Source: an uncultured archaeon (lineage in GTDB: Archaea > Aenigmatarchaeota > Aenigmatarchaeia > CG10238-14). Taken from it: a stretch of 64,000 nucleotides of DNA. The notes beneath the pieces are model-generated. The model saw only the letters and a list, made by a program, of their open reading frames with translations. It had not been told where the DNA came from and searched no databases. Made by a program: the position numbers and the translations under genes. The stretch is from the NCBI GenBank assembly GCA_964392445.1, contig CAYMPD010000003.1:2573-66572 (forward strand). The letters run 5' to 3'. Shown here in pieces: positions 1 through 64,000 of the stretch (position 1 is the first letter of the stretch; each line of letters starts with the position of its first letter).

Positions 1-13
1 CCTGAGGTTCCCA

Positions 14-409
14 TTGGAAAATATAAATGAAAAATTCTGGGAAATGATGGATATACTCAAAAATAATGATACTGAACTCAGTGAAACTGAACTGGAAGAT
101 TTAGGAAAATTTTTAAAATTCGTTGATAAAGAACTGGAGAAAAAAGTTCTCAAGTTGAAAAATTTAGAAATTGAAAAGAAGAATCTAGAAAAAAGAGTTA
201 AAAAAATCAGTTTAAAGAATGACAAAATCCTTAGGGATATTAAAAAGGGGAGAGAAAAGATTGAAGAGGATATTAGACGATTAAAGAGACAACTAGAAAG
301 TTTAGAAGAAGAGAGAAATGTCCTTGAAAAAAAGGTAAAGAAGGGTATTAAGATTTTAGGTATCATGTTAAGTAAGGTATGTAAAAATAAGATAAGGATT
401 AAAAATTGA
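14..409 (+). CDS. hypothetical coiled-coil protein (K/E-rich)
   Basis: 131-aa ORF; highly charged heptad-like EK-rich sequence; no catalytic motif recognised. Confidence 0.4.
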   Translation: MENINEKFWEMMDILKNNDTELSETELEDLGKFLKFVDKELEKKVLKLKNLEIEKKNLEKRVKKISLKNDKILRDIKKGREKIEEDIRRLKRQLESLEEERNVLEKKVKKGIKILGIMLSKVCKNKIRIKN

Positions 410-424
410 GAGAAGAAAAAAGAC

Positions 425-610
425 TTGTGTAGAATATTTGAAGGATATATTAAATTGGGGAAAAAGGGTGTTGTTTATTTACCCTTCACTGAAAATAGTT
501 ATGATATAGCGGTTAGTCATGGTGCGTTACATCATATCCCCGAGGAACTTGAGAGAATTATAAAAACAGTTCAACAAAAAAGGGGTTCATCACATATAGG
601 AAGAATATAA
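425..610 (+). pseudogene. fragment of SAM-dependent methyltransferase (C-terminal half only)
   Basis: 61-aa ORF contains VVYLPFTENSYDIAVSHGALHHIPEE, typical post-motif-II segment of class I methyltransferases; no upstream GxGxG-bearing ORF in frame. Confidence 0.3.
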
Positions 611-708
611 AATAGTTAATTTTAATTGGTTAGAAAATTTATTAGACGATATAGGTAAGATCAGGAAATAACTTACATTTGCTCAAAAAAAATAAAAACT
701 TTGAGTAA

Positions 709-2073
709 CTATCCTGCACCAGAACTTCCTCCACCACCGCCTCCACCACCGCCACCCGAGAACCCTCCACCAGTTGAGGTAGAAAAATTGAAAGCACCTG
801 AGGTCACAGTCATAGAATGAATTGTACTTGAAAGATTATTGGAAAGAATTGGAAATTGTTGTGGGGAAATTGTCCCTTTCATTACTCCAGTGGTCCCATA
901 ATACCATCCAACTCCTGAAACAGACTGATTAGTTTTAACTGCAAAGTCTTTCAAATTTTCTAATAGTTTTTCTGCGATCCCTAGTACTACCGCATAAACC
1001 AAGTATCTATCCCAAAGTTGAAGTAAGGTTGTTGGTGCGTTTTCCATTTCTGAAAAGTGGGTTATGAATTTTTTGAACGCTTTCCATTTTTTAACCTGGA
1101 GTGTGGATTCGGGTGTTCTCTTTGATATCGAGCCTGAGAGAAAATAGAGTATTAACATCGCTGGAATATAGAGGAAAAATGAAAAAAATCCACCAAAAAT
1201 AAAACCTAAAATACCGAAAATTAGTAAGAATATTAGATATCTTTTTCTTGCCTTCTCACTTTCTTTCACATATATTTTGAAGTATTTTTTCTCGAACCAA
1301 GATTTAGCTGATTTCGTAAAACCTAATAATTTTTTCCTGAAACTGGTGTGTCTCTTAGTCCATGATCTTATTTGGTTGGTATCAACCGTCTTATTATTAT
1401 CCGAGATTTGGTGAAAAAATAATTTGAAAATTTTCCACTCGAATGGTGTTAATTTTTCCTTTAAGTTTTTATTCCGTCCTTTCTTAGTCAATTCAAATTT
1501 GTGTATAGTGTTTTCAAACATCAAGAATTTTTTCTTCTCTTCTTTAATTACTAAAAAGCCTCTTACAGCAAAATCAAACAATGTTGCCATCAGACCCTTA
1601 GCCGACATCTGTAAACTAGGACCAGGTTTATCTAAAACTCCTACTAATGACATTGGTGGTATGTCCATCGGGGGTTCGTGCTCATATATTCCTTGATAAT
1701 CGACCTTGGGTTCAACACCATATTTAGCGTAGAAGAAAATTAGAGTTGCTATCGGAATTCCTAGAAAAACAATATTACCAACTGCTGAAATTATAGCTAG
1801 AATTTTCAGTGTTTGAGGTGAATCTCCTTTGAAAATCTTTTCCTCTTCCTTCAGGATATCCTCATAATTCTTTTTTGATGTCATTTGAACTTCTGGGAAA
1901 ATATCTGGTTCTGTCAGCATTCTCATTTCTACAAAAGTATCCTTAGGAACATCTTCGACCATAAATCTTGCTGAGGAGTTTTCATTGAAAAAAACTAATT
2001 CTTGTCCTTTACCCTGCGTGTGAACAAAAACCTTGAATAAGTCATGTGATGATTGAGGGAGATTGATATTCAC
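709..2073 (-). CDS. DUF2207-like membrane protein, C-terminal portion (TM segments, Gly-rich tail)
   Basis: Continues the upstream ORF in the same frame (…LQ VNINLPQSS…); multiple TM helices; C-terminal GGGFSGGGGGGGGGGSSGAG tail typical of DUF2207/TPM-type membrane proteins. Confidence 0.6.
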   Translation of the reverse strand: MNINLPQSSHDLFKVFVHTQGKGQELVFFNENSSARFMVEDVPKDTFVEMRMLTEPDIFPEVQMTSKKNYEDILKEEEKIFKGDSPQTLKILAIISAVGNIVFLGIPIATLIFFYAKYGVEPKVDYQGIYEHEPPMDIPPMSLVGVLDKPGPSLQMSAKGLMATLFDFAVRGFLVIKEEKKKFLMFENTIHKFELTKKGRNKNLKEKLTPFEWKIFKLFFHQISDNNKTVDTNQIRSWTKRHTSFRKKLLGFTKSAKSWFEKKYFKIYVKESEKARKRYLIFLLIFGILGFIFGGFFSFFLYIPAMLILYFLSGSISKRTPESTLQVKKWKAFKKFITHFSEMENAPTTLLQLWDRYLVYAVVLGIAEKLLENLKDFAVKTNQSVSGVGWYYGTTGVMKGTISPQQFPILSNNLSSTIHSMTVTSGAFNFSTSTGGGFSGGGGGGGGGGSSGAG

Positions 2074-2115
2074 CTGCAGATAATCTATTCTTTCGTGTTC
2101 TTCCTCAATTAACTT

Positions 2116-2505
2116 TCAATAAAATTCTGAAACGTCTTCATACCTTTCAACCTCACCCTCTATGGTGTAAATTATCTTGAATTTTATGTTCTCATTATTA
2201 GCACTATAATCCCATCTGACTTTTGTGTGCCGTGAATCTTCTTCTATATCAAAAGGAATAGACTGACCTGATCTCATATCAACAACATCAATCACATTCA
2301 CGTCATCAGCACCTGCTTTTTTGAAGTCTATGAATGCCCATGAAAAAGAACCATCGAAATTATAATCCCTTGTTTGTTCTACTAAAGCTGTGCCGTTCTC
2401 GTAGAAATCTAGGTTCATAAGGATAGAATCGTAGTGATAAGATTTGGAAAAGGTTATTGGGATTAGCAATAGTAAAATTACTAGAATTAACAGGTATTTT
2501 TTCAT
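2116..2505 (-). CDS. DUF2207-like membrane protein, N-terminal portion (signal peptide + extracellular domain)
   Basis: Signal peptide MKKYLLILVILLLLIP; N-domain ending ...YEDVSEFY then TGA; same frame as 709..2073 (one protein interrupted by a single in-frame TGA at 2116-2118). Confidence 0.6.
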   Translation of the reverse strand: MKKYLLILVILLLLIPITFSKSYHYDSILMNLDFYENGTALVEQTRDYNFDGSFSWAFIDFKKAGADDVNVIDVVDMRSGQSIPFDIEEDSRHTKVRWDYSANNENIKFKIIYTIEGEVERYEDVSEFY

Positions 2506-2551
2506 AAGGATTATTTTGTTTTTGAAGTTAAATGAATTGTTTTTTTAATTA

Positions 2552-3079
2552 CTAGAATTCTTCTAAATATTTCTTAGCCAAAATTTCTAATACTCCTCCT
2601 TCCCATTCTCTAGTCTTGATCAATTTTTTGACACAACTCAACAATTGTTTACTATTTAACATTTTTTCTCTGTAGAGTTCTATCAAGACTGCAATTGATA
2701 TTTTTAATTTGATATCTTTTGAAATAGCAAAACCTTCTAATTCATAAGCTGCACTTACATCATCCATTATTAAAGTTTTAATCTCATTTTCAATACAACA
2801 AATAATACATTCGCTCTCGCCTTGATCAACATTTTTTGATAAAAGTTTTTCGGTTTTTTTCCTATTCTTAATTTTCACAACTTTTATTTTTCCCTTCTTA
2901 ATCAACCCTAAAATCCTTTTTGCTGATTTTCCTTCCTTATCTTGATATTTACCTAGTTCTTTCAATTCATTTTTCACAACTTCAGGTATTGTTATCTCAA
3001 GGATTTTCAAGGATTTCTTCAATATTCCTATTAATTCTAAAGAAACTAAAGATGAGGTATCCATAACTATTTTTGTCAT
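2552..3079 (-). CDS. PIN-domain protein (VapC-like toxin candidate)
   Basis: N-terminal IVMDTSSLV… PIN-like acidic residues; overlaps upstream RHH gene by 4 nt. Confidence 0.5.
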   Translation of the reverse strand: MTKIVMDTSSLVSLELIGILKKSLKILEITIPEVVKNELKELGKYQDKEGKSAKRILGLIKKGKIKVVKIKNRKKTEKLLSKNVDQGESECIICCIENEIKTLIMDDVSAAYELEGFAISKDIKLKISIAVLIELYREKMLNSKQLLSCVKKLIKTREWEGGVLEILAKKYLEEF

Positions 3080-3369
3080 TTCAAGCCTTCCTCAAAAGAT
3101 TTCTTTGCAACTTCAACAAAAAATGCAATTTTTCTAGCTTCTTCGTAACCAAGAATTTGTACCATCTGCTCAAAAGATATTTTTCCCGAAGCGAATTTTT
3201 TAGAAACGTTCTCTTTAACTTCTTTCATCTCTGTTTCATGTTGTATGTATCTGATTAAGGCTTCTCTAACTATGTTTGATTTAGTTTCTAGTTTTATCCT
3301 CTCGAGTGTTTCTATTTTTCCTTTGAGTTCTGGATCTATTCTAACCGTTAATAATTCGTCTCTTTTCAT
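3076..3369 (-). CDS. ribbon-helix-helix (CopG/VapB-like) DNA-binding protein
   Basis: N-terminal LTVRIDPELKGKIETL…SNIVREALIRYI matches RHH beta-strand/helix pattern; translationally coupled to PIN gene. Confidence 0.5.
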   Translation of the reverse strand: MKRDELLTVRIDPELKGKIETLERIKLETKSNIVREALIRYIQHETEMKEVKENVSKKFASGKISFEQMVQILGYEEARKIAFFVEVAKKSFEEGLK

Positions 3370-3475
3370 ATGTAATACATTGTAATACTAATATAAAAAG
3401 TTATCTTTTTTAGTTTTCCTATCAGTAAAATAAACTTTCTATTAATATCTAAAATTCCCAGATTAAATTGATAAC

Positions 3476-4429
3476 ATGAAAGGGAGGATTTTAGTAACGG
3501 GTGGTACTGGAGCTATTGGAAGAAATTTGGTTCCTTTACTTCGAGAAAAGTATGGTAAGGATAAAGTTATTGTTGGTTATAACAGACGTTTACCAAAAGG
3601 TACCCTAGCCGATGGACCAATGGTTCAGATCGATGTTACTGATAAAGAAAAATTACGAAAAATAATTACTGAAAACCAAGTTACCAGTATCTACCATCTC
3701 GCCGCATTGCTGTCGGTCGCAGCCGAAAAAAATCCTGAACTTGCTGAAAGGGTAAATATAGGAGGACTTCAAAATGTTCTTGATATAATTACAGAAAAAA
3801 CTAAAGAAGGTAATCCAATTAAAATTTTTTGGCCAAGTTCGATTGCAGTTTATGGAGAAGATTTACCTTCAGAAAATGTTCCCGAAGATGTTGTCCTAAA
3901 ACCTATCACTGTTTACGGGAAAGGGAAAGTTAAAGGTGAAAAATCGATTTTAAAATTCTGTAAAGATAATGACATTGATGCAAGAGTTATACGTTTTCCA
4001 GGTCTTAATGGCCCGGGTAAACCAGGCCCAGGTACAACTGAATATGCAATTGAAATGATACAATCTGCTGCTAAAAATAATACTTACAAAGTACCATTAA
4101 AAGAAAACACCAGATTACCAATGATGGATATGCGTGATGCTGTTCGTGGTATTATGAAATTAATGTCAGCACCTAAAAATAAAATAGAAGTTGGTAAAGC
4201 TTACAATATAGCAGCATTTAGTTTTTCTCCCAAAGAACTTTTTAAAAATATAAAGGACTTTAATCCATCTTTTACAATTGAGTACCAACCTGATGAGCTT
4301 AAGCAGAAGATTGCTGATTCTTGGCCTGATAGTATAGATGATTCCCGTGCTCGTGAAAATTGGGAATGGGAACCTAAAATATCCCTAAAAGAAATGGTAA
4401 GAAATATCTATGATTACTCTAGGGATTAA
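3476..4429 (+). CDS. NAD-dependent epimerase/dehydratase family protein (SDR-type, L-threonine dehydrogenase-like)
   Basis: N-terminal Rossmann motif VTGGTGAIGRNL; YHLAA region; about 317 aa. Confidence 0.7.
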   Translation: MKGRILVTGGTGAIGRNLVPLLREKYGKDKVIVGYNRRLPKGTLADGPMVQIDVTDKEKLRKIITENQVTSIYHLAALLSVAAEKNPELAERVNIGGLQNVLDIITEKTKEGNPIKIFWPSSIAVYGEDLPSENVPEDVVLKPITVYGKGKVKGEKSILKFCKDNDIDARVIRFPGLNGPGKPGPGTTEYAIEMIQSAAKNNTYKVPLKENTRLPMMDMRDAVRGIMKLMSAPKNKIEVGKAYNIAAFSFSPKELFKNIKDFNPSFTIEYQPDELKQKIADSWPDSIDDSRARENWEWEPKISLKEMVRNIYDYSRD

Positions 4430-4439
4430 GTCTTAGTTT

Positions 4440-5147
4440 CTAAGAATTCTTTTTTGATATGAAAATTTCCTTGAAAAACTCTTCCTGCTCAGTATTAACC
4501 TTACCCCTAGTAGCCAAGTAAAGAATAGGTAAAAAGGTCTTAACTATCTGATCTCTATCCCAATCTTTGACCAATTTCGAGAACTCAATTTTCTCGGAAC
4601 CAATTTCAAGCAGAAAAGTATCTATCTCGGCCATCAATAAATTAATCCTTTTTTCGATGTCTTCTTCCTTTACATCTATTTGTTCCCTTAATCTTCTTCT
4701 CAATCTCCTCTTTTTCGTCTTTCTTCTTTTTTGGACTTTGACTGCCTTTTTCAGTGCTCCAACTAAATCATCCAAAGTAACCTTTCGTTTAACTATTCTG
4801 ACTGGGGCTGGTTCTAATGCCATTTGGTGTAATCTTTCCTTTATTTCTTCAAAAGATGTTAAATCATCTTCTAATTCTTCAAATGTATACTCTCTGGGTT
4901 TTCGTCTGATAGTCGGCCAAACAATCTCTGTTTTCAACTTAAGAAGTATTGCGACGACAAGGACAACTTTCGCAGGTATTCTGAAATCCAACATCTCCAT
5001 CTCTTCAATGTATTCCAAGAATGAATCTGTTAGTTTGATAAGATCAACATCCCAAGGATCCAAATCTTCCATCGTAACTATGTAAGAGATTAAATCCTCC
5101 CAAGACTCTTGTTTTATTATTCTTTCAAGAAGTAATTTTTCCTCCAT
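4440..5147 (-). CDS. scpA: segregation and condensation protein A (kleisin ScpA)
   Basis: 235 aa; acidic N-terminus and C-terminal winged-helix-like region; immediately downstream of smc in same orientation. Confidence 0.7.
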   Translation of the reverse strand: MEEKLLLERIIKQESWEDLISYIVTMEDLDPWDVDLIKLTDSFLEYIEEMEMLDFRIPAKVVLVVAILLKLKTEIVWPTIRRKPREYTFEELEDDLTSFEEIKERLHQMALEPAPVRIVKRKVTLDDLVGALKKAVKVQKRRKTKKRRLRRRLREQIDVKEEDIEKRINLLMAEIDTFLLEIGSEKIEFSKLVKDWDRDQIVKTFLPILYLATRGKVNTEQEEFFKEIFISKKNS

Positions 5148-5148
5148 C

Positions 5149-7650
5149 CTAACCAGCCTTTGTTTGAGGTAATTCTAATCCTAATATCTTTGACTCCCCA
5201 TTTTCCATCGAAACACCATAGACTCTATCACCCTGTTTAATCGTGTAATCATTATGTGTGATAACCAAAAATTGTTCTTTTTGGGATAGTTTCTTGATTA
5301 GTTCTGTTATTTTTTTAGTGTTGACCTTATCCAAAGCAGCGTCAACCTCGTCCAGTATGTAAAACGGTGCAGGTTTGTATCTCTGTATCGCAAACAAGAA
5401 TGCTAAAGCCGTCAGTGTTTTTTCTCCACCTGACATTGCATCTATATTCAAAAGGTTCTTACCCCCAGGGCTTGCCTGAATCAATAAACCACTTTGGATA
5501 TCAATTTCATCCTCAAGTTGAAGTGAGGCTTCACCATTTGCTAATTTCTCGAAAATGTCCCTAAAATTCTTATCAACACTTCTTAAACATTCGTAGAAAA
5601 CTTCCTTTTTCTTCCCTTCTATTTTTTCGATCATCTCAATTATTGCGTCTCTTTCATCCCGAATAGCATCATACTTCTCCTTCAGTTTGTCGAACTCACC
5701 CTTGAACTCATCATATTCCTCAATCGCTTTCATGTTAACTAACCCCAAGGAGTTTAATTCGGAAGTTGTTTGATCTATTTTTTCTTCTAGTAAATCTATT
5801 TTCTCATCAATATATTCTGCTTCTTCATACCTATCAACTTCTAATTTCAAGGAAGACATCTCAGCCTCAGTTTTAGCACCTCTTATTTTGAGTTTATTCA
5901 CTCTATCCAAAGCCTTAGCCCGCTCATCGAACAGTTGATTCCTCTCTTGTTTCATTAATGTCAATTGCTCATCTATCTTACTTCTTTCCTGATCCAAATC
6001 CAGAACGCTCTCGCTCTCTTGCTCGTATTTTTTTCTTAGTTTATCTAATTTTTCATTTAATTGCCCTATTTCTATTCTCAGGAAATTTATCTCCTCATTC
6101 AAATCTTTCTTTACCTGCTCATATTCTTCCAACTCTATCTCCGAGGTATCTGTTCTTTTTTTGTGGTAATGTCCCCCTATCATTGCACCTGATGTTTCGG
6201 CTAGATCCCCGTCCAAAGTAACCATCCTCATTCTACCTATACCTAATTCCCTAGCAACACCAAGATTTTCAACAACAACTGTACTTCCGAAGATGTGTCT
6301 AACAGCAGCAGAGTGTTTTGGGTCATATTTTAGAAGGTTTGATAATAACCCGATAACCCCTGGTCTTTTGAGAAGAGTTTTTTGCCTGTCTCTTAGCCTC
6401 CTCGGCTTGATTTTGTTTAAAGGTAAGAATGTTGCTCTTCCAATCTTTTGTTTTTTAAGGAAATTTATACACTCAGCCGCGGTGTTGGTGTTACTAACAA
6501 CCACGTTTCTAAGCCTTGAACCAGCAGATACTTCCACGGCAGTCCTGTATTCTTTTGGGATTTTAATTATACTAGAGATAGTTCCATGAACCTGAGGATT
6601 TTCTAAATTTAGTACTGTTTTAACTGCTCTTGAATATGAGCCTGATCTTGTTTGAAGTGCTTTTAGTTTATCTATCATTTTAGTTATTCTTTCTATTTCT
6701 CTTTCATCCCCCTCTATTCGGTTCTTGTTTCTGATGATTTTGTTTTTGATATCTTCTATTTCCTGTTTTATTCCGGCTTCTTTTGATTGAATGAAAACTT
6801 TCTCCGTGATTTCTTGTCTTCTTTTCTCCTCTGCTTCTATTTTTTTCTCGAGTTCTTTGACATCATTTTCCAATTGTTTTATCTTTGCTTCATTTTCTTT
6901 TATCTGGTCATCAATGCTATCATACTTGTTCTGCTCCTCTTGGTATTTTTTGTGAGCCAATGAAGCGTTAAACCTCTTTAAGTCTTCAACTAAACCCTTG
7001 TATTTCAAAGCTGTGTTTCTGTCCTGTTCGAGTGTTTGCAATCTTTCCAATCTTTCGGTAAGAATTATCTCCACTTCTCGCATTTTTTCTCCAACAGTCT
7101 CAAGATTTCCCATCGCCTTTTCTTTTTTATCGTCGTAAAAGGATATGCCAGCAACTTGATCAAGTATTTCTCTTCTACCCTCAGGAGACATTTCAATCAC
7201 TTGTGTAACATCGCCTTGCATTATCATGTTGAAACCATCGGGATGTATTCTCGCAGCAGAAAGAGTTTCCAAGATTTTTTCTCGGGTTGTAGTCTTACCA
7301 TTCAACTTGTAAACACTACTTCCTTTTTTGTTGACTTTTCTGGTGACCGTTATTTCAGAATCTTCGAATGGGAAAACTTCATTGGAATTATCCAACCATA
7401 AAGTTACAGAACCTTGTTCGGCTGCAGGAATTTTTTTGTTACCATGGTAAATTAACTCGTGTAACCTGTCAGCCCGCATTGACTTGGTCGAGACGGTCCC
7501 TAGAACGAAAGAAACGGCATCTAACAAATTCGACTTCCCACTCCCGTTCGGACCAGCTACCACGTTAAACCCTTCAAAAAGCGGAATAGAGACTCTTTTC
7601 CTAAATGACTTGAATCCTTGCAGTGTTATTTTGTTTATCTTCGTACTCAT
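5149..7650 (-). CDS. smc: SMC chromosome segregation ATPase (short form, 833 aa)
   Basis: N-terminal Walker A FNVVAGPNGSGKSNLLDA; long coiled coils; central hinge (GRATFLPLNKIKP); C-terminal signature LSGGEKTLTALAFLFAIQ and Walker B ILDEVDAALD. Confidence 0.85.
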   Translation of the reverse strand: MSTKINKITLQGFKSFRKRVSIPLFEGFNVVAGPNGSGKSNLLDAVSFVLGTVSTKSMRADRLHELIYHGNKKIPAAEQGSVTLWLDNSNEVFPFEDSEITVTRKVNKKGSSVYKLNGKTTTREKILETLSAARIHPDGFNMIMQGDVTQVIEMSPEGRREILDQVAGISFYDDKKEKAMGNLETVGEKMREVEIILTERLERLQTLEQDRNTALKYKGLVEDLKRFNASLAHKKYQEEQNKYDSIDDQIKENEAKIKQLENDVKELEKKIEAEEKRRQEITEKVFIQSKEAGIKQEIEDIKNKIIRNKNRIEGDEREIERITKMIDKLKALQTRSGSYSRAVKTVLNLENPQVHGTISSIIKIPKEYRTAVEVSAGSRLRNVVVSNTNTAAECINFLKKQKIGRATFLPLNKIKPRRLRDRQKTLLKRPGVIGLLSNLLKYDPKHSAAVRHIFGSTVVVENLGVARELGIGRMRMVTLDGDLAETSGAMIGGHYHKKRTDTSEIELEEYEQVKKDLNEEINFLRIEIGQLNEKLDKLRKKYEQESESVLDLDQERSKIDEQLTLMKQERNQLFDERAKALDRVNKLKIRGAKTEAEMSSLKLEVDRYEEAEYIDEKIDLLEEKIDQTTSELNSLGLVNMKAIEEYDEFKGEFDKLKEKYDAIRDERDAIIEMIEKIEGKKKEVFYECLRSVDKNFRDIFEKLANGEASLQLEDEIDIQSGLLIQASPGGKNLLNIDAMSGGEKTLTALAFLFAIQRYKPAPFYILDEVDAALDKVNTKKITELIKKLSQKEQFLVITHNDYTIKQGDRVYGVSMENGESKILGLELPQTKAG

Positions 7651-7685
7651 TTACCCTCACAGAAGTTATAGTTAAAATCAAATAA

Positions 7686-8084
7686 ATGTTATTAGGAAGA
7701 AAAGAATATATTTTTCCAAAAATTCAAAGGATATGTATGGTGGATCAGTCATTAGTGATGTTATCAGATATATTGGGTTTATCTGCGAAGGAATTATTAT
7801 ATCCTCAAGTTGTACTTACCGTAATTCTACCCGTGGTTGCTAACCTTATCTGTTTTTATAGTCTTCATAGGGAATTAAGAGTCTTTGGAAGAGGTACTTT
7901 GAATGATTTTATAAGCATCGGACTTGCTGTGATATTTTCCTTTTTCGCAGTAAGGCTTGGTTTTGTGGGATATGGATTGGCATCTATTGGTATTAGTTTT
8001 GTTTATTTTAAGAATGACGTTACTAGGTTATTGGTTGTAATTTTTTTACTTGGATTTTATACTGGAGTTAGTTTTTTGATTTGA
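7686..8084 (+). CDS. hypothetical membrane protein
   Basis: 132 aa, about 4 predicted TM helices. Confidence 0.4.
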   Translation: MLLGRKEYIFPKIQRICMVDQSLVMLSDILGLSAKELLYPQVVLTVILPVVANLICFYSLHRELRVFGRGTLNDFISIGLAVIFSFFAVRLGFVGYGLASIGISFVYFKNDVTRLLVVIFLLGFYTGVSFLI

Positions 8085-8140
8085 GAAAATTAGGTATCAG
8101 CTGTCGCTGTTGTTCTCTGAGTACCTGTTGAAAGACCACC

Positions 8141-8722
8141 TCAAATAGCATCATAACCTTCCCTTATGTTGTTAACTACGTTGCTGAAGAATTTTGGATT
8201 TCTATGTAAGAAATACAAAGCTCCTGCTGCGGCTAGAGTTCCTACAACCGCTCTTCTAGTTCTCAATTCTTTGTTTCTATCACGTAAAGTATACTCATGC
8301 CATAAAGTAGTGGCATAATCCATGAGAGTTCTCTCTTCTTCTGCTCTTCTCTTTCTTTTATTTAATTTTCTTTGTTCAGAAAAAGCGTACCAGGGTGTGG
8401 TTTCTCTCAATATTTCTACCTTCCCTAACTCAGAAGTGTTTCTCTCATATAATTCATCCCATTTTTTTTGAGCTTCTTGATAAGTTTTTATAGCTTCGGG
8501 TATATCCCCGCCTTCCATATTGCCTTGTACTCTGTGTATTTCTTCCTGCATAAGAACATATTTAGGTAGCCTATGATCAGTCTCATACGCGATACCATAC
8601 AATTTGTTTCTTTCTCTCCTTTGATTAGACCTTTCAATGTAACCAGGGAAAAAAGAGTCTCTTAAATTCTGGACAGCTGCTTCTAAAGGATCTAAAAGAT
8701 CTGCAAGCGCTTCAACCATCAT
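8141..8722 (-). CDS. hypothetical protein
   Basis: 193-aa ORF with charged helical regions and C-terminal hydrophobic segment; no motif recognised. Confidence 0.4.
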   Translation of the reverse strand: MMVEALADLLDPLEAAVQNLRDSFFPGYIERSNQRRERNKLYGIAYETDHRLPKYVLMQEEIHRVQGNMEGGDIPEAIKTYQEAQKKWDELYERNTSELGKVEILRETTPWYAFSEQRKLNKRKRRAEEERTLMDYATTLWHEYTLRDRNKELRTRRAVVGTLAAAGALYFLHRNPKFFSNVVNNIREGYDAI

Positions 8723-8787
8723 TAATCACTAATTAGTAATACCTGCAGTTATATAAATAATTTTCTATTGTATAGAATATAGGTTTT

Positions 8788-9528
8788 TTACTGTCTTTCC
8801 ATCTGTTGAATGCTGGCCCTTACTTGATCTATCCTTGCCTTAACTTTATCTAAATTACTTTCTATTTTAGCTTTTTTTTCTGCATCATCGGTAGCTGATA
8901 ACTGTCTAAGCAATTGAGCTTCTGTAGCCATTAATTCCCTAAGTTGACGCTTATCTTGTTTTATAAGTTCCCATTTGGTCTCTGCAATTTGGGCTTCAGC
9001 TCCCATGCTTCCCCTAGCTTTGATGAACAAGAACCAAATACCCGTGAAAAATAGAAGTGCCCAAATACCAAAAGCGTATATAGGACCTATAGTAAAGATT
9101 ATTCCAACAAAATAACCGAAAATATGAACACGTCCAATAAAAATTATCATAAGAAAACTAAGAACCACGTTAATCCAATCCATTCCTCTACCAAATATTC
9201 TTAGTCTACTCATAAAACCGAAAGTAACTAAAAATACGGCTACAAATGGAACTAAAATGTCCATTAGGAATCTTGGTGGTCCCCAATTTCTCTCATAATA
9301 ATTGTCTCTTCCAAGTACTCTAAAATTAAATGCTCCGAAAAAATTCATGTTTTGTGTTGACTGAGGGAAACCAAGCCAATACAGGAAAAAGTTCACAAAA
9401 CAATCATATAACCCTCCATTACCTATCCCAGAACAGGCTGGAGTAAGAGGGAAAGGTGGTATAAGCTCAGCAAAAACCCAACTAAAACTAAGTAGAATAA
9501 CTAAAGTAGTGACAAATATCTTTTTCAT
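8788..9528 (-). CDS. membrane protein with C-terminal coiled coil
   Basis: Signal peptide, about 5 TM helices, then 80-aa coiled coil (…AEAQIAETKWELIKQDKRQLREL…). Confidence 0.45.
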   Translation of the reverse strand: MKKIFVTTLVILLSFSWVFAELIPPFPLTPACSGIGNGGLYDCFVNFFLYWLGFPQSTQNMNFFGAFNFRVLGRDNYYERNWGPPRFLMDILVPFVAVFLVTFGFMSRLRIFGRGMDWINVVLSFLMIIFIGRVHIFGYFVGIIFTIGPIYAFGIWALLFFTGIWFLFIKARGSMGAEAQIAETKWELIKQDKRQLRELMATEAQLLRQLSATDDAEKKAKIESNLDKVKARIDQVRASIQQMERQ

Positions 9529-9623
9529 CTACTCCACTGCTAATTAATTAGAATTCCCAATTATAAATTTGTTATTAATCGAATTTACAAAACTTAAAAT
9601 AAACACAAACCCAAAAATAACTT

Positions 9624-10226
9624 ATGAACCACAAGCAACTACTAATACCACTAATTCTTACACTGCTGCTAATAACACCTGTGTTTGCTGGTTACCTAGA
9701 CAACTGGTGGAGATGGCTTCATGTACCGTCAGAGTATGCTAAAGCACCCGATCTTCTTTACTTCCTTATGTTACCTTTCCTAGCCATCTGGGCGATAACC
9801 TGGGGACTGCTCACAAAAATAAAAATGTTTGAAAATACTCGAATCAACATGCTTCTTGCTCTTATCTTTGCCACCGCACTGATGTATTATGGATGGATGT
9901 TCAAAGTGGTTCATTTTCTTTTGAGTTTCGGTAGTGTTGTTGCGTTTATTGCGTTTATTGTGGTTTTTATCGTCGGGATAAAATTGTACTCCGAAGGAAA
10001 GATTAAAGGAGACTGGAAAGGATCTGCTCTGAAGGAATTGAGACAGAAAGAGAAAGAGTTAAAAGAGAAAAGAAGACTCCTGAAAGATTATCAGGGGGAT
10101 TTGAGGGGCGCGAGTAAAGAGACTAGGGATAAATTAACTCCAACAATAGATGATTTAAAAAATGAAATAAAAGAATTGGAACAAAGAATAGACACTTTAA
10201 GGGGAACTGTAGAAACAGATAAATAA
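9624..10226 (+). CDS. membrane protein with C-terminal coiled coil
   Basis: Signal peptide, about 4 TM helices, C-terminal coiled coil; same architecture as divergently transcribed 8788..9528. Confidence 0.45.
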   Translation: MNHKQLLIPLILTLLLITPVFAGYLDNWWRWLHVPSEYAKAPDLLYFLMLPFLAIWAITWGLLTKIKMFENTRINMLLALIFATALMYYGWMFKVVHFLLSFGSVVAFIAFIVVFIVGIKLYSEGKIKGDWKGSALKELRQKEKELKEKRRLLKDYQGDLRGASKETRDKLTPTIDDLKNEIKELEQRIDTLRGTVETDK

Positions 10227-10244
10227 CATCAATTTATTTAACTT

Positions 10245-10949
10245 TTGATTAGTAATTTTTGGTTGAGAGTTATGAGTATCTTCGATGGATTAACAGATAA
10301 TTTGTTTAGAAGAGTTCAACCAGAGGAATTAACTGATACCCAAGCTCAGCAAAGAGTAGAAGATACAGGAAGATCTGTTACCGAGAGAGTAGATGCTTTT
10401 GCAAGAAATTACCTTGCCCCTGACACTTATCAAAGATACAGGGATGGTTTAAGATCCTTAAGATATGATATCGAGAAGTTGCCTTCAAAAGTAGTCACAT
10501 TATATAACATGCTTACTGGTGAAGTTAAAAGATATTTTGAAGGTATTTTGGGTTTATATGACGAGGAAAGGAACAGAATTGGAGTGAATGAATATGTTGC
10601 AAAAGATCCAGAAAGTGAACAACTAGAACCTGTAATGGGTCATGAAGAAGTCCATCGTGCAACAAGAAACTGGTTAAGAGATTATTTTGATAGATTTGGT
10701 GAGAAAGCTAGAGGGGTTGTAGAAGGCTTTACAAGCTGGATTTCTCAGGAATTAGGTTATAATTCTAATGAATATCCGGGTCTTAAATATGCGGCTTATC
10801 AAACTCTGAGGAGATTAGGGGATAACGTATATGATGCTCTTTATAATGTGATTAATTTCAACATATATCCAGAAAGGGTTTTAGATACTTTTTACGACTC
10901 ATTAAGAGTTTTGGAACAAGAAAGATTGTTTTATACACCCGCGAATTGA
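10245..10949 (+). CDS. hypothetical protein with HExxH motif (possible zincin-like metallopeptidase)
   Basis: 234 aa; VMGHEEVHRATRNW contains HEEVH. Confidence 0.3.
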   Translation: MISNFWLRVMSIFDGLTDNLFRRVQPEELTDTQAQQRVEDTGRSVTERVDAFARNYLAPDTYQRYRDGLRSLRYDIEKLPSKVVTLYNMLTGEVKRYFEGILGLYDEERNRIGVNEYVAKDPESEQLEPVMGHEEVHRATRNWLRDYFDRFGEKARGVVEGFTSWISQELGYNSNEYPGLKYAAYQTLRRLGDNVYDALYNVINFNIYPERVLDTFYDSLRVLEQERLFYTPAN

Positions 10950-10956
10950 ACTAACC

Positions 10957-11349
10957 TTAACTTTTCTGATTTTCTCTTAACTTACCAACAACGTCATAAA
11001 TAGAAACTAATCCTGCATACTTTCCCTCGGCATCAACAACTGGCATAGATAGAAAGTGTTTATCGACCATAGTTTTAGAAACAATCTTTAAATCCTCTTC
11101 CAATTTCGCTGTGACAACTGGTGTACTCATTATCTCAGATACTCTGATCTCTGAGCAGTCTTTACCTGCAGCCACTACTTTTTCCAATATATCTCTTACA
11201 CTGACGATACCCACAGGAACTTGATTTTCTAATACTACAGTATGATTAAACTCGTAATTTCCTTTCATTTTCTGAGCCACACTAGAAATTTTATCTTCCT
11301 TTTCACATCTGGGATAGTCATCTGTTATATCGCAATCTTTTACCTTCAT
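10957..11349 (-). CDS. CBS domain pair protein
   Basis: 130 aa, two CBS-like repeats (…VSVRDILEKV…, …GLVSIYDVVGKL…). Confidence 0.65.
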   Translation of the reverse strand: MKVKDCDITDDYPRCEKEDKISSVAQKMKGNYEFNHTVVLENQVPVGIVSVRDILEKVVAAGKDCSEIRVSEIMSTPVVTAKLEEDLKIVSKTMVDKHFLSMPVVDAEGKYAGLVSIYDVVGKLRENQKS

Positions 11350-11402
11350 ACAAAAACTATTAAATTCATTTAAATTTAAGTTTAATTATTAAGGAGATTG
11401 TT

Positions 11403-11936
11403 ATGGCTCGCAGGAGAAGAGATAGAAAATCGTTGAGAGAACATTTGTCAAACGTAGTTAGGGATATTGTACCTTATGGAATAGATGTAGGTATCGGGAC
11501 CTTATATGAGAGCGTCGACTGGGCAGATGAAGCTATCGCTGATTTGATTTCGATTGCTAGTGGTGGTACCGGAGCCGTTCCTGCACAAGCTGCCGAAGAA
11601 GGTATTGATAATTTAGCAATTACATTCACGAATAGATTATATGACATAGCTGGAGATCTTTATCAAGCACTTGATTTAATGACACCAGAAGAGCGTAGGA
11701 CAAGAGATAGGGTGATAAGAGGGGCATCTTATACAGAGAGAGCACAAATAGGCCCAGCAGATGTAATCCCATCTTATATAGGCGCATCTGTAGGTTATTA
11801 CGGAATTAGAACGATAAGAGATACCAGGAAAGCGTTTGAGGATTTGGGATCATGGTTAAGGGAAAATGTGTATAAATTAAGAGAAGACCTAAAACAGAAA
11901 AGGTCTAAAAAAGATTTTTCATCATCTATGGCATAA
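11403..11936 (+). CDS. hypothetical protein (locally GC-richer)
   Basis: 177-aa ORF; composition differs from flanks; no motif recognised. Confidence 0.35.
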   Translation: MARRRRDRKSLREHLSNVVRDIVPYGIDVGIGTLYESVDWADEAIADLISIASGGTGAVPAQAAEEGIDNLAITFTNRLYDIAGDLYQALDLMTPEERRTRDRVIRGASYTERAQIGPADVIPSYIGASVGYYGIRTIRDTRKAFEDLGSWLRENVYKLREDLKQKRSKKDFSSSMA

Positions 11937-11943
11937 GCTTAAA

Positions 11944-12432
11944 CTACTTCTTCAAAACCAACCAAGCCCCAAAACACAGAAGTATGAAAGACAACACCAT
12001 CCCAGGTACATTAGTAGTCATTGGAACGATTACATGGACTGTTGTTTTTTGTGGAACCAGTGTGAAGTAAGTTAGTGAGGCTAGTGATAGGAATAGTAGG
12101 ACTGCTGTTGTAGTTACTTGTCTGGCACTTGTTGTTCTCGGTCTTCCTTGACCACCACTTAAACTTGAGGTGAGTTGTTCGTAAATTTCGACTGCATCGC
12201 GGATACCAGTAGCAGCAGCATAACCAGCTATTTTAAAGAGTTCTGACCTATATTTACTGATCGCTTCGAATCCTTCCTCTCTATATGCTGCCCATATTTC
12301 TTTCATTCTAGGCCCATACTTTTCTCCCAATTCCCCCGCCATACCATAGAGTGCAGAAGCTGCCATTATAACATAAGGTGCGTATTCTACCGCATAAGGC
12401 GCTAAACTTCCTAAAGCTGCTGGTAAAGGCAT
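11944..12432 (-). CDS. hypothetical protein with C-terminal TM helices
   Basis: 162-aa ORF, GC-richer, C-terminal hydrophobic segments. Confidence 0.35.
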   Translation of the reverse strand: MPLPAALGSLAPYAVEYAPYVIMAASALYGMAGELGEKYGPRMKEIWAAYREEGFEAISKYRSELFKIAGYAAATGIRDAVEIYEQLTSSLSGGQGRPRTTSARQVTTTAVLLFLSLASLTYFTLVPQKTTVHVIVPMTTNVPGMVLSFILLCFGAWLVLKK

Positions 12433-12480
12433 AAACTATTTTTAACTTTCTGTATTAAAAAGAGTGTCTAAACGATTTTA

Positions 12481-12723
12481 TTACCATGGGAGGACTGATA
12501 AAAGAAGACCGAACCCTATCATTCCGAATGCAATAACTTGTAAAAGCCATTTACTTGCAAGACCAGTAATTCCACAAATTATACCTGTAAAAAGTTTTGT
12601 AATTCCATGTTCAACCGAACTTCGGCAGATAGCACTTTCAATAGGAACTATCATAAAGGATAATAAAAGTAGGAACACACCTATCAACAAAACTGTCTGC
12701 CCGCTTTTTCCCATAATATTCAA
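12481..12723 (-). CDS. small membrane protein
   Basis: 80 aa, 3 predicted TM helices. Confidence 0.35.
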   Translation of the reverse strand: MNIMGKSGQTVLLIGVFLLLLSFMIVPIESAICRSSVEHGITKLFTGIICGITGLASKWLLQVIAFGMIGFGLLLSVLPW

Positions 12724-12761
12724 TATAAAATAATATTTTCGGATATATAAATTTATTAGAA

Positions 12762-14210
12762 TTATTCTACCTCTTCCCCAACAACCCTAATAACATCCTT
12801 AGGATCAACCTTACCCCTGATTTTAGCCATCACAAAACCGATAATCTTACCTTTAGGAGCATTTTTATTCTTATCAATAATCTTTTTTACCAGTTCTCTC
12901 AACTCATTCTCAGAAATATTTTCTATTCCTAATTTCTCAACACATTCCTTGACAGAAAGTTTTTCATTCTTCAGTTTAAGTCTGAGAACATCATCTATCG
13001 ACTCTTTCATGACTTCGCCCGCGGAAATTAATTCAAACAATTCCTCAAAATCTTTTTCCGTTAATTTATCAACATCCAAGCCTTCACTTTCCAAATAAAC
13101 CAAAGTATTCACAAAAACACTAGCAACCAACGTAGGATCAACATCTGATTCCTCAGCAAACTTCTCAAACCACTCACTGTAATCGGAATTAACAACCTGC
13201 TTAGCAAGATTCTTAGATAAACCTAAATCCTGATATTTCTTGATCCTCTCGCCAAAAGTCTCAGGAATATTCTTTTTAACTTCTTCTAGTAACTCATCAG
13301 TTTTAATCGGTATAACATCTGTTTCAGGATACATCCGTGAAGCCCCAGGCAATGGTCTTAGGAATTCAGTCGACCCATCTGGTAAAACTCGACGAACATC
13401 TCTAGAAACTTTCTTACCTTTTTTAATTATCTCCTGCTGCCTTTTAATCTCCTTTTCAATAACTGTTGGAATAAGTGATAAACTAGGAACATGTTTTCCT
13501 TCAACCCTATCCCCTCCTTTTATCGATATATTAACATCCTGACGGACTGAGCCTTCTCGAATCTTGGCTTTACCTGTACTTCTAATCATGTTTCCTATCT
13601 TCTTAGCAACCTCCCTCGCATGTTCTGATGAGACAATCCCTTTCCCTGTCCCTACTTCAACCTCAGGGGTACCCAATCTATCCAAACGGAAGGTAACAGA
13701 ATTCTTATCTTTTTTTATCAGTCTTCCCGAATCTTCTTCCAATGTCACTGCTTCTATTTCCACTTTCCCCTTATCAGTTTCTAGCCAACCATCCATCCCA
13801 ATTAACATAGTTCTTTGAAATCCTGAAGGTAAACTCCCGTCCACAATCGTCTTTCTCATAACTTGAATCTCATCAACGACCTCACAGTGAAGTAATTCTG
13901 CTATAGTAAGTACAACTTTCAACGCTTCCTGATTGACTCCGTGTGGGGGCTCTTCATCTATATCAACCAGACAATCACAATCCTCATAAACCTCATAAAT
14001 TATCTTCTTCCTTTTCTTCATCTCCTCTATCGCAGCAACATCTATCTCCCCAGTCTCCCCAGCAACCGGTATTTGATGCCTTTCAAGAATAAAGTCTGGC
14101 TCTTCTTTTGTTTTCAGTAGAGTAGGGCAGCTACAAAACAGCTTTTCACTTGTATCTAATTCATGATGTATTTCCAAACCTACTCTTAATCCGATTTTTT
14201 TGTAGTCCAT
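12762..14210 (-). CDS. gatE: Glu-tRNA(Gln) amidotransferase subunit E (GatE; GatB/E family)
   Basis: N-terminal GLEIHHELDT..KLFCSCPT GatB/E motif; adjacent to gatD (the archaeal partner), hence GatE rather than GatB. Confidence 0.75.
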   Translation of the reverse strand: MDYKKIGLRVGLEIHHELDTSEKLFCSCPTLLKTKEEPDFILERHQIPVAGETGEIDVAAIEEMKKRKKIIYEVYEDCDCLVDIDEEPPHGVNQEALKVVLTIAELLHCEVVDEIQVMRKTIVDGSLPSGFQRTMLIGMDGWLETDKGKVEIEAVTLEEDSGRLIKKDKNSVTFRLDRLGTPEVEVGTGKGIVSSEHAREVAKKIGNMIRSTGKAKIREGSVRQDVNISIKGGDRVEGKHVPSLSLIPTVIEKEIKRQQEIIKKGKKVSRDVRRVLPDGSTEFLRPLPGASRMYPETDVIPIKTDELLEEVKKNIPETFGERIKKYQDLGLSKNLAKQVVNSDYSEWFEKFAEESDVDPTLVASVFVNTLVYLESEGLDVDKLTEKDFEELFELISAGEVMKESIDDVLRLKLKNEKLSVKECVEKLGIENISENELRELVKKIIDKNKNAPKGKIIGFVMAKIRGKVDPKDVIRVVGEEVE

Positions 14211-14354
14211 ATTTAATCATCTTTTCATTCCAAGTAACCATTTTCATTCTTATTTTTTTATTTCTGTTTTAATTTTTAAAATATACGTTAATTATACATA
14301 ACGAATATGTGAATTTTTCGTTAATTAGGGTCAAGAGGATGATCCTCTTATTTA

Positions 14355-15728
14355 TCATTCATTTCTAACAACAGAGTCCAAAGGTGTCCTAGGGCTTATT
14401 TCATGAGCGTAAGGTTTTAACATCATCTCTTTGACCTCATCCGGTTTTGTAGTATGACCGAGGATCCAGGACAATTTCACAAGCGCAGTTTCAGTTAACA
14501 TATCTTCTAAATATATCACTCCAGCTTCACTAACAAGCCTCAAGTTCTTGTAAACATAAGGATGGACTCTTCCGAATATTGTTTGACTAGTCATAACTAA
14601 TGTCATGCCCTTATCAACCGCTTTCTTTATGTGACCTATCCAAGAAAATTTTTCTTCAAATTCACCCATCTCAGTTCCACTTTCTCCTGTAGGAACATGT
14701 CCTAATCCAGTTCCTTCTATAACCATGCCTTTGTAGCCTTTATCTATATACCATTCTAATATTGAAGGATCAGAATTTGGATAAATTTTTATTAAACCTA
14801 CTTTCGGTTCGAATTTATCATCAACCTCCACTTTTCTGTCTTGGAATTTAGTGTAATTAGTGTTCATTTTTTCTATTTTACCATTTTTCCATATCTTTGC
14901 TATGGGTTTAGCGTTAACAGGCTGAAAAGCATCCCTGCGTGAAGTATGGAATTTTCTTACTCGAGTACCCCTATTAACCAAACAGTAATTATCACTAGAT
15001 GTGCCGTGCATAATCACGCATACTTCACCTATATCTGAGTAACCCGTGAAGTGTGAAGCACATATTAAATTCAATGCGCCATCAAAACTTCCTCTATCCG
15101 GGGATCTCTGAGCCCCAACAAAGGCAACAGGTTTAGAAAGATTTTTTAACATAAATGACATAGCGGCAGCAGAATAATGAAGTGTATCTGTACCATGTGT
15201 AACTATAACACCACGTGAACCAGAATTGAGTTCCTCTGCTATTGAATTAGCCATTTTTTTCCAGTGTTTATATGTCATATCTTCACTTGCAAGCGTGAAA
15301 GGTCTTACTGTGTTTTTTAAATCTATTATTTTTCCTATTTCAGGAGTTGTACTTAGGATTTGTTCTGGGGAACGACACATATAAACACCACCGGTTTTGT
15401 AGTCCACATGAGTTCCGATTGTTCCACCTGTAGCGATGATTGAAACGTCTGGGAGTTTTTTCTCCCGTTTTATTTTTAGTTCAGGAACAACACCCAATTT
15501 AGGTCCTTCGCCAAGTTTTTTAATATTAATTTTTTTATCAAATTCTAATCCGATGTTATAGCCACTATCAAGTTTGATTATCATAGAATTAGGATCACCC
15601 ATCTCTATCCTGGGCATTAGTATACCTTCGTAACTTTCCTTATCTTTTACTACTTTGACTTTATTTCCCACTTCAATTCCTCTCTTTTTCAGGAGTTTCA
15701 TTATCTGCTTGGAATACATAATTATCAA
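14355..15728 (-). CDS. gatD: Glu-tRNA(Gln) amidotransferase subunit D (GatD, asparaginase-like)
   Basis: GatD-type N-domain followed by asparaginase fold (IIATGGTIG…, GVIVTHGTDTL). Confidence 0.8.
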   Translation of the reverse strand: MIIMYSKQIMKLLKKRGIEVGNKVKVVKDKESYEGILMPRIEMGDPNSMIIKLDSGYNIGLEFDKKINIKKLGEGPKLGVVPELKIKREKKLPDVSIIATGGTIGTHVDYKTGGVYMCRSPEQILSTTPEIGKIIDLKNTVRPFTLASEDMTYKHWKKMANSIAEELNSGSRGVIVTHGTDTLHYSAAAMSFMLKNLSKPVAFVGAQRSPDRGSFDGALNLICASHFTGYSDIGEVCVIMHGTSSDNYCLVNRGTRVRKFHTSRRDAFQPVNAKPIAKIWKNGKIEKMNTNYTKFQDRKVEVDDKFEPKVGLIKIYPNSDPSILEWYIDKGYKGMVIEGTGLGHVPTGESGTEMGEFEEKFSWIGHIKKAVDKGMTLVMTSQTIFGRVHPYVYKNLRLVSEAGVIYLEDMLTETALVKLSWILGHTTKPDEVKEMMLKPYAHEISPRTPLDSVVRNE

Positions 15729-15792
15729 GAATAATTTAAGATTACAAACTTAACTAAATTTCTGCTTGGGTACTTCAAAAAATAAATATTAT

Positions 15793-16089
15793 TTAACCTT
15801 CTCTTAAAGGAACTTTGTGAATCTTGGGCCTATAGTTTAGTATATCATCTAAAACCCTTTTCGGATCGCATTTTCCCACAATTTCAAGTCGAATTAAATC
15901 ACCCTCCTTTAAAGGCAAAAAGGATAGAACCCCAGAAAGATCCCGATCTCCGTATGAGGCCCTTATATCTACTTGATACCTTATTCTAGTGACTTTCAAC
16001 GCATTTACTATGGCAGCGGCAGGTCTACCATGCATATTTTTTGTAACTCTAAGGTGTGTTTCATAGGTTCCCATAAGCCTATAAATCAA
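15793..16089 (-). CDS. HPr-like phosphocarrier family protein
   Basis: HLRVTKNMHGRPAAAIVN resembles HPr GLHARPA active-site region; about 98 aa; …SGVLSFLPLKEGDLIRLEIVGKCDP… resembles HPr C-terminal half. Confidence 0.45.
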   Translation of the reverse strand: MIYRLMGTYETHLRVTKNMHGRPAAAIVNALKVTRIRYQVDIRASYGDRDLSGVLSFLPLKEGDLIRLEIVGKCDPKRVLDDILNYRPKIHKVPLREG

Positions 16090-16140
16090 TTGTTAATTTT
16101 AAATAATGATATCCTCTTGAGCTCAAAGGAACCAAAAACT

Positions 16141-16404
16141 TCAAAAAATAAAGTATCCAACACCAAACCCAACACCAATATAAACCCACATAAGAACAAT
16201 ACACATCACATATCCACCTACTATCATCCTACCTAACAAACCAAAAGAAAAACTCAGAAGTATATAATTTCCTGTTATACCTGCTATTAGTCCTCCCAGA
16301 AACCCGATAAACGCGTCTATCATCATTCGTGAAGCCCCGTGAAGTAAAGACTGAAAGATTATTCCTCCTAAAAACACTATTATTAGTAAGCCGAAATTAA
16401 CCAT
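16141..16404 (-). CDS. small membrane protein
   Basis: 87 aa, 3 TM helices. Confidence 0.4.
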   Translation of the reverse strand: MVNFGLLIIVFLGGIIFQSLLHGASRMMIDAFIGFLGGLIAGITGNYILLSFSFGLLGRMIVGGYVMCIVLMWVYIGVGFGVGYFIF

Positions 16405-16469
16405 GACTATTTTTTGTCTTGAAAGGTTATCAATTTTTCCAAAAAATTCAAGTGTAACTCATCATGAAA

Positions 16470-16585
16470 GTAAAATTGTAATTCACGTGACCCCCTCATT
16501 TCCAGTCGAGATTTCAGATATCACGGTGTTATATTCACGCATTTCACACCCCTTGGTTTCATGTCGAGATTACTTCACGTTAACC
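16470..16585. promoter_or_regulatory. cluster of three TTCACG motifs with two tandem ~40-bp units (TTCACG-n-CCCC-n-TTTC-n-GTCGAGATT)
   Basis: attcacgtgaccccctcatttccagtcgagattt … tattcacgcatttcacaccccttggtttcatgtcgagatta … cttcacgttaacc; lies upstream of minus-strand gene 16141..16404 and downstream of polB. Confidence 0.5.
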
Positions 16586-19291
16586 AGGAACAAACAACCT
16601 AGACTTCTTACTGCCATTCTTAAAAACAATCTCCCCTCCGCAAGAATTACATTTACCAGTTAAAGGAGGTCTTCTATAAACATTATTACAACTGTTGCAT
16701 ATGAAACCATCTATCTCCGAAACACTATCCTCAAAATCATCCTTCTGTTTATTATTTTTCATGGCTTCTAGTATACCAAGTTGTTTGCCTATACCCGTCA
16801 ACTCGGACTTACTGACCCTCAAAGCCTCAAAAACCCTTTCTAATGGGGGTAACAACTGACTTTCGATATAATATTTGGAATCTATTGGTATGCTATGTTC
16901 TTTAATGTAATCAGGGTCTTCTGCACGCTTGGATATCATCTGAACTCCTCTAACAATAACATAACCAACCCTATCACCTACACCTGGAGCAGAAGCTGGA
17001 TCCCTTTTCATCATTTTTTTAACTAATTCCACATGAGGCTGAACGCCCTTATACTTACTAGGAGATCTTGAGATGCTCTTGGTTATAACTAATTTTTCAA
17101 TTGGAATTTTACCCGATTTAAGGTCGTCAACAGTCTTTTTAACGAACTTTACTGCTTTCCTGACATCCTGTTCTTTAAGTATAATCTCGAGAACCTCTTT
17201 TAGTGTCTCAGAAACCAAATCACACCAGTCCCTCCTGACAGTTTCTATACCCTTAGTAAGAATACTCTCATCCCAACCATCAGCCATAGGTTCAAAGTTC
17301 CAAGCGGCATATCTTTTTTTGGCGAGTAGAAGAAGAACCTTAAAAATACTTTCAACCTTCATGTGAAGTACGTGATTTATTCCCTCGTTTATCGTCTCTG
17401 ATACCTCTTCCCCTACTTTAAAGGCTTCTTCTAGATCCTTTGTATCTAATTTAATCATTACGCTGTCCGTATCGCCATATATAACCTTATAATCAGTTTT
17501 TTTATGAACTATTTCCCTGCTTTTCTTAATCATATCCCTTCCAACACTCGTAATCCCACTCGCAATATCAATAACATAAAACCTCGCACGAATATAACCT
17601 GAATAACCGTAAAATGCATTAGCAACAGTCTTGAATGCATATTGTTTGGCATAGAGATAATTCTTCTTACTGTCAGTTTTCGCCTTCTTCATCTTTTTTT
17701 TAATTTTTCCCCTCGCATCCAGAAGATAATCTAAAACGTGTGGTAAAATTCCCTTCCTAACATCCCCAGTAACAAACCTAGAACCAAAAGGTGTCTCCTT
17801 GTATTCGATATCGTCTTTCTTCCCCCTCAGAAGCGTGGTTGGACAAATGTTAAAACTGATAACAATCGAAGGGTACATACTGTGAAAATCTAGATAAGTG
17901 GTACAAGTATCATGAAATCCAACATCCGGTTTTAGAACAAATGCTCCCTTCAAACCACTACTCCTTCTTTCAGCCTTTCTCCTAGATATCTCACGATTAT
18001 CCGGTCTACAAGGAATAATAAAATCCTTCTTGTTAAATTCTCTCAGAAGAATACTATCTATCCTTTCGGTTTCGCCCCTATACAGACAATCCTGAAGGGT
18101 TATTCCTGAAACTTTCGATATCTCTACAAACTTGTCCAACATACTTTTCTTAAACAATATCTTAAGAGGTAATTCAGCGTCCTTTCTACTGTAACTTAAC
18201 AATTTACCTAACTTATCACCATTATCATTCCAATAATCGGCTATCTCACTGTGTGCAACGTCAACCTTATCTTCACCTAAAACATTTTTTGATACGTCCC
18301 CCAAACCATATCTTTTCAGACCTTTGAACAAACCGAATTTGTTAGCGGCTTCTTTAACCAAACTATAAACATCTGCTGATACTCTCCCTGGTATTGTCAC
18401 TTTAGTTCTTCCCATAAATGTCGATGTCCGAATTGGTTTCTGATCACATCTACCTAATGTGTTGGGAACATTGTTCTCCTTTAATCTCGTATCAATATAT
18501 GGTAAATCGAAGTTATTGGTGTTATAACCTAGGATAATATCAGGATCGAATTGGTCAATAATTTTCACAAATTCCTCAAGCATTTCTTTCTCTGAATTAA
18601 AACTAACTATGTCGTCGTCATATTTCTTAATCTTCCTCGCGGCTAAAACTAGAGTGTTCCTGTTTTTGTACGAAGGAAAGAATGACATGCTTATGAGAAT
18701 AATTGGTTCTTTTTTTGGATTAGGTTCTGATCCACCGGTGAAATATGTTTCTATATCAAAACTTAGGTAATGGAATTTCATGTTTTCATCTTTGTCTATC
18801 TCTTTGAAACTTCTTGCCCTAAATTTTTTTGTTGTCTTCACGCTGTTTGTTTTTGTATAACTTCCTTCAACCTCATACCACTTCATCCCAAAAATGTTCA
18901 TATCAGCCATAAATCTGTACTTGAAAAGAATGTCAGCCTCAAATATTTCCTTTACGATTTTTTTTTCTTTTAAATTATCCCTGACTACTGGTGTTTTACT
19001 TGGATTGTTTAAAGTTAGTTTGAGAATTTTGGTTTTCTTCTCTTGGTATCCTATCGGAAGGAATTTTTTGACGTAACTCATCTTCACAACATACTGACTA
19101 AAGTTTTTCTTGGCATATTCCTTTACTTCATCGAATTTTTCCTCTTTTGGTAAAACGTAAAAATAAGGTTCAAAATCATCATAAAAAACACAGGTTGATT
19201 TTCCTTTATCAGTCCGCCCAAAGAGACGAATTATTGGTTTGTTGTTTACAAGAACATAATCCGAGTCGAGAACCTGAAATTTTATTTTCAT
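16580..19291 (-). CDS. polB: family B DNA polymerase
   Basis: Exo I FDIETY; motif A DFHSMYPSI; motif C YGDTDS; C-terminal Cys4 zinc finger; 903 aa. Confidence 0.95.
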   Translation of the reverse strand: MKIKFQVLDSDYVLVNNKPIIRLFGRTDKGKSTCVFYDDFEPYFYVLPKEEKFDEVKEYAKKNFSQYVVKMSYVKKFLPIGYQEKKTKILKLTLNNPSKTPVVRDNLKEKKIVKEIFEADILFKYRFMADMNIFGMKWYEVEGSYTKTNSVKTTKKFRARSFKEIDKDENMKFHYLSFDIETYFTGGSEPNPKKEPIILISMSFFPSYKNRNTLVLAARKIKKYDDDIVSFNSEKEMLEEFVKIIDQFDPDIILGYNTNNFDLPYIDTRLKENNVPNTLGRCDQKPIRTSTFMGRTKVTIPGRVSADVYSLVKEAANKFGLFKGLKRYGLGDVSKNVLGEDKVDVAHSEIADYWNDNGDKLGKLLSYSRKDAELPLKILFKKSMLDKFVEISKVSGITLQDCLYRGETERIDSILLREFNKKDFIIPCRPDNREISRRKAERRSSGLKGAFVLKPDVGFHDTCTTYLDFHSMYPSIVISFNICPTTLLRGKKDDIEYKETPFGSRFVTGDVRKGILPHVLDYLLDARGKIKKKMKKAKTDSKKNYLYAKQYAFKTVANAFYGYSGYIRARFYVIDIASGITSVGRDMIKKSREIVHKKTDYKVIYGDTDSVMIKLDTKDLEEAFKVGEEVSETINEGINHVLHMKVESIFKVLLLLAKKRYAAWNFEPMADGWDESILTKGIETVRRDWCDLVSETLKEVLEIILKEQDVRKAVKFVKKTVDDLKSGKIPIEKLVITKSISRSPSKYKGVQPHVELVKKMMKRDPASAPGVGDRVGYVIVRGVQMISKRAEDPDYIKEHSIPIDSKYYIESQLLPPLERVFEALRVSKSELTGIGKQLGILEAMKNNKQKDDFEDSVSEIDGFICNSCNNVYRRPPLTGKCNSCGGEIVFKNGSKKSRLFVPG

Positions 19292-19349
19292 GAGTGATTA
19301 TATAGGTGTTGAAGTTTTTATGCTATTGGGGAAGGTAAAAAAATGGTTT

Positions 19350-20384
19350 TTAAATACCCTTTTCTTCAATTTCTCTAGACTTCATGTTCACAATGAAATA
19401 TTTGTTTCTTTTGTTGTTTGAGATGATTGTGGTTCCATGATAATTCTTGTGGTAATTCTTCTCATTGGAAAACAATACTATATCTGGAATTTGTTCGAGG
19501 ACAAAATAACCAAGTAATCCTTCTTCTCTTATCAATCTCTTGTTCAGAGTTTGTTCCGTATTTACTTTCTTTGGTACTGTTAAAATTTTTATACCCCCTA
19601 CGTCAAACATAGAAGCGTTTTCGTCCTCTGATATCAAAAAAACATTATCAAATTCCTTTATGACCTCTTCATCCTCCCAACCACCGTAAATAAAAATAGG
19701 ATCGGTCTTCCTAGTTTTCTTTAAAATATCAATTAACTTCCCTTGTTTTTCTTCCTCAAGTGTTGATGGTTTGTAGAGATATATCAAGTTTACTTTTTTC
19801 TTTGTTTTTTTAATCTCCCTTGTCATAGATACTTCAGGATAAATGATTTTTTTGATGTAAATCTCTCCTTCTTTCCTTTCACATTTAATCCCAATTATAT
19901 CATCCAGTTCTATTTTATCCACTTCCTTTTTCAAGTCATCATCAAAAAAAATATTTGTTTCACCTGTCTCGTCTTCAACCACTAAATTATTCATGTTCTT
20001 TCTCCTGACCGACACTATCACCGAGAAATTGGTTGTTTTGGGTGTTATTTTATTAACAGAGATCATTTTTTTGAGTTGTGTGTTATTGAGTAATATTTCT
20101 TTTATTTTTGTATATATTTCTGAAAACTTTCTGGTGTAATCTTCTGTTTTTAATTTACCCTTCTCAAATGAGAATTCCCTGATCAACTCGACCTTGATTT
20201 TTTTATCTTTTTTTATGTCTTCCGATTTCTCCAAATGTTTTTTCGATACTATAAACGGTCTTGGGGTTAGGTTATGTACCAGAGAGAGATACTTTTCTGG
20301 GTTTTTGTTTACTATAGGCAAAGCTTCTTGGGACAACTGAAACCCATTATCCAGAAATAACTTAACTGTCTCTTCTTCTTTCAT
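19350..20384 (-). CDS. DP1-like (PolD small subunit / eukaryotic B-subunit-like) protein with apparently inactivated, truncated phosphoesterase domain
   Basis: N-terminal LFLDNGFQLSQEALPIV resembles DP1 N-domain; OB-fold segment FSVIVSVRRKNMNNLVVEDETGETNIFF; positions corresponding to PDE motifs (DxH, GD, GNHD) read LYKPST, IYGGWED, ISEDEN (catalytic residues absent). Confidence 0.45.
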   Translation of the reverse strand: MKEEETVKLFLDNGFQLSQEALPIVNKNPEKYLSLVHNLTPRPFIVSKKHLEKSEDIKKDKKIKVELIREFSFEKGKLKTEDYTRKFSEIYTKIKEILLNNTQLKKMISVNKITPKTTNFSVIVSVRRKNMNNLVVEDETGETNIFFDDDLKKEVDKIELDDIIGIKCERKEGEIYIKKIIYPEVSMTREIKKTKKKVNLIYLYKPSTLEEEKQGKLIDILKKTRKTDPIFIYGGWEDEEVIKEFDNVFLISEDENASMFDVGGIKILTVPKKVNTEQTLNKRLIREEGLLGYFVLEQIPDIVLFSNEKNYHKNYHGTTIISNNKRNKYFIVNMKSREIEEKGI

Positions 20385-21592
20385 TAAATCACTAGATTTT
20401 CCTCTAGAACCTTTTTGATTTTACTTTTAACATCATTCGCTACGCTGAGTTTTATATGTCTCGTCCTACCATATCGACCAAGAGAAACAACTTTGGCATT
20501 AATTATTCCGGTCATGTCCAATTCAGAAATCAAATCAGAAACTCTTCTTTGGGTTAAAGGACTCATACCCAGTTCATTACAATAATTCTCATAAACATCA
20601 TAAACATCCCCGGTTTGTATCTCCTCTCTTTTATCTTCAACCAAATTTATTATGGAATAGAGAACTATCTTACTTTGTTTTGGTAACGATTTCACTGATT
20701 CTAAAGTTCTATCATAATCTATTTTTCTAAGCGCGGCATCAACATGTTCCTCGGTGATTTTTTCATGTCTTTGTCTTTCAGCTAATTCACCCGCTACTCT
20801 CAACAGATCTAATGCCCTTCTCGCATCACCGTGTTCCTGTGCAGCCAGAGCAGAACATTTTGGTATAACCTCTTCTGATAAAACATCGCTACTAAAACCC
20901 ACTTGGCTTCTTTGTTTGAGTATCTCCTGTAACTCTAGAGCATTATATGGAGGGAATAATATTTCTTCCTCGCCCAAAGAACTCTTTACGCGAGGATCCA
21001 AAATATCAACAAAACTCAGATCGTTGGTAATACCTATAACAGATACACTTGCTTGTTGCAAGTCTTGATTTATCCTTGTGAAATTATAAAGAAAATCGTC
21101 GCTCATTTTCTTAACCAATGTATCTATCTCATCAAGTATTATCACAACGACCCAATTCCGAGAATCAAGTACACGGAAAAAAGTATTGTAAACCTGTTGT
21201 GTTGGTAATCCGGTTGAGGGAACTTCCTGTCCTAGGAGCCTACACAGCTCGGCCATTAACCTATATTCTGTATCAGCTGTTTTCTTCATCTTACAATTAA
21301 TATAAAGAATTTTTACTGGTGTTGTGCCTTGGTTTGACATCTTTTCTAGTTCCTGACCCACATATTTAGAAACTAATGTTTTCCCAGTTCCCGTTAGACC
21401 ATATATGAACACATTCGACGGTTTTGCTCCTTTAAGAGATGGGGCTAATATTGATGCTAAGTTGTTGATTTGTTTGTTTCTATGAGGAATGTCGTTTGGA
21501 GTAAAATGAGAATTTAATGCTTTTCTATCCTTGAAAACCGGGTTTGTTTTTTTGATGAAATCTTGAAAAATTAACTGTGCTTCGTTGTCCAT
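20384..21592 (-). CDS. orc1: Orc1/Cdc6 replication initiator
   Basis: Walker A IYGLTGTGKT; Walker B ILDEID; sensor/GDARRALDLLR; C-terminal winged helix; 402 aa. Confidence 0.9.
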   Translation of the reverse strand: MDNEAQLIFQDFIKKTNPVFKDRKALNSHFTPNDIPHRNKQINNLASILAPSLKGAKPSNVFIYGLTGTGKTLVSKYVGQELEKMSNQGTTPVKILYINCKMKKTADTEYRLMAELCRLLGQEVPSTGLPTQQVYNTFFRVLDSRNWVVVIILDEIDTLVKKMSDDFLYNFTRINQDLQQASVSVIGITNDLSFVDILDPRVKSSLGEEEILFPPYNALELQEILKQRSQVGFSSDVLSEEVIPKCSALAAQEHGDARRALDLLRVAGELAERQRHEKITEEHVDAALRKIDYDRTLESVKSLPKQSKIVLYSIINLVEDKREEIQTGDVYDVYENYCNELGMSPLTQRRVSDLISELDMTGIINAKVVSLGRYGRTRHIKLSVANDVKSKIKKVLEENLVI

Positions 21593-21844
21593 ACCACTAT
21601 ATATTCTCCTATTGAAATAAACCTTTTTCTATTGGAAAACATATAATCCCTCTCACCCCATGATTTCTTGTAGAAATGATATAATAAAATATATTAAAAG
21701 ATATAACAATGTTATAATGTATGTTATTTTGTTTAAACACGACTATATTTTTTCAAATAATTAAAACATAATTTCTTGATAAAACAACCAATTCCCCAGA
21801 GTTTAATTAGAAAATTCTCCACACGCAACCACAGGGTGAGTGAG
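21593..21844. other. candidate replication origin (AT-rich intergenic region upstream of orc1)
   Basis: 252-bp non-coding, very AT-rich core (about 21665-21800) flanked by inverted CTCACCC (about 21652) / GGGTGAG (about 21829) elements; ORB-like ttctattggaaaac at 21625; immediately 5' of orc1. Confidence 0.4.
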
Positions 21845-22546
21845 TTAATCACACAAATTCAAAATTCTCCCTCTAACTTCTTTACCTTGAATATTAACCA
21901 AACCAAAATAACCTTCAGGAAACTTACCAGCGTTCATAAGAAAAGTTTCACCTAAAGTACCAACACCCTTTGCTTCGTGAATATGTGCAGATAAAGCGAG
22001 AACAGGTTTCTTCTCTTCAACAAATTTCCTAACAACATGAGATCCCACATGGGCGCCTGCACGGATAATATCAACCTTGGTGTTGTATGGTGGGTTATGT
22101 GTTATTTGGATTTTATATTTCGAACCTTTAACTTGACTGTAAGCTTTTTCTAACCCTCTTTTTAATTCCTCCTCGGTTGGTTCAAATGGTGTTGCAAAAG
22201 GTGTTTTAGCCCCACCAAACCCATAGAAACCATAATCACCTATAACCTTACCTTTACCATGAATACTAATATCTTCATCTTCAATCATTTCAATTACTTC
22301 TTTAATATCGTTGTTCCCTGGTATCGCAAGAACCGGTTTTTCTAACATTTTTAATTCTTCTATTATTATTCCGGTTATATCCTCTTCCGTGAAACCTTTT
22401 GGTGTATTAATATCGGTAAAGTCGCCCATATAAACAACAACATCACACTTAAAACTCTCTAACTTCTCAAGATAACTAATCATATTTTCAATATCACCAT
22501 GATTATCACCCATTACCAACAAATCCATTACCATCACCTTACACAT
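21845..22546 (-). CDS. calcineurin-like metallophosphoesterase
   Basis: Motifs GDNHGD, GDFTD, GNND, HNPP, AHIHE. Confidence 0.7.
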   Translation of the reverse strand: MCKVMVMDLLVMGDNHGDIENMISYLEKLESFKCDVVVYMGDFTDINTPKGFTEEDITGIIIEELKMLEKPVLAIPGNNDIKEVIEMIEDEDISIHGKGKVIGDYGFYGFGGAKTPFATPFEPTEEELKRGLEKAYSQVKGSKYKIQITHNPPYNTKVDIIRAGAHVGSHVVRKFVEEKKPVLALSAHIHEAKGVGTLGETFLMNAGKFPEGYFGLVNIQGKEVRGRILNLCD

Positions 22547-22901
22547 TAATTATGAAAACCAAGTCCTTAAAACTAATACCATCTTTTTTAACATTTGTTT
22601 TTGGTATATCTTTAACCCCCAAGAACTTCCAGTTTTTATTTCTCCAAGCAAGAAAACCCATTGCTCCAGACATATCACACCAGTTTTTGAAATTTTTATA
22701 TTCCTTTTTTCCTAGTCTTGGTACTGTTTTCCAGGCTTTACATTCAAATGCCAAAACCCTACCTTTTTTGATTGCAACCACATCTGGGGTAGATATAGAA
22801 CCACCGGACCCAGCGGCTCTTATCATAGCGAAACCACACGACTCTAATTTTCTACATAATTCTCTTTCAGCCCTAGCTCCCTTATTGTATCTTTTGACCA
22901 T
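22539..22901 (-). CDS. hjc: Holliday junction resolvase Hjc
   Basis: KGARAERELCRKLESCGFAMIRAAGSGG…PDVVAIKKGRVLAFECK matches Hjc catalytic core (E, PD, ExK). Confidence 0.8.
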   Translation of the reverse strand: MVKRYNKGARAERELCRKLESCGFAMIRAAGSGGSISTPDVVAIKKGRVLAFECKAWKTVPRLGKKEYKNFKNWCDMSGAMGFLAWRNKNWKFLGVKDIPKTNVKKDGISFKDLVFIINV

Positions 22902-22959
22902 TATTTAACAACCTAGTAATTATTTTAAATCTATTCACATAAATTTAATCCAGGTAGTA

Positions 22960-23505
22960 ATGAAAACAGGAATCGAAATTAAAAATATAATGACTAAAAG
23001 AATAGTCACGGCTAAATATTCTGACACAGTTCAGGAAATAGCCAAAAAAATGGCTAAGAAAAGAGTAGGGTCAATAATAATAACCAAAAAAGACAGGCCT
23101 GTAGGTATAATAACAGAAACCGATATTAACAAAAGAATAGTTGCTAAAGCAAGGGACCCCAAAAAAACCAAAGCAGAAAATATAATGACTTCACCGATAG
23201 TTCACGTGAACCCAAAGGACGATGTTTCAGAAGTAGTTGAAAAAATGAAAAAACACAAGATAAGACGTTTTCCTGTCGTCAGAAGGGGGAAAATAGTCGG
23301 TATAGTCACAAACACAGACATAGCAAGAATATCACCAGAGATGATAGAGGTTTTGAACCTTAGATTAAAAATGAGAACAGTAGAACCCAGAATTGAGATG
23401 GGGATTACGGCTGGGATATGCGAAGAATGTGAAAATTATTCCCAAAACCTAATGTTCGTGAATAATCAGTGGGTTTGTGAACAATGCAGAGAGCAGAACA
23501 TTTAA
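22960..23505 (+). CDS. CBS-domain protein with C-terminal zinc ribbon
   Basis: Two CBS repeats then CEECENYSQN…CEQCREQ; ORF contains a GTTCACGTGAAC palindrome at about 23199. Confidence 0.6.
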   Translation: MKTGIEIKNIMTKRIVTAKYSDTVQEIAKKMAKKRVGSIIITKKDRPVGIITETDINKRIVAKARDPKKTKAENIMTSPIVHVNPKDDVSEVVEKMKKHKIRRFPVVRRGKIVGIVTNTDIARISPEMIEVLNLRLKMRTVEPRIEMGITAGICEECENYSQNLMFVNNQWVCEQCREQNI

Positions 23506-23529
23506 ATAGATTTTGATTAAATATAATAA

Positions 23530-23880
23530 TTGGTTTTAATGTTCACCTTTCATAATATCGAAAAATTGTTAGAGGATTTATTAGATTTCTCAGTAATTGT
23601 AGAGGGGAAAAGAGATAAATTAGCTTTAGAAAAGTTAGGTTTAACGGATATTTTTACTATTTCAGGAAAACCAATAGAAGAATTGGTTGAAGGTTTACCT
23701 AAAGACAGAAAATACATAATCCTGACAGATTTTGATAAAGAAGGTGAATTGTTAAAATCGGATATAAAGAGATTTATGTCTAAGAACGGGTTCCGGGTTA
23801 ATGATAGACTCAGAATTTCCGTTAAGAACTCTTTTGATATTATACAAATCGAGGAGTTGAAGAAAATTTCAAAAATAATG
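23530..23880 (+). CDS. small Toprim-domain protein
   Basis: VIVEGKRDKLALEKLG…ILTDFDKEGE Toprim motifs; true 3' end uncertain (ORF call runs into dnaG in another frame). Confidence 0.5.
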
Positions 23881-23884
23881 GAGG

Positions 23885-25027
23885 ATGATTATTATGGGAA
23901 AATTAGCACAATCAACTATAAAATATTTAATAGAAGCAAAGTTCTCCACAGACGGCGCGGTGGAGAAACCAGATGTGATAGGCGCGGTTTTTGGACAAAC
24001 TGAGGGTTTGCTAGGACAGGATTTGGATCTAAGAGAGCTACAAAAAACTGGAAGAATAGGAAGAATTGAGGTTTCTCTAAAAGGAAACAAAGGTAAAACG
24101 AAAGGAAAAATAACAATTCCTTCCAGTCTAGATGCGGCAGAAACGGCTTTAATAGCAGCAGCGATAGAAACGATTGAAAGGATAGGTCCTTGTGATTCTT
24201 ATATAAAACTAGTTTCTGTTAATGATATAAGATCAGTTAAACGTGATTATGTCGTTGGTAGGGCAAAGAGGATTTTGAAGAGATTAATAGAAGATGAAAT
24301 ACCAAATACAATGGAATTGACGGACAAAATAAAGGAATCAGTGAGGACGGCAGAAATAATAAAATATAAGGGATTACCAGCAGGACCAGACGTAATAGAT
24401 TCAGATGAGATAATAATTGTAGAAGGAAGGGCAGATGTTATAAATCTACTTAGAAATGGTGTTAAAAACGTAGTAGCAATGGGTGGGGCAACAATACCTC
24501 ATACAGTAGTAGACTTATCTAAGGAGAAAATGACCACAGTTTTCCTGGATGGGGACAGAGGAGGAGATTTAATACTAAAAGAACTTCTTCAACTAACAAC
24601 AATCGATCATGTTGCAAGGGCACCTCACGGAAAAGAAGTTGAGGAATTAACCAAAAAAGAACTTTTCAAGGCATTAAGAGAGAAAACGCCGATCGGGAAT
24701 GTGGAGAAAGAAAAGATAAAGGATTTAGATACAAAGACCAAAAAGAAACTCAGTAAAACTCTCGAAAAGATGATGGGAACAAGGGCAGCATACATATTCG
24801 ATGAGAAAGTTAAGTTAAAACAAAAAATTCCATTAAAACAATTCAATGAAAAGAACGAGAAGATAGAGAAAGCAGAAATAATTTTAGTGGACGCGAAAAT
24901 AGATGAGGATTTAGTGGCTATAGCAGAAGAAAAGAAGATTAAATATCTGATAGGGAAAGATAAAAAGGAAGAATTCAAAACAAAGTTCCTTAAAATATAC
25001 ACAAAAAATGATTTGGTCACTGAATAG
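23885..25027 (+). CDS. dnaG: archaeal DnaG primase (Toprim)
   Basis: IIVEGRADVINLLRNG…VFLDGDRGGDLI Toprim core; N-terminal archaeal DnaG region; 380 aa. Confidence 0.85.
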   Translation: MIIMGKLAQSTIKYLIEAKFSTDGAVEKPDVIGAVFGQTEGLLGQDLDLRELQKTGRIGRIEVSLKGNKGKTKGKITIPSSLDAAETALIAAAIETIERIGPCDSYIKLVSVNDIRSVKRDYVVGRAKRILKRLIEDEIPNTMELTDKIKESVRTAEIIKYKGLPAGPDVIDSDEIIIVEGRADVINLLRNGVKNVVAMGGATIPHTVVDLSKEKMTTVFLDGDRGGDLILKELLQLTTIDHVARAPHGKEVEELTKKELFKALREKTPIGNVEKEKIKDLDTKTKKKLSKTLEKMMGTRAAYIFDEKVKLKQKIPLKQFNEKNEKIEKAEIILVDAKIDEDLVAIAEEKKIKYLIGKDKKEEFKTKFLKIYTKNDLVTE

Positions 25028-25364
25028 AACTGGCTATTATTTCCATTTTTTCTTTATATTTTTCTGGTTTACCAGTTACTTCAACCTCTTGACCAGATTT
25101 AACTTCATCTATGTTTTTAATAGAATCTTTGAATACTACAATATCAATAGTTCCAGTATCATCTTGGATTTTTAAAAATATTGTTCCAGATTTTGAAACG
25201 GATTTTTGAACTATTTTACCAGTGATCTTCACATAATTGATTTTTTCGTTTATATCTTTTATTTTGAAATCTTTTGGTTTGAAAAATATTGTTGATAAAA
25301 ACATTAAAATAATTCCTGATATGACAGATATTAGGCAAATTTTAATCAATAAACTTTCTTTCAT
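25017..25364 (-). CDS. membrane-anchored OB-fold nucleic-acid-binding protein
   Basis: N-terminal TM helix then OB-fold-like VKITGKIVQKS…IFLKIQDDTGTIDIVVF…EVEVTGK. Confidence 0.5.
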   Translation of the reverse strand: MKESLLIKICLISVISGIILMFLSTIFFKPKDFKIKDINEKINYVKITGKIVQKSVSKSGTIFLKIQDDTGTIDIVVFKDSIKNIDEVKSGQEVEVTGKPEKYKEKMEIIASSIQ

Positions 25365-25903
25365 TTTTTCTTCAGCTCCACTTCATATAATGTTTCGTAT
25401 ATCGGACCTTTCCCAGTTAACGTGCTCTTCACGAGTGAAATTTTCTTCACGTGAAATGAACCCAATTTCACGTTACGATATTTTTTTATAAAATCATTAA
25501 GTGATTCTTTATTTGGAACGGCTTTAACTCTACATAATGTAATTTTAGATTTTTCGTGAAATTTACCACCAACCTCTTTCCCTACCCCTTTAACCAATCT
25601 TTTCAACTTCTCACTCTTCACGTTAATACCTATAATCTTCACGTAATTTTCATTTGGTATCAATTTTAGACCTTCTAACTTCACGTGAAATTCACTCGTA
25701 TTTTTTAGACATTCACGTAATTTCTTCTTAACTTCACGTAATTTATCTTCATTAATTTCACCCAGGAACGTTATTGTCACGTGAAGATTTTCTTTTTCAG
25801 TAAATTTACCTACTATATTAATCTTCGATATTTTCTTCTTAAAATCCTCTAAATCTTCTATTATAACCTCTGGTGGCCAAATACATGTGAATAGTCGAAC
25901 CAT
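25361..25903 (-). CDS. 2H phosphoesterase / LigT-like (2'-5' RNA ligase family) protein
   Basis: RLFTCIWPP…LHVTITFLGE first HxT/Sx motif; second motif position reads KITLCRV (His replaced by Lys); 180 aa; ORF carries about 10 TTCACG sites in different frames. Confidence 0.55.
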   Translation of the reverse strand: MVRLFTCIWPPEVIIEDLEDFKKKISKINIVGKFTEKENLHVTITFLGEINEDKLREVKKKLRECLKNTSEFHVKLEGLKLIPNENYVKIIGINVKSEKLKRLVKGVGKEVGGKFHEKSKITLCRVKAVPNKESLNDFIKKYRNVKLGSFHVKKISLVKSTLTGKGPIYETLYEVELKKK

Positions 25904-26015
25904 ACCTATATTTTATCTTCACGTAACTTAAATTTATCTTCACCCCTATGAAAAAGTTCACGTGAAATTAAACGTGAATTCACACAAACTTCACGAAAAA
26001 TATTTAACCTTCGTG
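25428..26015. promoter_or_regulatory. array of about 15 TTCACG / CGTGAA half-sites including 3 perfect TTCACGTGAA palindromes
   Basis: Sites at about 25428, 25445 (full), 25466, 25553, 25617, 25638, 25680 (full), 25712, 25733, 25777, 25917, 25957 (full), 25972, 25990, 26010; extended consensus cTTCACGTRAWT; densest in the 25904-26030 divergent intergenic region. Confidence 0.65.
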
Positions 26016-26030
26016 AAACATAAATGAAGT

Positions 26031-27119
26031 ATGAATGAAGGATATGAATATTACACAAAATTTGATTGGACACAAAATCCTTTCACACTTACAATATCAC
26101 CCAATTTAATGGTAGGGTATTCTTCACAAACAAAAAAATTACTTTCACACGTTTTTAATTCCCATAAGATGGCTATGGTTGTTGGTCATACAGGATCAGG
26201 AAAAACTACCCTCATGAACTGGTTAAGTGGGTACATAAACAATAATAAAAACTCGTTCGATTCTTATTATATCCCAAAATGTCCGAGGACAAAAAAAGAC
26301 CTTGTAGATATTTTTAAATTTTTGTTCGGTTACAACATAATCGATAGTTTCAGATTCAAGGATCTAAATACACAAAACCTTCCCAAGTTCTTAGTTAAAA
26401 AAACACGAAAAAATAAAGCTGTGGTTTTGGTTGATGAAGCACATGAAACATCACTAGAAGTTCTTGAGTGGCTGAGAACATTAAATGACATGGTCCCTAA
26501 TTTACTGATAATCTTTGCAGGGCTTCCAATATTTGAGAAAAAAATAGAAACAAAATTACCTACGTTATACATGAGAATAACCACAAAAACATACCTCGAA
26601 TCTCTTAATTATGTGGAGACAGAGTCATTGATAAGGAAAAGGATAGAGAACTCAGGAGGAGAAGGACTAAAACCTTTTACTTCTGATGCCGTTAAAAGAA
26701 TATTCGAGATATCGGGTGGATTCCCCCGTGAAGTAATAAAAATATGCGACAGACTTGTGGAGGCCGCCGCAGAAAAAAATATACCTACTATTAATGAAAC
26801 CTTTGTAAATGAGTCTTACACTACCAAAAAAAAGAAAAAGAAAATTTCGGTACCTAAACGTAAGAAAACCAAAATATCCCTTTCAGATAAACAAAGAAGA
26901 ATATTGGAAATAATAAATGAAAAATCTGAATTAACACCGGTTGATATTGCGGATGAGATGGAAACAGGCGACTATAAAAGTAAAAATAATGCAGTTCGCT
27001 CAATAAACAATATCTTGAGAAGATTGATGGAAGATGACCTAGTTAAAAGACAAAAATCGGGAAATACTTACATTTATTCACTCACCGGGAAGTCCAAGAG
27101 CGTTTTCGCCGAGGCATAA
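26031..27119 (+). CDS. AAA+ ATPase (Cdc6/ExeA-like, AAA_22 type) with C-terminal winged helix
   Basis: Walker A VVGHTGSGKTTL; Walker B VVLVDEAHE; GGFPREVIKICD resembles ExeA/Cdc6 sensor-2; C-terminal wHTH RILEIINEKSELTPVDIADEM. Confidence 0.55.
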   Translation: MNEGYEYYTKFDWTQNPFTLTISPNLMVGYSSQTKKLLSHVFNSHKMAMVVGHTGSGKTTLMNWLSGYINNNKNSFDSYYIPKCPRTKKDLVDIFKFLFGYNIIDSFRFKDLNTQNLPKFLVKKTRKNKAVVLVDEAHETSLEVLEWLRTLNDMVPNLLIIFAGLPIFEKKIETKLPTLYMRITTKTYLESLNYVETESLIRKRIENSGGEGLKPFTSDAVKRIFEISGGFPREVIKICDRLVEAAAEKNIPTINETFVNESYTTKKKKKKISVPKRKKTKISLSDKQRRILEIINEKSELTPVDIADEMETGDYKSKNNAVRSINNILRRLMEDDLVKRQKSGNTYIYSLTGKSKSVFAEA

Positions 27120-27150
27120 ATTTTATACCTTTCACAAACAAATTATTCTT

Positions 27151-27702
27151 ATGCGGATTTTATGTATTGTTGGTATGCCGGGCTCAGGTAAAACTATTGC
27201 GTCTGATAAGGCCAAACAACTTGGTTTACATACATTAACAGTTGATGAAATTATTTTAGAGGAGATACAAAGAAGAGGAATGATTCGCACAAGAAAGAAT
27301 GAGCGAAGAGTGGCTAATTACTTTCATGAAAATAAAAGAGAAATGATGAGGAGAATCGTAGATAAAATAACAAATGCGAAAAATCCAGATAAAATAGTTA
27401 TCGAAGGACTAAAATCCGTGGATCAGGTCAAATCTCTTCAGGAAAGGTTAAATGGGGATCAGATGCATATACTCGCTATACACTCTCCGCCCGAGATACG
27501 TTGGTCTAGAAGACAAAAATTAATAAAACATAAAACTCATGAGAACATAAAACAGGATGATAAGAATGATATCGAAGCTGGTTTACCGGAACTTATATCA
27601 ATGGCAGATCATATGGTGTTAAATAACGGTGATTTGTTAGGATTTAGACAAACAGTTAAAGATAAATTAATTGATATTCTTAATATAGATGTAAAGAGGT
27701 GA
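27151..27702 (+). CDS. P-loop nucleotide kinase family protein (dephospho-CoA kinase/NMP kinase-like)
   Basis: ILCIVGMPGSGKT P-loop at N-terminus; 183 aa. Confidence 0.5.
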   Translation: MRILCIVGMPGSGKTIASDKAKQLGLHTLTVDEIILEEIQRRGMIRTRKNERRVANYFHENKREMMRRIVDKITNAKNPDKIVIEGLKSVDQVKSLQERLNGDQMHILAIHSPPEIRWSRRQKLIKHKTHENIKQDDKNDIEAGLPELISMADHMVLNNGDLLGFRQTVKDKLIDILNIDVKR

Positions 27703-27706
27703 AATT

Positions 27707-27970
27707 ATGGCTGAAAATAGGGTAAGAGCAAAAAATGTTGTTGAAAAAGTAGTCATTAGCGAAGAAACAGGTAAAAAATTTGGAATGGTAAGTAATGTTG
27801 ACTTTATCACTGAGAGTGGTGAACTTCTAAATATAGTGGTCGACGGTGCAACAAAGTCTCTTAGGGAACTTAACCTCAAGACAGACGAGAAGGGAAGAAT
27901 TCTTGTTCCATTCAGTGCAGTAAAATCCATTGGAGATTTTGTAATAGTAAGTGAGAATGAATTGATTTAG
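27707..27970 (+). CDS. PRC-barrel domain protein
   Basis: 87 aa; GKKFGMVSNVDFITESGELLNIVV…ILVPFSAVKSIGDFVIV PRC-barrel pattern; paralog at 46397..46675. Confidence 0.55.
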   Translation: MAENRVRAKNVVEKVVISEETGKKFGMVSNVDFITESGELLNIVVDGATKSLRELNLKTDEKGRILVPFSAVKSIGDFVIVSENELI

Positions 27971-29028
27971 AAGTTTATTTTTTCATCTATCTTCAAATTC
28001 GGTGATCTATCTACTTTATCCAATTCTTTGACAAATTCATTTCTTTTACTTCTGTAATAAGCACAAACACCAATCATAGCAGCGTTATCAGTGCATAGTT
28101 CTTTGGATGGAGTTATTACTTTAACACCTAACTTTCTCATTGATTTTCTAAATCTTCTTCTTATGTAAATATTTGAAATCACACCACCACCTAGAATCAA
28201 TTGTTTAGGATTATATTCTTCAACCGCCTTTTCCACCTTCAGAATCAAGGAATCTGCTATTGTTTTTTGGAAGGATGCACAAAAATCTGGAACAATATCA
28301 CTAAAATCATCTCCATACTTTTTCTTGAGTTTCTTTATCTTAATGACACAAGCGGTCTTTAAACCAGAATAACTGAAATTATAATCCCTTCTTCTCACCA
28401 TTGGTATCGGGAGTTCAAATCTTTCTGGGTCACCTTTTTTCGCAAATTCTTCAATCACTGATCCACCAGGATAACCGAGCATTAATGGTCTAGCAACCTT
28501 ATCAAAGGCTTCTCCTACAGCATCATCCAAAGTTCTCCCGATCAGCTTGTATTTACCATGATCTTCCATCAGAACTATTTCTGTATGTCCGCCAGACACA
28601 AGAACACACATAATTGGAAATTTCAAATCATTTTTCAGATTACCGTAATAATTCCCTTTACTGTTCTTTGCGAGATTACTGTAAATATGTCCTTCCATGT
28701 GGTTGACGAGGATAAGAGGTTTATTGTATTTTTCTGATAATTCTTTAATTTTCTTTATCCCGACTTCAAGTGCAATAGCAAGCCCAGGACCAATAGTTAC
28801 TGTAAAAGCATCTAGGTCTTGGATACCAATTTTCGCTCTTTTCAAAGCCAATTCTATTACCGGTTCTATTCTTTCCTTATGCGCTCTTTTGGCTATTATT
28901 GGAACTACTCCTCGCCATTTTTTGTGAATATCAACTTGAGAAGAAACAATATTAGAAAGCACCCAATCGTTTTTGCAAACCGAGGCACTTGTTTCATCAC
29001 ATGAGGTATCTACTGCTAATATTTTCAT
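27967..29028 (-). CDS. tsaD: tRNA N6-adenosine threonylcarbamoyltransferase, bacterial TsaD-like
   Basis: MKILAVDTSCDETSASV start and VNHMEGH metal-binding motif match bacterial TsaD rather than archaeal Kae1; VSGGHTEIV; start chosen at the internal Met (ORF track extends 13 codons upstream). Confidence 0.75.
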   Translation of the reverse strand: MKILAVDTSCDETSASVCKNDWVLSNIVSSQVDIHKKWRGVVPIIAKRAHKERIEPVIELALKRAKIGIQDLDAFTVTIGPGLAIALEVGIKKIKELSEKYNKPLILVNHMEGHIYSNLAKNSKGNYYGNLKNDLKFPIMCVLVSGGHTEIVLMEDHGKYKLIGRTLDDAVGEAFDKVARPLMLGYPGGSVIEEFAKKGDPERFELPIPMVRRRDYNFSYSGLKTACVIKIKKLKKKYGDDFSDIVPDFCASFQKTIADSLILKVEKAVEEYNPKQLILGGGVISNIYIRRRFRKSMRKLGVKVITPSKELCTDNAAMIGVCAYYRSKRNEFVKELDKVDRSPNLKIDEKINF

Positions 29029-29029
29029 T

Positions 29030-29845
29030 TTAATCACTTGTTTTAGAAATGGTTGATAATCTTCCACCCGTCAGAATATTTGAGGACCAGTCTCGCTCTT
29101 TTCTAATCATTATTCTGAAACCTTTGTCGAGTATTTTTTTAGTGTATAAGTTCTTATCGAAGTCTTTAATTATCTTACTTATTTTGATTAATGAATCCAC
29201 GATCTCTTCCTGTTCACTATTTCCCTCAGCCTCAACTTTTATATGAATTGGCGCGAAACATTTAGGATCACTATTTTCTAAAATATAACAGCCTTCATAA
29301 CCCCCAATAATCCTGGATATAGTATCCTTAAGTCCAATTATTTCTTTTTGTGTGAATAGTAGGTTCTCATCGGGTTTAGCATCTTGGTGAAACGTTTCAT
29401 CATCTTTATACATCTTACTTGTTTCTACAACCCAAAGATGGAGGTATGCGACCGACATCACCACACAATGATTTTTATCACTTGGAGAAATCTTGTCTCT
29501 TAGTACATTAATGAACATTATAAGGTCATTCGAATCGAGATTATTTAATGTGGTTCTTATCATATCTCTGAGTAATTCTAATTGTTCTTCGTTTTCTGGA
29601 TCGAATTTAAGAAACGAGACTAATTTATGTTGTTTGAGAAAATAGTTGTTCGGGACTATTAAATCCGCTTTTGACTCCTCACCTTTAACTATTGAAGGCC
29701 TGTTGATGTTCGGGAATCCCGTGCAAATATTACCTTTGTACAATCCAGGAACTTCTTTATTTTTATACTGATAATCCCAAAAAGCTTTTTCAGCTGGTCC
29801 TAAGGATATTCCTAAGTTCTCGTAAAAATCTTCTATTTCTCTCAC
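29030..29845 (-). CDS. hypothetical protein in t6A gene cluster
   Basis: 271 aa, between tsaC-tsaE fusion and tsaD with 4-nt overlaps on both sides; no motif recognised. Confidence 0.4.
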   Translation of the reverse strand: MREIEDFYENLGISLGPAEKAFWDYQYKNKEVPGLYKGNICTGFPNINRPSIVKGEESKADLIVPNNYFLKQHKLVSFLKFDPENEEQLELLRDMIRTTLNNLDSNDLIMFINVLRDKISPSDKNHCVVMSVAYLHLWVVETSKMYKDDETFHQDAKPDENLLFTQKEIIGLKDTISRIIGGYEGCYILENSDPKCFAPIHIKVEAEGNSEQEEIVDSLIKISKIIKDFDKNLYTKKILDKGFRIMIRKERDWSSNILTGGRLSTISKTSD

Positions 29846-30918
29846 AATATCTCCTCGCTATATTCTATTCTCCTAACATTATCTTTTTTCTGATAATAAA
29901 ACTTAATCCAGATTAGATTGTAAGAATTTTTTAGTTCCTTTAATTTTTTAGACATCTTTTCAGCCCATTCTATCGCTATTATATTTGAACCTTTAATCAT
30001 ATTTTCAAAGCCTAATTCTACAAATTCTTCTTTTGGATCAAACATTCTATAAGTATCAACATGGAAAAACTTACCATCATTCCTTTTCAAATTGTATTCT
30101 CTTACTAAAACAAATGTAGGTGAAAGAATGGTTTCATCTATACTTAGAGCTTCTGCTAATCCCTTTGTGAAAACAGTCTTACCCGTGCCTAGTTCTCCTT
30201 GGAGTGCAAATAATATAGGTTTATCGTCATTTTTTTTCTCTTCCATGAGCCTTTTTGCTAGTTCACGTGTTCCACGTTCGGAATGTGAAGTAAATACCTC
30301 AGGTGATTTTAGGTTCACATCACCTTCACGCAGGATTTTAGGTTCGTTTAATGTAGTGTTAATGACAGTTGAAGGTTTGTTTTTGGGAAGTTCGCCCGCA
30401 TCTATGATTAGATCTATTAGATTTTGTTGTTTTTTGGATATATTATCAAGAATATCTTTGATCGTGTAGGGAGTTTTTTTGTAGGACATATTTGCCGAAG
30501 TAGCAGTGATAGGCTTTCCAAATTCTTTGATTATTCTTAGAACTAAATCATATTTCGGTATTCTTACTCCTAGTGTCCCATCTTCCCCCTCAACCTTATC
30601 CGCTAATTTATGCTTGCCTCGAGAAACCACTGTCATTGGGCCAGGTAAATAATTATCATAGATATTCTCTGAAGTCTCATTCAATTCTACATATTTTCTT
30701 GCCATTTTTTTACTATCTACAGCCACTGATAGCGCTTTACCAAATCTTTTCGATTTGTAGTCAAGGAGTTTATTCACGGATTTCTGGTTTGTAACATCTG
30801 CACCTATACCATAACAAGTTTCGGTCGGATAAACAACTAAACCGTCCGATCTTAGAATATTAACTGCTAAATCTATAACCTCTTTTTCATTATTTGACGT
30901 TAATTTCAATATTTTCAT
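29842..30918 (-). CDS. TsaC(YrdC/Sua5)–TsaE fusion protein
   Basis: N-terminal YrdC fold (VVYPTETCYGIGAD); C-terminal TsaE/YjeE P-loop domain (LQGELGTGKTVFTKGL, ILSPTFVLVREY, FFHVDTYRM, IEWAEK). Confidence 0.7.
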   Translation of the reverse strand: MKILKLTSNNEKEVIDLAVNILRSDGLVVYPTETCYGIGADVTNQKSVNKLLDYKSKRFGKALSVAVDSKKMARKYVELNETSENIYDNYLPGPMTVVSRGKHKLADKVEGEDGTLGVRIPKYDLVLRIIKEFGKPITATSANMSYKKTPYTIKDILDNISKKQQNLIDLIIDAGELPKNKPSTVINTTLNEPKILREGDVNLKSPEVFTSHSERGTRELAKRLMEEKKNDDKPILFALQGELGTGKTVFTKGLAEALSIDETILSPTFVLVREYNLKRNDGKFFHVDTYRMFDPKEEFVELGFENMIKGSNIIAIEWAEKMSKKLKELKNSYNLIWIKFYYQKKDNVRRIEYSEEIL

Positions 30919-30939
30919 TCACATAACCTCAGAAACAAT

Positions 30940-31266
30940 TCATTTACCGAATATTTCTTTATCCAGTCTATTGGATAAATAACTTTTTTTGATTAACTCA
31001 TCCATTGATAGTTTTTCTAAACCTTTTTTCAACCGAATTAAGTAAACTTGAAGACGGAAGGATTCGAAGCTAGAACCTTCTTTAACATCTAATAGACTAT
31101 CTAGGCGTTTAATAGAGCGGGAAACAGCCATAGGATAAATATTGAGAGTTCTAGATATTTCTCTGACAGTTAATCTAGCTTCTGGTGTTTTTGAAACTTC
31201 TTTTAGCAATTTTAGTACCATTAAATCATATTTTCTTTGTTTTTTAGAGACTTTTTTCTTTGTCAT
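30940..31266 (-). CDS. winged-helix transcriptional regulator
   Basis: 108 aa; HTH ARLTVREISRTLNIYPMAVSRSIKRLDS. Confidence 0.5.
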   Translation of the reverse strand: MTKKKVSKKQRKYDLMVLKLLKEVSKTPEARLTVREISRTLNIYPMAVSRSIKRLDSLLDVKEGSSFESFRLQVYLIRLKKGLEKLSMDELIKKSYLSNRLDKEIFGK

Positions 31267-31412
31267 AAAGAACCCTCACTTATGTTCAAGTTACACCTGT
31301 AACATATTGAAATTAGTCGTTAAACTTTAAATAACCACTATTCTTTTGATTCGGATTTAAAGTTCCAATAAAACTTAAAAACATCAATTGTTAATAATAC
31401 GTAAGTGTTCTT

Positions 31413-31955
31413 ATGAGCAGATGCCAACTATGTAACCGTAAGTTAAATAAGAGATGGAATTACTGTCCAAGGTGTGGGGCCGAAGTAAACAAAAAAATCA
31501 ATGTGTTCAATCTACTTCGAAGACAGATGGATATTTTGCGGGGATTAATGTTCAATGATGAATTTCAAGAGGGTGGGAACCAAAAACCTAAATCGGGCAT
31601 AACTATCCGTATAGATTCTAGAGGATCACATCAACCTCATGTACGAGTTTTCCCTGGAAATCCAAAATCAAAACCTAAAAAACCCAAAAGACCCAAGTTA
31701 AGAAAATTCTCAGGTAACATCATTGAACCAAAAGTCGAGAAAAAAAGATTGGCAGACCAACTAGTCTTCACAATACCATTACCAAATGTTAAATCCGAGA
31801 AGAATGTTGAGTTAAGTCGTTTACACAATTCTATTGAACTTAGAGCATTTGCTGGTGATAAGGGTTATTTCAAAATTCTGAATGTTCCTAGAAATCATAG
31901 ATTGGTTGATAAGAGTTTGGATGATGGGACGCTGAGTTTGAAGTTTAGTATTTAA
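31413..31955 (+). CDS. zinc-ribbon protein with Hsp20/alpha-crystallin-like C-terminal domain
   Basis: N-terminal CQLCNRKLNKRWNYCPRCGAEV; C-terminal …VDKSLDDGTLSLKFSI resembles sHSP C-terminus. Confidence 0.45.
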   Translation: MSRCQLCNRKLNKRWNYCPRCGAEVNKKINVFNLLRRQMDILRGLMFNDEFQEGGNQKPKSGITIRIDSRGSHQPHVRVFPGNPKSKPKKPKRPKLRKFSGNIIEPKVEKKRLADQLVFTIPLPNVKSEKNVELSRLHNSIELRAFAGDKGYFKILNVPRNHRLVDKSLDDGTLSLKFSI

Positions 31956-31989
31956 TCAATCTTATAACTATAAGTCACGAATTTATTTT

Positions 31990-32868
31990 ATGGTAACCGA
32001 ACTTCAGATAGCATTAATTTCTGGTATATCTGCAATGGTAGGTTGGGGGTTAGCAGATTTCTTTACCAAAAAGACGGTTGATAAAATTGATGATTTTAGA
32101 ACATATTTTTGGACGAACATTATTGGAATGATACCTTTAGTAGCCTATTTAATATTTAATTTTCAAATCCCAGACTTGAATCTTCTTACAGTTCTATATG
32201 TTTTATTACTTAGTTTTTTACCGACTTTTGGTATACTTTTGTATTTCCGAGGACTGAGTAAAGGGAAAGCTAGTGTTATATCCCCAGTTTACTCTACTTA
32301 TGCCGCTTTTGCAGTTTTAATATCTTTTCTGATTTTTAATGAAGCTATTGTTGGTATAACTTGGCTGGGATTGGGGATAATTTTTCTTGGGACTCTTTTA
32401 GCCTCATTCGATTATAACGAATTCAAAAAAATAGACTTCGAAGCTAGAGATCTAACTAAGGGAGTCAAAGAAACTTTGATAGCTGCACTAATAATTGGTA
32501 TTTATTTTCCCCTTTGGGATCAGTTCTTAGCCAATGATGGTTGGGGTTTCTTTCTTCTTCTAACTTACGTATTCCCTGTTTTCATATTGTTAAGTTTTTC
32601 TAAACTCAAGAAAAAGAAAATTAGAGTCAAAAATAAATCTCTTTGGAAGTGGTTATTAATTATTGGTATCCTTAACACAGTCGCATTCCTTTTTTTGATA
32701 TGGGGGTTTGAGAAAACAAAATTCACAAGTATTATATCTGTCATCTCCGCAACATCACCAATCATAACTATCTCACTTGCTAGAATATTCTTGAAAGAAG
32801 AGATATCACTCACTCAAAAAATAGGAATAGTATTAGTTCTCGTTGGTTTAGTAATAATATCAATTTAA
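31990..32868 (+). CDS. EamA/DMT-family transporter
   Basis: 292 aa, about 10 TM helices arranged as two 5-TM halves. Confidence 0.6.
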   Translation: MVTELQIALISGISAMVGWGLADFFTKKTVDKIDDFRTYFWTNIIGMIPLVAYLIFNFQIPDLNLLTVLYVLLLSFLPTFGILLYFRGLSKGKASVISPVYSTYAAFAVLISFLIFNEAIVGITWLGLGIIFLGTLLASFDYNEFKKIDFEARDLTKGVKETLIAALIIGIYFPLWDQFLANDGWGFFLLLTYVFPVFILLSFSKLKKKKIRVKNKSLWKWLLIIGILNTVAFLFLIWGFEKTKFTSIISVISATSPIITISLARIFLKEEISLTQKIGIVLVLVGLVIISI

Positions 32869-32904
32869 CCCTAACCAATTAATTCTTCCGATAGTAATCT
32901 AAAT

Positions 32905-35094
32905 GTGAATAAAATGAAAATAGACTCACTCCAAAAATATGATATACCAAACGAATTTATCGAGAAGTTCAAAGAACAAGGAATTGAAAAATTATATGAG
33001 CCACAAAAAAAATCACTGAAAAAAGGTTTGTTAGATTTCAAAAATCAAATAATCGCAGCACCAACAGCTTCAGGAAAAACACTCATCGCAACATTAGCAG
33101 CGATAAAAAAAATGAAAAAAGAGAGATCAAAAGTAATTTATCTAGTTCCACTTATTGCTTTGGCCGGTGAGAAATGGAATTACTACAGAGAATTGTTCAA
33201 GGGAACTGGGTTTCGAGTTGCCATATCTACAGGTGATCTTGACTCTACCAGTGATTGGTTAGCTAATTACGATTTAATCATCATGACCACCGAGAAATGC
33301 GATTCTTTGATGCGGCATGGTGCTAGGTGGATTAATAATGTGGGACTGATTATTGCTGACGAAATTCATTTGCTTAACGATTCTTCACGTGGCCCAACAC
33401 TTGAAATTACTTTAACAAGACTTCGTGAGACTGTTCCTAATGCTCAGATTCTTGGACTATCAGCAACTATCTCCAATGTTGATGAAATATCAGAATGGTT
33501 GGAAGCTGTGTCTGTGAAATCGGATTTTCGTCCGGTTGAACTACATGAAGGGGTATACTTTGACAACAAAATCCAGTTTTTTGGAAGGGATGATTACGAA
33601 CTTAAAGAAAGTTTGCCGCCTGAAAAAGCGATACTTGACAACACTGTGAACTTAAGGAAGCAGTCCTTATATTTTCTTTCAACACGGAGAAACACTGAAT
33701 CCCTTGCGAGAAGGTTGGGTAACTTTAACAAAAAATTATTGAAGAAAAATGAGAAGGAACAATTGGAAAAATTATCTGAGGAAATTTTAAATGTACTCGA
33801 AAAACCGACAAGACAGTGTAAAAAGTTAGCAAGATATATCAAAAATGGAATCGCTTTTCATCATGCTGGAATTCTAAATCGGCAGAAGTCTTTGATAGAG
33901 GATAATTTCCGAAAAGGTTTAATCAGATCAATCTGTGCTACTCCAACCTTGGCAATGGGAGTTTCGCTTCCGGCATTTCGCGTAATAATCCGAGATATTC
34001 AAAGATATTATTCTGGTCACGGGATGAAATACATACCTATTATTGAATACAAACAGTTTGCTGGGCGCGCAGGTAGACCAGAGTATGATGAATTTGGAGA
34101 ATCAATATTGGTTGCAAAAAGTGAAACCGATGCCCATAGACTTACTGAGACTTATATTTTTGGTGAACCCGAGGACGTTTATTCCAAACTTTCACTTGAA
34201 CCGATTCTTCGTATGCATACTCTTGCTCTTATAGCCTCAGGTTTTATCGACTCCAGAGAGGGACTAATGGAATTTTTTGAAAAAACTTTTTATGCTTACC
34301 AGTATGGCGAGATGACTGATATAGAACTCATATTAGATAAAATTCTAGAATTACTCTTCAAGTTTAAATTCCTTCAGCAAAAGAAAGACAAAATCGTCCC
34401 GACAAGAATTGGTAAGAGAGTATCAGAATTATACTTGGATCCAATAACTGCTCACCATTTCATAAAATCCCTTAGAAAAGCCAATGAGTCCACATCTTTA
34501 TTCTCTTTCATCCATACCATGGCTAACACACTAGAAATGAGGCCTTTACTTAGAATCAGAAAAAAAGATTATGATGAGATAAATGATAAAATAGTGAGCT
34601 CAGTTTTCTTGGAAAAAATACCCGAAGAGTGGGATTTGGAATATGATACTTTTATGAAAAGTGTTAAGACATCAATGTTATTCGAATTGTGGATTAACGA
34701 GGAAACCGAAGATAAAATACTTTCGAAGTTTCGAGTAGCACCAGGAGACTTATATTACAAACTGAAGAATGCTGATTGGTTGCTTTACTCTTTGAATGAA
34801 CTAACTTTGTTGTTGGGAAAGAAAAAAGTACTTGGTAAGATTCGGAAGTTGAGGGTGAGGATGAAGTATGGGGTAAGAGAGGAATTATTACCTTTGGTTA
34901 GACTCAAGAAAATAGGTAGAGTTAGGGCGAGGAGATTATATGACCATAATCTCAAATCAGTATCGGATTTAAGAAAAATACCTTTATCAAGTCTTTCAAA
35001 AATTATAGGACCTAAAATTGCTAACTCAATTAAAAAACAGTTGGGGGAAGATCATAAGGAGATTAAAGAACAAAAACAATTGACTTTGGGGTAA
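32905..35094 (+). CDS. hel308: Hel308/Ski2-type DNA helicase
   Basis: Walker A APTASGKTL; DEIH box ADEIHLLND; superfamily-2 helicase motifs; 729 aa with C-terminal HhH-like domain. Confidence 0.85.
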   Translation: MNKMKIDSLQKYDIPNEFIEKFKEQGIEKLYEPQKKSLKKGLLDFKNQIIAAPTASGKTLIATLAAIKKMKKERSKVIYLVPLIALAGEKWNYYRELFKGTGFRVAISTGDLDSTSDWLANYDLIIMTTEKCDSLMRHGARWINNVGLIIADEIHLLNDSSRGPTLEITLTRLRETVPNAQILGLSATISNVDEISEWLEAVSVKSDFRPVELHEGVYFDNKIQFFGRDDYELKESLPPEKAILDNTVNLRKQSLYFLSTRRNTESLARRLGNFNKKLLKKNEKEQLEKLSEEILNVLEKPTRQCKKLARYIKNGIAFHHAGILNRQKSLIEDNFRKGLIRSICATPTLAMGVSLPAFRVIIRDIQRYYSGHGMKYIPIIEYKQFAGRAGRPEYDEFGESILVAKSETDAHRLTETYIFGEPEDVYSKLSLEPILRMHTLALIASGFIDSREGLMEFFEKTFYAYQYGEMTDIELILDKILELLFKFKFLQQKKDKIVPTRIGKRVSELYLDPITAHHFIKSLRKANESTSLFSFIHTMANTLEMRPLLRIRKKDYDEINDKIVSSVFLEKIPEEWDLEYDTFMKSVKTSMLFELWINEETEDKILSKFRVAPGDLYYKLKNADWLLYSLNELTLLLGKKKVLGKIRKLRVRMKYGVREELLPLVRLKKIGRVRARRLYDHNLKSVSDLRKIPLSSLSKIIGPKIANSIKKQLGEDHKEIKEQKQLTLG

Positions 35095-35161
35095 TGGGCT
35101 AATTTGGCTATACTTCGAGCTTCGGGGGTTCGCGATCTGGGTTCAAATCCCAGTTACCCCA
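35088..35161 (+). tRNA. tRNA-like gene, possible tRNA-Pro(CGG) with aberrant D-arm
   Basis: Perfect 7-bp acceptor stem (ggggtaa/ttacccc); T-arm ctggg-ttcaaat-cccag; anticodon arm cgagc-ttcgggg-gttcg (anticodon CGG); D-stem forms only 2 pairs; 5' end overlaps hel308 stop codon. Confidence 0.45.
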
Positions 35162-35363
35162 CTAGAATAAAACCTACCTAAAAATACGAAAAAAAGAAAA
35201 AATCAACTTAAAGCAAAAATTGCCATACTAACAATACCAATACAACAACTAAAACAACCCAAACAATTTTGTTCTTGAGTAGTCCTTTGAAATCCATATC
35301 TACACCTTAATATCTTATTTTCGTTTCCCAGTTTATAACCTTGCTGTTACCCGAGAGAAGTAG

Positions 35364-35936
35364 TTATTTTCTACCAAAACTCAACCATCCCGTGTGCATC
35401 AAACCTTGACTCTTCGGTCGGGTAAAACCATATTCACTTTGCCATTCACGGATGATGTTCTCAATACATTGGATATTCTTAAAACCCACTCTTTTCATTG
35501 CTTCTAAAACTTCTTCTACTTGTTCCACATATGGTGAATAAACAACTAACCATCCACCTTTCTTCAACTTCTTGTAACCATCAGGAATAACCTTCTCACA
35601 GTTTTTCATGTCCAAAGTGATTAGATCCAAATTATCCTCATCAATACCTTTGAGTATATCCTTGTTCTTGACTTCAATGTTCTTTAACCCAGATTTCTCT
35701 ATATTCTTCTCCACGACTTTAGCGAACTGTTTCCTCTTCTCGTAGGTTACAACTTTACCATTAGGACAGTACCAGGCTAGAAATATTGCTAAGAAACCAG
35801 ATCCTGATCCTGCGTCAACTATTTTTGAATCTGTTGGTATTCCTGTTTTGGTTAGGATCATCGAAGCGTCTTCAGGCATGACTATTTGTGGGACTCGCTT
35901 GAGTTTATTTAGGATATCGTTAAGATTTTTCTCCAT
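35364..35936 (-). CDS. trmI: tRNA (adenine-N1)-methyltransferase TrmI/Gcd14-like
   Basis: SAM motif IVDAGSGSGFL; TrmI-like core; 190 aa (short N-terminus). Confidence 0.6.
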   Translation of the reverse strand: MEKNLNDILNKLKRVPQIVMPEDASMILTKTGIPTDSKIVDAGSGSGFLAIFLAWYCPNGKVVTYEKRKQFAKVVEKNIEKSGLKNIEVKNKDILKGIDEDNLDLITLDMKNCEKVIPDGYKKLKKGGWLVVYSPYVEQVEEVLEAMKRVGFKNIQCIENIIREWQSEYGFTRPKSQGLMHTGWLSFGRK

Positions 35937-35976
35937 GTTAACACTTTTTAGAAATACTTGTAGAGATTTAAATAAA

Positions 35977-36870
35977 TCACATATTCCTCAATCTTTCAAT
36001 ACGTTCATCAATAGGTGGATGTGTGGAAAAGAGGTTACTAGTTTTAAAATTACCAAATGGATTAGCAATAAACAATGGTGCAGCAGCTTTATTCACCCTC
36101 ATTTTACCTTTATTATGTTTCTTTATCTTTTCTAGTGCCGAGGCAAGACCCTCAGGATACCTTGTCAAAAATCCTCCGCTCGAATCTGCCAAATACTCCC
36201 TTTTTCTGGAAATAGCCAACTGAACAAGCTTAACAAATATTGGAGCGAGAATAGAGAAAACAAGACCAAGAATTAAGAGTACACCCCCTCCTTTTTTCCG
36301 ATCCCTATCTCTTCCACCACTAAACCACATACTTCTCCTAAAAACATGAGCAACAATAACTACCATCCCAACCATAACCGCAACTAATGTGGCAAAACGA
36401 ACATCATAATTCTTAATATGGGACATTTCATGAGCAATAACACCTTCCAGCTCTGCTCTGTCAAGAAGTTCAATCATACCTGTAGTAACACAAATAATCC
36501 CCTTTTCAGGATTCCTGCCCGTCGCAAAAGCATTAATTTCAGGAGAATCTATCACATAAATCCTTGGCGTAGGTATGCCCGCGGCTATTGCTAACTCCTC
36601 AACAACATTAACCAAGTATCTATGTTCCTTCTTGGTCGCAGGACGTGCATTGACCGACGCCAAAACCATCTTATCACTGTAATAGTATGAGAAAAACGTG
36701 AAAAGTATCGAAAATATACCTGCAATGATCACGAAACTATATGCTAATGATGGATTGTATATCTGTCCGATGGTATAACCAATAAAAATAAGGGAAAGAA
36801 AAACAACTAACATCAATCCTACGGACTTAATCTTATTTCTGGTTATCTCGTCTTGTATGTTTCTTTTCAT
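35977..36870 (-). CDS. htpX: HtpX-type M48 zinc metalloprotease
   Basis: HEMSHIKNYD (HExxH) between TM helices; N-terminal TM pair. Confidence 0.8.
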   Translation of the reverse strand: MKRNIQDEITRNKIKSVGLMLVVFLSLIFIGYTIGQIYNPSLAYSFVIIAGIFSILFTFFSYYYSDKMVLASVNARPATKKEHRYLVNVVEELAIAAGIPTPRIYVIDSPEINAFATGRNPEKGIICVTTGMIELLDRAELEGVIAHEMSHIKNYDVRFATLVAVMVGMVVIVAHVFRRSMWFSGGRDRDRKKGGGVLLILGLVFSILAPIFVKLVQLAISRKREYLADSSGGFLTRYPEGLASALEKIKKHNKGKMRVNKAAAPLFIANPFGNFKTSNLFSTHPPIDERIERLRNM

Positions 36871-36878
36871 CTAACCAA

Positions 36879-37421
36879 CTAAAAATCAACTTTAACTGGT
36901 TTTCTCTCTGTGGCTTCTATTTCTAAGTGTTTTTTCTTACCTTTTCCTAACAGACCCGCAAAAATTACTCCTGGAAAAGTTGTAACTAGATTATTGTAGG
37001 TCAAAATTGAGTCATTGTAAAATTGTCTGGCATAAGCGATCTTATTTTCAACCGCTGACAACTCCTCCTGAAGCATCATGAAATTTTCATTTGCTCTCAA
37101 TTTTGGATAATTTTCTGCAAGTGCGAAGATTGTTTTTAGTGCCCCTGCCATCTGATTATTTGCTTTCACTTTTTCTTCATCACTCCCCGCTTTCATCATT
37201 TTCTGCCTTGCTGTTGTAACTGCCTTTATTGCGTCTTTTTCGTGTTTCATGTAACCTTTTACTGTTTCAACCAAATTTGGAACTAGATCAACTCTTTTTT
37301 TCAGTTGTACGTCTATCTGTGACCAAGCATTGTCCACTCTATTCCCAAGTATAATTATCCTGTTGGCATAGTAAACTACCACTATAACAACCAAGACAAC
37401 CAGCCCTATTAACCAAAGCAT
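36879..37421 (-). CDS. lemA: LemA family protein
   Basis: N-terminal TM helix then LemA-like helical domain (…NAWSQIDVQLKKRVDLVPNLVETVKGY…). Confidence 0.7.
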   Translation of the reverse strand: MLWLIGLVVLVVIVVVYYANRIIILGNRVDNAWSQIDVQLKKRVDLVPNLVETVKGYMKHEKDAIKAVTTARQKMMKAGSDEEKVKANNQMAGALKTIFALAENYPKLRANENFMMLQEELSAVENKIAYARQFYNDSILTYNNLVTTFPGVIFAGLLGKGKKKHLEIEATERKPVKVDF

Positions 37422-37554
37422 GTTTTATCACACCCTCTTAATTATAACTAATTGATTTAATAAGTATATTAAGAATTGTTTTTTGTTCTTATTTTGAGTT
37501 TTCGTCCCTATAGGATATGCCGTAGGCAGAAGTTTAAAAATTTTACTTGTTCCT

Positions 37555-38145
37555 CTAATTCCCACTATCAACCAAAAACTCATCAGGTTTATAATCGAAC
37601 TTTTTCTCTCCCCTTTCCTTCATTATCTCTCTAGCGAGCAACCAATAAAGAAGAGCAATAGATTTTCTACCTTTATTATTAGAAGGAATAACCAATTCAA
37701 TGTTCTTAGTACTGTTAAAAGTATCACAAAAAGCAACAATTGGTATTCTTGAATTAACAGCTTCTTTCACCGACTGTCTGTCAGATAAAGGATCCGTGAC
37801 TAAAATCACATCAGGTTCTAAGAAATTATTATAATTAGGGTTTGTTAAGGTTCCAGGCATAAATCTGCCAACAATAGTCTCAGCACCGATTATCTCTGCA
37901 AACCTTTTAACAGCTTTATGGGCATTAGTTTTCTTCCCAACAACAAGTATTTTGTCATGTCTTGCGAGAAACTTTGCTGCAATCCCAACTCTTTTGTCAA
38001 CTAATTTAAGATTAAGAACAGATAATCCATCCCCCCTAACCTTGTAAATGAACTTTTTCATACTAGCAGTTTTCGACTTCATCCCTATATGGGTTCCTGC
38101 GGATAGATAATCCTCTTTGGGTATAAGAAACTTCTCTTCGGCCAT
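37555..38145 (-). CDS. rps2: 30S ribosomal protein S2 (uS2)
   Basis: LSAGTHIGMKSK…; archaeal uS2 length and pattern. Confidence 0.85.
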   Translation of the reverse strand: MAEEKFLIPKEDYLSAGTHIGMKSKTASMKKFIYKVRGDGLSVLNLKLVDKRVGIAAKFLARHDKILVVGKKTNAHKAVKRFAEIIGAETIVGRFMPGTLTNPNYNNFLEPDVILVTDPLSDRQSVKEAVNSRIPIVAFCDTFNSTKNIELVIPSNNKGRKSIALLYWLLAREIMKERGEKKFDYKPDEFLVDSGN

Positions 38146-38149
38146 TCAA

Positions 38150-38953
38150 TCAACCTATATACTTTAACTCCTCTCCACCTGCTTCCTTTGGTACTTTTTC
38201 TGCAAGCATCTGTGATAATGCTTTTGATTGTACTTTTTGTATCTTTTTCATGAACTTTTTCATCTCTTTTATTTTATCTTGCAACTCTTCCATATTAATT
38301 TCAATATTTAATATCTTCAGTAAAACTTTTAAGATTACCTCTGCAGTCTTTGGATCTGGAATTTCTGGCATTCCTGCGGTTTGACCGAGTAAACATAAAC
38401 CTTCCATGTCTCTATAACGCCCTAAACCCAAAAATAAACCAGAGGCACCAATTATCGTTCCTACTTTACTTCCAGCATCAAAATCTATATCATGCCCTTT
38501 GTATTTTTCAATAACCTTTGGATCACTCACAGCTCCAATAACCTTTGGTTTCTCATCTAAGTCCTGAACGCTTAGGCCGGCTGTGGTGATTAAGTCCTTA
38601 ACACCCAATTCTTCCAAAAAGTCCAGTACAGTCTCCACAATATCATAATGTCCTATCGGGTCCACGCTTTGACTATCACCGATTAGGAATATAATATCTC
38701 TTCCATCCGGCTTCTCGTTTTTCCAATAGTAAAATTCATTTTTAAGTACATGAACGGCTGAGCTTTGGTGTATAAGCACAAAAGGCATAAAGTGAGAAGA
38801 CATTAATTCCGCAAACTTCTCCGCACCTAACTCTTCAAGTAAGTACCCAACCGCTATTCTACCAACGTTTCCAACACCTGGTAGACCCTCGATAAAAATT
38901 GGGTCATTCAATTCTGGTAATTCTTTTAAAACTTTAATCTTTGCTCCTTCCAT
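38150..38953 (-). CDS. PAC2 (proteasome assembly chaperone 2) family protein
   Basis: PIFIEGLPGVGNVGRIAVGYL motif. Confidence 0.6.
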   Translation of the reverse strand: MEGAKIKVLKELPELNDPIFIEGLPGVGNVGRIAVGYLLEELGAEKFAELMSSHFMPFVLIHQSSAVHVLKNEFYYWKNEKPDGRDIIFLIGDSQSVDPIGHYDIVETVLDFLEELGVKDLITTAGLSVQDLDEKPKVIGAVSDPKVIEKYKGHDIDFDAGSKVGTIIGASGLFLGLGRYRDMEGLCLLGQTAGMPEIPDPKTAEVILKVLLKILNIEINMEELQDKIKEMKKFMKKIQKVQSKALSQMLAEKVPKEAGGEELKYIG

Positions 38954-38955
38954 TC

Positions 38956-39726
38956 TTATCCTCCTCCTATTTTGTAGCTTGCAGCACCATCTTTTATTTT
39001 TGATATTTCTTTTTCAAGATTTTTCCTAAATTTCTTCTCTGCTTTTTTAGGGTCTTTTGTGGTTATTTGTATGCTATATTTTGGTGCACTAATATATTTT
39101 ATCTCCCATTTATATTTGTCATTTAAACTATTAAGGAATTCCTTTACTCTGTCAACCCCATTCCCAGTGAAAAATTTGAGATTAAGTGCGGCTTTTATTT
39201 CAACCTCTTTCTTTTGAATTTTATCCTTTGCTATTTCTGCCATTATTTTTACGTACTTTTCATCAATACCTCTCCTGACCAATTGATCAGGGTCTTCTAA
39301 GGATAAACTGAAAGCGTTGAACATGTCGCCAAAAGTATCTTGGATATCATAACCTATTTTTTCGTAGGCCTCTTCAAGTGACAATTTCAATTCTTTTGCC
39401 ATAAACTCAAGCATCTTTTCAGCTCTTTCCTCTTGTTTGTATTCTTGAAGTTTTCTTTCTTTACTTTTTTTAGAAACTCTTTTAAGACTGAGGTTAATAT
39501 ACCCTTTTCCTTCATCTACTCGGGTTACTTTTGCGATGTAGTCTTTCCCCGTTTTAACAAAGTTTCTGATATCTCTAACCCACCTTCCAGAGACTTCTGA
39601 TACATGTATCATACCTTCTTTTCCAGGGTATTCCTTCAACCGACACAAAGCCGAGTAAGGGGTGATATTTTTAACAGTAACTAAAACTACTTCTCCTTCT
39701 GAGGGAAACCCTTTTCGTTTGACCAT
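38956..39726 (-). CDS. eif2a: translation initiation factor 2 alpha subunit (aIF2-alpha)
   Basis: N-terminal S1 domain (EGEVVLVTVKNITPYSALCRL…GMIHVSEVS); 256 aa. Confidence 0.85.
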   Translation of the reverse strand: MVKRKGFPSEGEVVLVTVKNITPYSALCRLKEYPGKEGMIHVSEVSGRWVRDIRNFVKTGKDYIAKVTRVDEGKGYINLSLKRVSKKSKERKLQEYKQEERAEKMLEFMAKELKLSLEEAYEKIGYDIQDTFGDMFNAFSLSLEDPDQLVRRGIDEKYVKIMAEIAKDKIQKKEVEIKAALNLKFFTGNGVDRVKEFLNSLNDKYKWEIKYISAPKYSIQITTKDPKKAEKKFRKNLEKEISKIKDGAASYKIGGG

Positions 39727-40006
39727 ATTATCTACAATAAGTGGGAATTAAAACTTTAAAAGGATTAATGATGTGAGAAATCAGATTACGTTGACTATTA
39801 TGAACTCGTAGATTATCCAACCAATGACTAGGATGAACGCCAATTGCAGGATTATTTTTGGTAGCTTCATTATTAGTATAAAATTGAATGGAATAAAATG
39901 AATTTATGTGGAGGAGTTGAGAAATTTATTTAAAAATGTGGACTTGGTTTGGATTTTTGATAGATAAAATAGTAAAGGACTTGGTTTTTAATTTTGTTTG
40001 GGTTTA

Positions 40007-40176
40007 TTACTTACAAATTGCTGGAGGATTATATGACTGTCCTGTATACCCTTGAATAAAACCAGTTACCCCGCAATAACCCCATGTCACTATATTTTGG
40101 AGTGGTTTACCTCGAAGAACACCGATCAAACCTATTACCAAATAGATTACAACCAAAATTAGAGCTAACTTCATTA
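40007..40176 (-). CDS. small membrane protein (below ORF-track size cutoff)
   Basis: Hand-translated MKKLMKLALILVVIYLVIGLIGVLRGKPLQNIVTWGYCGV… about 56 aa. Confidence 0.25.
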
Positions 40177-40243
40177 ATTTTTTCATAAGATAATATTGAA
40201 TTTTGCCGATAAAAACTTACTAAAACTTGATGAAGAAGAACCA

Positions 40244-40349
40244 TGCAGGGGGTGAGATTCGAACTCACGAACCGACTAACGGACAGAGTCCTAAGCATCG
40301 CAAACCTTTTCGATTTCCTGCGCCTTTGACCAGACTTGGCGACCCCTGC
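40244..40349 (-). tRNA. tRNA-Leu(TAG) with about 20-nt intron at a non-canonical position (anticodon stem)
   Basis: Acceptor gcagggg/cccctgc; class-II D-arm GCCAAGTCTGGTCAAAGGC; anticodon loop CTTAGGA; long variable arm; T-arm gtgag-ttcgaat-ctcac; 106 nt total, 86 nt after removing AAATCGAAAAGGTTTGCGAT. Confidence 0.7.
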
Positions 40350-41051
40350 TTATAATTTCAAAGATACAAATGGAAATGTATTTTTAAATCTATTTGCATC
40401 CTCCTCTTTCCCAATTATCACATCAAAGATGGGTTTTTTAGATACGTTGTGCTTCCAGCTAGATGTAAATGGAGAAATATTAAATCTATTTAATGCTTTT
40501 TTGATATCAGAGGAGAGAGCTTCACTTGAAGACGTGAATGAAATTCTACCGTTCTTATTCCCTCCATCGGCTAAGAAAAGACCAGACAGGAAGAATTTCA
40601 AACAACCCATGTTCTTCTTTATATAATCTGGGATTTTTACTTTATCGCTTTTTTTACCACATGGTATCTCGAAAATTTTGTTGAATAAGGTCCAAACAGC
40701 TTTATTATCAAACTCAATTTTCCATCTAATTTTCCTATTCTCTCTTGTGTCTAGTTTTTTCTTTAGTTTAAGATCAAGTTTGAAAGTTTTATTAAATTTT
40801 AACATCACAAGTTTCATCAATCCTCTATTGGCCATTTCTATAGTTATTCTAAATCTACCATCCTTTGTTAAATGACCATCTCCGATAATGATTCCGGAAA
40901 GAAAGGACAAATCAGGAGTTACATTTATAGGTATTTCTCTAATATTTTTACCCCAGAAATTTGATTTACACCAAATTTTTTCCGAATTTTTCTTAACAAC
41001 TGCTATTCTAGTATCCTTTTCTATTTCTTTGACAAATTCGTTGAAATTCAT
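40350..41051 (-). CDS. LAGLIDADG homing endonuclease (two-motif, single chain)
   Basis: LSGIIIGDGHL and LSGLFLADGG motifs; stop codon abuts the 5' end of tRNA-Leu. Confidence 0.7.
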   Translation of the reverse strand: MNFNEFVKEIEKDTRIAVVKKNSEKIWCKSNFWGKNIREIPINVTPDLSFLSGIIIGDGHLTKDGRFRITIEMANRGLMKLVMLKFNKTFKLDLKLKKKLDTRENRKIRWKIEFDNKAVWTLFNKIFEIPCGKKSDKVKIPDYIKKNMGCLKFFLSGLFLADGGNKNGRISFTSSSEALSSDIKKALNRFNISPFTSSWKHNVSKKPIFDVIIGKEEDANRFKNTFPFVSLKL

Positions 41052-41257
41052 TTATATAACCTTTAAATTATTTTTATAATATCTTCAATCATAACTAATT
41101 TTAAACCTATTTTTCTTCTTCAATTTCTATCTTTACCCTTTATATAATGGTTTTCTTGGACTTTAAATTAAGATCTATTTTTAATAAAATCAAAAAGCCT
41201 AAAACCATCTTCAGACACATTTTTTCCACTTTTTGAGGCATAAATATTAAAACTTAA

Positions 41258-41842
41258 TTGTATAATCTATTAATATATATTAGTAACTGCGTTCGAGTGA
41301 TAAAAATGAGACCAAGAATTACAAGAAAGCACAGAAAATCATTTGTTCTGGCAGCAATAACTCTTTTAATTAGTCTACTCGCCGCGCTATTTTTTCGTAA
41401 CATACTCATTTTTTTCTTACTCATAGGTTTTAACGCCTTACTGAATCTTTACCAAGCATCAACAGGTTTACCATTTGACATGACACCTACAATACCACTG
41501 GTTGTTATATTTTCGATGAAATTTGGATTTTGGTTTGGGCTTATTTTCTTGTTCCTGAGTTCTATCATTCCCACTATCATTGTTTCAGCATTAACTACGC
41601 CCAATGTTTTTTTCTCTTTGTTCGTTGGTTTATTGATAGGTTACTTATCAACGGCAGGATTAACTGATAATGCTTTTGTTTATGGGCTGATTTTGATTGT
41701 GTTTGAAGGACTGATTGGTCTAGTTATTGCTAGTCTTGCTTCTGTTGAGACTATGCCTCCGTTTTTTGTATTTTTGGCTTCGGGTGTGAACTTGTTTTAC
41801 TTTGTTATATTTTATAATTTTCTGAGTTATATTTTACTTTGA
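41258..41842 (+). CDS. hypothetical polytopic membrane protein
   Basis: 194 aa, about 6 TM helices. Confidence 0.45.
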   Translation: MYNLLIYISNCVRVIKMRPRITRKHRKSFVLAAITLLISLLAALFFRNILIFFLLIGFNALLNLYQASTGLPFDMTPTIPLVVIFSMKFGFWFGLIFLFLSSIIPTIIVSALTTPNVFFSLFVGLLIGYLSTAGLTDNAFVYGLILIVFEGLIGLVIASLASVETMPPFFVFLASGVNLFYFVIFYNFLSYILL

Positions 41843-41861
41843 GTTGTTTTTAGGAATTAAG

Positions 41862-41949
41862 TGCTCCCGACGGGATTCGAACCCGTGTCCTCGGCTATCT
41901 TCCAGAAGTCGAAAGGCCGATATCCTTGGCCGGACTAGACTACGGGAGC
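41862..41949 (-). tRNA. tRNA-Glu(TTC) with 13-nt intron
   Basis: Acceptor gctcccg/cgggagc; anticodon stem tcggc/gccga; loop CTTTCGA; intron ACTTCTGGAAGAT (internal cttc/gaag helix); T-arm acggg-ttcgaat-cccgt; 88 nt. Confidence 0.7.
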
Positions 41950-41954
41950 TTGAG

Positions 41955-42043
41955 TGGGCCGAACAGGATTTGAACCTGTGATTTCTGCCATTTTGATTCG
42001 AAAATCGTCAAGGCAGCGTCTTAACCAACTGGACCATCGGCCC
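41955..42043 (-). tRNA. tRNA-Val(GAC) with 15-nt intron
   Basis: Acceptor gggccga/tcggccc; anticodon stem ctgcc/ggcag; loop TTGACGA; 15-nt insert; T-arm acagg-ttcaaat-cctgt; 89 nt. Confidence 0.7.
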
Positions 42044-42075
42044 TTGCTAACTAATAATGACAATAATAATTTAAA

Positions 42076-42088
42076 TTCGTTTATGACG
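42076..42088. repeat. attL-like direct repeat: 13-bp copy of tRNA-Ser 3' end (ACGCTGAGGGTGG)
   Basis: Identical to 46225..46237, which spans T-stem/acceptor/discriminator of tRNA-Ser; followed by 11-bp terminal inverted repeat TTAAGTATAAC at 42099..42109. Confidence 0.7.
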
Positions 42089-42510
42089 CTGAGGGTGGAA
42101 TAGAAAGCTTAAGTATAACCCAAGTGGCTGACTAGTGCCATTATAGCTACCTGTGCTTATATAGTTTTTTACTATTTATGATTTTAGTGTAAGGTGCGGT
42201 TTTGATGGTAAAACTACAATAAGTAAAAAATAGATACTCAATTACAATTCCAAAGGAGTATGTTAAACTCAAGAAATGGGAGAAAGGACAGGAGCTAGTT
42301 GTAGGTTTAATGGGGACTGTGATAGATGTAAACTGTGAGTTAGAGAACATCTAGTTAGTAAAAAAATGGAAATAAAGAATAAAGTTACGCATTGAAATCC
42401 ACTAAAAAAGGAGTTGTTTCTTTGTAATACAGGCAATTCCTATAAGTATCAGATATTTAAAATTATTTATCATAATTGAATCAGACAGGATTTAATGATT
42501 CATCGATAAG

Positions 42511-43806
42511 ATGATAATGATTCAAATGCAAAATCAAATCCCCTATCAGGAAGTAGAAGAATGTAGAGTATGTGGGGGTACGGATTTCACACCATATCTG
42601 GATTTAGGAGAAATGCCTTTGGTTAATAGACTTTTAACAGACCCAAACGATCCTGATCCAAAATTTCCTTTAGAAGTACTCTACTGTAATGATTGTTCAA
42701 ATTCTCAGTTAAGTGTAGTAGTAGACCCATCCATTCTTTTCAGAGATTATGTATATCGTTCCTCAATGTCACAAACTTATATGGATCATTGTGCCCGTAT
42801 GGCTCGATTATCAGAAAGGGAATTGGATATGTCAGAGGGCGATCTTGTAGTAGATATAGCGTCTAATGATGGAGCTCTTCTTCAACAATTTAAACCATAT
42901 AATGTTAGAGTACTCGGGATTGACCCAGCAACTAATCTTGCTAAAATTGCGACTGAAGAAGGAATACCGACAATCGCAGAATTTTGGCCGGGTGATTTAC
43001 CAGAAAGAATAATTGAAGAGTATGGTCCAGCTAAAATAATTACTGCAACTAATGTATTTGCTCATGTGGGTGATATCCAAGGATTTGCAAGGGGGGTTTA
43101 TGATCTACTTGATGAAGAGGGAACCTTTATGGTTGAATTTCCATATATGGTAGATTTGATTCAAAATGGTTGTTTTGATACAATTTATCATGAACATCTA
43201 TCATATTTTTTAGTTTCTCCCCTAGTAGAACTTTTTAGAAGAGTTGGTTTAGATATAGCTCGGGTCGATAGATTACCAATACATGGTGGGAGCGTAAGAC
43301 TTTATGTAAGAAAAGACGGTTCTATAGAAACTTCTGTGGAAGAAAATCTTTTAATGGAGGAGGAAATGGGATACCATGATATTAGTAGATATTTAGGATT
43401 TGCAGAAAAAACAGATGAAGTTAGAGAAGATTTATTAGATCTACTAGAACAAAAACAGACTAGGGGAGAAAGTGTGGCAGCTTTTGGCGCAGCTGCCAAG
43501 GGGACTATTTTATTAAATTATTGTGATATTGGACCAGAAATCATTCCGTATATTGTAGATGATACACCTGAAAAACAAGGAAAATATATACCTGGGATGC
43601 ATATACCTGTGGTCTCTAGAGATAGATTGACCAGATCAATACCTGATAATCTCTTAATCTTACCATGGAACTTTTTAACAGAAATTCTATCAAATACAGC
43701 ATCTTTTAGATCTACAGGGGGTTCGTATATAGCTGCTATACCTCGTGTCCGTGTAATAAAACCTGAGAGAATCAAAACGGATAGAGTACCTGTAGCCCAG
43801 ATTTAA
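42511..43806 (+). CDS. sugar C-methyltransferase-like SAM-dependent methyltransferase (TylC3/TcaB9-like architecture)
   Basis: N-terminal Cys4 zinc-binding region (CRVCGG…CNDCSNSQL); central SAM-binding fold (VVDIASNDGAL); C-methyltransferase-like C-terminus; 431 aa. Confidence 0.55.
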   Translation: MIMIQMQNQIPYQEVEECRVCGGTDFTPYLDLGEMPLVNRLLTDPNDPDPKFPLEVLYCNDCSNSQLSVVVDPSILFRDYVYRSSMSQTYMDHCARMARLSERELDMSEGDLVVDIASNDGALLQQFKPYNVRVLGIDPATNLAKIATEEGIPTIAEFWPGDLPERIIEEYGPAKIITATNVFAHVGDIQGFARGVYDLLDEEGTFMVEFPYMVDLIQNGCFDTIYHEHLSYFLVSPLVELFRRVGLDIARVDRLPIHGGSVRLYVRKDGSIETSVEENLLMEEEMGYHDISRYLGFAEKTDEVREDLLDLLEQKQTRGESVAAFGAAAKGTILLNYCDIGPEIIPYIVDDTPEKQGKYIPGMHIPVVSRDRLTRSIPDNLLILPWNFLTEILSNTASFRSTGGSYIAAIPRVRVIKPERIKTDRVPVAQI

Positions 43807-44119
43807 TGAATTATTAGTAAAAAATCTCCCGAACCATCAATAACTAAACTTAACACTGTAATTATTTACACCCATGACTCCCGCATACACGCACATCCCT
43901 CTTGTCCAAAACAACTCACACGTTCTAAATTAATCCTTCCCGCTTCGCAGTAACTCTTATTATGGACCTTCCGTGTGTGTCCTCCCAGAGGTGATGTGCT
44001 ATGCAAAGTGTAAATAGAACTGTTAGAAGAGTTAATGAAGAGCTGTTTGGTTTCGGAGATTTCTGGGTTGATAGAGATTGAGAGGTCTCCTTGCTTTATA
44101 TTCTCCTATTCAGATACTT

Positions 44120-44500
44120 TTATGCCAATATTTCAACGACTCTCTCACAAGAACTTTTATAAAAAATATGTTCGTATCCAGAAAAAGATTCTTCACGAAT
44201 CTCATCTAAGTGTGAGCTTAATCTACCTGTAATACCTATCATTGTAGGGAGAGTTGCATAATGTCTTCTCGCCACTTCTAAAACATCTTGTGGTCCATTA
44301 CTTCTATACCTCCTTGCTCCTTTTCTTGAGAGGCCACTAATCCCAGCATCCACTATGATAGCATCATATGAACTCTCAAAAATTCTATCTCTAGCTTGAG
44401 TAGCATTATGAGCTACATCAACTTCGTATCCTCTACGAGATAAAAATCCTCCATAACCGTCTCTGAAAGAATGATCATCTTCTACTAACAAAATTTTCAT
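44120..44500 (-). CDS. CheY-like response-regulator receiver domain protein (stand-alone REC)
   Basis: MKILLVEDDHSFRDGYGGFLSRRGYEVDVAHNATQARDRI…YDAIIVDAGISG; start moved to the internal Met. Confidence 0.55.
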   Translation of the reverse strand: MKILLVEDDHSFRDGYGGFLSRRGYEVDVAHNATQARDRIFESSYDAIIVDAGISGLSRKGARRYRSNGPQDVLEVARRHYATLPTMIGITGRLSSHLDEIREESFSGYEHIFYKSSCERVVEILA

Positions 44501-44809
44501 AACTAAAACTAGATGGTTAGATATAAAAAAGTGATTTTCTCTGCCCATGATAACTAGGTCTTCTACCATGCAAACAGTCGAATTAAACCCGATTATGCAA
44601 GTCATGTTCTCCCGAGGAATAGTATCGCTTGTATCTACGGGTTATTAGTAGTAGCTTTCATTCTCCTGACATCCCATTTCGGTTTAAAGACGACGAAATG
44701 TACTAGAACCTATCACGTCCTTTACTGGTTGCTTGCTAGCGTGTTCTTGATTAACTTTGTTAGGGAGTTGATTTTGTTTTGAATGGGTTGAGAAAGTCTT
44801 ATTTAATAA

Positions 44810-45115
44810 CTATCCTGTTGTAACATACCTCATAGCTGGTCTCTCAACTCTTTCTATATAACCCCTGTGCTCTCTTCGTAATGCAAGACTAATTTCGTCT
44901 TCTTGGTCCACTGGGACTCTAACTCTGTATGTTCGACTAAGTGCTCTTACTCGTGGGTCTTGAAAACCTTCTGCTAATTCAAACGGGCGGTCATATTCAA
45001 ATCCTGTAAGTATTTCTTGAATTTGAGTTTCTTCGGTACCTTCAACAAAAGTAACCAGCAATCTTCCAGAAGAAGTAACAGGCCTACCTTGGTCATCAGT
45101 ATCCCGATCAATCAT
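44810..45115 (-). CDS. hypothetical protein (element cargo)
   Basis: 101-aa ORF, GC-richer; no motif recognised. Confidence 0.35.
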   Translation of the reverse strand: MIDRDTDDQGRPVTSSGRLLVTFVEGTEETQIQEILTGFEYDRPFELAEGFQDPRVRALSRTYRVRVPVDQEDEISLALRREHRGYIERVERPAMRYVTTG

Positions 45116-45239
45116 AGTATATTATTAAGTAAGAACATTATTAATATCGACTTTTATACTTCGTAGAAATTAAAAACCCAAAAGTCCTAAATTTGGAATT
45201 CAATTTTTCTATTTGAGATGAAAGATTAGAGATAAAAGA

Positions 45240-45611
45240 TTGCATGTCCAACTAATTAATATGACTGGAGGAGTTGGAGAAGAACCCCTTGGAACTGAAA
45301 GTGCAAATATAGTCCGAGTAACGGAAAAATGGCAAACTGATGAAAAGGGAGATAGATACTCTGATACTTCCGCTTTTTATCAATTCGCTCAAGGCGATGG
45401 TTATGGTAACAATCATAGCGATCCCTTTACGGCATTGAATTATGCACTACTTAACGCAGAAACAAATAGGAAAGGACGGGTCCCAGAATCTATCAAAGCT
45501 ATAATTGAATTATTACCTGTAAGTAGAAGACTTAGACCCGCGATGGAAATAAGACTTGAAGAGCACGCTAGATCGCTAGGAGTTCCAGTTGATGTTAAAT
45601 ACATAAGGTAA
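45240..45611 (+). CDS. hypothetical protein (element cargo)
   Basis: 123-aa ORF; no motif recognised. Confidence 0.35.
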   Translation: MHVQLINMTGGVGEEPLGTESANIVRVTEKWQTDEKGDRYSDTSAFYQFAQGDGYGNNHSDPFTALNYALLNAETNRKGRVPESIKAIIELLPVSRRLRPAMEIRLEEHARSLGVPVDVKYIR

Positions 45612-45744
45612 TCTTGTGTAAATATTCGCTAAAACATAAGCCTATTTCAAGTATCCTAGGATATATTAACTCATTCACTAACACCGAAATTTTTTCTATT
45701 TACACCAAAAATAACTATAATAAATTCAGTTGGCATTACTATCC

Positions 45745-46077
45745 TCACAATATTTCTTTCAAGGCCCCCTGACTTCTTAACCTATCTCTCATAGTAGTAT
45801 AAATCTCATCTATTGTTATCTGCCTCTCTGCTTCAGTTCTAGGAAAATATAGTATATTTCCATCTGGATCTAGTTCCATCAGATAAATAGAACCTGAAGT
45901 GAATTTGGAATCTCCCGTCAAAAATGTAAATCGCCATCTATAACCACGTTCTTCTGATTCCCAATCCCATGCCCAATCATTTGCTTTCTTAATACAAGCT
46001 CTAGGATCCACTTCCCGACTTACTCTTCTATATGCACTATTAGCTTCTCTTTTTACTTCATCCAAATCGTATGGCAT
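45745..46077 (-). CDS. hypothetical protein (element cargo)
   Basis: 110-aa ORF; no motif recognised. Confidence 0.35.
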   Translation of the reverse strand: MPYDLDEVKREANSAYRRVSREVDPRACIKKANDWAWDWESEERGYRWRFTFLTGDSKFTSGSIYLMELDPDGNILYFPRTEAERQITIDEIYTTMRDRLRSQGALKEIL

Positions 46078-46225
46078 GAAATAAATATGAGGGTGAAATT
46101 TAAATAATCAATTATACCCCTAAAAGACCGAGTTAATCCCAGATTCCTATCTTATCTCCCGCTCGCCTTATACTTGAACTCACATCCCCGTCAAAGACCC
46201 CTCCAAAGTTATACTTAAACTCTAA

Positions 46226-46308
46226 CGCTGAGGGTGGGATTTGAACCCACAAGCCACAAGGGCGCTAGTTTAGCAGACTAGTGCGATACCAGATTACGCG
46301 ACCTCAGC
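46226..46308 (-). tRNA. tRNA-Ser(GCT)
   Basis: Acceptor gctgagg/cctcagc; class-II D-arm; anticodon stem ctagt/actag; loop CTGCTAA; 14-nt variable arm; T-arm gtggg-ttcaaat-cccac; 83 nt; its 3' end forms the attR-like repeat. Confidence 0.8.
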
Positions 46309-46396
46309 ACACACCATAGTTCACAGTTAAATTATTAATCTATTAAAACTTAATAAATTCAATAGTCTATAATTATTGTTAAGGAGGTTAAAAAAT

Positions 46397-46675
46397 ATGC
46401 CAATTACAGTAAAAGATATTTCCGATATGTTTAGTAAAGATGTCTTCACAGACAAAGGATTTTATTGCGGGAAAGTTTCTGATATAGAATTCGACCTTTC
46501 CAGATTCAAAGTAAGATCTGTAATTATAGAAGCAGCGAAAGGAACCTTTCTTGGTAAAATAGTTGGTGGAAAAAAAGGAATAATCGTTCCCTACCAAATG
46601 GTTCAATCGATCGGCGACATAGTTATAATCAAACACATAAGCACACCAATTCCAGAGGAAGGAGAAGCACAGTGA
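46397..46675 (+). CDS. PRC-barrel domain protein
   Basis: Start placed at ATG after GGAGG-like spacer (ttaaggaggttaaaaaatATG); GFYCGKVSDIEFDL…KKGIIVPYQMVQSIGDIVII PRC-barrel pattern. Confidence 0.55.
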   Translation: MPITVKDISDMFSKDVFTDKGFYCGKVSDIEFDLSRFKVRSVIIEAAKGTFLGKIVGGKKGIIVPYQMVQSIGDIVIIKHISTPIPEEGEAQ

Positions 46676-46935
46676 AATTACCAAAAAAAACTAAGGAAAT
46701 GTCATGGACTCGTGTTGGAAATGCTTATGTTCTTGTAGATCCTGAGACCAAAAAGAATGTCACAATCGATCCTATTGCTTTTATGGTTTGGGTCCAATGT
46801 GATGGAGAAACTAATCTTGAAAGTATGACTGATGTTTTTTCTGTTGATGGTAATAGGGATATAGTTATGGCCGCTTTGAAAGGGATACTCGAGAAACTTG
46901 AAGATTCTGGGTTAATTGAGTGGAAAGATAATTAG
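46672..46935 (+). CDS. PqqD-family (RiPP recognition element-like) small protein
   Basis: SWTRVGNAYVLVDPETKKNVTIDPIAFMVWVQCDGETNLESM…ALKGILEKLEDSGLI matches PqqD pattern; 4-nt overlap with PRC-barrel gene. Confidence 0.5.
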   Translation: MKLPKKTKEMSWTRVGNAYVLVDPETKKNVTIDPIAFMVWVQCDGETNLESMTDVFSVDGNRDIVMAALKGILEKLEDSGLIEWKDN

Positions 46936-46949
46936 GAAATAATTAATAT

Positions 46950-47333
46950 CTACTTAGGACTTTCTAATGTTCTAGTACCTTCTATCTCATAATACATTAT
47001 CTCTTGTCCAGAATCCAATTTACCTTTCATGCTTTTGGGTATATCCAATTCAAATGTCGAATAGTCAGTCAGATCCATCAACTGGACCTTATCTCCAACT
47101 ATCGCAAGAACTTGTGCTTGTTTTTTGTTAAGAATAGGAACTGGTACTTTAGCATCTGCCGGTTTAATTATACTTCTTCTTCTATTATCAAACATTCCCA
47201 TCCCTTCAACTCTAGCCTTAGCAGCACCATGTTTACCAGATTTAGATATATTCACAGCAACTACCTTACAGGGAACATCATCAATAAGTACAAACCCACC
47301 TTTCTTTAAATTTTTAATTACAGTATCTGCCAT
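46950..47333 (-). CDS. eif5a: translation initiation factor 5A (aIF-5A)
   Basis: Hypusine-loop motif SKSGKHGAAK; 127 aa. Confidence 0.85.
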   Translation of the reverse strand: MADTVIKNLKKGGFVLIDDVPCKVVAVNISKSGKHGAAKARVEGMGMFDNRRRSIIKPADAKVPVPILNKKQAQVLAIVGDKVQLMDLTDYSTFELDIPKSMKGKLDSGQEIMYYEIEGTRTLESPK

Positions 47334-47355
47334 TTATTCACCTTCAAAAAAGTAA

Positions 47356-47565
47356 TTATCGGCAAGCGATCTTAATATCACTTGCTTTAACAGTGACTCT
47401 GCCTGCATGATGTGAAGCCGCTACAGCATCCACCGCTATCGCATCTGCCGCATCTAAAACAGCATCTTTAAGCGCATTTACAGCCGACTCAGAAACCCTC
47501 TCAGCTCCAGCTTTTCTTGCTATCCTTTCTAAGGGAGCAAGCGGAAAATCTCTTACCATTAACAC
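47356..47565 (-). CDS. archaeal histone (HMf-like)
   Basis: FPLAPLERIARKAGAERVSESAVNALKD…HAGRVTVKASDIKIAC, classic archaeal histone fold, 69 aa. Confidence 0.85.
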   Translation of the reverse strand: MLMVRDFPLAPLERIARKAGAERVSESAVNALKDAVLDAADAIAVDAVAASHHAGRVTVKASDIKIACR

Positions 47566-47773
47566 ACCTCCATATTCTAAATAAACTTATCTTGTAGATT
47601 ATTTAAGCATTTGCCAAAAGGGACCATTTTAGTCTTTATTCACAATACAGGAAAGATTTAAAAACATGTAAAATAAAAAAGAAATCCGATTATTAATAAC
47701 AAAATTTTATTAGGTTTAAATACTTGAACCGAAAACTTTAAATACTTTATTATATTTACTTATAAGTGATTAT

Positions 47774-48724
47774 ATGGCAGACGAAAAAGGAAAAAAGAAG
47801 GCTATGTCAGGTAAGAAATGCCCTGAATGCGGCGGAACTGTATTTGTTGAAGATAAAAATCGTGGAGAAACTGTTTGTGCCAAATGTGGATTAGTGTTAA
47901 AAGAAGATTTTATTGATAGAGGCCAAGAATGGAGAGCTTTTGATTCTGAGCAAGCTTCAAAGCGTGCAAGAGGAGGAGCACCATTAACTTACACAAAACA
48001 TGATAAAGGATTAACCACAGAGATAGGGAAGGGTTTAGGTGAATTGTACAAGGTACCTGGAAAGAAAAGGGCCCAGTATTACAGGCTTAAAAAATGGCAC
48101 AAAAGATTAATCGAGTCAAAGGATAGAAACTTATCATTTGCTCTTTCAGAACTTCAAAGAATAATTTCATTTCTAAATTTACCAAAATCAGTTCATGAAA
48201 AAGTTGGTAGATATTATGAGGAAGCAGTCGATAAAGGGCTTGTAAGAGGAAGATCAATCGAGTCAGTTATCGCGGCTTTGGTCTATGCTGTTTCAAGGCA
48301 ATTTGAGACCCCAAGAACGTTGGACGAAATTGCAGAGGCATCTGGACTAGAGAAAAGAGATATAGGAAGAACTTACAGATACATAGCAAGACAATTGGGA
48401 ATAAGAATTTTACCTGCGGATCCAAAGAACTATGTTCCAAGGTTCTGTTCAATGCTCAATTTAAGTGATAAAGTTCAAGCAGGTGCGATTGAAATTCTAA
48501 GGAAAGCGAAGAAATTACAGATTACAAGCGGGAAAGGTCCGACAGGGGTTGCTGCAGCCGCTATTTACATCTCTTGCGTGCTAAACGGAGAGAAGAGGAC
48601 TCAAAGAGAGGTAGCATCGGTTGTTAATGTCACTGAGGTCACAATCCGTAACAGATACAAGGAATTAGTCGAAAAACTTGGATTAGAGAAAGATGTAGAG
48701 GAAAAGATAAAAGAAGAGAGCTAA
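47774..48724 (+). CDS. tfb: transcription initiation factor TFB
   Basis: N-terminal zinc ribbon CPECGG…CAKCG; B-reader; two cyclin-like repeats; 316 aa. Confidence 0.9.
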   Translation: MADEKGKKKAMSGKKCPECGGTVFVEDKNRGETVCAKCGLVLKEDFIDRGQEWRAFDSEQASKRARGGAPLTYTKHDKGLTTEIGKGLGELYKVPGKKRAQYYRLKKWHKRLIESKDRNLSFALSELQRIISFLNLPKSVHEKVGRYYEEAVDKGLVRGRSIESVIAALVYAVSRQFETPRTLDEIAEASGLEKRDIGRTYRYIARQLGIRILPADPKNYVPRFCSMLNLSDKVQAGAIEILRKAKKLQITSGKGPTGVAAAAIYISCVLNGEKRTQREVASVVNVTEVTIRNRYKELVEKLGLEKDVEEKIKEES

Positions 48725-48884
48725 TTTAAGGAAAATATAACTTTTCCTGCCCTTTTGATTTAAAAATTTTTTTCCATCGTTTGTAATTCCCCATGTAACT
48801 TTTTTACTTTTTACTTTCAGTAGTAGATAGGATTTATGACTAGAAATAAAGACTCTAATAACGTAAAAAAATCAAGTTGAGGAT

Positions 48885-49277
48885 TCAGAGGTTAAAATAA
48901 TTTTTAATTAATCCTCTTAAGGTTTCTAAGCCATCGAAATCATCGCTTTCCATCTTTAAAAATTCCTCAGGAGTTACCCACCTATATCTAAAAATATTTT
49001 CCTCTTCGTCGGGATTTTGATTAATATCGATTTCTTCTGTTAATGGTTTACAGTGATAAGTTATACAGACAACTTGATCTCCATCAGATCTAAAGAAATA
49101 CCAAGTCCCGATGATTTTTTCTATTTTTACATCAAGATAGACCTCTTCTTTGATTTCTTTAATTAAATTTTCTTGAGGAGATAAACCATATTCTATCCTC
49201 CCACCAGGCAGGTCCAAATATTCTTTTCCCTGAAATCTCTGTTTAATAACTAGGAATTTACCATCTTTTACGATCAA
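48885..49277 (-). CDS. NUDIX hydrolase
   Basis: Nudix box GGRIEYGLSPQENLIKEIKEEVYL. Confidence 0.7.
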   Translation of the reverse strand: MIVKDGKFLVIKQRFQGKEYLDLPGGRIEYGLSPQENLIKEIKEEVYLDVKIEKIIGTWYFFRSDGDQVVCITYHCKPLTEEIDINQNPDEEENIFRYRWVTPEEFLKMESDDFDGLETLRGLIKNYFNL

Positions 49278-49311
49278 TCCTTTTGTTGCACATTGTACTT
49301 TTGGTATAATA

Positions 49312-49836
49312 TCATCTCAATAACTTTTCCTCATACTCCTCCAACCAATCAATCTCCCCAACCTCATAACCTTCAGTACCACCAGTAATTATTCCAACAA
49401 TTTCATCAACAAAGTCTCCTTCACTAGTATCCACTTCATAAACTTGATCATTTTTCTCAACGGCTTCAGAAGTTATAACACCAAGTATCTCCGCATCCAG
49501 ATTCTCTTTGACTTTTTCGGGTTTATCTGGATATCTTTTTTTCAACCTTTTTTCGAGGACATTGGGATTACATCTTAGAACGATAACAACATCGCAATCA
49601 ACCTCATGAGCAGTATGACCTTCGATTATAACATCTTCTTCAACATTAGCAAGATGGTCGTTGATTTTTACCATGTCTAATATTTTTGCTTTCCTCTCGG
49701 TATCTTCACCCAAGTAAGCATCCAGTTCTTCCGCAGCATCATTAAGACCGATTAATTTCCAACCCAGTATCTTTGAAAGTTTTTTTGAGATTGTTGTTTT
49801 TCCTGTCCCAGGTGTTCCGGTTATACATAGTTTCAT
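49312..49836 (-). CDS. adenylate kinase 6 / Fap7-like P-loop kinase
   Basis: MKLCITGTPGTGKTTISKKL P-loop at N-terminus; 174 aa. Confidence 0.6.
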   Translation of the reverse strand: MKLCITGTPGTGKTTISKKLSKILGWKLIGLNDAAEELDAYLGEDTERKAKILDMVKINDHLANVEEDVIIEGHTAHEVDCDVVIVLRCNPNVLEKRLKKRYPDKPEKVKENLDAEILGVITSEAVEKNDQVYEVDTSEGDFVDEIVGIITGGTEGYEVGEIDWLEEYEEKLLR

Positions 49837-49894
49837 AATAAGACATTATCTTTTTGTTTTAAATATCTAAATTCAAAGATTATTATGTGATTCA

Positions 49895-50839
49895 ATGGAA
49901 CTTCAAATATGGACAGAAAAATACAGGCCGCACAGTTTAGAAGATTTAATCAATCAAAAACATGCAGTCGGCCGATTAAAAGCGTTTGTTAAAGATAAAT
50001 CAATTCCTCACATGCTATTTGCAGGTCCCCCAGGAACGGGTAAAACTGCATCTGCTATTGCTGTTGCGAAGGACTTATTTGGCAAAAATTGGAGAAATAA
50101 TTTTCAAGAGACCAATGCGAGTGATAGCAGAGGGATAGATGTCGTGAGGACAAGAATAAAGAACTTTGCGAGGGTTAAACCCTTAAATGCCCCATTCAAA
50201 ATTGTATTTCTGGACGAAAGTGATGCATTAACATCAGCAGCTCAACATGCTTTAAGAAGAACAATAGAACGTTATTCGACAGTTTGCCGTTTCATTTTAT
50301 CATGTAATTATTCCTCAAAGATTATTTCAGCTTTGCAGTCAAGGTGCGTGGTTTTCCGATTTACTAATTTATCAAAAGATGACGTTTTTGAGTATATGAA
50401 AAGGATAATTAAGGGAGAAAAATTGGATGTTGACAAGTCGGCATTAGAAGCGATTTACGAATTGAGTGAGGGAGATCTAAGAAAAGCCACGAACATTCTT
50501 CAAGCATCCTCTTCTCTTGGAGAAAAAATAACCGCAGATGTGATTTATAATGTCACAAGCCAGGCCAGACCTCAGGACGTAAAAGAAATGATGGGATTTA
50601 TTTTAAAGAAAGATTTCAAGTCGACAAGGAAAAAGTTGCATGATATGATCATCAAACAAGGTCTAGCCGGTCAGGATGTGATTAAGGCTTGCCATAAAGA
50701 GATATTTAATTTGGACATTCCCGACAAGAAAAAGCTGGAGATGATAAGATATGTGGGAGAATACGATTTCAGGATTTCTGAGGGAGGAGATCCATTGATA
50801 CAATTAGAATCCATGTTAGCACAGATGATGATAGAATAA
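49895..50839 (+). CDS. rfcS: replication factor C small subunit
   Basis: WTEKYRP, FAGPPGTGKT, DESD, SRC motifs; 314 aa. Confidence 0.9.
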   Translation: MELQIWTEKYRPHSLEDLINQKHAVGRLKAFVKDKSIPHMLFAGPPGTGKTASAIAVAKDLFGKNWRNNFQETNASDSRGIDVVRTRIKNFARVKPLNAPFKIVFLDESDALTSAAQHALRRTIERYSTVCRFILSCNYSSKIISALQSRCVVFRFTNLSKDDVFEYMKRIIKGEKLDVDKSALEAIYELSEGDLRKATNILQASSSLGEKITADVIYNVTSQARPQDVKEMMGFILKKDFKSTRKKLHDMIIKQGLAGQDVIKACHKEIFNLDIPDKKKLEMIRYVGEYDFRISEGGDPLIQLESMLAQMMIE

Positions 50840-50894
50840 ATTGGGTTTTCTTTAATCTAATATAAATTTTAAGTTTCAGATAAATAGTGTTAAC

Positions 50895-52040
50895 ATGAAT
50901 TGGACAGATAAGTACTCACCAAAAAAAGTTTCAGAAGTTGTGGGTCAAAATAAACCCGTAAATAAATTTCTAAGATGGTATCAAAATTGGAAACCCGGGA
51001 AAAAAGCGGCTCTACTTGTTGGGAATCCCGGTGTTGGTAAAACTTCTTTGGTTGAGGCTCTTGGGAATGAGAGAAATCTTGAGATAATAGAATTAAATGC
51101 TTCTGACTATAGAACTGCGTCCCAAATAAAAGAGGTCATGGGACAATCCGTAAAACAACATTCACTTTTCAAAAAAGGTAAGATTTTTCTTATTGACGAA
51201 GTAGATGGTTTATCGGGGAGGAAAGATAGAGGCGGAACAGGAGAAATGAAAAAAATAATAGAAGAATCCCATTTTCCGGTTGTTCTAACTGCTAATGATC
51301 AATGGAGTAGAAAGATGTCGAGACTTAAATCGAGTTGCACACTTATCAAATTCGGTAAAGTTCATTTCTGGAGAATGGTTAAGAGGTTGGAAAAAATTTG
51401 TGAGGAAGAGGGCATTAAATGTGGTAAAAAAGTGATAAAACAGATAGCAAAGAGATCAGAGGGTGATATGAGGTCAGCTATAAATGACTTGGAAACGTTG
51501 TCAAGAGGAAAAAAAGTAATAAAAGTCAGTGACCTTGAAAATCTAAGTTACAGACAAAGAGACGAAAATATTTTTGATACTTTGAAAATAATCTTTAAAA
51601 CTAATTCTTTGGTTGCTGCAAGGAGATCCATTGATGATGTGGGTAAAGACCCCGACGAAATCTTTTGGTGGATAGAGCAGAACATTGTTAATGAGTATGA
51701 GAAACCCAAAGAGATAGCGGAAGCTTATGAGATGTTAGCAATAGCAAATATGTTTCGAAGTAGAATAAGGAGGAGACAGTACTGGAAATTACTGAAGTAC
51801 ATGATCGATTTTATGACCGGTGGCGTGGCCCTATCAAAGGATGAAATGTACAGGAAATTTTCAAGATACCAATATCCAGACAAGATAAAATACTTGGGAA
51901 GAACAAAAGCAAAACGAAGAAAAGAGAACGAACAACTATTAGAATTATCAGAAAAATTACATTGTTCAACTCAGAAAATCAAACAAGAGTTCTTACCTTA
52001 TTTCAGCTTAGGGGAATTGATTCGGAAAAGCCAGTACTAA
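50895..52040 (+). CDS. rfcL: replication factor C large subunit (short form)
   Basis: WTDKYSP, VGNPGVGKTS, IDEVDGL; C-terminal QEFLPYF PIP-like tail; 381 aa. Confidence 0.8.
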   Translation: MNWTDKYSPKKVSEVVGQNKPVNKFLRWYQNWKPGKKAALLVGNPGVGKTSLVEALGNERNLEIIELNASDYRTASQIKEVMGQSVKQHSLFKKGKIFLIDEVDGLSGRKDRGGTGEMKKIIEESHFPVVLTANDQWSRKMSRLKSSCTLIKFGKVHFWRMVKRLEKICEEEGIKCGKKVIKQIAKRSEGDMRSAINDLETLSRGKKVIKVSDLENLSYRQRDENIFDTLKIIFKTNSLVAARRSIDDVGKDPDEIFWWIEQNIVNEYEKPKEIAEAYEMLAIANMFRSRIRRRQYWKLLKYMIDFMTGGVALSKDEMYRKFSRYQYPDKIKYLGRTKAKRRKENEQLLELSEKLHCSTQKIKQEFLPYFSLGELIRKSQY

Positions 52041-52404
52041 GTGTGTATTTCTCAGACATCAAACTTATGTTGAATGTTGCAAGTGGTACCCCTAGATCAA
52101 CAGTGTAGTTAAAAGCAAGTCTATAACCTCTATCAGCAGCTATTTCCTCAACAAAATCTGAGTATGTAGATAAACGGGTTTGAATGTTTGTCACGTTACT
52201 TATTTGAACAGTTTTGTTGGCTTTATCCACAATATTCTCGAACATGAAAACCTCTGCACCTGATACCGCTTCTGAAGTGTCGATAAAGGAATGTTGACTG
52301 ATGTACTTACTAAGTGTGAAAAAAACCCCGACTATAATTACCGCGGTTAAGATAAAGAACTGAGCCTTTTTACTTGACAAATTGTGCATGTGGTACATCC
52401 CCAA
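52003..52404 (-). CDS. hypothetical protein with N-terminal TM helix
   Basis: 133-aa ORF; start probably at an internal Met to reduce overlap. Confidence 0.35.
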   Translation of the reverse strand: MGMYHMHNLSSKKAQFFILTAVIIVGVFFTLSKYISQHSFIDTSEAVSGAEVFMFENIVDKANKTVQISNVTNIQTRLSTYSDFVEEIAADRGYRLAFNYTVDLGVPLATFNISLMSEKYTLSTGFSESIPLS

Positions 52405-52684
52405 TTAAAATAACGTTTTTCTGTGTAATAAACTTTTTTTTCAACGCTAATTTTACTATTTTTTCTCCGACGATGTTTCCTATTGTACAATTTTTCATGA
52501 GAATGAGGATTTTCTCCTCCCCACACTCTTTTTTTCCATAAAATTTCTCGTCCACTCTGAATACAGGGTCTTCTCTCAATACTTTCCCGACTAGTTCTTT
52601 ATCACACACACCTAGAACTAACTCATACTTTTCCGAACGACTTCTATGGGTTTTGTAGCAAAACATCTCATTCTTCAACATCAA
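52370..52684 (-). CDS. hypothetical small protein (archaeal conserved-family-like)
   Basis: 104-aa ORF; …CDKELVGKVLRED…NIVGEKIVKLA…IGDVPHAQFV; start likely at an internal Met. Confidence 0.35.
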   Translation of the reverse strand: MMLKNEMFCYKTHRSRSEKYELVLGVCDKELVGKVLREDPVFRVDEKFYGKKECGEEKILILMKNCTIGNIVGEKIVKLALKKKFITQKNVILIGDVPHAQFVK

Positions 52685-53021
52685 ATTTATGGTCTAAATC
52701 CCTCATTAAGGAATCACAGTCTAGTTTGATTTTTTGCAATGCTAGAACAATTCTTTCCTTTTCTTTCTTGAGTTCTTCAATATCCTCGTACTTTTGGATT
52801 GCTTGTCTGAACATTGGAAGACCTATAGTTGTGTAAGGACTCTTGTTCATTTCTTGACTTACACTCGCACACATCTCTCCTAACCATATGTTCATCTGTT
52901 CCTTGACCTGCCTTCTCACTAATTTGTGCTCATCAAGATTATCTTTGATAACTCTTACAATTGGTGCTAAAGGAAATGGTAATTCAACTTCTTCCTCTTC
53001 TTGTTTTTTTTCTTCTGCCAA
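52668..53021 (-). CDS. divergent histone-fold protein with acidic N-terminal and coiled-coil C-terminal extensions
   Basis: LPFPLAPIVRVIKDNLDEHKLVRRQVKEQMNIWLGEMCASVSQEM aligns by eye to HMf [23 protein letters not shown]…. Confidence 0.45.
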   Translation of the reverse strand: MAEEKKQEEEEVELPFPLAPIVRVIKDNLDEHKLVRRQVKEQMNIWLGEMCASVSQEMNKSPYTTIGLPMFRQAIQKYEDIEELKKEKERIVLALQKIKLDCDSLMRDLDHKFDVEE

Positions 53022-53418
53022 AGTATCACCTCGAATTTAACTTACATAAATTTGGTTTTTTAGATATTTAATTATTGTTAGAATGGTTTTTGTTGAATTT
53101 TTTGAGTGCTTTCCCCATCATTCGTTCCTTCTAGTCACTCATACTCGCTATTATCCATCCCCGCTTAAAATTCTATTTTATCCATTCTACTCTATAATAT
53201 TTTGTAATGTTTATGTAGCAGCGCCAAAATTTAGTACATCTTCTTCCGAAAATGGTTCTCCTTTTCTATCATTTTTAACATAAGATACAACCATGCATAT
53301 TCAACCTCATAGGTTCTTATGTAACAATTACAAATAATACTCTATTTTCTCTTCTGCCAGTCCCCATTAACTAAACTCACCGAATATTTTACCATTTTCC
53401 CACTCTATTTTTCATTTC

Positions 53419-53685
53419 TCACCACCTAAGATAATCCTTAATTTTATCGAGCAGCCCTTCTCTTCTCTCACGAGCACCACTAATTAATCTAGCATTGTAA
53501 AAACCACCGTTTCCCCCCTCTCGATACCTGGTTATCTTAACCATCACCTCATCGCCCACATCGAGACGACCAAAAACACCACCGCTAACATAAATCTCAT
53601 TCCCTTCATATGTGGCAATCGGAAGATGGAAATCTTCGCCAAATCTTTCTATACGGACAGTAACCTGTTCACCAACCTTCATCAT
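53419..53685 (-). CDS. TRAM-domain protein
   Basis: GEQVTVRIERFGEDFHLPIATYEGNEIYVSGGVFGRLDVGDEVMVKITRY, OB-like TRAM pattern. Confidence 0.5.
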   Translation of the reverse strand: MMKVGEQVTVRIERFGEDFHLPIATYEGNEIYVSGGVFGRLDVGDEVMVKITRYREGGNGGFYNARLISGARERREGLLDKIKDYLRW

Positions 53686-53970
53686 TTTTCACCTCCTTGG
53701 TTTGGATTATTTTAATTATTAATGGATATTGGGCAGATTAATTTTTTAAATGTCAATCCTCATATTCTACAATCGAAAATAGAAAATTTCCTTCTACCAA
53801 ATATAAGAGTCTTATTTACATCAACTATGGATATCCACCTTCATAGTACTCTTATCATTATTGGGGATTCAATCACTACAAAACTAAAAAAATTACCTAG
53901 TTAGTAGAAAGAAGAACTATTTCTTTAACTACCAGAAAAATTAAACACATTAACACCCAATTAACTACAC

Positions 53971-55197
53971 ATGAAATCCATATGTTTACCATGCAAGGGA
54001 AGGAACTGGTGTGGTGTTTCCAGATGCCCTGTCTTAGACAGTATGCGAGCGAAAATTAAACTTAAAGAAACAATCAAAAAACCAGAGATATTTGGTTCTA
54101 GCCCCCCAGCAACATTCATCGGTAGATTTGGTTATCCTAAAGTCAATGTAGGAATATTATTACCGTCAGAAAGAGGGGATACAAAATTAATGAACTCACC
54201 AAGAGACTGGCATAAAAACAGGATAGACATAGGTCAGGTGTTGGAATTCCGGGCATCTTTGATCAATTCCCGACAGAAAAACATTGTCGATGCGACAAAA
54301 CCAGGCAGATTTTTGGATACTGTTCAAGAGGTTGCTTTATCGTCAAAACCAGTCGACACCGAGGTTATTCTTAGGAAGATTCCCAAGTTCTCAATGAGTT
54401 TTAATTTTAATGCTTCACCCTTTGGACCTTCTGGAGATGTAAAAAAAGCGATGTTAACCGAGAACCCGAGTGTTGATAAAAGAGTCGATTATATTACTTC
54501 CGATGTTGATTTTAAAGCTACTAAGGCGATGGTCGACTTGTATGACCACGGTCAGGATGTTTATGATTTGTCGAGATTGTTGTCGGTTGGGCTTTTAGGA
54601 TTGAAAAAACAAAGGAAACTGGTCCCGACAAGATGGTCTATTACAGCCGCTGATTCGATTATTGCTGAAAATCTTCTGAAAGAGGTTAAGGATTATCCTG
54701 TGATCAATGACTATCTTCTGTTTGAGTCGAATTATATTGGTAATTACTTCGAGGTCTTGTTAATGCCTTATTCCTGGATGTTTGAACAGGTTGAAATGGC
54801 TGTTCCTGGGGGTTTATGGTCGAGAGGACTGAAAGAACCCAATGTTATCAGTGATCATGAATTCTATTGGGGAAGGAAAAAGTATGCTAAGAATGTTGCT
54901 GGTGCTTATTACTCGGGAAAGTTGGCGGTTTTGGAGTACTTGAAAAAAATTAAAAGACAGGCGACTGTTTTAATAGTCCGTGAGATAAGACCAGAATATT
55001 TCTCGGAAGTGGGTGTTTGGAAGGTTAGAGAAGCTATCCGTGAAGCCATGACCAAAAAACCCCTGAAGTTCGAGTCTTTGGAGTATGCGTTGAAGAGGAT
55101 TAATATCATGTTAGAGATTCATAGTGATACTTGGTCGAAAAAGAGTAAGATTTTGGATAATTTAAGAAATCAGAGAAGGATAGTGGATTATTTTTGA
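53971..55197 (+). CDS. NreA-like archaeal DNA-repair-associated protein with C-terminal PIP box
   Basis: 408 aa; N-terminal Cys cluster (CLPCKGRNWCGVSRC); C-terminal QRRIVDYF matches Qxx[ILM]xx[FY][FY]; size/architecture reminiscent of NreA (DUF650/651). Confidence 0.4.
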   Translation: MKSICLPCKGRNWCGVSRCPVLDSMRAKIKLKETIKKPEIFGSSPPATFIGRFGYPKVNVGILLPSERGDTKLMNSPRDWHKNRIDIGQVLEFRASLINSRQKNIVDATKPGRFLDTVQEVALSSKPVDTEVILRKIPKFSMSFNFNASPFGPSGDVKKAMLTENPSVDKRVDYITSDVDFKATKAMVDLYDHGQDVYDLSRLLSVGLLGLKKQRKLVPTRWSITAADSIIAENLLKEVKDYPVINDYLLFESNYIGNYFEVLLMPYSWMFEQVEMAVPGGLWSRGLKEPNVISDHEFYWGRKKYAKNVAGAYYSGKLAVLEYLKKIKRQATVLIVREIRPEYFSEVGVWKVREAIREAMTKKPLKFESLEYALKRINIMLEIHSDTWSKKSKILDNLRNQRRIVDYF

Positions 55198-55210
55198 AAT
55201 TTGATTATTT

Positions 55211-55699
55211 TTAGACTATCCTTTCAGAAGGAATATCAAGAATTTCGCTCATTATCTGATCAGCAAATAAATCGTTCATTATACCAAGTTTACCCCCATT
55301 TTCAAGGTATAACTTAACTATTTTGGAAGATTTCCTAGCTCTTCTGTCAGCTTTATTAAAACTCCTCCTAAATCGGGAAGAAAAAGGCTGAAGATACGTC
55401 CTATCAATAAAATCTAACCCGGTCCTTGTGGTTCTTGTTAGCCTTTTTATCTGGGGTTCGTAATGATAACGATAATGTTCACATGCAATAAGTATACCAC
55501 CGCTTAAGTGAAGTCTTAGAAAATTTAACAAAGGGTTTACATCCACGCTCCCAGGATTACCACACATTGAAAGGTACCTGAATTGGTATTTTCCATCCCT
55601 AGATTGTATTGCAAGTGCATGTTGGTAAAGTCTTATTCTCTTTCCATTGAATCCAACATTTCTTCCTGAATCGTCTAAAAAATATAGATGAGTTATCAT
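55211..55699 (-). CDS. hypothetical protein (GC-richer block)
   Basis: 162-aa ORF, Arg-rich; no motif recognised. Confidence 0.35.
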   Translation of the reverse strand: MITHLYFLDDSGRNVGFNGKRIRLYQHALAIQSRDGKYQFRYLSMCGNPGSVDVNPLLNFLRLHLSGGILIACEHYRYHYEPQIKRLTRTTRTGLDFIDRTYLQPFSSRFRRSFNKADRRARKSSKIVKLYLENGGKLGIMNDLFADQIMSEILDIPSERIV

Positions 55700-55953
55700 C
55701 CACTCACTCGTTTCATTCCATTTCTTCTACCTGTTAACATATCAGGTCTCTGTTCTAAACGGGGACCAGTTTCTCCATCGGGTAAATATGTTCCTGATAC
55801 ATATCCAGAGCAATTAACTGGACATTTTCGATTAGTTTGACGTTTACAATTCCTACCATACCGAATACAATCATAATGATACATATTACTCATATTTACC
55901 AACAAAAAAATTTCTATTACATTTTTTTCACAAATAAATCTCTCAAAAACCAA
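55696..55953 (-). CDS. hypothetical Cys-rich small protein
   Basis: 85-aa ORF with multiple Cys (CxxxxC patterns). Confidence 0.3.
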   Translation of the reverse strand: MVFERFICEKNVIEIFLLVNMSNMYHYDCIRYGRNCKRQTNRKCPVNCSGYVSGTYLPDGETGPRLEQRPDMLTGRRNGMKRVSG

Positions 55954-55999
55954 TAATTAATTTGGTTTCAGAGAACAGATTGTAAAATTTTCTCCTGAC

Positions 56000-56275
56000 T
56001 TAAGGTAACCTTAATTCCATAGAATGAGTACCGAGACCATTTGGTCGCATCATTCTTCTTAAATCTGGCAAGTTTTCTGGGAAATTACCATCAAAGCAAA
56101 TTGAAAAATGTTCTCTCACATAACCTTTCAAATCTCCCCAAGGTTTTATTACCATTGCTGAAGTTGAGCCATAAGAAGTTGACCAAAGAGTGACATTTCC
56201 ATCCCTCTCTATAGAAAGATGATATCTATAATTTCCTAATCTCCATTGTTCTAAGCCGTACGCTTCCTTGAACAT
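56000..56275 (-). CDS. hypothetical protein
   Basis: 91-aa ORF; no motif recognised. Confidence 0.3.
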   Translation of the reverse strand: MFKEAYGLEQWRLGNYRYHLSIERDGNVTLWSTSYGSTSAMVIKPWGDLKGYVREHFSICFDGNFPENLPDLRRMMRPNGLGTHSMELRLP

Positions 56276-56396
56276 TACTAAAATAATAGGAATAGTTGAT
56301 TATTAAAAATAACGGTGTTTTGTGGATATTTTTACCGAGGAATTGAGTCATATTAATTCTTAAAAACTCCCGCGAAAATAATTATGGAGTGATAGT

Positions 56397-56603
56397 ATGG
56401 CAAAAACGAAAAGACTTTATCGGTCAGGTAAAAACAAAATAATAGCCGGAGTTTGTGGTGGTATTGGAGAATATTTCAACGTAGATCCAGTGATAATAAG
56501 GCTCGTGTGGATTTTGTTCTCATTAGCTTATGGCTCTGGAATATTGGCCTACATTATTGCTTGGATAATAATTCCTAAAAACCCTAAACATGATTGGGGT
56601 TAA
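56397..56603 (+). CDS. PspC-domain small membrane protein
   Basis: KIIAGVCGGIGEYFNVDPVIIRLVWIL, PspC motif followed by a TM helix. Confidence 0.65.
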   Translation: MAKTKRLYRSGKNKIIAGVCGGIGEYFNVDPVIIRLVWILFSLAYGSGILAYIIAWIIIPKNPKHDWG

Positions 56604-56616
56604 GGTGTTGGAGTAA

Positions 56617-56820
56617 ATGTTAGAGCAAATAACCTATTACCGGATCTTGGGATTACCACTGATAGTTTACCTGGGAATTCTAACTTTACTGTCGGCCTTA
56701 GCAACCGCATATACGGGTTACAAAAGAAAACCGATTAATGTGCATATGAACTTGGCTAGAATTACCATAACATTAGCTTTGGTGCATGGCTTGTTAGGTT
56801 TGTTGGTTTATTTAGGTTAG
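56617..56820 (+). CDS. small membrane protein (2 TM)
   Basis: 67 aa, two hydrophobic helices. Confidence 0.35.
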   Translation: MLEQITYYRILGLPLIVYLGILTLLSALATAYTGYKRKPINVHMNLARITITLALVHGLLGLLVYLG

Positions 56821-56861
56821 TTTACAGTTTAGCCTATTTTAATCGTAAATTATTTTTTTCT

Positions 56862-57491
56862 TTAGAATTTTCTCTTGGAAAATATCTTGAAAATTAATAT
56901 ACCAGCGGTTGTTGATAATGAGATTATCAAAACAACAAAAGCGTATATCATTAAAGTCATGTTTCGTGATATTTCTGGGTTTGTTAATAGAGGATTTAGA
57001 CCTTTAATAAATACTACTAGAACACACATCATCAAAAAGACCAAAAGTCCATTAGTTAGTAAAATCGGTTTCATGCTTTTCTTCTCTTCTTTCAAAACCA
57101 TCCGGTAAATGTAGGACGCCATCCTTGGTTCGTTTGAGACTATATCTGTCTCGGTAACTATTCCAGCTAGTTTTCCTTTATCTAAAACTGGAAGTTTTTT
57201 GATGTGTTCTTTCTTCATTATTTTACAAGCTTTATCTAAACTGCTTTTAGCATCAATAGTTATTACATTCTCCGACATTATATTGGAGATATTGGTTTTG
57301 GTTGTACTCTTTCCTGGAGAGACAACTTTTCTAATTACATCTCTTTCTGTGATTATTCCTGCTAGTTTCTCGCCCTTCATTATTATCAGGGATCCTATGT
57401 CATTCTTTTTCATTACCATTGAAGCCTTTTTCACACTGGTATCAGGAGATACAGTGATCACAGATTTTGTCATCACATCTTTTACAATCAT
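56862..57491 (-). CDS. CBS-domain pair protein with C-terminal TM anchor
   Basis: Two CBS repeats (…ITERDVIRKVV…, …GIVTETDIVSN…) then 2 TM helices. Confidence 0.6.
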   Translation of the reverse strand: MIVKDVMTKSVITVSPDTSVKKASMVMKKNDIGSLIIMKGEKLAGIITERDVIRKVVSPGKSTTKTNISNIMSENVITIDAKSSLDKACKIMKKEHIKKLPVLDKGKLAGIVTETDIVSNEPRMASYIYRMVLKEEKKSMKPILLTNGLLVFLMMCVLVVFIKGLNPLLTNPEISRNMTLMIYAFVVLIISLSTTAGILIFKIFSKRKF

Positions 57492-57771
57492 GACTATTTT
57501 TTTTGTTTTTAGAATTTAAAAATGAAAGCAGATTTTAAGATAAGTAGTACTGAGGCTTTCTTTGATTTTTTAGTCCGTGGAGTTTCGAATATTATTTTTG
57601 AAAAGTTCAGAAAAACACTCACGAGTATTTGGATATAAGGGTTACTAAAAAATTCTTGGCATCGTTGAACCAAACTGGAATTAAGATTCATTAAGGAAGA
57701 GAAATGTTGTACGTTGTCTTGGTACTTCCTTTAGTAGTTAATAAACAGAAAATGAATATTTAATTGTTTCT

Positions 57772-58014
57772 TTATAAACCATATCTCCTAAAAAAGTCAG
57801 AGTCCTCGACGAGTTCCCGTTCTAATTCTATCTCGAAATCAGAATCTCCTTGCATTGTTAATAAATAGCTAGAATTCACTTCTTCTGTCCTTTTCGGAAG
57901 ATCGAGAACTTCATAAAGGACATCTACAGATATTTCTGAGTACCCAGGTGGTTGTCTTACACATTCAAGTGAAGTCCGTCTACAGTAAAGGGGTTCTCCG
58001 TCCATATTTTTCAC
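57772..58014 (-). CDS. hypothetical acidic small protein
   Basis: 80-aa ORF; its upstream region carries repeat copy A. Confidence 0.3.
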   Translation of the reverse strand: MKNMDGEPLYCRRTSLECVRQPPGYSEISVDVLYEVLDLPKRTEEVNSSYLLTMQGDSDFEIELERELVEDSDFFRRYGL

Positions 58015-58084
58015 TTAATATTCTTTCTAATCTGTTAATTATTAATAGTTTAACCTTTACTCGAGCTTCCATCCTAGAACTTAC

Positions 58085-58137
58085 CTTGTCAAAGTTTGGT
58101 TCTGATATTACTTAGATCTAATCCTTGGTTTTTGAGT
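58085..58137. repeat. about 53-bp direct repeat copy A (Fic-flanking)
   Basis: cttgtcaaagtttggttctgatattacttagatctaatccttggtttttgagt; 47/53 identical to copy B. Confidence 0.8.
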
Positions 58138-58149
58138 AGCTAGAAAATC

Positions 58150-59130
58150 CTAGATATAATCAACTTCTTTGATATATTTCACAATAAGTTTTACAAAAGG
58201 TTTTAGATTACCTTCATTCGCTTTGTTTAGAGCTAAAAAATACCTTCTTTTATCCCTATTTTTGATATCGATCATCGGATAACCCTTCTTCTTCAGAATA
58301 AAATTTAGTATTAGTCTTCCTGTTCTACCATTACCATCTATAAAGGGATGAATGTTTTCGAAAACAGAGTGAAAATATGCTGCTACAACAACTGGATGAT
58401 ATTTGCTTTTATTGTAACCATACCATCTCATTAGTTTTGTGAATTCTTCGTTGACTTTATCTGGTTTAGGTGGGATTACGTTTGATCCAGCGATGAAAAC
58501 TTGGACATCTCTGAAAACCCCTGCTTTTTCTTTGAGTATATTATGCATAAGTTTCTTATGGATATTTAAAATGAATTTCCTTGTGAGATTACCTTTATAA
58601 TTTATCATGTAGTCAAATGCATCTTTGTGGTTCTTAATCCAATCTATTTCCCAAAGTTCTTTTCCTTTTGGTGTGGTATTTTCGAATAACACTAATTTTG
58701 TCTCAATTAGATTTAATGTAGAACCTTCTATTGCGTTTGTGTTGTAGGTGAATTTTGTTAGGAACCATTCATAGTATTTTTCCCACCCAGCTTTTCCAAG
58801 TTTTTTAAGGTATTTGGAGTATTCTTTTTTAATTTCTTCTAATTTTCCAAGTTCTTTCTGTTTTAAGATACCCATCAAAGGATCGTTTGATTTGAGGAAG
58901 TTAGTGACTTTATTTTGGAGTTTTTTCTTGTTCTTTTTTGTTAATTTTTTTATTTCTTTCTCAGTTTTCTCGCCCTTTCCAAGATAAACTCTGATCTTCT
59001 TCCATTTTTTCCCATTTCTTATATTTTCAGTTAAATAGTGGTACTTATTCCCTTTTTTTTCAATAACCTCGTGATACATAATAATAGTTTGGGCACACTT
59101 ATTTAAATAATTATCATCAATTGTGCACAA
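58150..59130 (-). CDS. Fic/Doc family protein with intramolecular inhibitory motif
   Basis: Fic motif HPFIDGNGRTGRL; upstream TNAIEG matches (S/T)xxxE(G/N) inhibitory helix motif; 326 aa. Confidence 0.8.
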   Translation of the reverse strand: MCTIDDNYLNKCAQTIIMYHEVIEKKGNKYHYLTENIRNGKKWKKIRVYLGKGEKTEKEIKKLTKKNKKKLQNKVTNFLKSNDPLMGILKQKELGKLEEIKKEYSKYLKKLGKAGWEKYYEWFLTKFTYNTNAIEGSTLNLIETKLVLFENTTPKGKELWEIDWIKNHKDAFDYMINYKGNLTRKFILNIHKKLMHNILKEKAGVFRDVQVFIAGSNVIPPKPDKVNEEFTKLMRWYGYNKSKYHPVVVAAYFHSVFENIHPFIDGNGRTGRLILNFILKKKGYPMIDIKNRDKRRYFLALNKANEGNLKPFVKLIVKYIKEVDYI

Positions 59131-59180
59131 ACTAATGCTTCATATCTTTTAGTCAATTAAACAATTTTTACCATAATCGA

Positions 59181-59234
59181 CTCGTCAAAGTTTGGTCTCG
59201 ATATTACTTAGATCTAATCCTTGTTGTTTGAGTC
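59181..59234. repeat. about 53-bp direct repeat copy B (Fic-flanking)
   Basis: ctcgtcaaagtttggtctcgatattacttagatctaatccttgttgtttgagt. Confidence 0.8.
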
Positions 59235-59358
59235 TTAGGATAAAAAATTATTGGTATGGTACGTCAAGGGGGTTTAAGGAAAAGGAAATTATATTACCAA
59301 TTTTAATTCCTTTGAAGGAAAGTTAAATATTTAAATATTTTCACCTATTATAATAGAT

Positions 59359-59631
59359 ATGGAAATTGATAAAAAGGATGAGAAAAAATCAAAAATGGAA
59401 AACAGTGAAAGTTCGAGGGAGAGATTTAAAAGACTTGCGATGGCCAGAACTAATACTGTACTTAAAAAATTAGATGTTCTTGGAAATTGTGCAAATCGAT
59501 ATGTTTATGAATACACCCAAGAAGATATACAAAAAATTTTCGATACTATTAATAAAAAGATAAAAGAAACGAAATTACTTTTTGATTCTGGTTTGGTGTC
59601 TAAGAAAAGGGAGGTTGAGTTTAAACTCTAG
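59359..59631 (+). CDS. hypothetical small protein
   Basis: 90-aa ORF, first gene of plus-strand cluster. Confidence 0.35.
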   Translation: MEIDKKDEKKSKMENSESSRERFKRLAMARTNTVLKKLDVLGNCANRYVYEYTQEDIQKIFDTINKKIKETKLLFDSGLVSKKREVEFKL

Positions 59632-59641
59632 GTTGATCAAT

Positions 59642-60223
59642 ATGGGAGATAGAATTGATTTTAGTAAGCAAAATTTATGGAGACTCCCCGATGATATTAA
59701 AAAACGTGTAGTTAAGCATAAGACCCCATCTTCAAAAGAGGAGGGTGAAATAAGTAAATGGATCGCAATAGCCTTAGCTAGATTAGATACCCATGATGAA
59801 ATGAGAGACATTGCAAAACAAATCCATCCTTCTACTGAATATAAACCTTTTAATAAAGCTATCACGGCTTACAAAAAGACTTCTGAAGATACCAAAAAAG
59901 ATGTAAGGGAAGGAAAAATTCCTATAATGAGATTAATAAGAAATGGAACTGAAAATAAAAGAATATCAAAAGAGGATCAAGAGAATTGGATTTTATATAA
60001 GAACGCGAAAAAGGTACAGGATCAATTGAATTTATTTTATAAAAATTTGAAAGTTTTTTTAGATGGGACACCCGAAGATAGAAAATATCTTAAAGAGTTT
60101 CTGAAACCTCAAAAAATCCATTATATAGCTTCTTTGTTATCCTGTATAAGGAATGAGGAACTTCTGAAATCTTTTAAAAAGCAACAGGGAATTAAATCTT
60201 TAGAGGAATTTAGGGGTGAGTAA
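59642..60223 (+). CDS. hypothetical protein (start moved to MGDRIDF…)
   Basis: About 193 aa; stop 2 nt before the GHKL ATPase gene start (coupled). Confidence 0.4.
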   Translation: MGDRIDFSKQNLWRLPDDIKKRVVKHKTPSSKEEGEISKWIAIALARLDTHDEMRDIAKQIHPSTEYKPFNKAITAYKKTSEDTKKDVREGKIPIMRLIRNGTENKRISKEDQENWILYKNAKKVQDQLNLFYKNLKVFLDGTPEDRKYLKEFLKPQKIHYIASLLSCIRNEELLKSFKKQQGIKSLEEFRGE

Positions 60224-60225
60224 AA

Positions 60226-61995
60226 ATGAGTAAAGAGTATCTCGGAAAATTGAAAATTCCCGAGGATCAAATGGATTGGGTTATAAGTCAACTGGGAAAA
60301 ACTTTCAGATATCCTTTTCATGCTTTTAGGCAATATATTGATAATGCAAAAGATTCTGTTAAAATAAGAAAAATGTACGATAATTCTTTTTCTGAAGAAG
60401 AAAAATTAATAAAAATAGAACTCATGCGTAGTAAGAATAGGGATGAAAGAAAAATAAGAATTGTGGATTTCGGGACTGGTATTACACCTAAAGAGGCTGT
60501 GTGGGAAACTCCTCAAGGAGATATAATAAGGGATGAAAAAGGAGAGAAGATTCCTTACATAAATAGTTTTAGATACATGAAAAATAATGTTGCAAATTCT
60601 GTTAAGAGGGCTCAAAAAGAAGTTACAGGAGAAAAAGCTGTAGGAATGTTGGCTTTCCTAAAATTAAATTGCAAAAAATTAAAATTCATAAGTAAAGTTT
60701 CCTCAACAGGGGAAACATATACTTATAGTATTAACGAAAATCTCGAGTGCCATTGGGAAAGGGGCGGGGATAAAAAATTCAAAGAGTCAGGGACTGAAGT
60801 TATTTTAGAAGGGATGCACGGTAAAACATTTGAAAATTATTTTAATCCTCGTAGGTTAAAACTAAATTTACGTAAAATATATCACCAGGATCTCTTGAGA
60901 GACATTATTAAAATTTCAGTAGAATATATAATCGCTGATAAAAAAGTAAAAGGAAGAGGAAGGAAGAGAGAGAGCCCTTTTTTTGAGATAAAACCAATGA
61001 AAATCACGGGTGAGCAGTTTGAGCCAACACAAATTAAGACAAAAACAGGAAAACTTGTAAGTATCAATTTAAAATTAACGGATAAACCAAGGAAAGATCC
61101 TTTCATAAGAATCAATAATAGAGGTACTGGGGGGGTTCCAGCTGAAACAGTCTTTTATAACCCAATTTGGGAGAATGAATATACCCAAGGTTTTATTGAT
61201 GTTGATTTTCTAAATTTTGCAGGTCATGACAAGAGCAGTTTTGAACAGGATAAAACTTTGGAAGAATTGGAAAATGCATTAGAAGAAAAAGTAGTCCCAA
61301 AACTTGCTGAAAATATCAGTGAAATAAAGAAGAGAAAGTCTCAAAGAAATATAATGGATACAATAGAAATTCTGAAGGTAGCCCTTTCTAGAACTATTAA
61401 AAATTTAGACATTCGGATAGAAGGTACGGTCGAGAGAACAAAAACATGTCCTCAATGTGGGAAAAAATTATCTTATAATCATAAGTTTTGTCCTGATTGC
61501 GGTTATGAATTCCCTCGAGCGACTAAACATTGTAGATTTTGTGACGAAGAAATACCTTCCAATGCTAAAACTTGCCCTAAGTGTGGTAAAAATCTGATAG
61601 AAAAAATAAAATGTAAATATTGTGGTGAATTAATACCAGAATTAAGTAGAGTCTGTCCAGAATGTGGAGAAAGGTTAAGATCTAAAAGAAAGGAACCGAA
61701 GGGCAAGACACCAGATATATTTCCTCAACCTTTAGGTCCAGAAGGTCCCCGAAGTGCTATTGATAAAGAAAATGGGCATCTAAGGGTTATTCAGATAAAC
61801 CAGGATCACAGTGATTATCAAAGGGCTCTAGAAGAGGGTTATGATAAGCTTTATATGTCCATTCTGACCTCCAAAGAAATTGCAAAATTTATGTATGGAG
61901 AGGAGAAATCTGATTATACGGAGGATCTTTTGGAAATATTTTTAGAGATATTTAATGAGTTAATAACTATAAAATCAATAGACTATAGAGAGTGA
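60226..61995 (+). CDS. MORC-like GHKL-family ATPase with four C-terminal zinc ribbons
   Basis: Bergerat-fold motifs: N-box FRQYIDNAKDS, G1 IVDFGTGI, G2 GEKAVGMLAF; C-terminal CPQCG…CPDCG, CRFCD…CPKCG, CKYCG…CPECG (4 CxxC pairs). Confidence 0.6.
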   Translation: MSKEYLGKLKIPEDQMDWVISQLGKTFRYPFHAFRQYIDNAKDSVKIRKMYDNSFSEEEKLIKIELMRSKNRDERKIRIVDFGTGITPKEAVWETPQGDIIRDEKGEKIPYINSFRYMKNNVANSVKRAQKEVTGEKAVGMLAFLKLNCKKLKFISKVSSTGETYTYSINENLECHWERGGDKKFKESGTEVILEGMHGKTFENYFNPRRLKLNLRKIYHQDLLRDIIKISVEYIIADKKVKGRGRKRESPFFEIKPMKITGEQFEPTQIKTKTGKLVSINLKLTDKPRKDPFIRINNRGTGGVPAETVFYNPIWENEYTQGFIDVDFLNFAGHDKSSFEQDKTLEELENALEEKVVPKLAENISEIKKRKSQRNIMDTIEILKVALSRTIKNLDIRIEGTVERTKTCPQCGKKLSYNHKFCPDCGYEFPRATKHCRFCDEEIPSNAKTCPKCGKNLIEKIKCKYCGELIPELSRVCPECGERLRSKRKEPKGKTPDIFPQPLGPEGPRSAIDKENGHLRVIQINQDHSDYQRALEEGYDKLYMSILTSKEIAKFMYGEEKSDYTEDLLEIFLEIFNELITIKSIDYRE

Positions 61996-62141
61996 TGCTG
62001 TATATCTTCATTAATACTATTAATTATTTTGATAGAGTAATTTATTTCCCCTCCCCTCTAATCCCTTTTAATAACTTTCTGTAATATCAACCCGAATTAA
62101 ATTACCGATCTTTTTATCTCCACACCCGAATTAATTAACTA

Positions 62142-62720
62142 ATGAAAGATGTTAATCCGTTTAAAATTGAAGAAAAAATGGTATTAGAAATTATTCGTGA
62201 TTCTTCTAAACATATGAAGGGACTGATGAAATACCTTCAAGAGATAGATGTGGATTTGAAAAGTAAGTTGAAATCAGAGATATTTAGTAAGCTCGTGGAA
62301 ATAAACAGTGCAAAAATATTTTCTAAATATCTAGGATATGAAGTCATAGCTGCAAAATCTGACAGGGACCCAGACCTATACTTTACCAAATTAGAAAAGC
62401 CTCTGGAGGTGAAAATTACAGTCACGAAAGGTACTTGGACGGGGGGCGAATTCAGTAAAAGAACTTCTCATTATTTACTTATTTCCCGTAGTCGTAATTT
62501 TGATAAATTTTTTGTAACTTTAGTTTTTTTGAAAGAGGATGAATGGGAATCCAGTATGGAAAAAGGATATAATTTCTATGGGCCACGTCTCTCTAAAAAA
62601 TATCTATATGGTAAAGATGAAAAAATTATCTTCCTGGGGGGTTTAGTAAAAGAGGAAAATAGGAAAACTCCTACATTGATTAGGGAGAGTATAAATTCTA
62701 AAAACCTATCCGAATTTTAG
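62142..62720 (+). CDS. PD-(D/E)xK nuclease-fold protein (restriction endonuclease candidate)
   Basis: GYEV…DPDLYFTKLEKPLEVKITV gives E…PD…ExK spacing; tail-to-tail with methyltransferase gene. Confidence 0.45.
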   Translation: MKDVNPFKIEEKMVLEIIRDSSKHMKGLMKYLQEIDVDLKSKLKSEIFSKLVEINSAKIFSKYLGYEVIAAKSDRDPDLYFTKLEKPLEVKITVTKGTWTGGEFSKRTSHYLLISRSRNFDKFFVTLVFLKEDEWESSMEKGYNFYGPRLSKKYLYGKDEKIIFLGGLVKEENRKTPTLIRESINSKNLSEF

Positions 62721-62724
62721 ACAC

Positions 62725-64000
62725 CTATTTCTCAAAAATTAGTACACTCTCCTTTTTAATATTCCCATAACTCGTCTTTTGCAACTCTCTTCTTATCAAC
62801 TTATCTTGCTTGAATCCCAAGTTCTTCCCAATATCAGCCAACACCTTACTATTTGGTATTTCCACAAAGTCTCCATTTACTTTGAAATGATTATTTCCTA
62901 TAATAACCGCAGCTTTACTACCTTTTTTCATAACCCTTTTCATCTCCTTAAACGAATAGAACATATCTATGAAGAATTTGTAAACCCTCAAAGCCGCATT
63001 TTTCCTTCCATTGTTAAGAAGTAATTCAACGTATTTATGAGCTAATTTTGATATTTTGAGTGGATCTTTTTCTTCATCCTCAATCATTTCCAGTAATTCT
63101 TCCTTGTCATAATTTATCCTAGGATTACCCATCATATTCTGTTCCAGATCCTCCTTGGAATCTACGAGTTTTAACATTCTCAATTGAGGATAGTCATTTT
63201 TAATATAATCCAAAGCCGTTGAATAAGGTGGAGAATTTACAATGCCATTAATTTGTCCAGGATTAATCACATCCATAGCTCTGGTGTCAGTACAGTGAGT
63301 TTCTGAAGCACCGGGTTTTATTTTCAGTAAATCATTTAATTCATGGAAAAGGAATAATCTCAAATAGATATCATTTAAACGATCTTCAAAAACACTATAA
63401 AACTCATTCTTAGTTCTTCTAGCCACATCGCTTATTGAACCAGATAAAGCTAATAAAAAGAACTCCTTAATTGGACCTTCTTTCATTTTTTTAATCAATT
63501 CTCTTGCTATTATAATCTTTTTTACAACATCTACACTATTCCTAAACTTTGCAAAGTCCGTAACATCCTTATATAATTCTTCAGCCTCTTTTTCGACTTC
63601 CTCAAACTCAATTCCATTGTTCCCTAGAGTTTCTTGTCCCCTTACGTTGGTCTCAAATATTTTTATCTTCCTTTTCAATTCAACTAAATACTCATCAATA
63701 TTTTTTTTCAATTCTTTTGGTTCAATTTTTAGAGAATTACATTTCACATTAGACATCAAAACCGATAAAGGGTTTATTTCGACTCCTCTACTATCCAATT
63801 CAATATGTGATGCTTCTAGAAGTAAAGTACCACTACCTGCGAAATTATCTAATACTACACCTTCACTCTTAGGATAAACATAATTCAATAACGCACGTAC
63901 CATTTTTGGATGGAACTTTCCCTTGTAAGGATGAATGTAGTGATTAAGATATAATGAAGGCTCTTCGCGAATAGCAAAATAGTCTTCTAGTCTTTTCCCT
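62725..64000 (-). CDS. DNA methyltransferase (N6-adenine/N4-cytosine type), 5'-partial: reading frame continues past window end
   Basis: Motif I VLDNFAGSGTLLLEA; motif IV NSPPYS; hand translation shows no stop upstream of the listed Met through position 64000. Confidence 0.7.
   Translation of the reverse strand, partial: GKRLEDYFAIREEPSLYLNHYIHPYKGKFHPKMVRALLNYVYPKSEGVVLDNFAGSGTLLLEASHIELDSRGVEINPLSVLMSNVKCNSLKIEPKELKKNIDEYLVELKRKIKIFETNVRGQETLGNNGIEFEEVEKEAEELYKDVTDFAKFRNSVDVVKKIIIARELIKKMKEGPIKEFFLLALSGSISDVARRTKNEFYSVFEDRLNDIYLRLFLFHELNDLLKIKPGASETHCTDTRAMDVINPGQINGIVNSPPYSTALDYIKNDYPQLRMLKLVDSKEDLEQNMMGNPRINYDKEELLEMIEDEEKDPLKISKLAHKYVELLLNNGRKNAALRVYKFFIDMFYSFKEMKRVMKKGSKAAVIIGNNHFKVNGDFVEIPNSKVLADIGKNLGFKQDKLIRRELQKTSYGNIKKESVLIFEK

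Follow-up and report, generated by a model that had tools for sequence, protein, structure and literature searches.

In the 64,000-nt stretch of archaeal DNA analysed here (the window), two direct repeats bracket a single Fic gene, and both are copies of the last 15 codons and the stop codon of a gene coding for a zinc-ribbon protein of about 99 aa with two CxxC motifs. We consider it fairly probable that this gene end is a re-usable att-like site in a variable region of this Aenigmatarchaeota group, located between RNase J and Nre. The arrangement is unusual in that one gene with its promoter lies between the copies, without an integrase, and in that the window genome keeps the site and not the target gene. 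The window encodes Cdc6, TFIIB, Kae1, GatD/E, eIF2-alpha, RFC, and Nre, and is part of an archaeal chromosome. The nearest genome found is a Candidatus Aenigmatarchaeota MAG (WJKS01000020.1, locus L003 below), whose Nre protein is 86% identical. The features around the repeats are as follows.

57772–58005, minus strand: a 77-aa ORF in the orientation of the repeat, without a family match; its ATG (58005) is about 80 nt past copy A
58085–58137, minus strand: copy A of the repeat, an orphan 3'-end fragment of the zinc-ribbon protein gene
58150–59079, minus strand: the Fic gene (class II-type, 309 aa), cargo between copies A and B
59080–59180, minus strand: the Fic-type segment that follows the repeat core, between copy B and Fic
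59181–59233, minus strand: copy B of the repeat, with zinc-ribbon gene homology continuing to about 59247 (FFILRLKQQG...)
59248–64000, no strand assigned: the left, non-syntenic part of a putative accessory island, between copy B and the inferred RNase J gene

In the repeat search, copies A and B were identical at 47 of 53 positions, with a start-to-start distance of 1096 nt. Their edges are sharp, identity falling to 4 of 14 nt on one side and 4 of 20 nt on the other. A 40-nt degenerate core matched copies A and B alone in the whole 64 kb, with no matches expected from 100 shuffles. The description given in the initial annotation, a pair of direct repeats of about 53 bp and about 89% identity around the Fic gene, was therefore accurate. 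An nhmmer search with the core profile found no further copies in the window, L009 or L016, and an exact search with a 24-mer gave no matches in genome contigs and one in metagenome contigs (L001). Since the independent Logan assembly L002 (SRR7048227) is 100% identical over 2,739 bp covering both copies, an assembly artefact is ruled out.

The match between the repeat and the 3' end of a zinc-ribbon gene was observed directly. The ORF running into the first repeat copy of a more distant relative (L006, RNase J 76% identical) was used as a query and retrieved nine proteins of 76–104 aa, six of them 98–102 aa long, which have the conserved C-terminal half of the family in common. Seven of the nine end in ILKRLKDQGLDFSNVxTKF or a close variant, and two CxxC motifs are present in all seven full-length proteins aligned. 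At the 50% identity level the family comprises 191 representatives. Its C-terminal RLKxxGL motif is conserved; none of the curated Pfam and NCBIfam models scored above cutoff, and the structure models were of low confidence and yielded no fold match. A tblastn search with two members of the set P0243–P0251, P0243 and P0247, matched the window at 59235–59191 and 58136–58095, and the nhmmer core profile detected the window copies with E=7e-18 and 7e-16. On the minus strand, copy A (58136 to 58089) translates as LKNQGLDLSNIRTKL followed by a stop and copy B (59232 to 59185) as LKQQGLDLSNIETKL followed by a stop, both ending at TGA in the frame of the zinc-ribbon gene. Weaker homology to this gene extends from copy A up to about 58154, overlapping the Fic stop codon.

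The same frame is visible in the substitutions. Fourteen copies of the repeat align without gaps, 13 of them end in a stop codon (TGA, TAG or TAA), and the variable columns number 12, 5, and 11 at the first, second, and third codon positions, respectively. The L006 repeat aligns gap-free to that of the window at about 69% identity, and the differences fall mainly at the first and third positions of one codon frame; in this frame the L006 copies read LKDQGIDFSNVTTKF and LKDQGLDFSNVTTRL, each followed by a stop, and the unit stops exactly at the stop codon. In the window itself no intact zinc-ribbon gene was found, just the two end fragments. The zinc-ribbon ORF is dead in the window clade, with stop codons just upstream of the fragment, and copies A and B differ from each other by non-synonymous changes only.

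Our first idea was to derive the repeat from the RNase J 3' end, as the L003 ORF runs into it: the single L003 copy lies across the final codons of a beta-CASP "ribonuclease J" gene, and the DNA of copy B in frame a resembles the final RNase J residues of L003. The idea was rejected, as the conserved frame is the other one and matches the zinc-ribbon gene; RNase J is merely adjacent to the unit and is not its origin. A tRNA or ncRNA origin was also rejected, since ARAGORN and Rfam (at gathering and permissive thresholds) gave no match at or near the copies.

The Fic gene product matches the Pfam family Fic (PF02661) at 2.4e-21. Its best PDB matches are FICD (3e-33), which we take to represent the class II (self-inhibited) Fic group, and its PADLOC matches are SoFic and PDC-S04. 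The Fic motif HPFIDGNGRTGRL begins at residue 244 and fits the HxFx(D/E)GNGRxxR pattern, while the inhibitory-type motif TNAIEG begins at residue 114 of the same chain, N-terminal to the Fic core. The co-occurrence of a Fic motif and an inhibitory (S/T)xxxE(G/N) motif in one chain, as initially annotated, is thereby confirmed. The protein has both features of class II membership, and its self-inhibition is putative. It resembles the class II Fic AMP-transferases FICD/HYPE and SoFic in combining Fic with an N-terminal inhibitory motif in one chain, and differs from them in its N-terminal 100 residues, which have no match. A role of the protein in defence would be putative.

Fic homologues are about 309–312 aa long and have an N-terminus of the type MYHE.... 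As these lengths agree with 309 aa, the start was set at ATG 59079 and not at TTG 59130, which places copy B 102 nt upstream of Fic. With the about 80 nt that separate copy A from the 77-aa ORF, both distances are larger than the 50–70 bp earlier given between each repeat and a gene start. At the other end of the gene, copy A is located 12 nt beyond the Fic stop codon. The 59080–59180 segment contains a conserved GTTTAATTGACTAAA block and a TATA-like TTTAAATA at about 59101–59108, 21–28 nt before the Fic ATG, flanked by the inverted pair GGGCAC (59090–59095) and GTGCAC (59122–59127). The TATA-like box is a likely candidate for the Fic promoter and is located outside the repeat. L014 and L015 have the same segment, as do L001 and L004, where no Fic gene follows it. 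The box and the inverted pair precede Fic in L014, L015, and L016; in the latter case Fic has the same promoter features at another locus, which has no repeat.

The search for further copies that had been proposed together with the initial annotation found two in the window and more in relatives, where they occur singly, in pairs and in an array of four; recurrence with different cargos, in an array and at loci lacking Fic is directly observed. A comparison of presence and absence among the related loci, likewise proposed, gave Fic bracketed by the unit (L014, L015), other cargo (L006) and no Fic (L003, L004, L005).

The array is found in L017, where an intact zinc-ribbon gene (8001–8300) has three extra copies of its end behind it, at intervals of 672, 184, and 191 nt; one of these comes after a gene of opposite orientation. 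All four copies are in frame with a stop codon (TAG, TAG, TGA, and TAA). Compared with the gene's own end, the extra copies have synonymous to non-synonymous codon ratios of 4:1, 4:2, and 5:2, and the substitutions include a serine AGT to TCA switch. As the variation is mainly synonymous and codon-periodic, the copies diverged under selection for protein coding.

The core-Fic-core arrangement is seen again in L014, with a Fic of 90% identity, and in L015, with one of 75% identity, and the distance from the Fic stop to the next copy is 12 nt in the window, L014, and L015 alike. In L015 the unit forms the end of a zinc-ribbon gene that is truncated on its 5' side, Fic comes 60 nt further on, and the second copy past the Fic stop is at the contig end. 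L014 is a 1,118-nt contig with both ends inside the unit, its first 30 nt being the same as its last 30 nt; with k presumably equal to 31 in the Logan assemblies, this overlap corresponds to k-1. A circle, or a unit repeated in tandem, would yield such an overlap, and two copies sharing exactly 30 nt by chance could yield it too.

In L006, two 50-nt direct copies, 90% identical and spaced 738 nt apart, surround a single NYN-domain gene in the same geometry as that of Fic in the window. Fic is absent from L003, L004, and L005, each of which has a single copy at the RNase J stop codon or just past it. In L004 and L005 the copy lies 45 nt past this stop; the next 95 nt or so are homologous to the window segment that separates copy B from Fic, and after this leader-like stretch comes a membrane-protein gene instead of Fic. 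L001 has the same left side and unrelated sequence from the RNase J-side edge of the repeat onwards.

The sequence following each core falls into cargo-specific classes. The Fic-type leader follows window copy B and the L014 and L015 cores, and L001 and L004 retain remnants of it. The NYN-type leader of L006 is found again in L017 (44 nt, 93% identical) without the NYN gene. Contigs with an intact zinc-ribbon gene tend to break off no more than about 170 nt from the gene end (L018, L019, L020). Among the single-copy loci lacking Fic (L003, L004, L005, and the gene end of L017) an exact empty site for the Fic cassette, with the 77-aa ORF, one core and the right flank, was not found; since the flanks of these loci are rearranged, they do not form an exact before-and-after pair with the Fic unit.

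Synteny with L001 and L003 reaches the repeat region and ends at copy B. To the right of it the window contains ORFs of 90 and 193 aa, a gene for a 589-aa protein with HATPase_c_3 and zinc-ribbon domains, a 192-aa ORF and, on the minus strand, a 392-aa type II DNA methyltransferase gene. This agrees with the initial view of the repeats as the entry point of an accessory island. On the other side, the 77-aa ORF may belong to a neighbouring cassette or to the flanking chromosome.

The RNase J gene was not found in the 64-kb window. One 93,132-bp NCBI contig is on record as the source of three proteins: Fic, the 589-aa protein of the island and P0002, an RNase J that is 88% identical to its L003 counterpart. 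None of the genes that lie beyond RNase J in relatives is present in the window. Given the shared source contig and the lack of these genes, RNase J is probably located to the right of position 64000, and the region from about 59248 onward, at least 4.8 kb, would be accessory DNA inserted as an island. A third repeat copy fused to RNase J at the far end of the island was considered and, judging by the protein sequence, is unlikely: the P0002 C-terminus, HTEHPEMVRKLLS followed by a stop, diverges where the unit starts in L003 and has no fused core, which argues against a third copy directly at RNase J.

No recombinase is encoded in the 1.1-kb cassette, where Fic is the sole gene between the copies. 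Pfam searches with 20 window ORFs of 161–482 aa gave no match to a recombinase family, and PHROGs searches with the neighbours in L006, L017, and L020 and with the island genes of the window up to 64000 gave no integrase. IntI and attI were not found in the window ORFs tested or in L006 and L017. Among viral contigs there was no carrier of the unit (DNA scans gave zero matches, three chance matches inside a phage ORF, and zero matches) and there were no protein relatives. Direct target-site repeats, as in att-flanked elements, are present at both ends in the window, L006, L014, and L015, and no integrase was seen within the element or beside the att site in the window to 64000 or among the neighbours.

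We suggest the following scheme for the gene end as a re-used site. A small DNA unit would bring a gene-end copy with it, and behind this copy a promoter and a single cargo gene. By recombining with a resident copy of the gene end, it would leave its cargo bracketed by direct repeats; the target gene would retain a complete end, and the older end would be pushed downstream as an orphan. Repeated insertions followed by internal deletions could then produce arrays. In the window, the zinc-ribbon gene would have been lost, Fic with its own promoter would represent one unit with a period of 1096 bp, and the accessory island would have been placed on the RNase J side of copy B. The sharp edges, the cargo-specific sequence after the stop codon, the varied cargo, the existence of loci with and without Fic, and the arrays all follow from such re-use, and the coding-type variation among orphans is expected if each of them was, or was selected to become, a working gene end. 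Restoration of a gene end does not apply in the window, as no intact zinc-ribbon gene is present there. We infer that the cassettes are mobile, that their insertion is site-specific and due to a trans-acting recombinase, and that they can circularise.

The initial annotation offered two readings of the repeats: insertion or duplication of the Fic cassette by recombination between them, or a promoter/5'-UTR module shared by the two genes. Insertion is supported in modified form: the unit brackets Fic at two further loci and NYN at one, forms a four-copy array and occurs singly where Fic is absent. It is better supported than the promoter module, under which the 53-mer would be a duplicated operator, promoter or 5'-UTR element serving Fic and the 77-aa ORF. 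We regard such a regulatory role of the repeat as quite improbable. In its favour, co-oriented genes start 60–170 nt after the copy in five of the seven contexts first examined, the copies of the window clade contain a perfect 10-bp palindrome, TTAGATCTAA, and the core is better conserved than its flanks. However, the unit originates in a coding sequence, its variation is codon-periodic and its stop codon preserved; the palindrome is missing from the L006, L015, and L017 versions, and the likely Fic promoter, the TATA-like box with its conserved inverted repeat, is outside the repeat and accompanies Fic even at the core-less L016. Moreover, copies without a co-oriented downstream gene contradict this role: those facing convergent genes (L003 and the second L006 copy) and the tandem copies with no genes between them (L017). 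Rfam gave no match, and neither strand of either copy has a predicted stable fold (z from +0.4 to +1.05 against shuffles, best -3.2 kcal/mol, with 126–171 of 200 shuffles folding at least as well). The folding result bears equally on the reading of the repeats as attC sites of an integrase-less integron cassette array (CALIN). attC sites act as folded single-stranded hairpins, and since neither strand folds better than shuffled sequence, the repeat is not an integron attC and the candidate attC-like hairpin was rejected. Single co-oriented genes lie between similar repeats whose spacing stays below 4 kb (window, 1096 nt; L006, 738 nt; L017, 672, 184, and 191 nt), and this layout, together with toxin-type cargo, does resemble such an array; archaeal integrons are reported from nine phyla, with attCs of Aenigmatarchaeota discussed (PMC9668308). 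Yet what is repeated here is directly copied from the end of a coding gene, and no IntI was seen. Given the folding result, an integron-type array is close to refuted and, in our estimate, extremely improbable.

A passive relic deserves more weight. Here, a single ancient insertion or duplication of Fic at the zinc-ribbon 3' end would have been inherited vertically, with occasional gene conversion or unequal crossing-over and no dedicated system; Campbell-type insertion by ordinary homologous recombination belongs under the same heading. As neither a recombinase (in the cassette, the visible island, the 20 window ORFs or the neighbours of related loci) nor a viral carrier nor an exact empty site was found, this remains a serious rival, although we think it unlikely. 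It is favoured by the Fic identity between lineages (75–90%), which speaks against a re-used site in being similar to that of host genes (RNase J 76–89%), so core-Fic-core could be old and vertically inherited, its copies being kept alike by gene conversion. The exclusively non-synonymous differences between copies A and B also suit drifting pseudogene pieces. On the other hand, a relic accounts poorly for a unit that brackets other cargo (NYN in L006) and forms a four-copy array with mainly synonymous differences (L017). Copies within one genome are 89–90% identical and those of different lineages 69–71% despite the shared layout, which suggests continuing recombination by re-insertion or conversion, and a relic would need frequent conversion of 50-nt repeats to produce this pattern. 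The core is 90–94% identical between the window and L001 or L004, compared with about 80% (nucleotide) for the Nre gene and 65–73% for other shared segments; its conservation at the DNA level, although the ORF is dead and non-coding in the window clade, is a point for the re-used site and against the relic. The same can be said of the contigs that repeatedly end at the unit, including L014 with its k-1 terminal overlap.

The re-used gene end also permits a bolder formulation, which we put forward tentatively and believe to be more probably wrong than right. It would resemble integron cassette capture in outcome and not in chemistry: one-gene cassettes (Fic, NYN and others) would circularise and insert at the zinc-ribbon end by means of a recombinase encoded elsewhere, building and reshuffling an array of toxin or defence genes beside RNase J. 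Each cassette would carry its own promoter and a copy of the last approximately 20 codons, kept translatable so as to serve as a working end after insertion.

Insertion at gene 3' ends and tandem accretion are both known in kind; new here are the one-gene cassettes and their occurrence in a DPANN archaeon. Phage 21 and e14 integrate at E. coli icd and replace the end of this gene with one of their own. Thaumarchaeal integrative elements (iMGEs) do so in the 3'-distal part of protein genes, one of which codes for a Zn-finger protein, and arrays formed by re-use of one site have been noted for archaea (PMC6563490). As in such elements, direct repeats of the target 3' end surround the insert, the incoming copy brings the stop codon, and relatives include loci with and without the insert; the repeat of about 53–63 bp is within the 29–69 bp range of crenarchaeal att sites (PMC6563490). 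In contrast to them, the insert is a single 0.9-kb gene with a promoter and no integrase, the target gene is missing from the window genome so that its end alone survives, and the element-borne copies are coding-conserved over an array of four.

Other recombinase-less systems offer partial parallels. One-gene cassettes, toxin-type cargo, an array built by a fixed insertion point and a possible circle are shared with integron cassettes and CALINs (PMC9668308), unlike which the present units have no attC hairpin, IntI or attI, their repeat is a coding end, and each cassette has its own promoter. Several att copies in a row with cargo and without a recombinase, as well as decayed empty units (L017), are also features of tandem accretion and of CIMEs. 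A CIME, a term from work on Streptococcus ICEs, is an att-flanked island without an integrase that is moved in trans. Compared with CIMEs, the units described here are far smaller, and no helper element or integrase was found. In the dif modules of Acinetobacter plasmids, genes between short Xer sites are moved by the host XerC/D. These small recombinase-less modules, often toxin-antitoxin, are likewise located between short conserved sites, and a host enzyme acting in trans in a dif-like manner would account for the missing integrase. The core differs from dif in having no dyad symmetry conserved across lineages, and a role of XerA is hypothetical.

In practical terms, a re-used site of this kind would make the approximately 50-nt zinc-ribbon gene end, and possibly also the RNase J 3' end, a simple sequence marker for variable regions in fragmented metagenome assemblies. 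If a trans-acting recombinase exists, the locus would represent a second cassette-capture system, independent of hairpins; if there is none, it is still a clean example of 3'-end re-use that leaves arrays of translatable end copies. Very few mobile elements have been described in DPANN archaea, whose genomes are tiny. A re-used site collecting single toxin or defence genes would, if true, reveal a trade in accessory genes among DPANN symbionts.

An inverted GGGCAC / GTGC(A/C)C pair flanks the TATA-like box just upstream of Fic in the window (59090-59128). It is kept in the same position in L014 and L015, related loci in which copies of the 53-bp core repeat bracket Fic, and in L016, where Fic lies at another locus without the core. 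This conservation across four lineages, one of them with its Fic gene at an unrelated locus, makes the pair a candidate operator controlling Fic expression. A substantial fraction of the nearest Fic homologues come from contigs just 1.1-1.6 kb long, which is roughly the length of the Fic cassette; such short contigs would be the outcome of assemblies breaking at the repeats on either side or at insertions that vary between strains.

The leader between core and NYN gene at L006 (a locus where cores bracket NYN) contains an 11-bp stem capped by a UUCG loop at 16775-16800. At L017, which has an intact zinc-ribbon gene and three more core copies, the inter-core spacers 8973-9030 and 9200-9265 are unusually GC-rich compared with the AT-rich genomes of this group, and one of these spacers includes an ATGATGA motif.

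In the databases, many zinc-ribbon family members lack their 5' part, being cut off at approximately one point, just before ...EKYEV..CPxCGK (e.g., P0249, P0262, P0337, P0341, P0372, P0394, P0398, and P0400). Two copies in the related loci are truncated there too:

L006 16542-16721, zinc-ribbon copy
L015 226-387, zinc-ribbon copy

The shared point may reflect a second, longer duplication unit or truncation at contig edges.

The 3' end of the RNase J gene forms a 218 nt direct repeat (85% identical) at L006 11247-11464 and 12723-12940, enclosing three small ORFs (59, 76, and 219 aa) without family matches. At L017, an orphan RMMBL fragment of 61 aa (5486-5671) is found upstream of the zinc-ribbon gene. 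Besides the zinc-ribbon end, the RNase J 3' end may be another site in this variable region that insertions have used repeatedly.

Elsewhere in the window, Rfam found a tRNA (41955-42043, minus strand; 57.5 bits) next to tRNA-Arg, which ARAGORN missed, possibly due to an intron. Directly downstream of this tRNA pair lies:

40350-41051, minus strand, LAGLIDADG-domain ORF

Three minus-strand ORFs of 246-344 aa (8788-9528, 19350-20384, and 29030-29845) do not match any Pfam family at E<=1e-4 and are otherwise surrounded by housekeeping genes.

The left part of the accessory island (59248-64000) includes:

60226-61995, plus strand, 589-aa protein with a HATPase_c_3-type ATPase head and four zinc ribbons
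62142-62720, plus strand, adjoining 192-aa ORF without family match
62725-63903, minus strand, type II DNA methyltransferase

Among these three, PADLOC matched solely the methyltransferase. Together they may constitute a restriction-like or novel defence module.

Follow-up and report, generated by a model that had tools for sequence, protein, structure and literature searches.

Does the operon that encodes a MORC-like ATPase at the end of a 64,000-nucleotide stretch of DNA from an uncultured archaeon (the window) belong to a defence system, and which of the genes around it would be its partners? An earlier note on this DNA had proposed a five-gene system with a Fic gene alongside, and all five reading frames were present where it had placed them. 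On the plus strand, gene A (ORF1, 59359..59631, 90 aa, the short form of this gene) is the first of an operon in which gene B (ORF2, 59642..60223) and gene C (ORF3, 60226..61995, 589 aa) follow, with A, B, and C overlapping or 1–10 bp apart. The best start of B is the ATG at 59642, in agreement with its homologues, and gives 193 aa, the approximate length proposed before. ORF4 (62142..62720, plus strand, 192 aa) is set apart from C by a 146-bp AT-rich spacer. The gene for an N6/N4 amino-DNA methyltransferase (62725..64000, minus strand), which is cut by the window edge, lies tail-to-tail with ORF4, as had been described, with 4 bp between the two. On the other side of the operon, a Fic gene (Pfam Fic, 2e-21) occupies 58150-59130 of the minus strand.

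In protein C, a GHKL (Bergerat) ATP-binding domain and an S5-like transducer (60298..61245, plus strand; aa ~25-340) lead into a long helix, three zinc ribbons, and a conserved C-terminal domain. The protein has the three-dimensional fold that characterizes the GHKL superfamily, and its GHKL domain is followed by an S5-fold transducer, the order described for MORC proteins (Iyer 2008). Its GHKL motifs—i.e., the Asn and Asp of motif I, the DxGxG of motif II, and the glycine-rich lid of motif III—align with those of true HATPase_c_3 proteins, and residues N40, D43, D81, G83, G85, G135, and G140 were invariant in the 11 sequences compared. Chromatin compaction ATPases were the best structural matches. 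Compared by description only, C also resembles paraMORC1-5, which share a GHKL domain, an S5 domain, a family-specific C-terminal extension, and a restriction-modification context. An identity as a GHKL and S5-transducer ATPase of the MORC/paraMORC kind is supported, as had been claimed for ORF3. At the general-base site (ExxxN), an invariant Gln36 ('RQYIDN') replaces the catalytic glutamate. In most distant relatives of C this residue is Glu, and in a few it is also Gln. By analogy with mutants of other GHKL enzymes, C is predicted to bind ATP but to hydrolyse it weakly or not at all. The MORC-specific motif GhXhhpXXRhl was not found in the S5 domain of C, where the region reads 'DPFIRINNRGTGGV' in an alignment judged by eye.

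A housekeeping assignment of C had been named beforehand as the result that would speak against a defence role, and profile searches did not bear it out. MutL_C, DNA_mis_repair, HSP90, and HisKA were all absent from the Pfam/NCBIfam output, and we therefore rejected an identity as housekeeping MutL, Hsp90/HtpG, or histidine kinase. Sequence identity to MutL, Hsp90, and histidine kinases was 10-16%, and similarity to Hsp90 was confined to ~65 residues (E ~1e-3). PADLOC and NCBIfam likewise returned no match for C, consistent with the previous view that this protein and its gene neighbours do not form a system with a name. An exact look-up of the window C protein found no entry on record.

The cysteine-rich region of C had been read as four zinc ribbons forming the C terminus, and here our results differ on both points. 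The 12 invariant cysteines make up six CxxC knuckles and therefore three tandem Cys4 ribbons (61438..61671, plus strand; aa ~405-482), and the structure model contained three beta-hairpin pairs in the same region, which matched Pfam DZR (8e-15) as well as Zn_Ribbon_1 and Zn_ribbon_3. These ribbons are a subfamily-specific insert, and other linkers occupy their position in distant relatives. A conserved domain of ~100 aa comes after them (61708..61992, plus strand; aa ~495-589; motif RS..D...IN..H.DY...Y..L..KE), and the searches made gave no family match for it. Neither DUF4263 nor any other nuclease was matched by C in Pfam, PADLOC, or NCBIfam, and no recognizable nuclease or other effector domain was found in A, B, or C with these three resources and searches of the C-terminal domain.

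The window methyltransferase matched Pfam N6_N4_Mtase (8e-7; 29.7 bits against a cut-off of 26.7 bits) and PADLOC MTase_II (2.4e-24). Its motif I, DNFAGSGT, precedes motif IV, SPPY, so that the amino-methyltransferase motifs reported previously (FAGSGT, then SPPY) do occur in that order, the reverse of the order in the methyltransferases of other loci. The gene was also correctly thought to run off the window: its frame is open to base 63999, no in-frame stop lies upstream of the ATG at 63903, and profile matches begin 55-128 positions into the models. For ORF4, the motif behind the proposed PD-(D/E)xK assignment was present. D74, P77, D78, E89, and K91, which include the motif D74/D78...E89-x-K91, were invariant in the family (n = 9 sequences), but profile or solved-structure sequence support was not found, with no match in Pfam, NCBIfam, PADLOC, or the sequences of solved structures. 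On the basis of its motif and gene context only, ORF4 is a putative small PD-(D/E)xK restriction-endonuclease-like protein, and it is an optional neighbour outside the conserved operon. With the methyltransferase, it forms a candidate Type II-like cassette in which ORF4 would be the nuclease candidate. As in a classical Type II pair, and for these two genes only, a small D...E-x-K protein lies tail-to-tail with an amino-methyltransferase; the pairing is repeated for ORF4 homologues in L025 and a JGI contig, which converge on N6_N4 methyltransferases of 253-255 aa without A-B-C. Unlike such a pair, ORF4 matches no PADLOC restriction enzyme model and no Pfam or NCBIfam family, and its nuclease activity is predicted. 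The 175-aa partner of ORF4 homologues was tested and is unrelated to both B and ORF4. An exact look-up of ORF4 returned one 961-bp contig only.

We then compared the 10 distinct loci with sequence downstream of C (the window, L001, L003, L009, L013, L014, L015, L019, L020, and L044). In all 10, an N6/N4 DNA methyltransferase gene is present downstream of C, at most 2 kb away, and no further N6_N4 gene was called in the flanks shown (up to 10 kb). The flanking genes, some of which point to mobility or defence, differ by locus, from an integrase/RadC/HEPN-nucleotidyltransferase island (L001) and the PolD/Cdc6 core genes (L003) to an SbcCD-like pair (L009), a Schlafen/AlbA gene (L014), and Fic/SoFic (window). 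The association of MORC-like GHKL ATPases with restriction-modification genes, which the note had raised, is much stronger here than the window alone could show, with an adjacent methyltransferase in otherwise unrelated neighbourhoods. Four groups of these methyltransferases can be told apart, with slight similarity between them or none, even where the C proteins are close relatives; identity among groups 1-3 is only 26-30%, and the enzyme of the window has a permuted motif order. The C protein of L009 is the closest relative of the window protein (69% identity), yet this locus has a methyltransferase of another group and another A gene. Some methyltransferase seems to be kept at the locus although its identity changes. 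The 10 loci are evolutionarily not fully independent, which weighs against a methylation-linked module.

A separate nuclease-like gene stands beside the methyltransferase in 4 of the 10 loci: ORF4 in the window, a 237-aa gene in L019, a nuclease-DndB/DpdB fusion in L013, and a DUF6996/6997 protein in L044. The L019 gene, at the position equivalent to ORF4, shows distant similarity to it (hhalign E 1.3e-3, probability only 18%), and the L044 protein was tested and is unrelated to ORF4. Given these four cases, the methyltransferase may serve the nuclease-like gene, which counts against linkage to the module, and the lone methyltransferases at other loci could be remnants of decayed restriction-modification pairs.

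Within the operon, B and C are the invariant core, while gene A exists in three unrelated forms. Short homologues of A (83-90 aa) lie immediately 5' of B in L003, L014, L015, L017, L018, and L021-L023; an unrelated protein of 321-328 aa (long A) takes this position in L001, L009, and L013; and an unrelated 54-aa protein does so in L044. Family matches of short A were weak (phrog_35258 in five of seven members, best E 1.6e-4; PDC-M34B, E 0.005), and long A, when tested, was unrelated to short A and to protein X of the DPANN loci. Protein B is all-helical, has no STAS domain, shows weak ParB-like similarity, and probably contains a helix-turn-helix within the N-terminal half. The Fic gene is indeed a neighbour in the window, but it is missing from all other loci and is ruled out as a component. 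The five-gene system with Fic therefore does not hold: ORF2 and ORF3 alone are invariant, ORF1 is swapped for unrelated genes, ORF4 is optional, and Fic is absent elsewhere.

The reading that we prefer, to which we give about an even chance, is that the A-B-C operon of this rare archaeal subfamily works with the neighbouring N6/N4 methyltransferase as a restriction-modification-type, methylation-linked defence module; we infer its role in defence. The methyltransferase would mark host DNA, and C would bind ATP, dimerize via its GHKL domain, and clamp DNA in the manner of MORC, MutL, and SMCHD1. The fold of C and its ATP-binding motifs are the parts of this clamp that we observed. Contacts with DNA may come from B, which is probably DNA-binding, and from the three ribbons. 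With Gln36 where the general base is usually a glutamate, C would hydrolyse ATP slowly or not at all and act as a switch, not as a motor. The effector step could be cleavage by the C-terminal domain of C, cleavage by the adjacent nuclease where present, or occlusion of the DNA. Three results count against this defence reading: the lack of a recognized effector domain in A, B, and C; the change of the catalytic Glu to Gln in C; and the non-orthologous methyltransferases, whose differing specificities A-B-C would have to match.

The same features could instead describe a regulator. B and C, together with A, would then be an accessory to adjacent restriction-modification cassettes and not an effector, B binding promoter regions and C acting as an ATP-dependent switch that tunes how strongly the methyltransferase and nuclease are expressed or how active they are, for example, on establishment in a new host. 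The probable helix-turn-helix in B would suit this role, Gln36 suggests a switch over a motor, and a full methyltransferase and nuclease pair adjoins the operon in 4 of the 10 loci. There is also a precedent in CapK/CapS, in which a GHKL protein is paired with a DNA-binding repressor that controls an adjacent immune operon (PMC13373217). However, C has the GHKL and S5 architecture of DNA-manipulating ATPases, unlike the small kinase fold of CapK, which is reported to resemble anti-sigma-factor kinases (PMC13373217), and B is all-helical without a STAS domain. The methyltransferase, moreover, is convergent with the operon in 9 of the 10 loci and therefore a separate transcription unit, which leaves no downstream regulated operon, and C, with its 589 aa, three ribbons, and additional conserved domain, would be an unusually large controller. 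We regard a regulator as unlikely. An identity of C and B as a CapK/CapS pair was rejected, since that pair is described as an anti-sigma-factor-like kinase with a STAS repressor (PMC13373217), whereas C is a two-domain MORC/MutL-type module and B is all-helical.

The C family is very rare, with 11 clusters among 5.8 billion proteins; none was found in 185,579 species-representative genomes or in IMG/VR viral contigs, and the matches in GenBank phages and PLSDB plasmids were to the zinc ribbons only. The wider B'-C' relatives occur broadly across Woesearchaeota, Nanoarchaeota, and Pacearchaeota, at times beside housekeeping genes (gyrBA, rpsP). A search within 4.5 kb at 14 DPANN loci of this wider family gave no methyltransferase of the N6/N4 type whose motif IV reads [DNS]PP[YFW], which counts against the methylation link; L041 has one weak methyltransferase similarity match ~4 kb from C', and no N6_N4 methyltransferase was called at the bacterial L027/L028 locus. 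This result would agree with A-B-C being a self-sufficient defence or conflict module, independent of methylation, whose only tie to restriction-modification genes would be a shared place in defence islands or joint inheritance; defence genes do cluster, and other defence-type neighbours are present beside the operon. Against this stand the methyltransferase directly adjacent to the operon in every one of the 10 loci, with no other N6_N4 gene called in the flanks shown, and its replacement at the same position by non-orthologous enzymes, even at 69% identity of C, which is hard to explain without selection. We consider a self-sufficient module quite unlikely.

Another reading takes B and C out of defence altogether, as a chromosome-organizing pair in small-genome archaea, with a MORC/SMCHD1-like compaction clamp, a ParB-like loader, and a methyltransferase that is either incidental or marks loading sites. 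It would account for the chromatin compaction ATPases among the structural matches of C, the weak ParB-like similarity of B, and the broad occurrence of relatives in Woesearchaeota, Nanoarchaeota, and Pacearchaeota, sometimes next to gyrBA or rpsP. The zinc-ribbon subfamily, however, is extremely sparse and patchy and sits in unrelated contexts, unlike a core chromosomal function, and close relatives differ in the first gene and the methyltransferase. Of the readings considered here, we find this one the hardest to believe. Returning to the methylation-linked module, its boldest version, which we hold to be very unlikely, would see B-C as the prokaryotic counterpart of eukaryotic MORC silencing. 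A barely hydrolysing clamp (Gln36), together with its helix-turn-helix partner and the ribbons, would load on DNA without the mark of the neighbouring methyltransferase and neutralize it by clamping or compaction or with a new C-terminal nuclease. This would amount to methylation-coupled immunity without a canonical restriction enzyme, and in the wider B'-C' family DPANN archaea would have an extensive, as yet uncharted system for defence or chromatin.

A place in restriction-modification systems has been predicted for prokaryotic MORC/paraMORC GHKL proteins (Iyer, Abhiman and Aravind 2008, PMC2292703). In common with MORC and paraMORC1-5, C has a GHKL domain at its N terminus, in which the ATP-binding motifs are intact, an S5-like domain, and family-specific C-terminal extensions, along with a patchy, mobile distribution and methyltransferases and restriction-fold nucleases as conserved neighbours (PMC2292703). 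In contrast to them, the superfamily II helicase partner is absent here, and its place is taken by the small, helical, helix-turn-helix-like B and a first gene that varies; an insert of three zinc ribbons precedes the C-terminal domain; the adjacent methyltransferases belong to the N6/N4 amino enzymes, while mostly cytosine-5 enzymes were reported there (PMC2292703); the motif-I Glu is Gln; and the MORC-specific S5 motif is absent by inspection. The module is probably a new, previously undescribed one of the paraMORC type, linked to restriction-modification.

The Shedu type I-D protein VcSduA, a paraMORC3-type GHKL-nuclease fusion with experimentally shown anti-phage defence, shares a GHKL ATPase with C, and its clamp-like middle domain is thought to control the C-terminal effector (PMC12137116). 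VcSduA is fused to a DUF4263 PD-(D/E)xK nuclease and encoded by a single gene without a methyltransferase, whereas C has neither DUF4263 nor a recognizable nuclease and belongs to an operon beside a methyltransferase; the E27A mutant of VcSduA, which lacks the required catalytic Glu, is dead (PMC12137116), and C naturally carries Gln there. MutL consists of GHKL, S5, a linker, and a C-terminal dimerization/endonuclease domain. C has no Pfam MutL family match, a C-terminal domain of ~95 aa with N-x2-H-x-D, and a context other than mismatch repair. The endonuclease motifs of MutL differ from this N-x2-H-x-D. To eukaryotic MORC2, MORC3, and SMCHD1, the similarity is at the level of the fold only; C is prokaryotic, has other partners, and lacks CW zinc finger, coiled-coil, and hinge domains. 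In Mza (PADLOC), a candidate defence system, MzaB is a HATPase_c_3 GHKL protein of the kind shared with C, and distant relatives of C gave very weak N-terminal MzaB matches (E 4e-5 to 8e-4).

In the literature searched, the paraMORC3/Shedu fusions were the only branch of the prokaryotic MORC-type proteins with experimental support. The module described here is a compact case, in which an invariant ATPase and partner core always lies beside some methyltransferase that keeps being exchanged, and the natural Glu-to-Gln change in C offers a ready test of switch versus motor. Restriction-modification and CRISPR-Cas are under-represented in DPANN archaea according to a recent survey (PMC12988326), and the module would give DPANN-type archaea, to which the host of the window may belong, one more defence system. 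Should the dependence prove real, it would show in prokaryotes how DNA methylation is coupled to a MORC-like clamp, a point that bears on the origin of eukaryotic MORC/SMCHD1 silencing.

The window holds two units side by side: an A-B-C operon, forming a new subfamily among paraMORC-like GHKL modules, and a Type II-like cassette of ORF4 and a methyltransferase. The three plus-strand genes of the operon encode A (59359-59631, 90 aa), B (ATG 59642 to 60223, 193 aa) and C (60226-61995, 589 aa); a longer start of B at TTG 59582 was without support from homologues. An AT-rich spacer of 146 bp separates C from ORF4 (62142-62720, plus strand, 192 aa), on which the minus-strand methyltransferase gene converges with a 4-bp gap, running from 62725 to the window edge, where, as the earlier note had it, the reading frame is still open. 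G+C is 0.30-0.33 in the final 6 kb against ~0.35 over most of the window, weak evidence at best. Upstream of the operon, and divergent from it, lies a Fic gene (58150-59130, minus strand, 326 aa; Pfam Fic, 2e-21) whose product also matches PADLOC PDC-S04 (4e-34) and SoFic (2.5e-30). This gene, once suggested as a system component, was absent from every other locus compared and thus stands as a single-gene candidate for defence in its own right; a recent survey (PMC12988326) has reported enrichment of SoFic, and of candidate defence systems, in DPANN archaea. An archaeal host is shown by the gene for the archaeal DNA-repair protein NreA (53971-55197, plus strand; Nre_N 3e-95, Nre_C 1e-36), while nothing more than the occurrence of C relatives hints at a DPANN-like lineage. 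The window also encodes two tandem ~88-nt tRNA genes on the minus strand (41862-41949 and 41955-42043; Rfam, span 41862-42043), of which ARAGORN reports the first only, as tRNA-Arg, and a tRNA-Pro (35088-35162) called by ARAGORN and not listed by the Rfam gathering-threshold search.

Protein C is a two-domain GHKL ATPase, of the structural class of MORC, MutL and Hsp90. In Pfam, its double zinc ribbons were matched at 8e-15 and HATPase_c_3 sub-threshold at 7e-5, while PADLOC and NCBIfam gave no relevant match. The GHKL motifs proposed from the sequence alone held up, the ATP-binding residues (N40, D43, D81-x-G-x-G85 and G135...G140) being invariant across the subfamily alignment, and no MutL, Hsp90 or histidine-kinase model of Pfam or NCBIfam matched, which speaks against a housekeeping identity. 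In GHKL enzymes the general base is a glutamate four positions before the motif-I asparagine. C carries an invariant glutamine here ('RQYIDN', codon 36, 60331-60333), whereas most distant relatives have glutamate ('AELIEN', 'KEYISN'); Gln36 would make ATP hydrolysis slow. Since glutamine also occurs in 4 of the 37 distant relatives checked (P0037, P0106, P0127 and P0137), the substitution may have arisen more than once in the clade. After the transducer come a 50-residue helix, three Cys4 ribbons (not the four first counted) built from twelve invariant cysteines, and a conserved domain of ~95 residues whose motif is RS..D...IN..H.DY...Y..L..KE. C would dimerise in an ATP-driven manner and clamp DNA, with predicted DNA binding by B and by the zinc ribbons.

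For the zinc-ribbon subfamily, we compared ten distinct loci that extend downstream past C: the window, L001/L002, L003-L008, L009-L012, L013, L014, L015, L019, L020 and L044-L046. B and C were adjacent in every locus with sequence reaching upstream of C (L019 and L020 start inside C). The first gene took an 83-90-aa form in the window, L003, L014, L015 and the fragments L017, L018 and L021-L023, an unrelated 321-328-aa form in L001, L009 and L013, and an unrelated 54-aa form in L044; the best matches of the short form were phrog_35258 (E 1.6e-4) and a PADLOC candidate (E 0.005), and gave no convincing family. In each of the ten loci an N6_N4 methyltransferase gene adjoined C directly or with one gene in between; it was convergent with the operon in nine and co-directional in L044, and no further N6_N4 gene was called in the flanks (up to 10 kb) shown for them. 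These enzymes form four groups: 252-268 aa with motif IV DPPY or DPPF (L001, L003, L015, L020 and L044), 428-442 aa with SPPY (L009 and L013), 301 aa with SPPY (L014 and L019), and the window's own, of at least 424 aa with motif I ahead of motif IV. Mutual identity among the first three groups is 26-30%, and the fourth has only motif I in common with them. In L009, whose C protein is the closest to that of the window (69% identity), the methyltransferase belongs to the second group and the A gene is the long form. Close relatives thus exchange A and the methyltransferase while B-C stays constant and some methyltransferase is always present. We take a neighbour that is constant but exchanged as evidence of a functional link rather than chance adjacency, although the ten loci, being related, do not count as ten independent trials; an unrelated defence module that merely co-localises is quite unlikely. 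Together, these results bear out the link with a DNA methyltransferase made in the earlier note, but not its candidate module of five genes, in that A is exchangeable and ORF4 independent, B-C being the invariant pairing.

ORF4 has eight homologues, with D74, P77, D78, E89 and K91 invariant. Those in L025 and a JGI contig converge on 253-255-aa methyltransferases and are preceded by a 175-179-aa protein with a weak PDDEXK_11 match, and A-B-C is absent from both loci. Since ORF4 homologues pair with methyltransferases without A-B-C, ORF4 is independent of the operon and behaves as the putative nuclease partner of a Type II-like pair. A different nuclease-like gene stands beside the methyltransferase in three other loci. 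The gene at the ORF4 position in L019 encodes a D...E-x-K protein of 237 aa with distant similarity to ORF4 (hhalign E 1.3e-3, probability only 18%). In L013 a fusion protein of 578 aa (L013:3894-5630, minus strand) is encoded between C and the methyltransferase. Such a fusion is unusual where the context is restriction-modification-like; its C-terminal part matches DndB/DpdB (PADLOC DpdB, 1e-23) and its N-terminal part has a putative D...E-x-K nuclease motif ('DVSIDVLAM...VFECKD', read by inspection). In L044 a 268-aa DUF6996/DUF6997 protein (L044:7596-8402, plus strand) with a putative 'IDG...VAVEAK' motif, likewise read by inspection, directly follows the methyltransferase; DUF6996 and DUF6997 may be part of a Type II restriction enzyme, and our literature search found no paper mentioning DUF6996. 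In these three loci and in the window the methyltransferase could belong simply to its own nuclease. A regulatory or accessory role of A-B-C for restriction-modification cassettes is unlikely. The methyltransferase stands without a nuclease-like gene in the other six of the ten loci, and those of L014 and L019 are 79% identical, with a nuclease-like gene in L019 only.

Full-length C is rare: a word-indexed search of 5.8 billion proteins gave only 11 clusters (46-69% identity), and an exhaustive profile search of 1.84 billion cluster representatives gave two full-length members, P0010 and the new P0024, plus a few dozen further proteins of 470-670 aa. We compared 37 of the latter and scanned ten against Pfam; all ten matched HATPase_c_3, nine of them passing the curated cut-off and P0084 reaching 19.9 bits where 25 were required. 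These relatives share with C the ATPase module, long helix and C-terminal domain, but not the zinc ribbons. Among DPANN archaea (Woesearchaeota, Nanoarchaeota and Pacearchaeota) the wider family is common, and at least one bacterium has it too, between sigma-70 and rpsP. Here too a small gene directly precedes the ATPase gene; in 12 of 14 DPANN loci these genes form one BLAST cluster, with weak matches to the B profile. In the 14 DPANN loci, no N6/N4-type methyltransferase with a [DNS]PP[YFW] motif IV was found at distances of up to 4.5 kb, one weak similarity match lying ~4 kb from C' in L041, and no N6_N4 methyltransferase was called at the bacterial locus. At L027:2320-3192 and in L028, two small genes precede the distant bacterial relative of C (P0068, 493 aa). 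The second (142 aa) matched the C-terminal half of B (hhalign E 6.5e-5, probability 64%), with weak HTH matches; the first (143 aa) ends 'RKLWKLKND', resembling the N-terminal 'LWKLPDD' conserved in B, which could reflect a shifted gene boundary or a common peptide motif. In 10 of the 14 wider-family loci (L029-L043), a protein X, typically 410-780 aa (e.g., L034:4621-6546 and L031:9533-11230), is encoded near the B'-C' pair. HTH motifs lie in the middle of X, and its conserved C-terminal region ('...LGLEGAHF...NLDYxG...FVTLND'), for which Pfam gave no match, could be a methyltransferase-like domain that has diverged. With B' and C', X may make up a larger, uncharacterised DPANN system as its third component.

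Defence-type neighbours of the zinc-ribbon subfamily include Fic/SoFic in the window and, in L001, an HEPN-nucleotidyltransferase with an integrase. In L014 the neighbour is a Schlafen/AlbA gene, encoding a Schlafen/AlbA_2 plus HATPase_c_4 protein (L014:4854-6485, plus strand). A Metallophos gene adjoining a 751-aa gene in L009 (161-3450, minus strand) looks like an SbcCD-like pair, the faint AAA_27 match of the latter having been made on a truncated copy in L012. As published precedents, MORC and paraMORC proteins have been predicted to act in restriction-modification (PMC2292703), and VcSduA is a validated GHKL-nuclease defence protein (PMC12137116). Given these precedents and neighbours, the adjoining methyltransferase and the varied contexts, a methylation-linked defence role is the best explanation for A-B-C, one to which we give about an even chance. 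What chiefly weakens this explanation is the lack of a visible nuclease in A, B or C. A chromatin function is very unlikely. In methylation-linked defence, the methyltransferase would mark host DNA as self, and an effector step of some kind would act.

The C subfamily was not found in Pfam, NCBIfam, PADLOC, PHROGs or the literature searched. GHKL/MORC-type proteins in restriction-modification contexts are a kind already known, mostly computationally, with helicases and cytosine methylases as partners; the subfamily described here has N6/N4 methyltransferases instead, and its own features are the B partner, three ribbons, an uncharacterised C-terminal domain and the motif-I glutamine.
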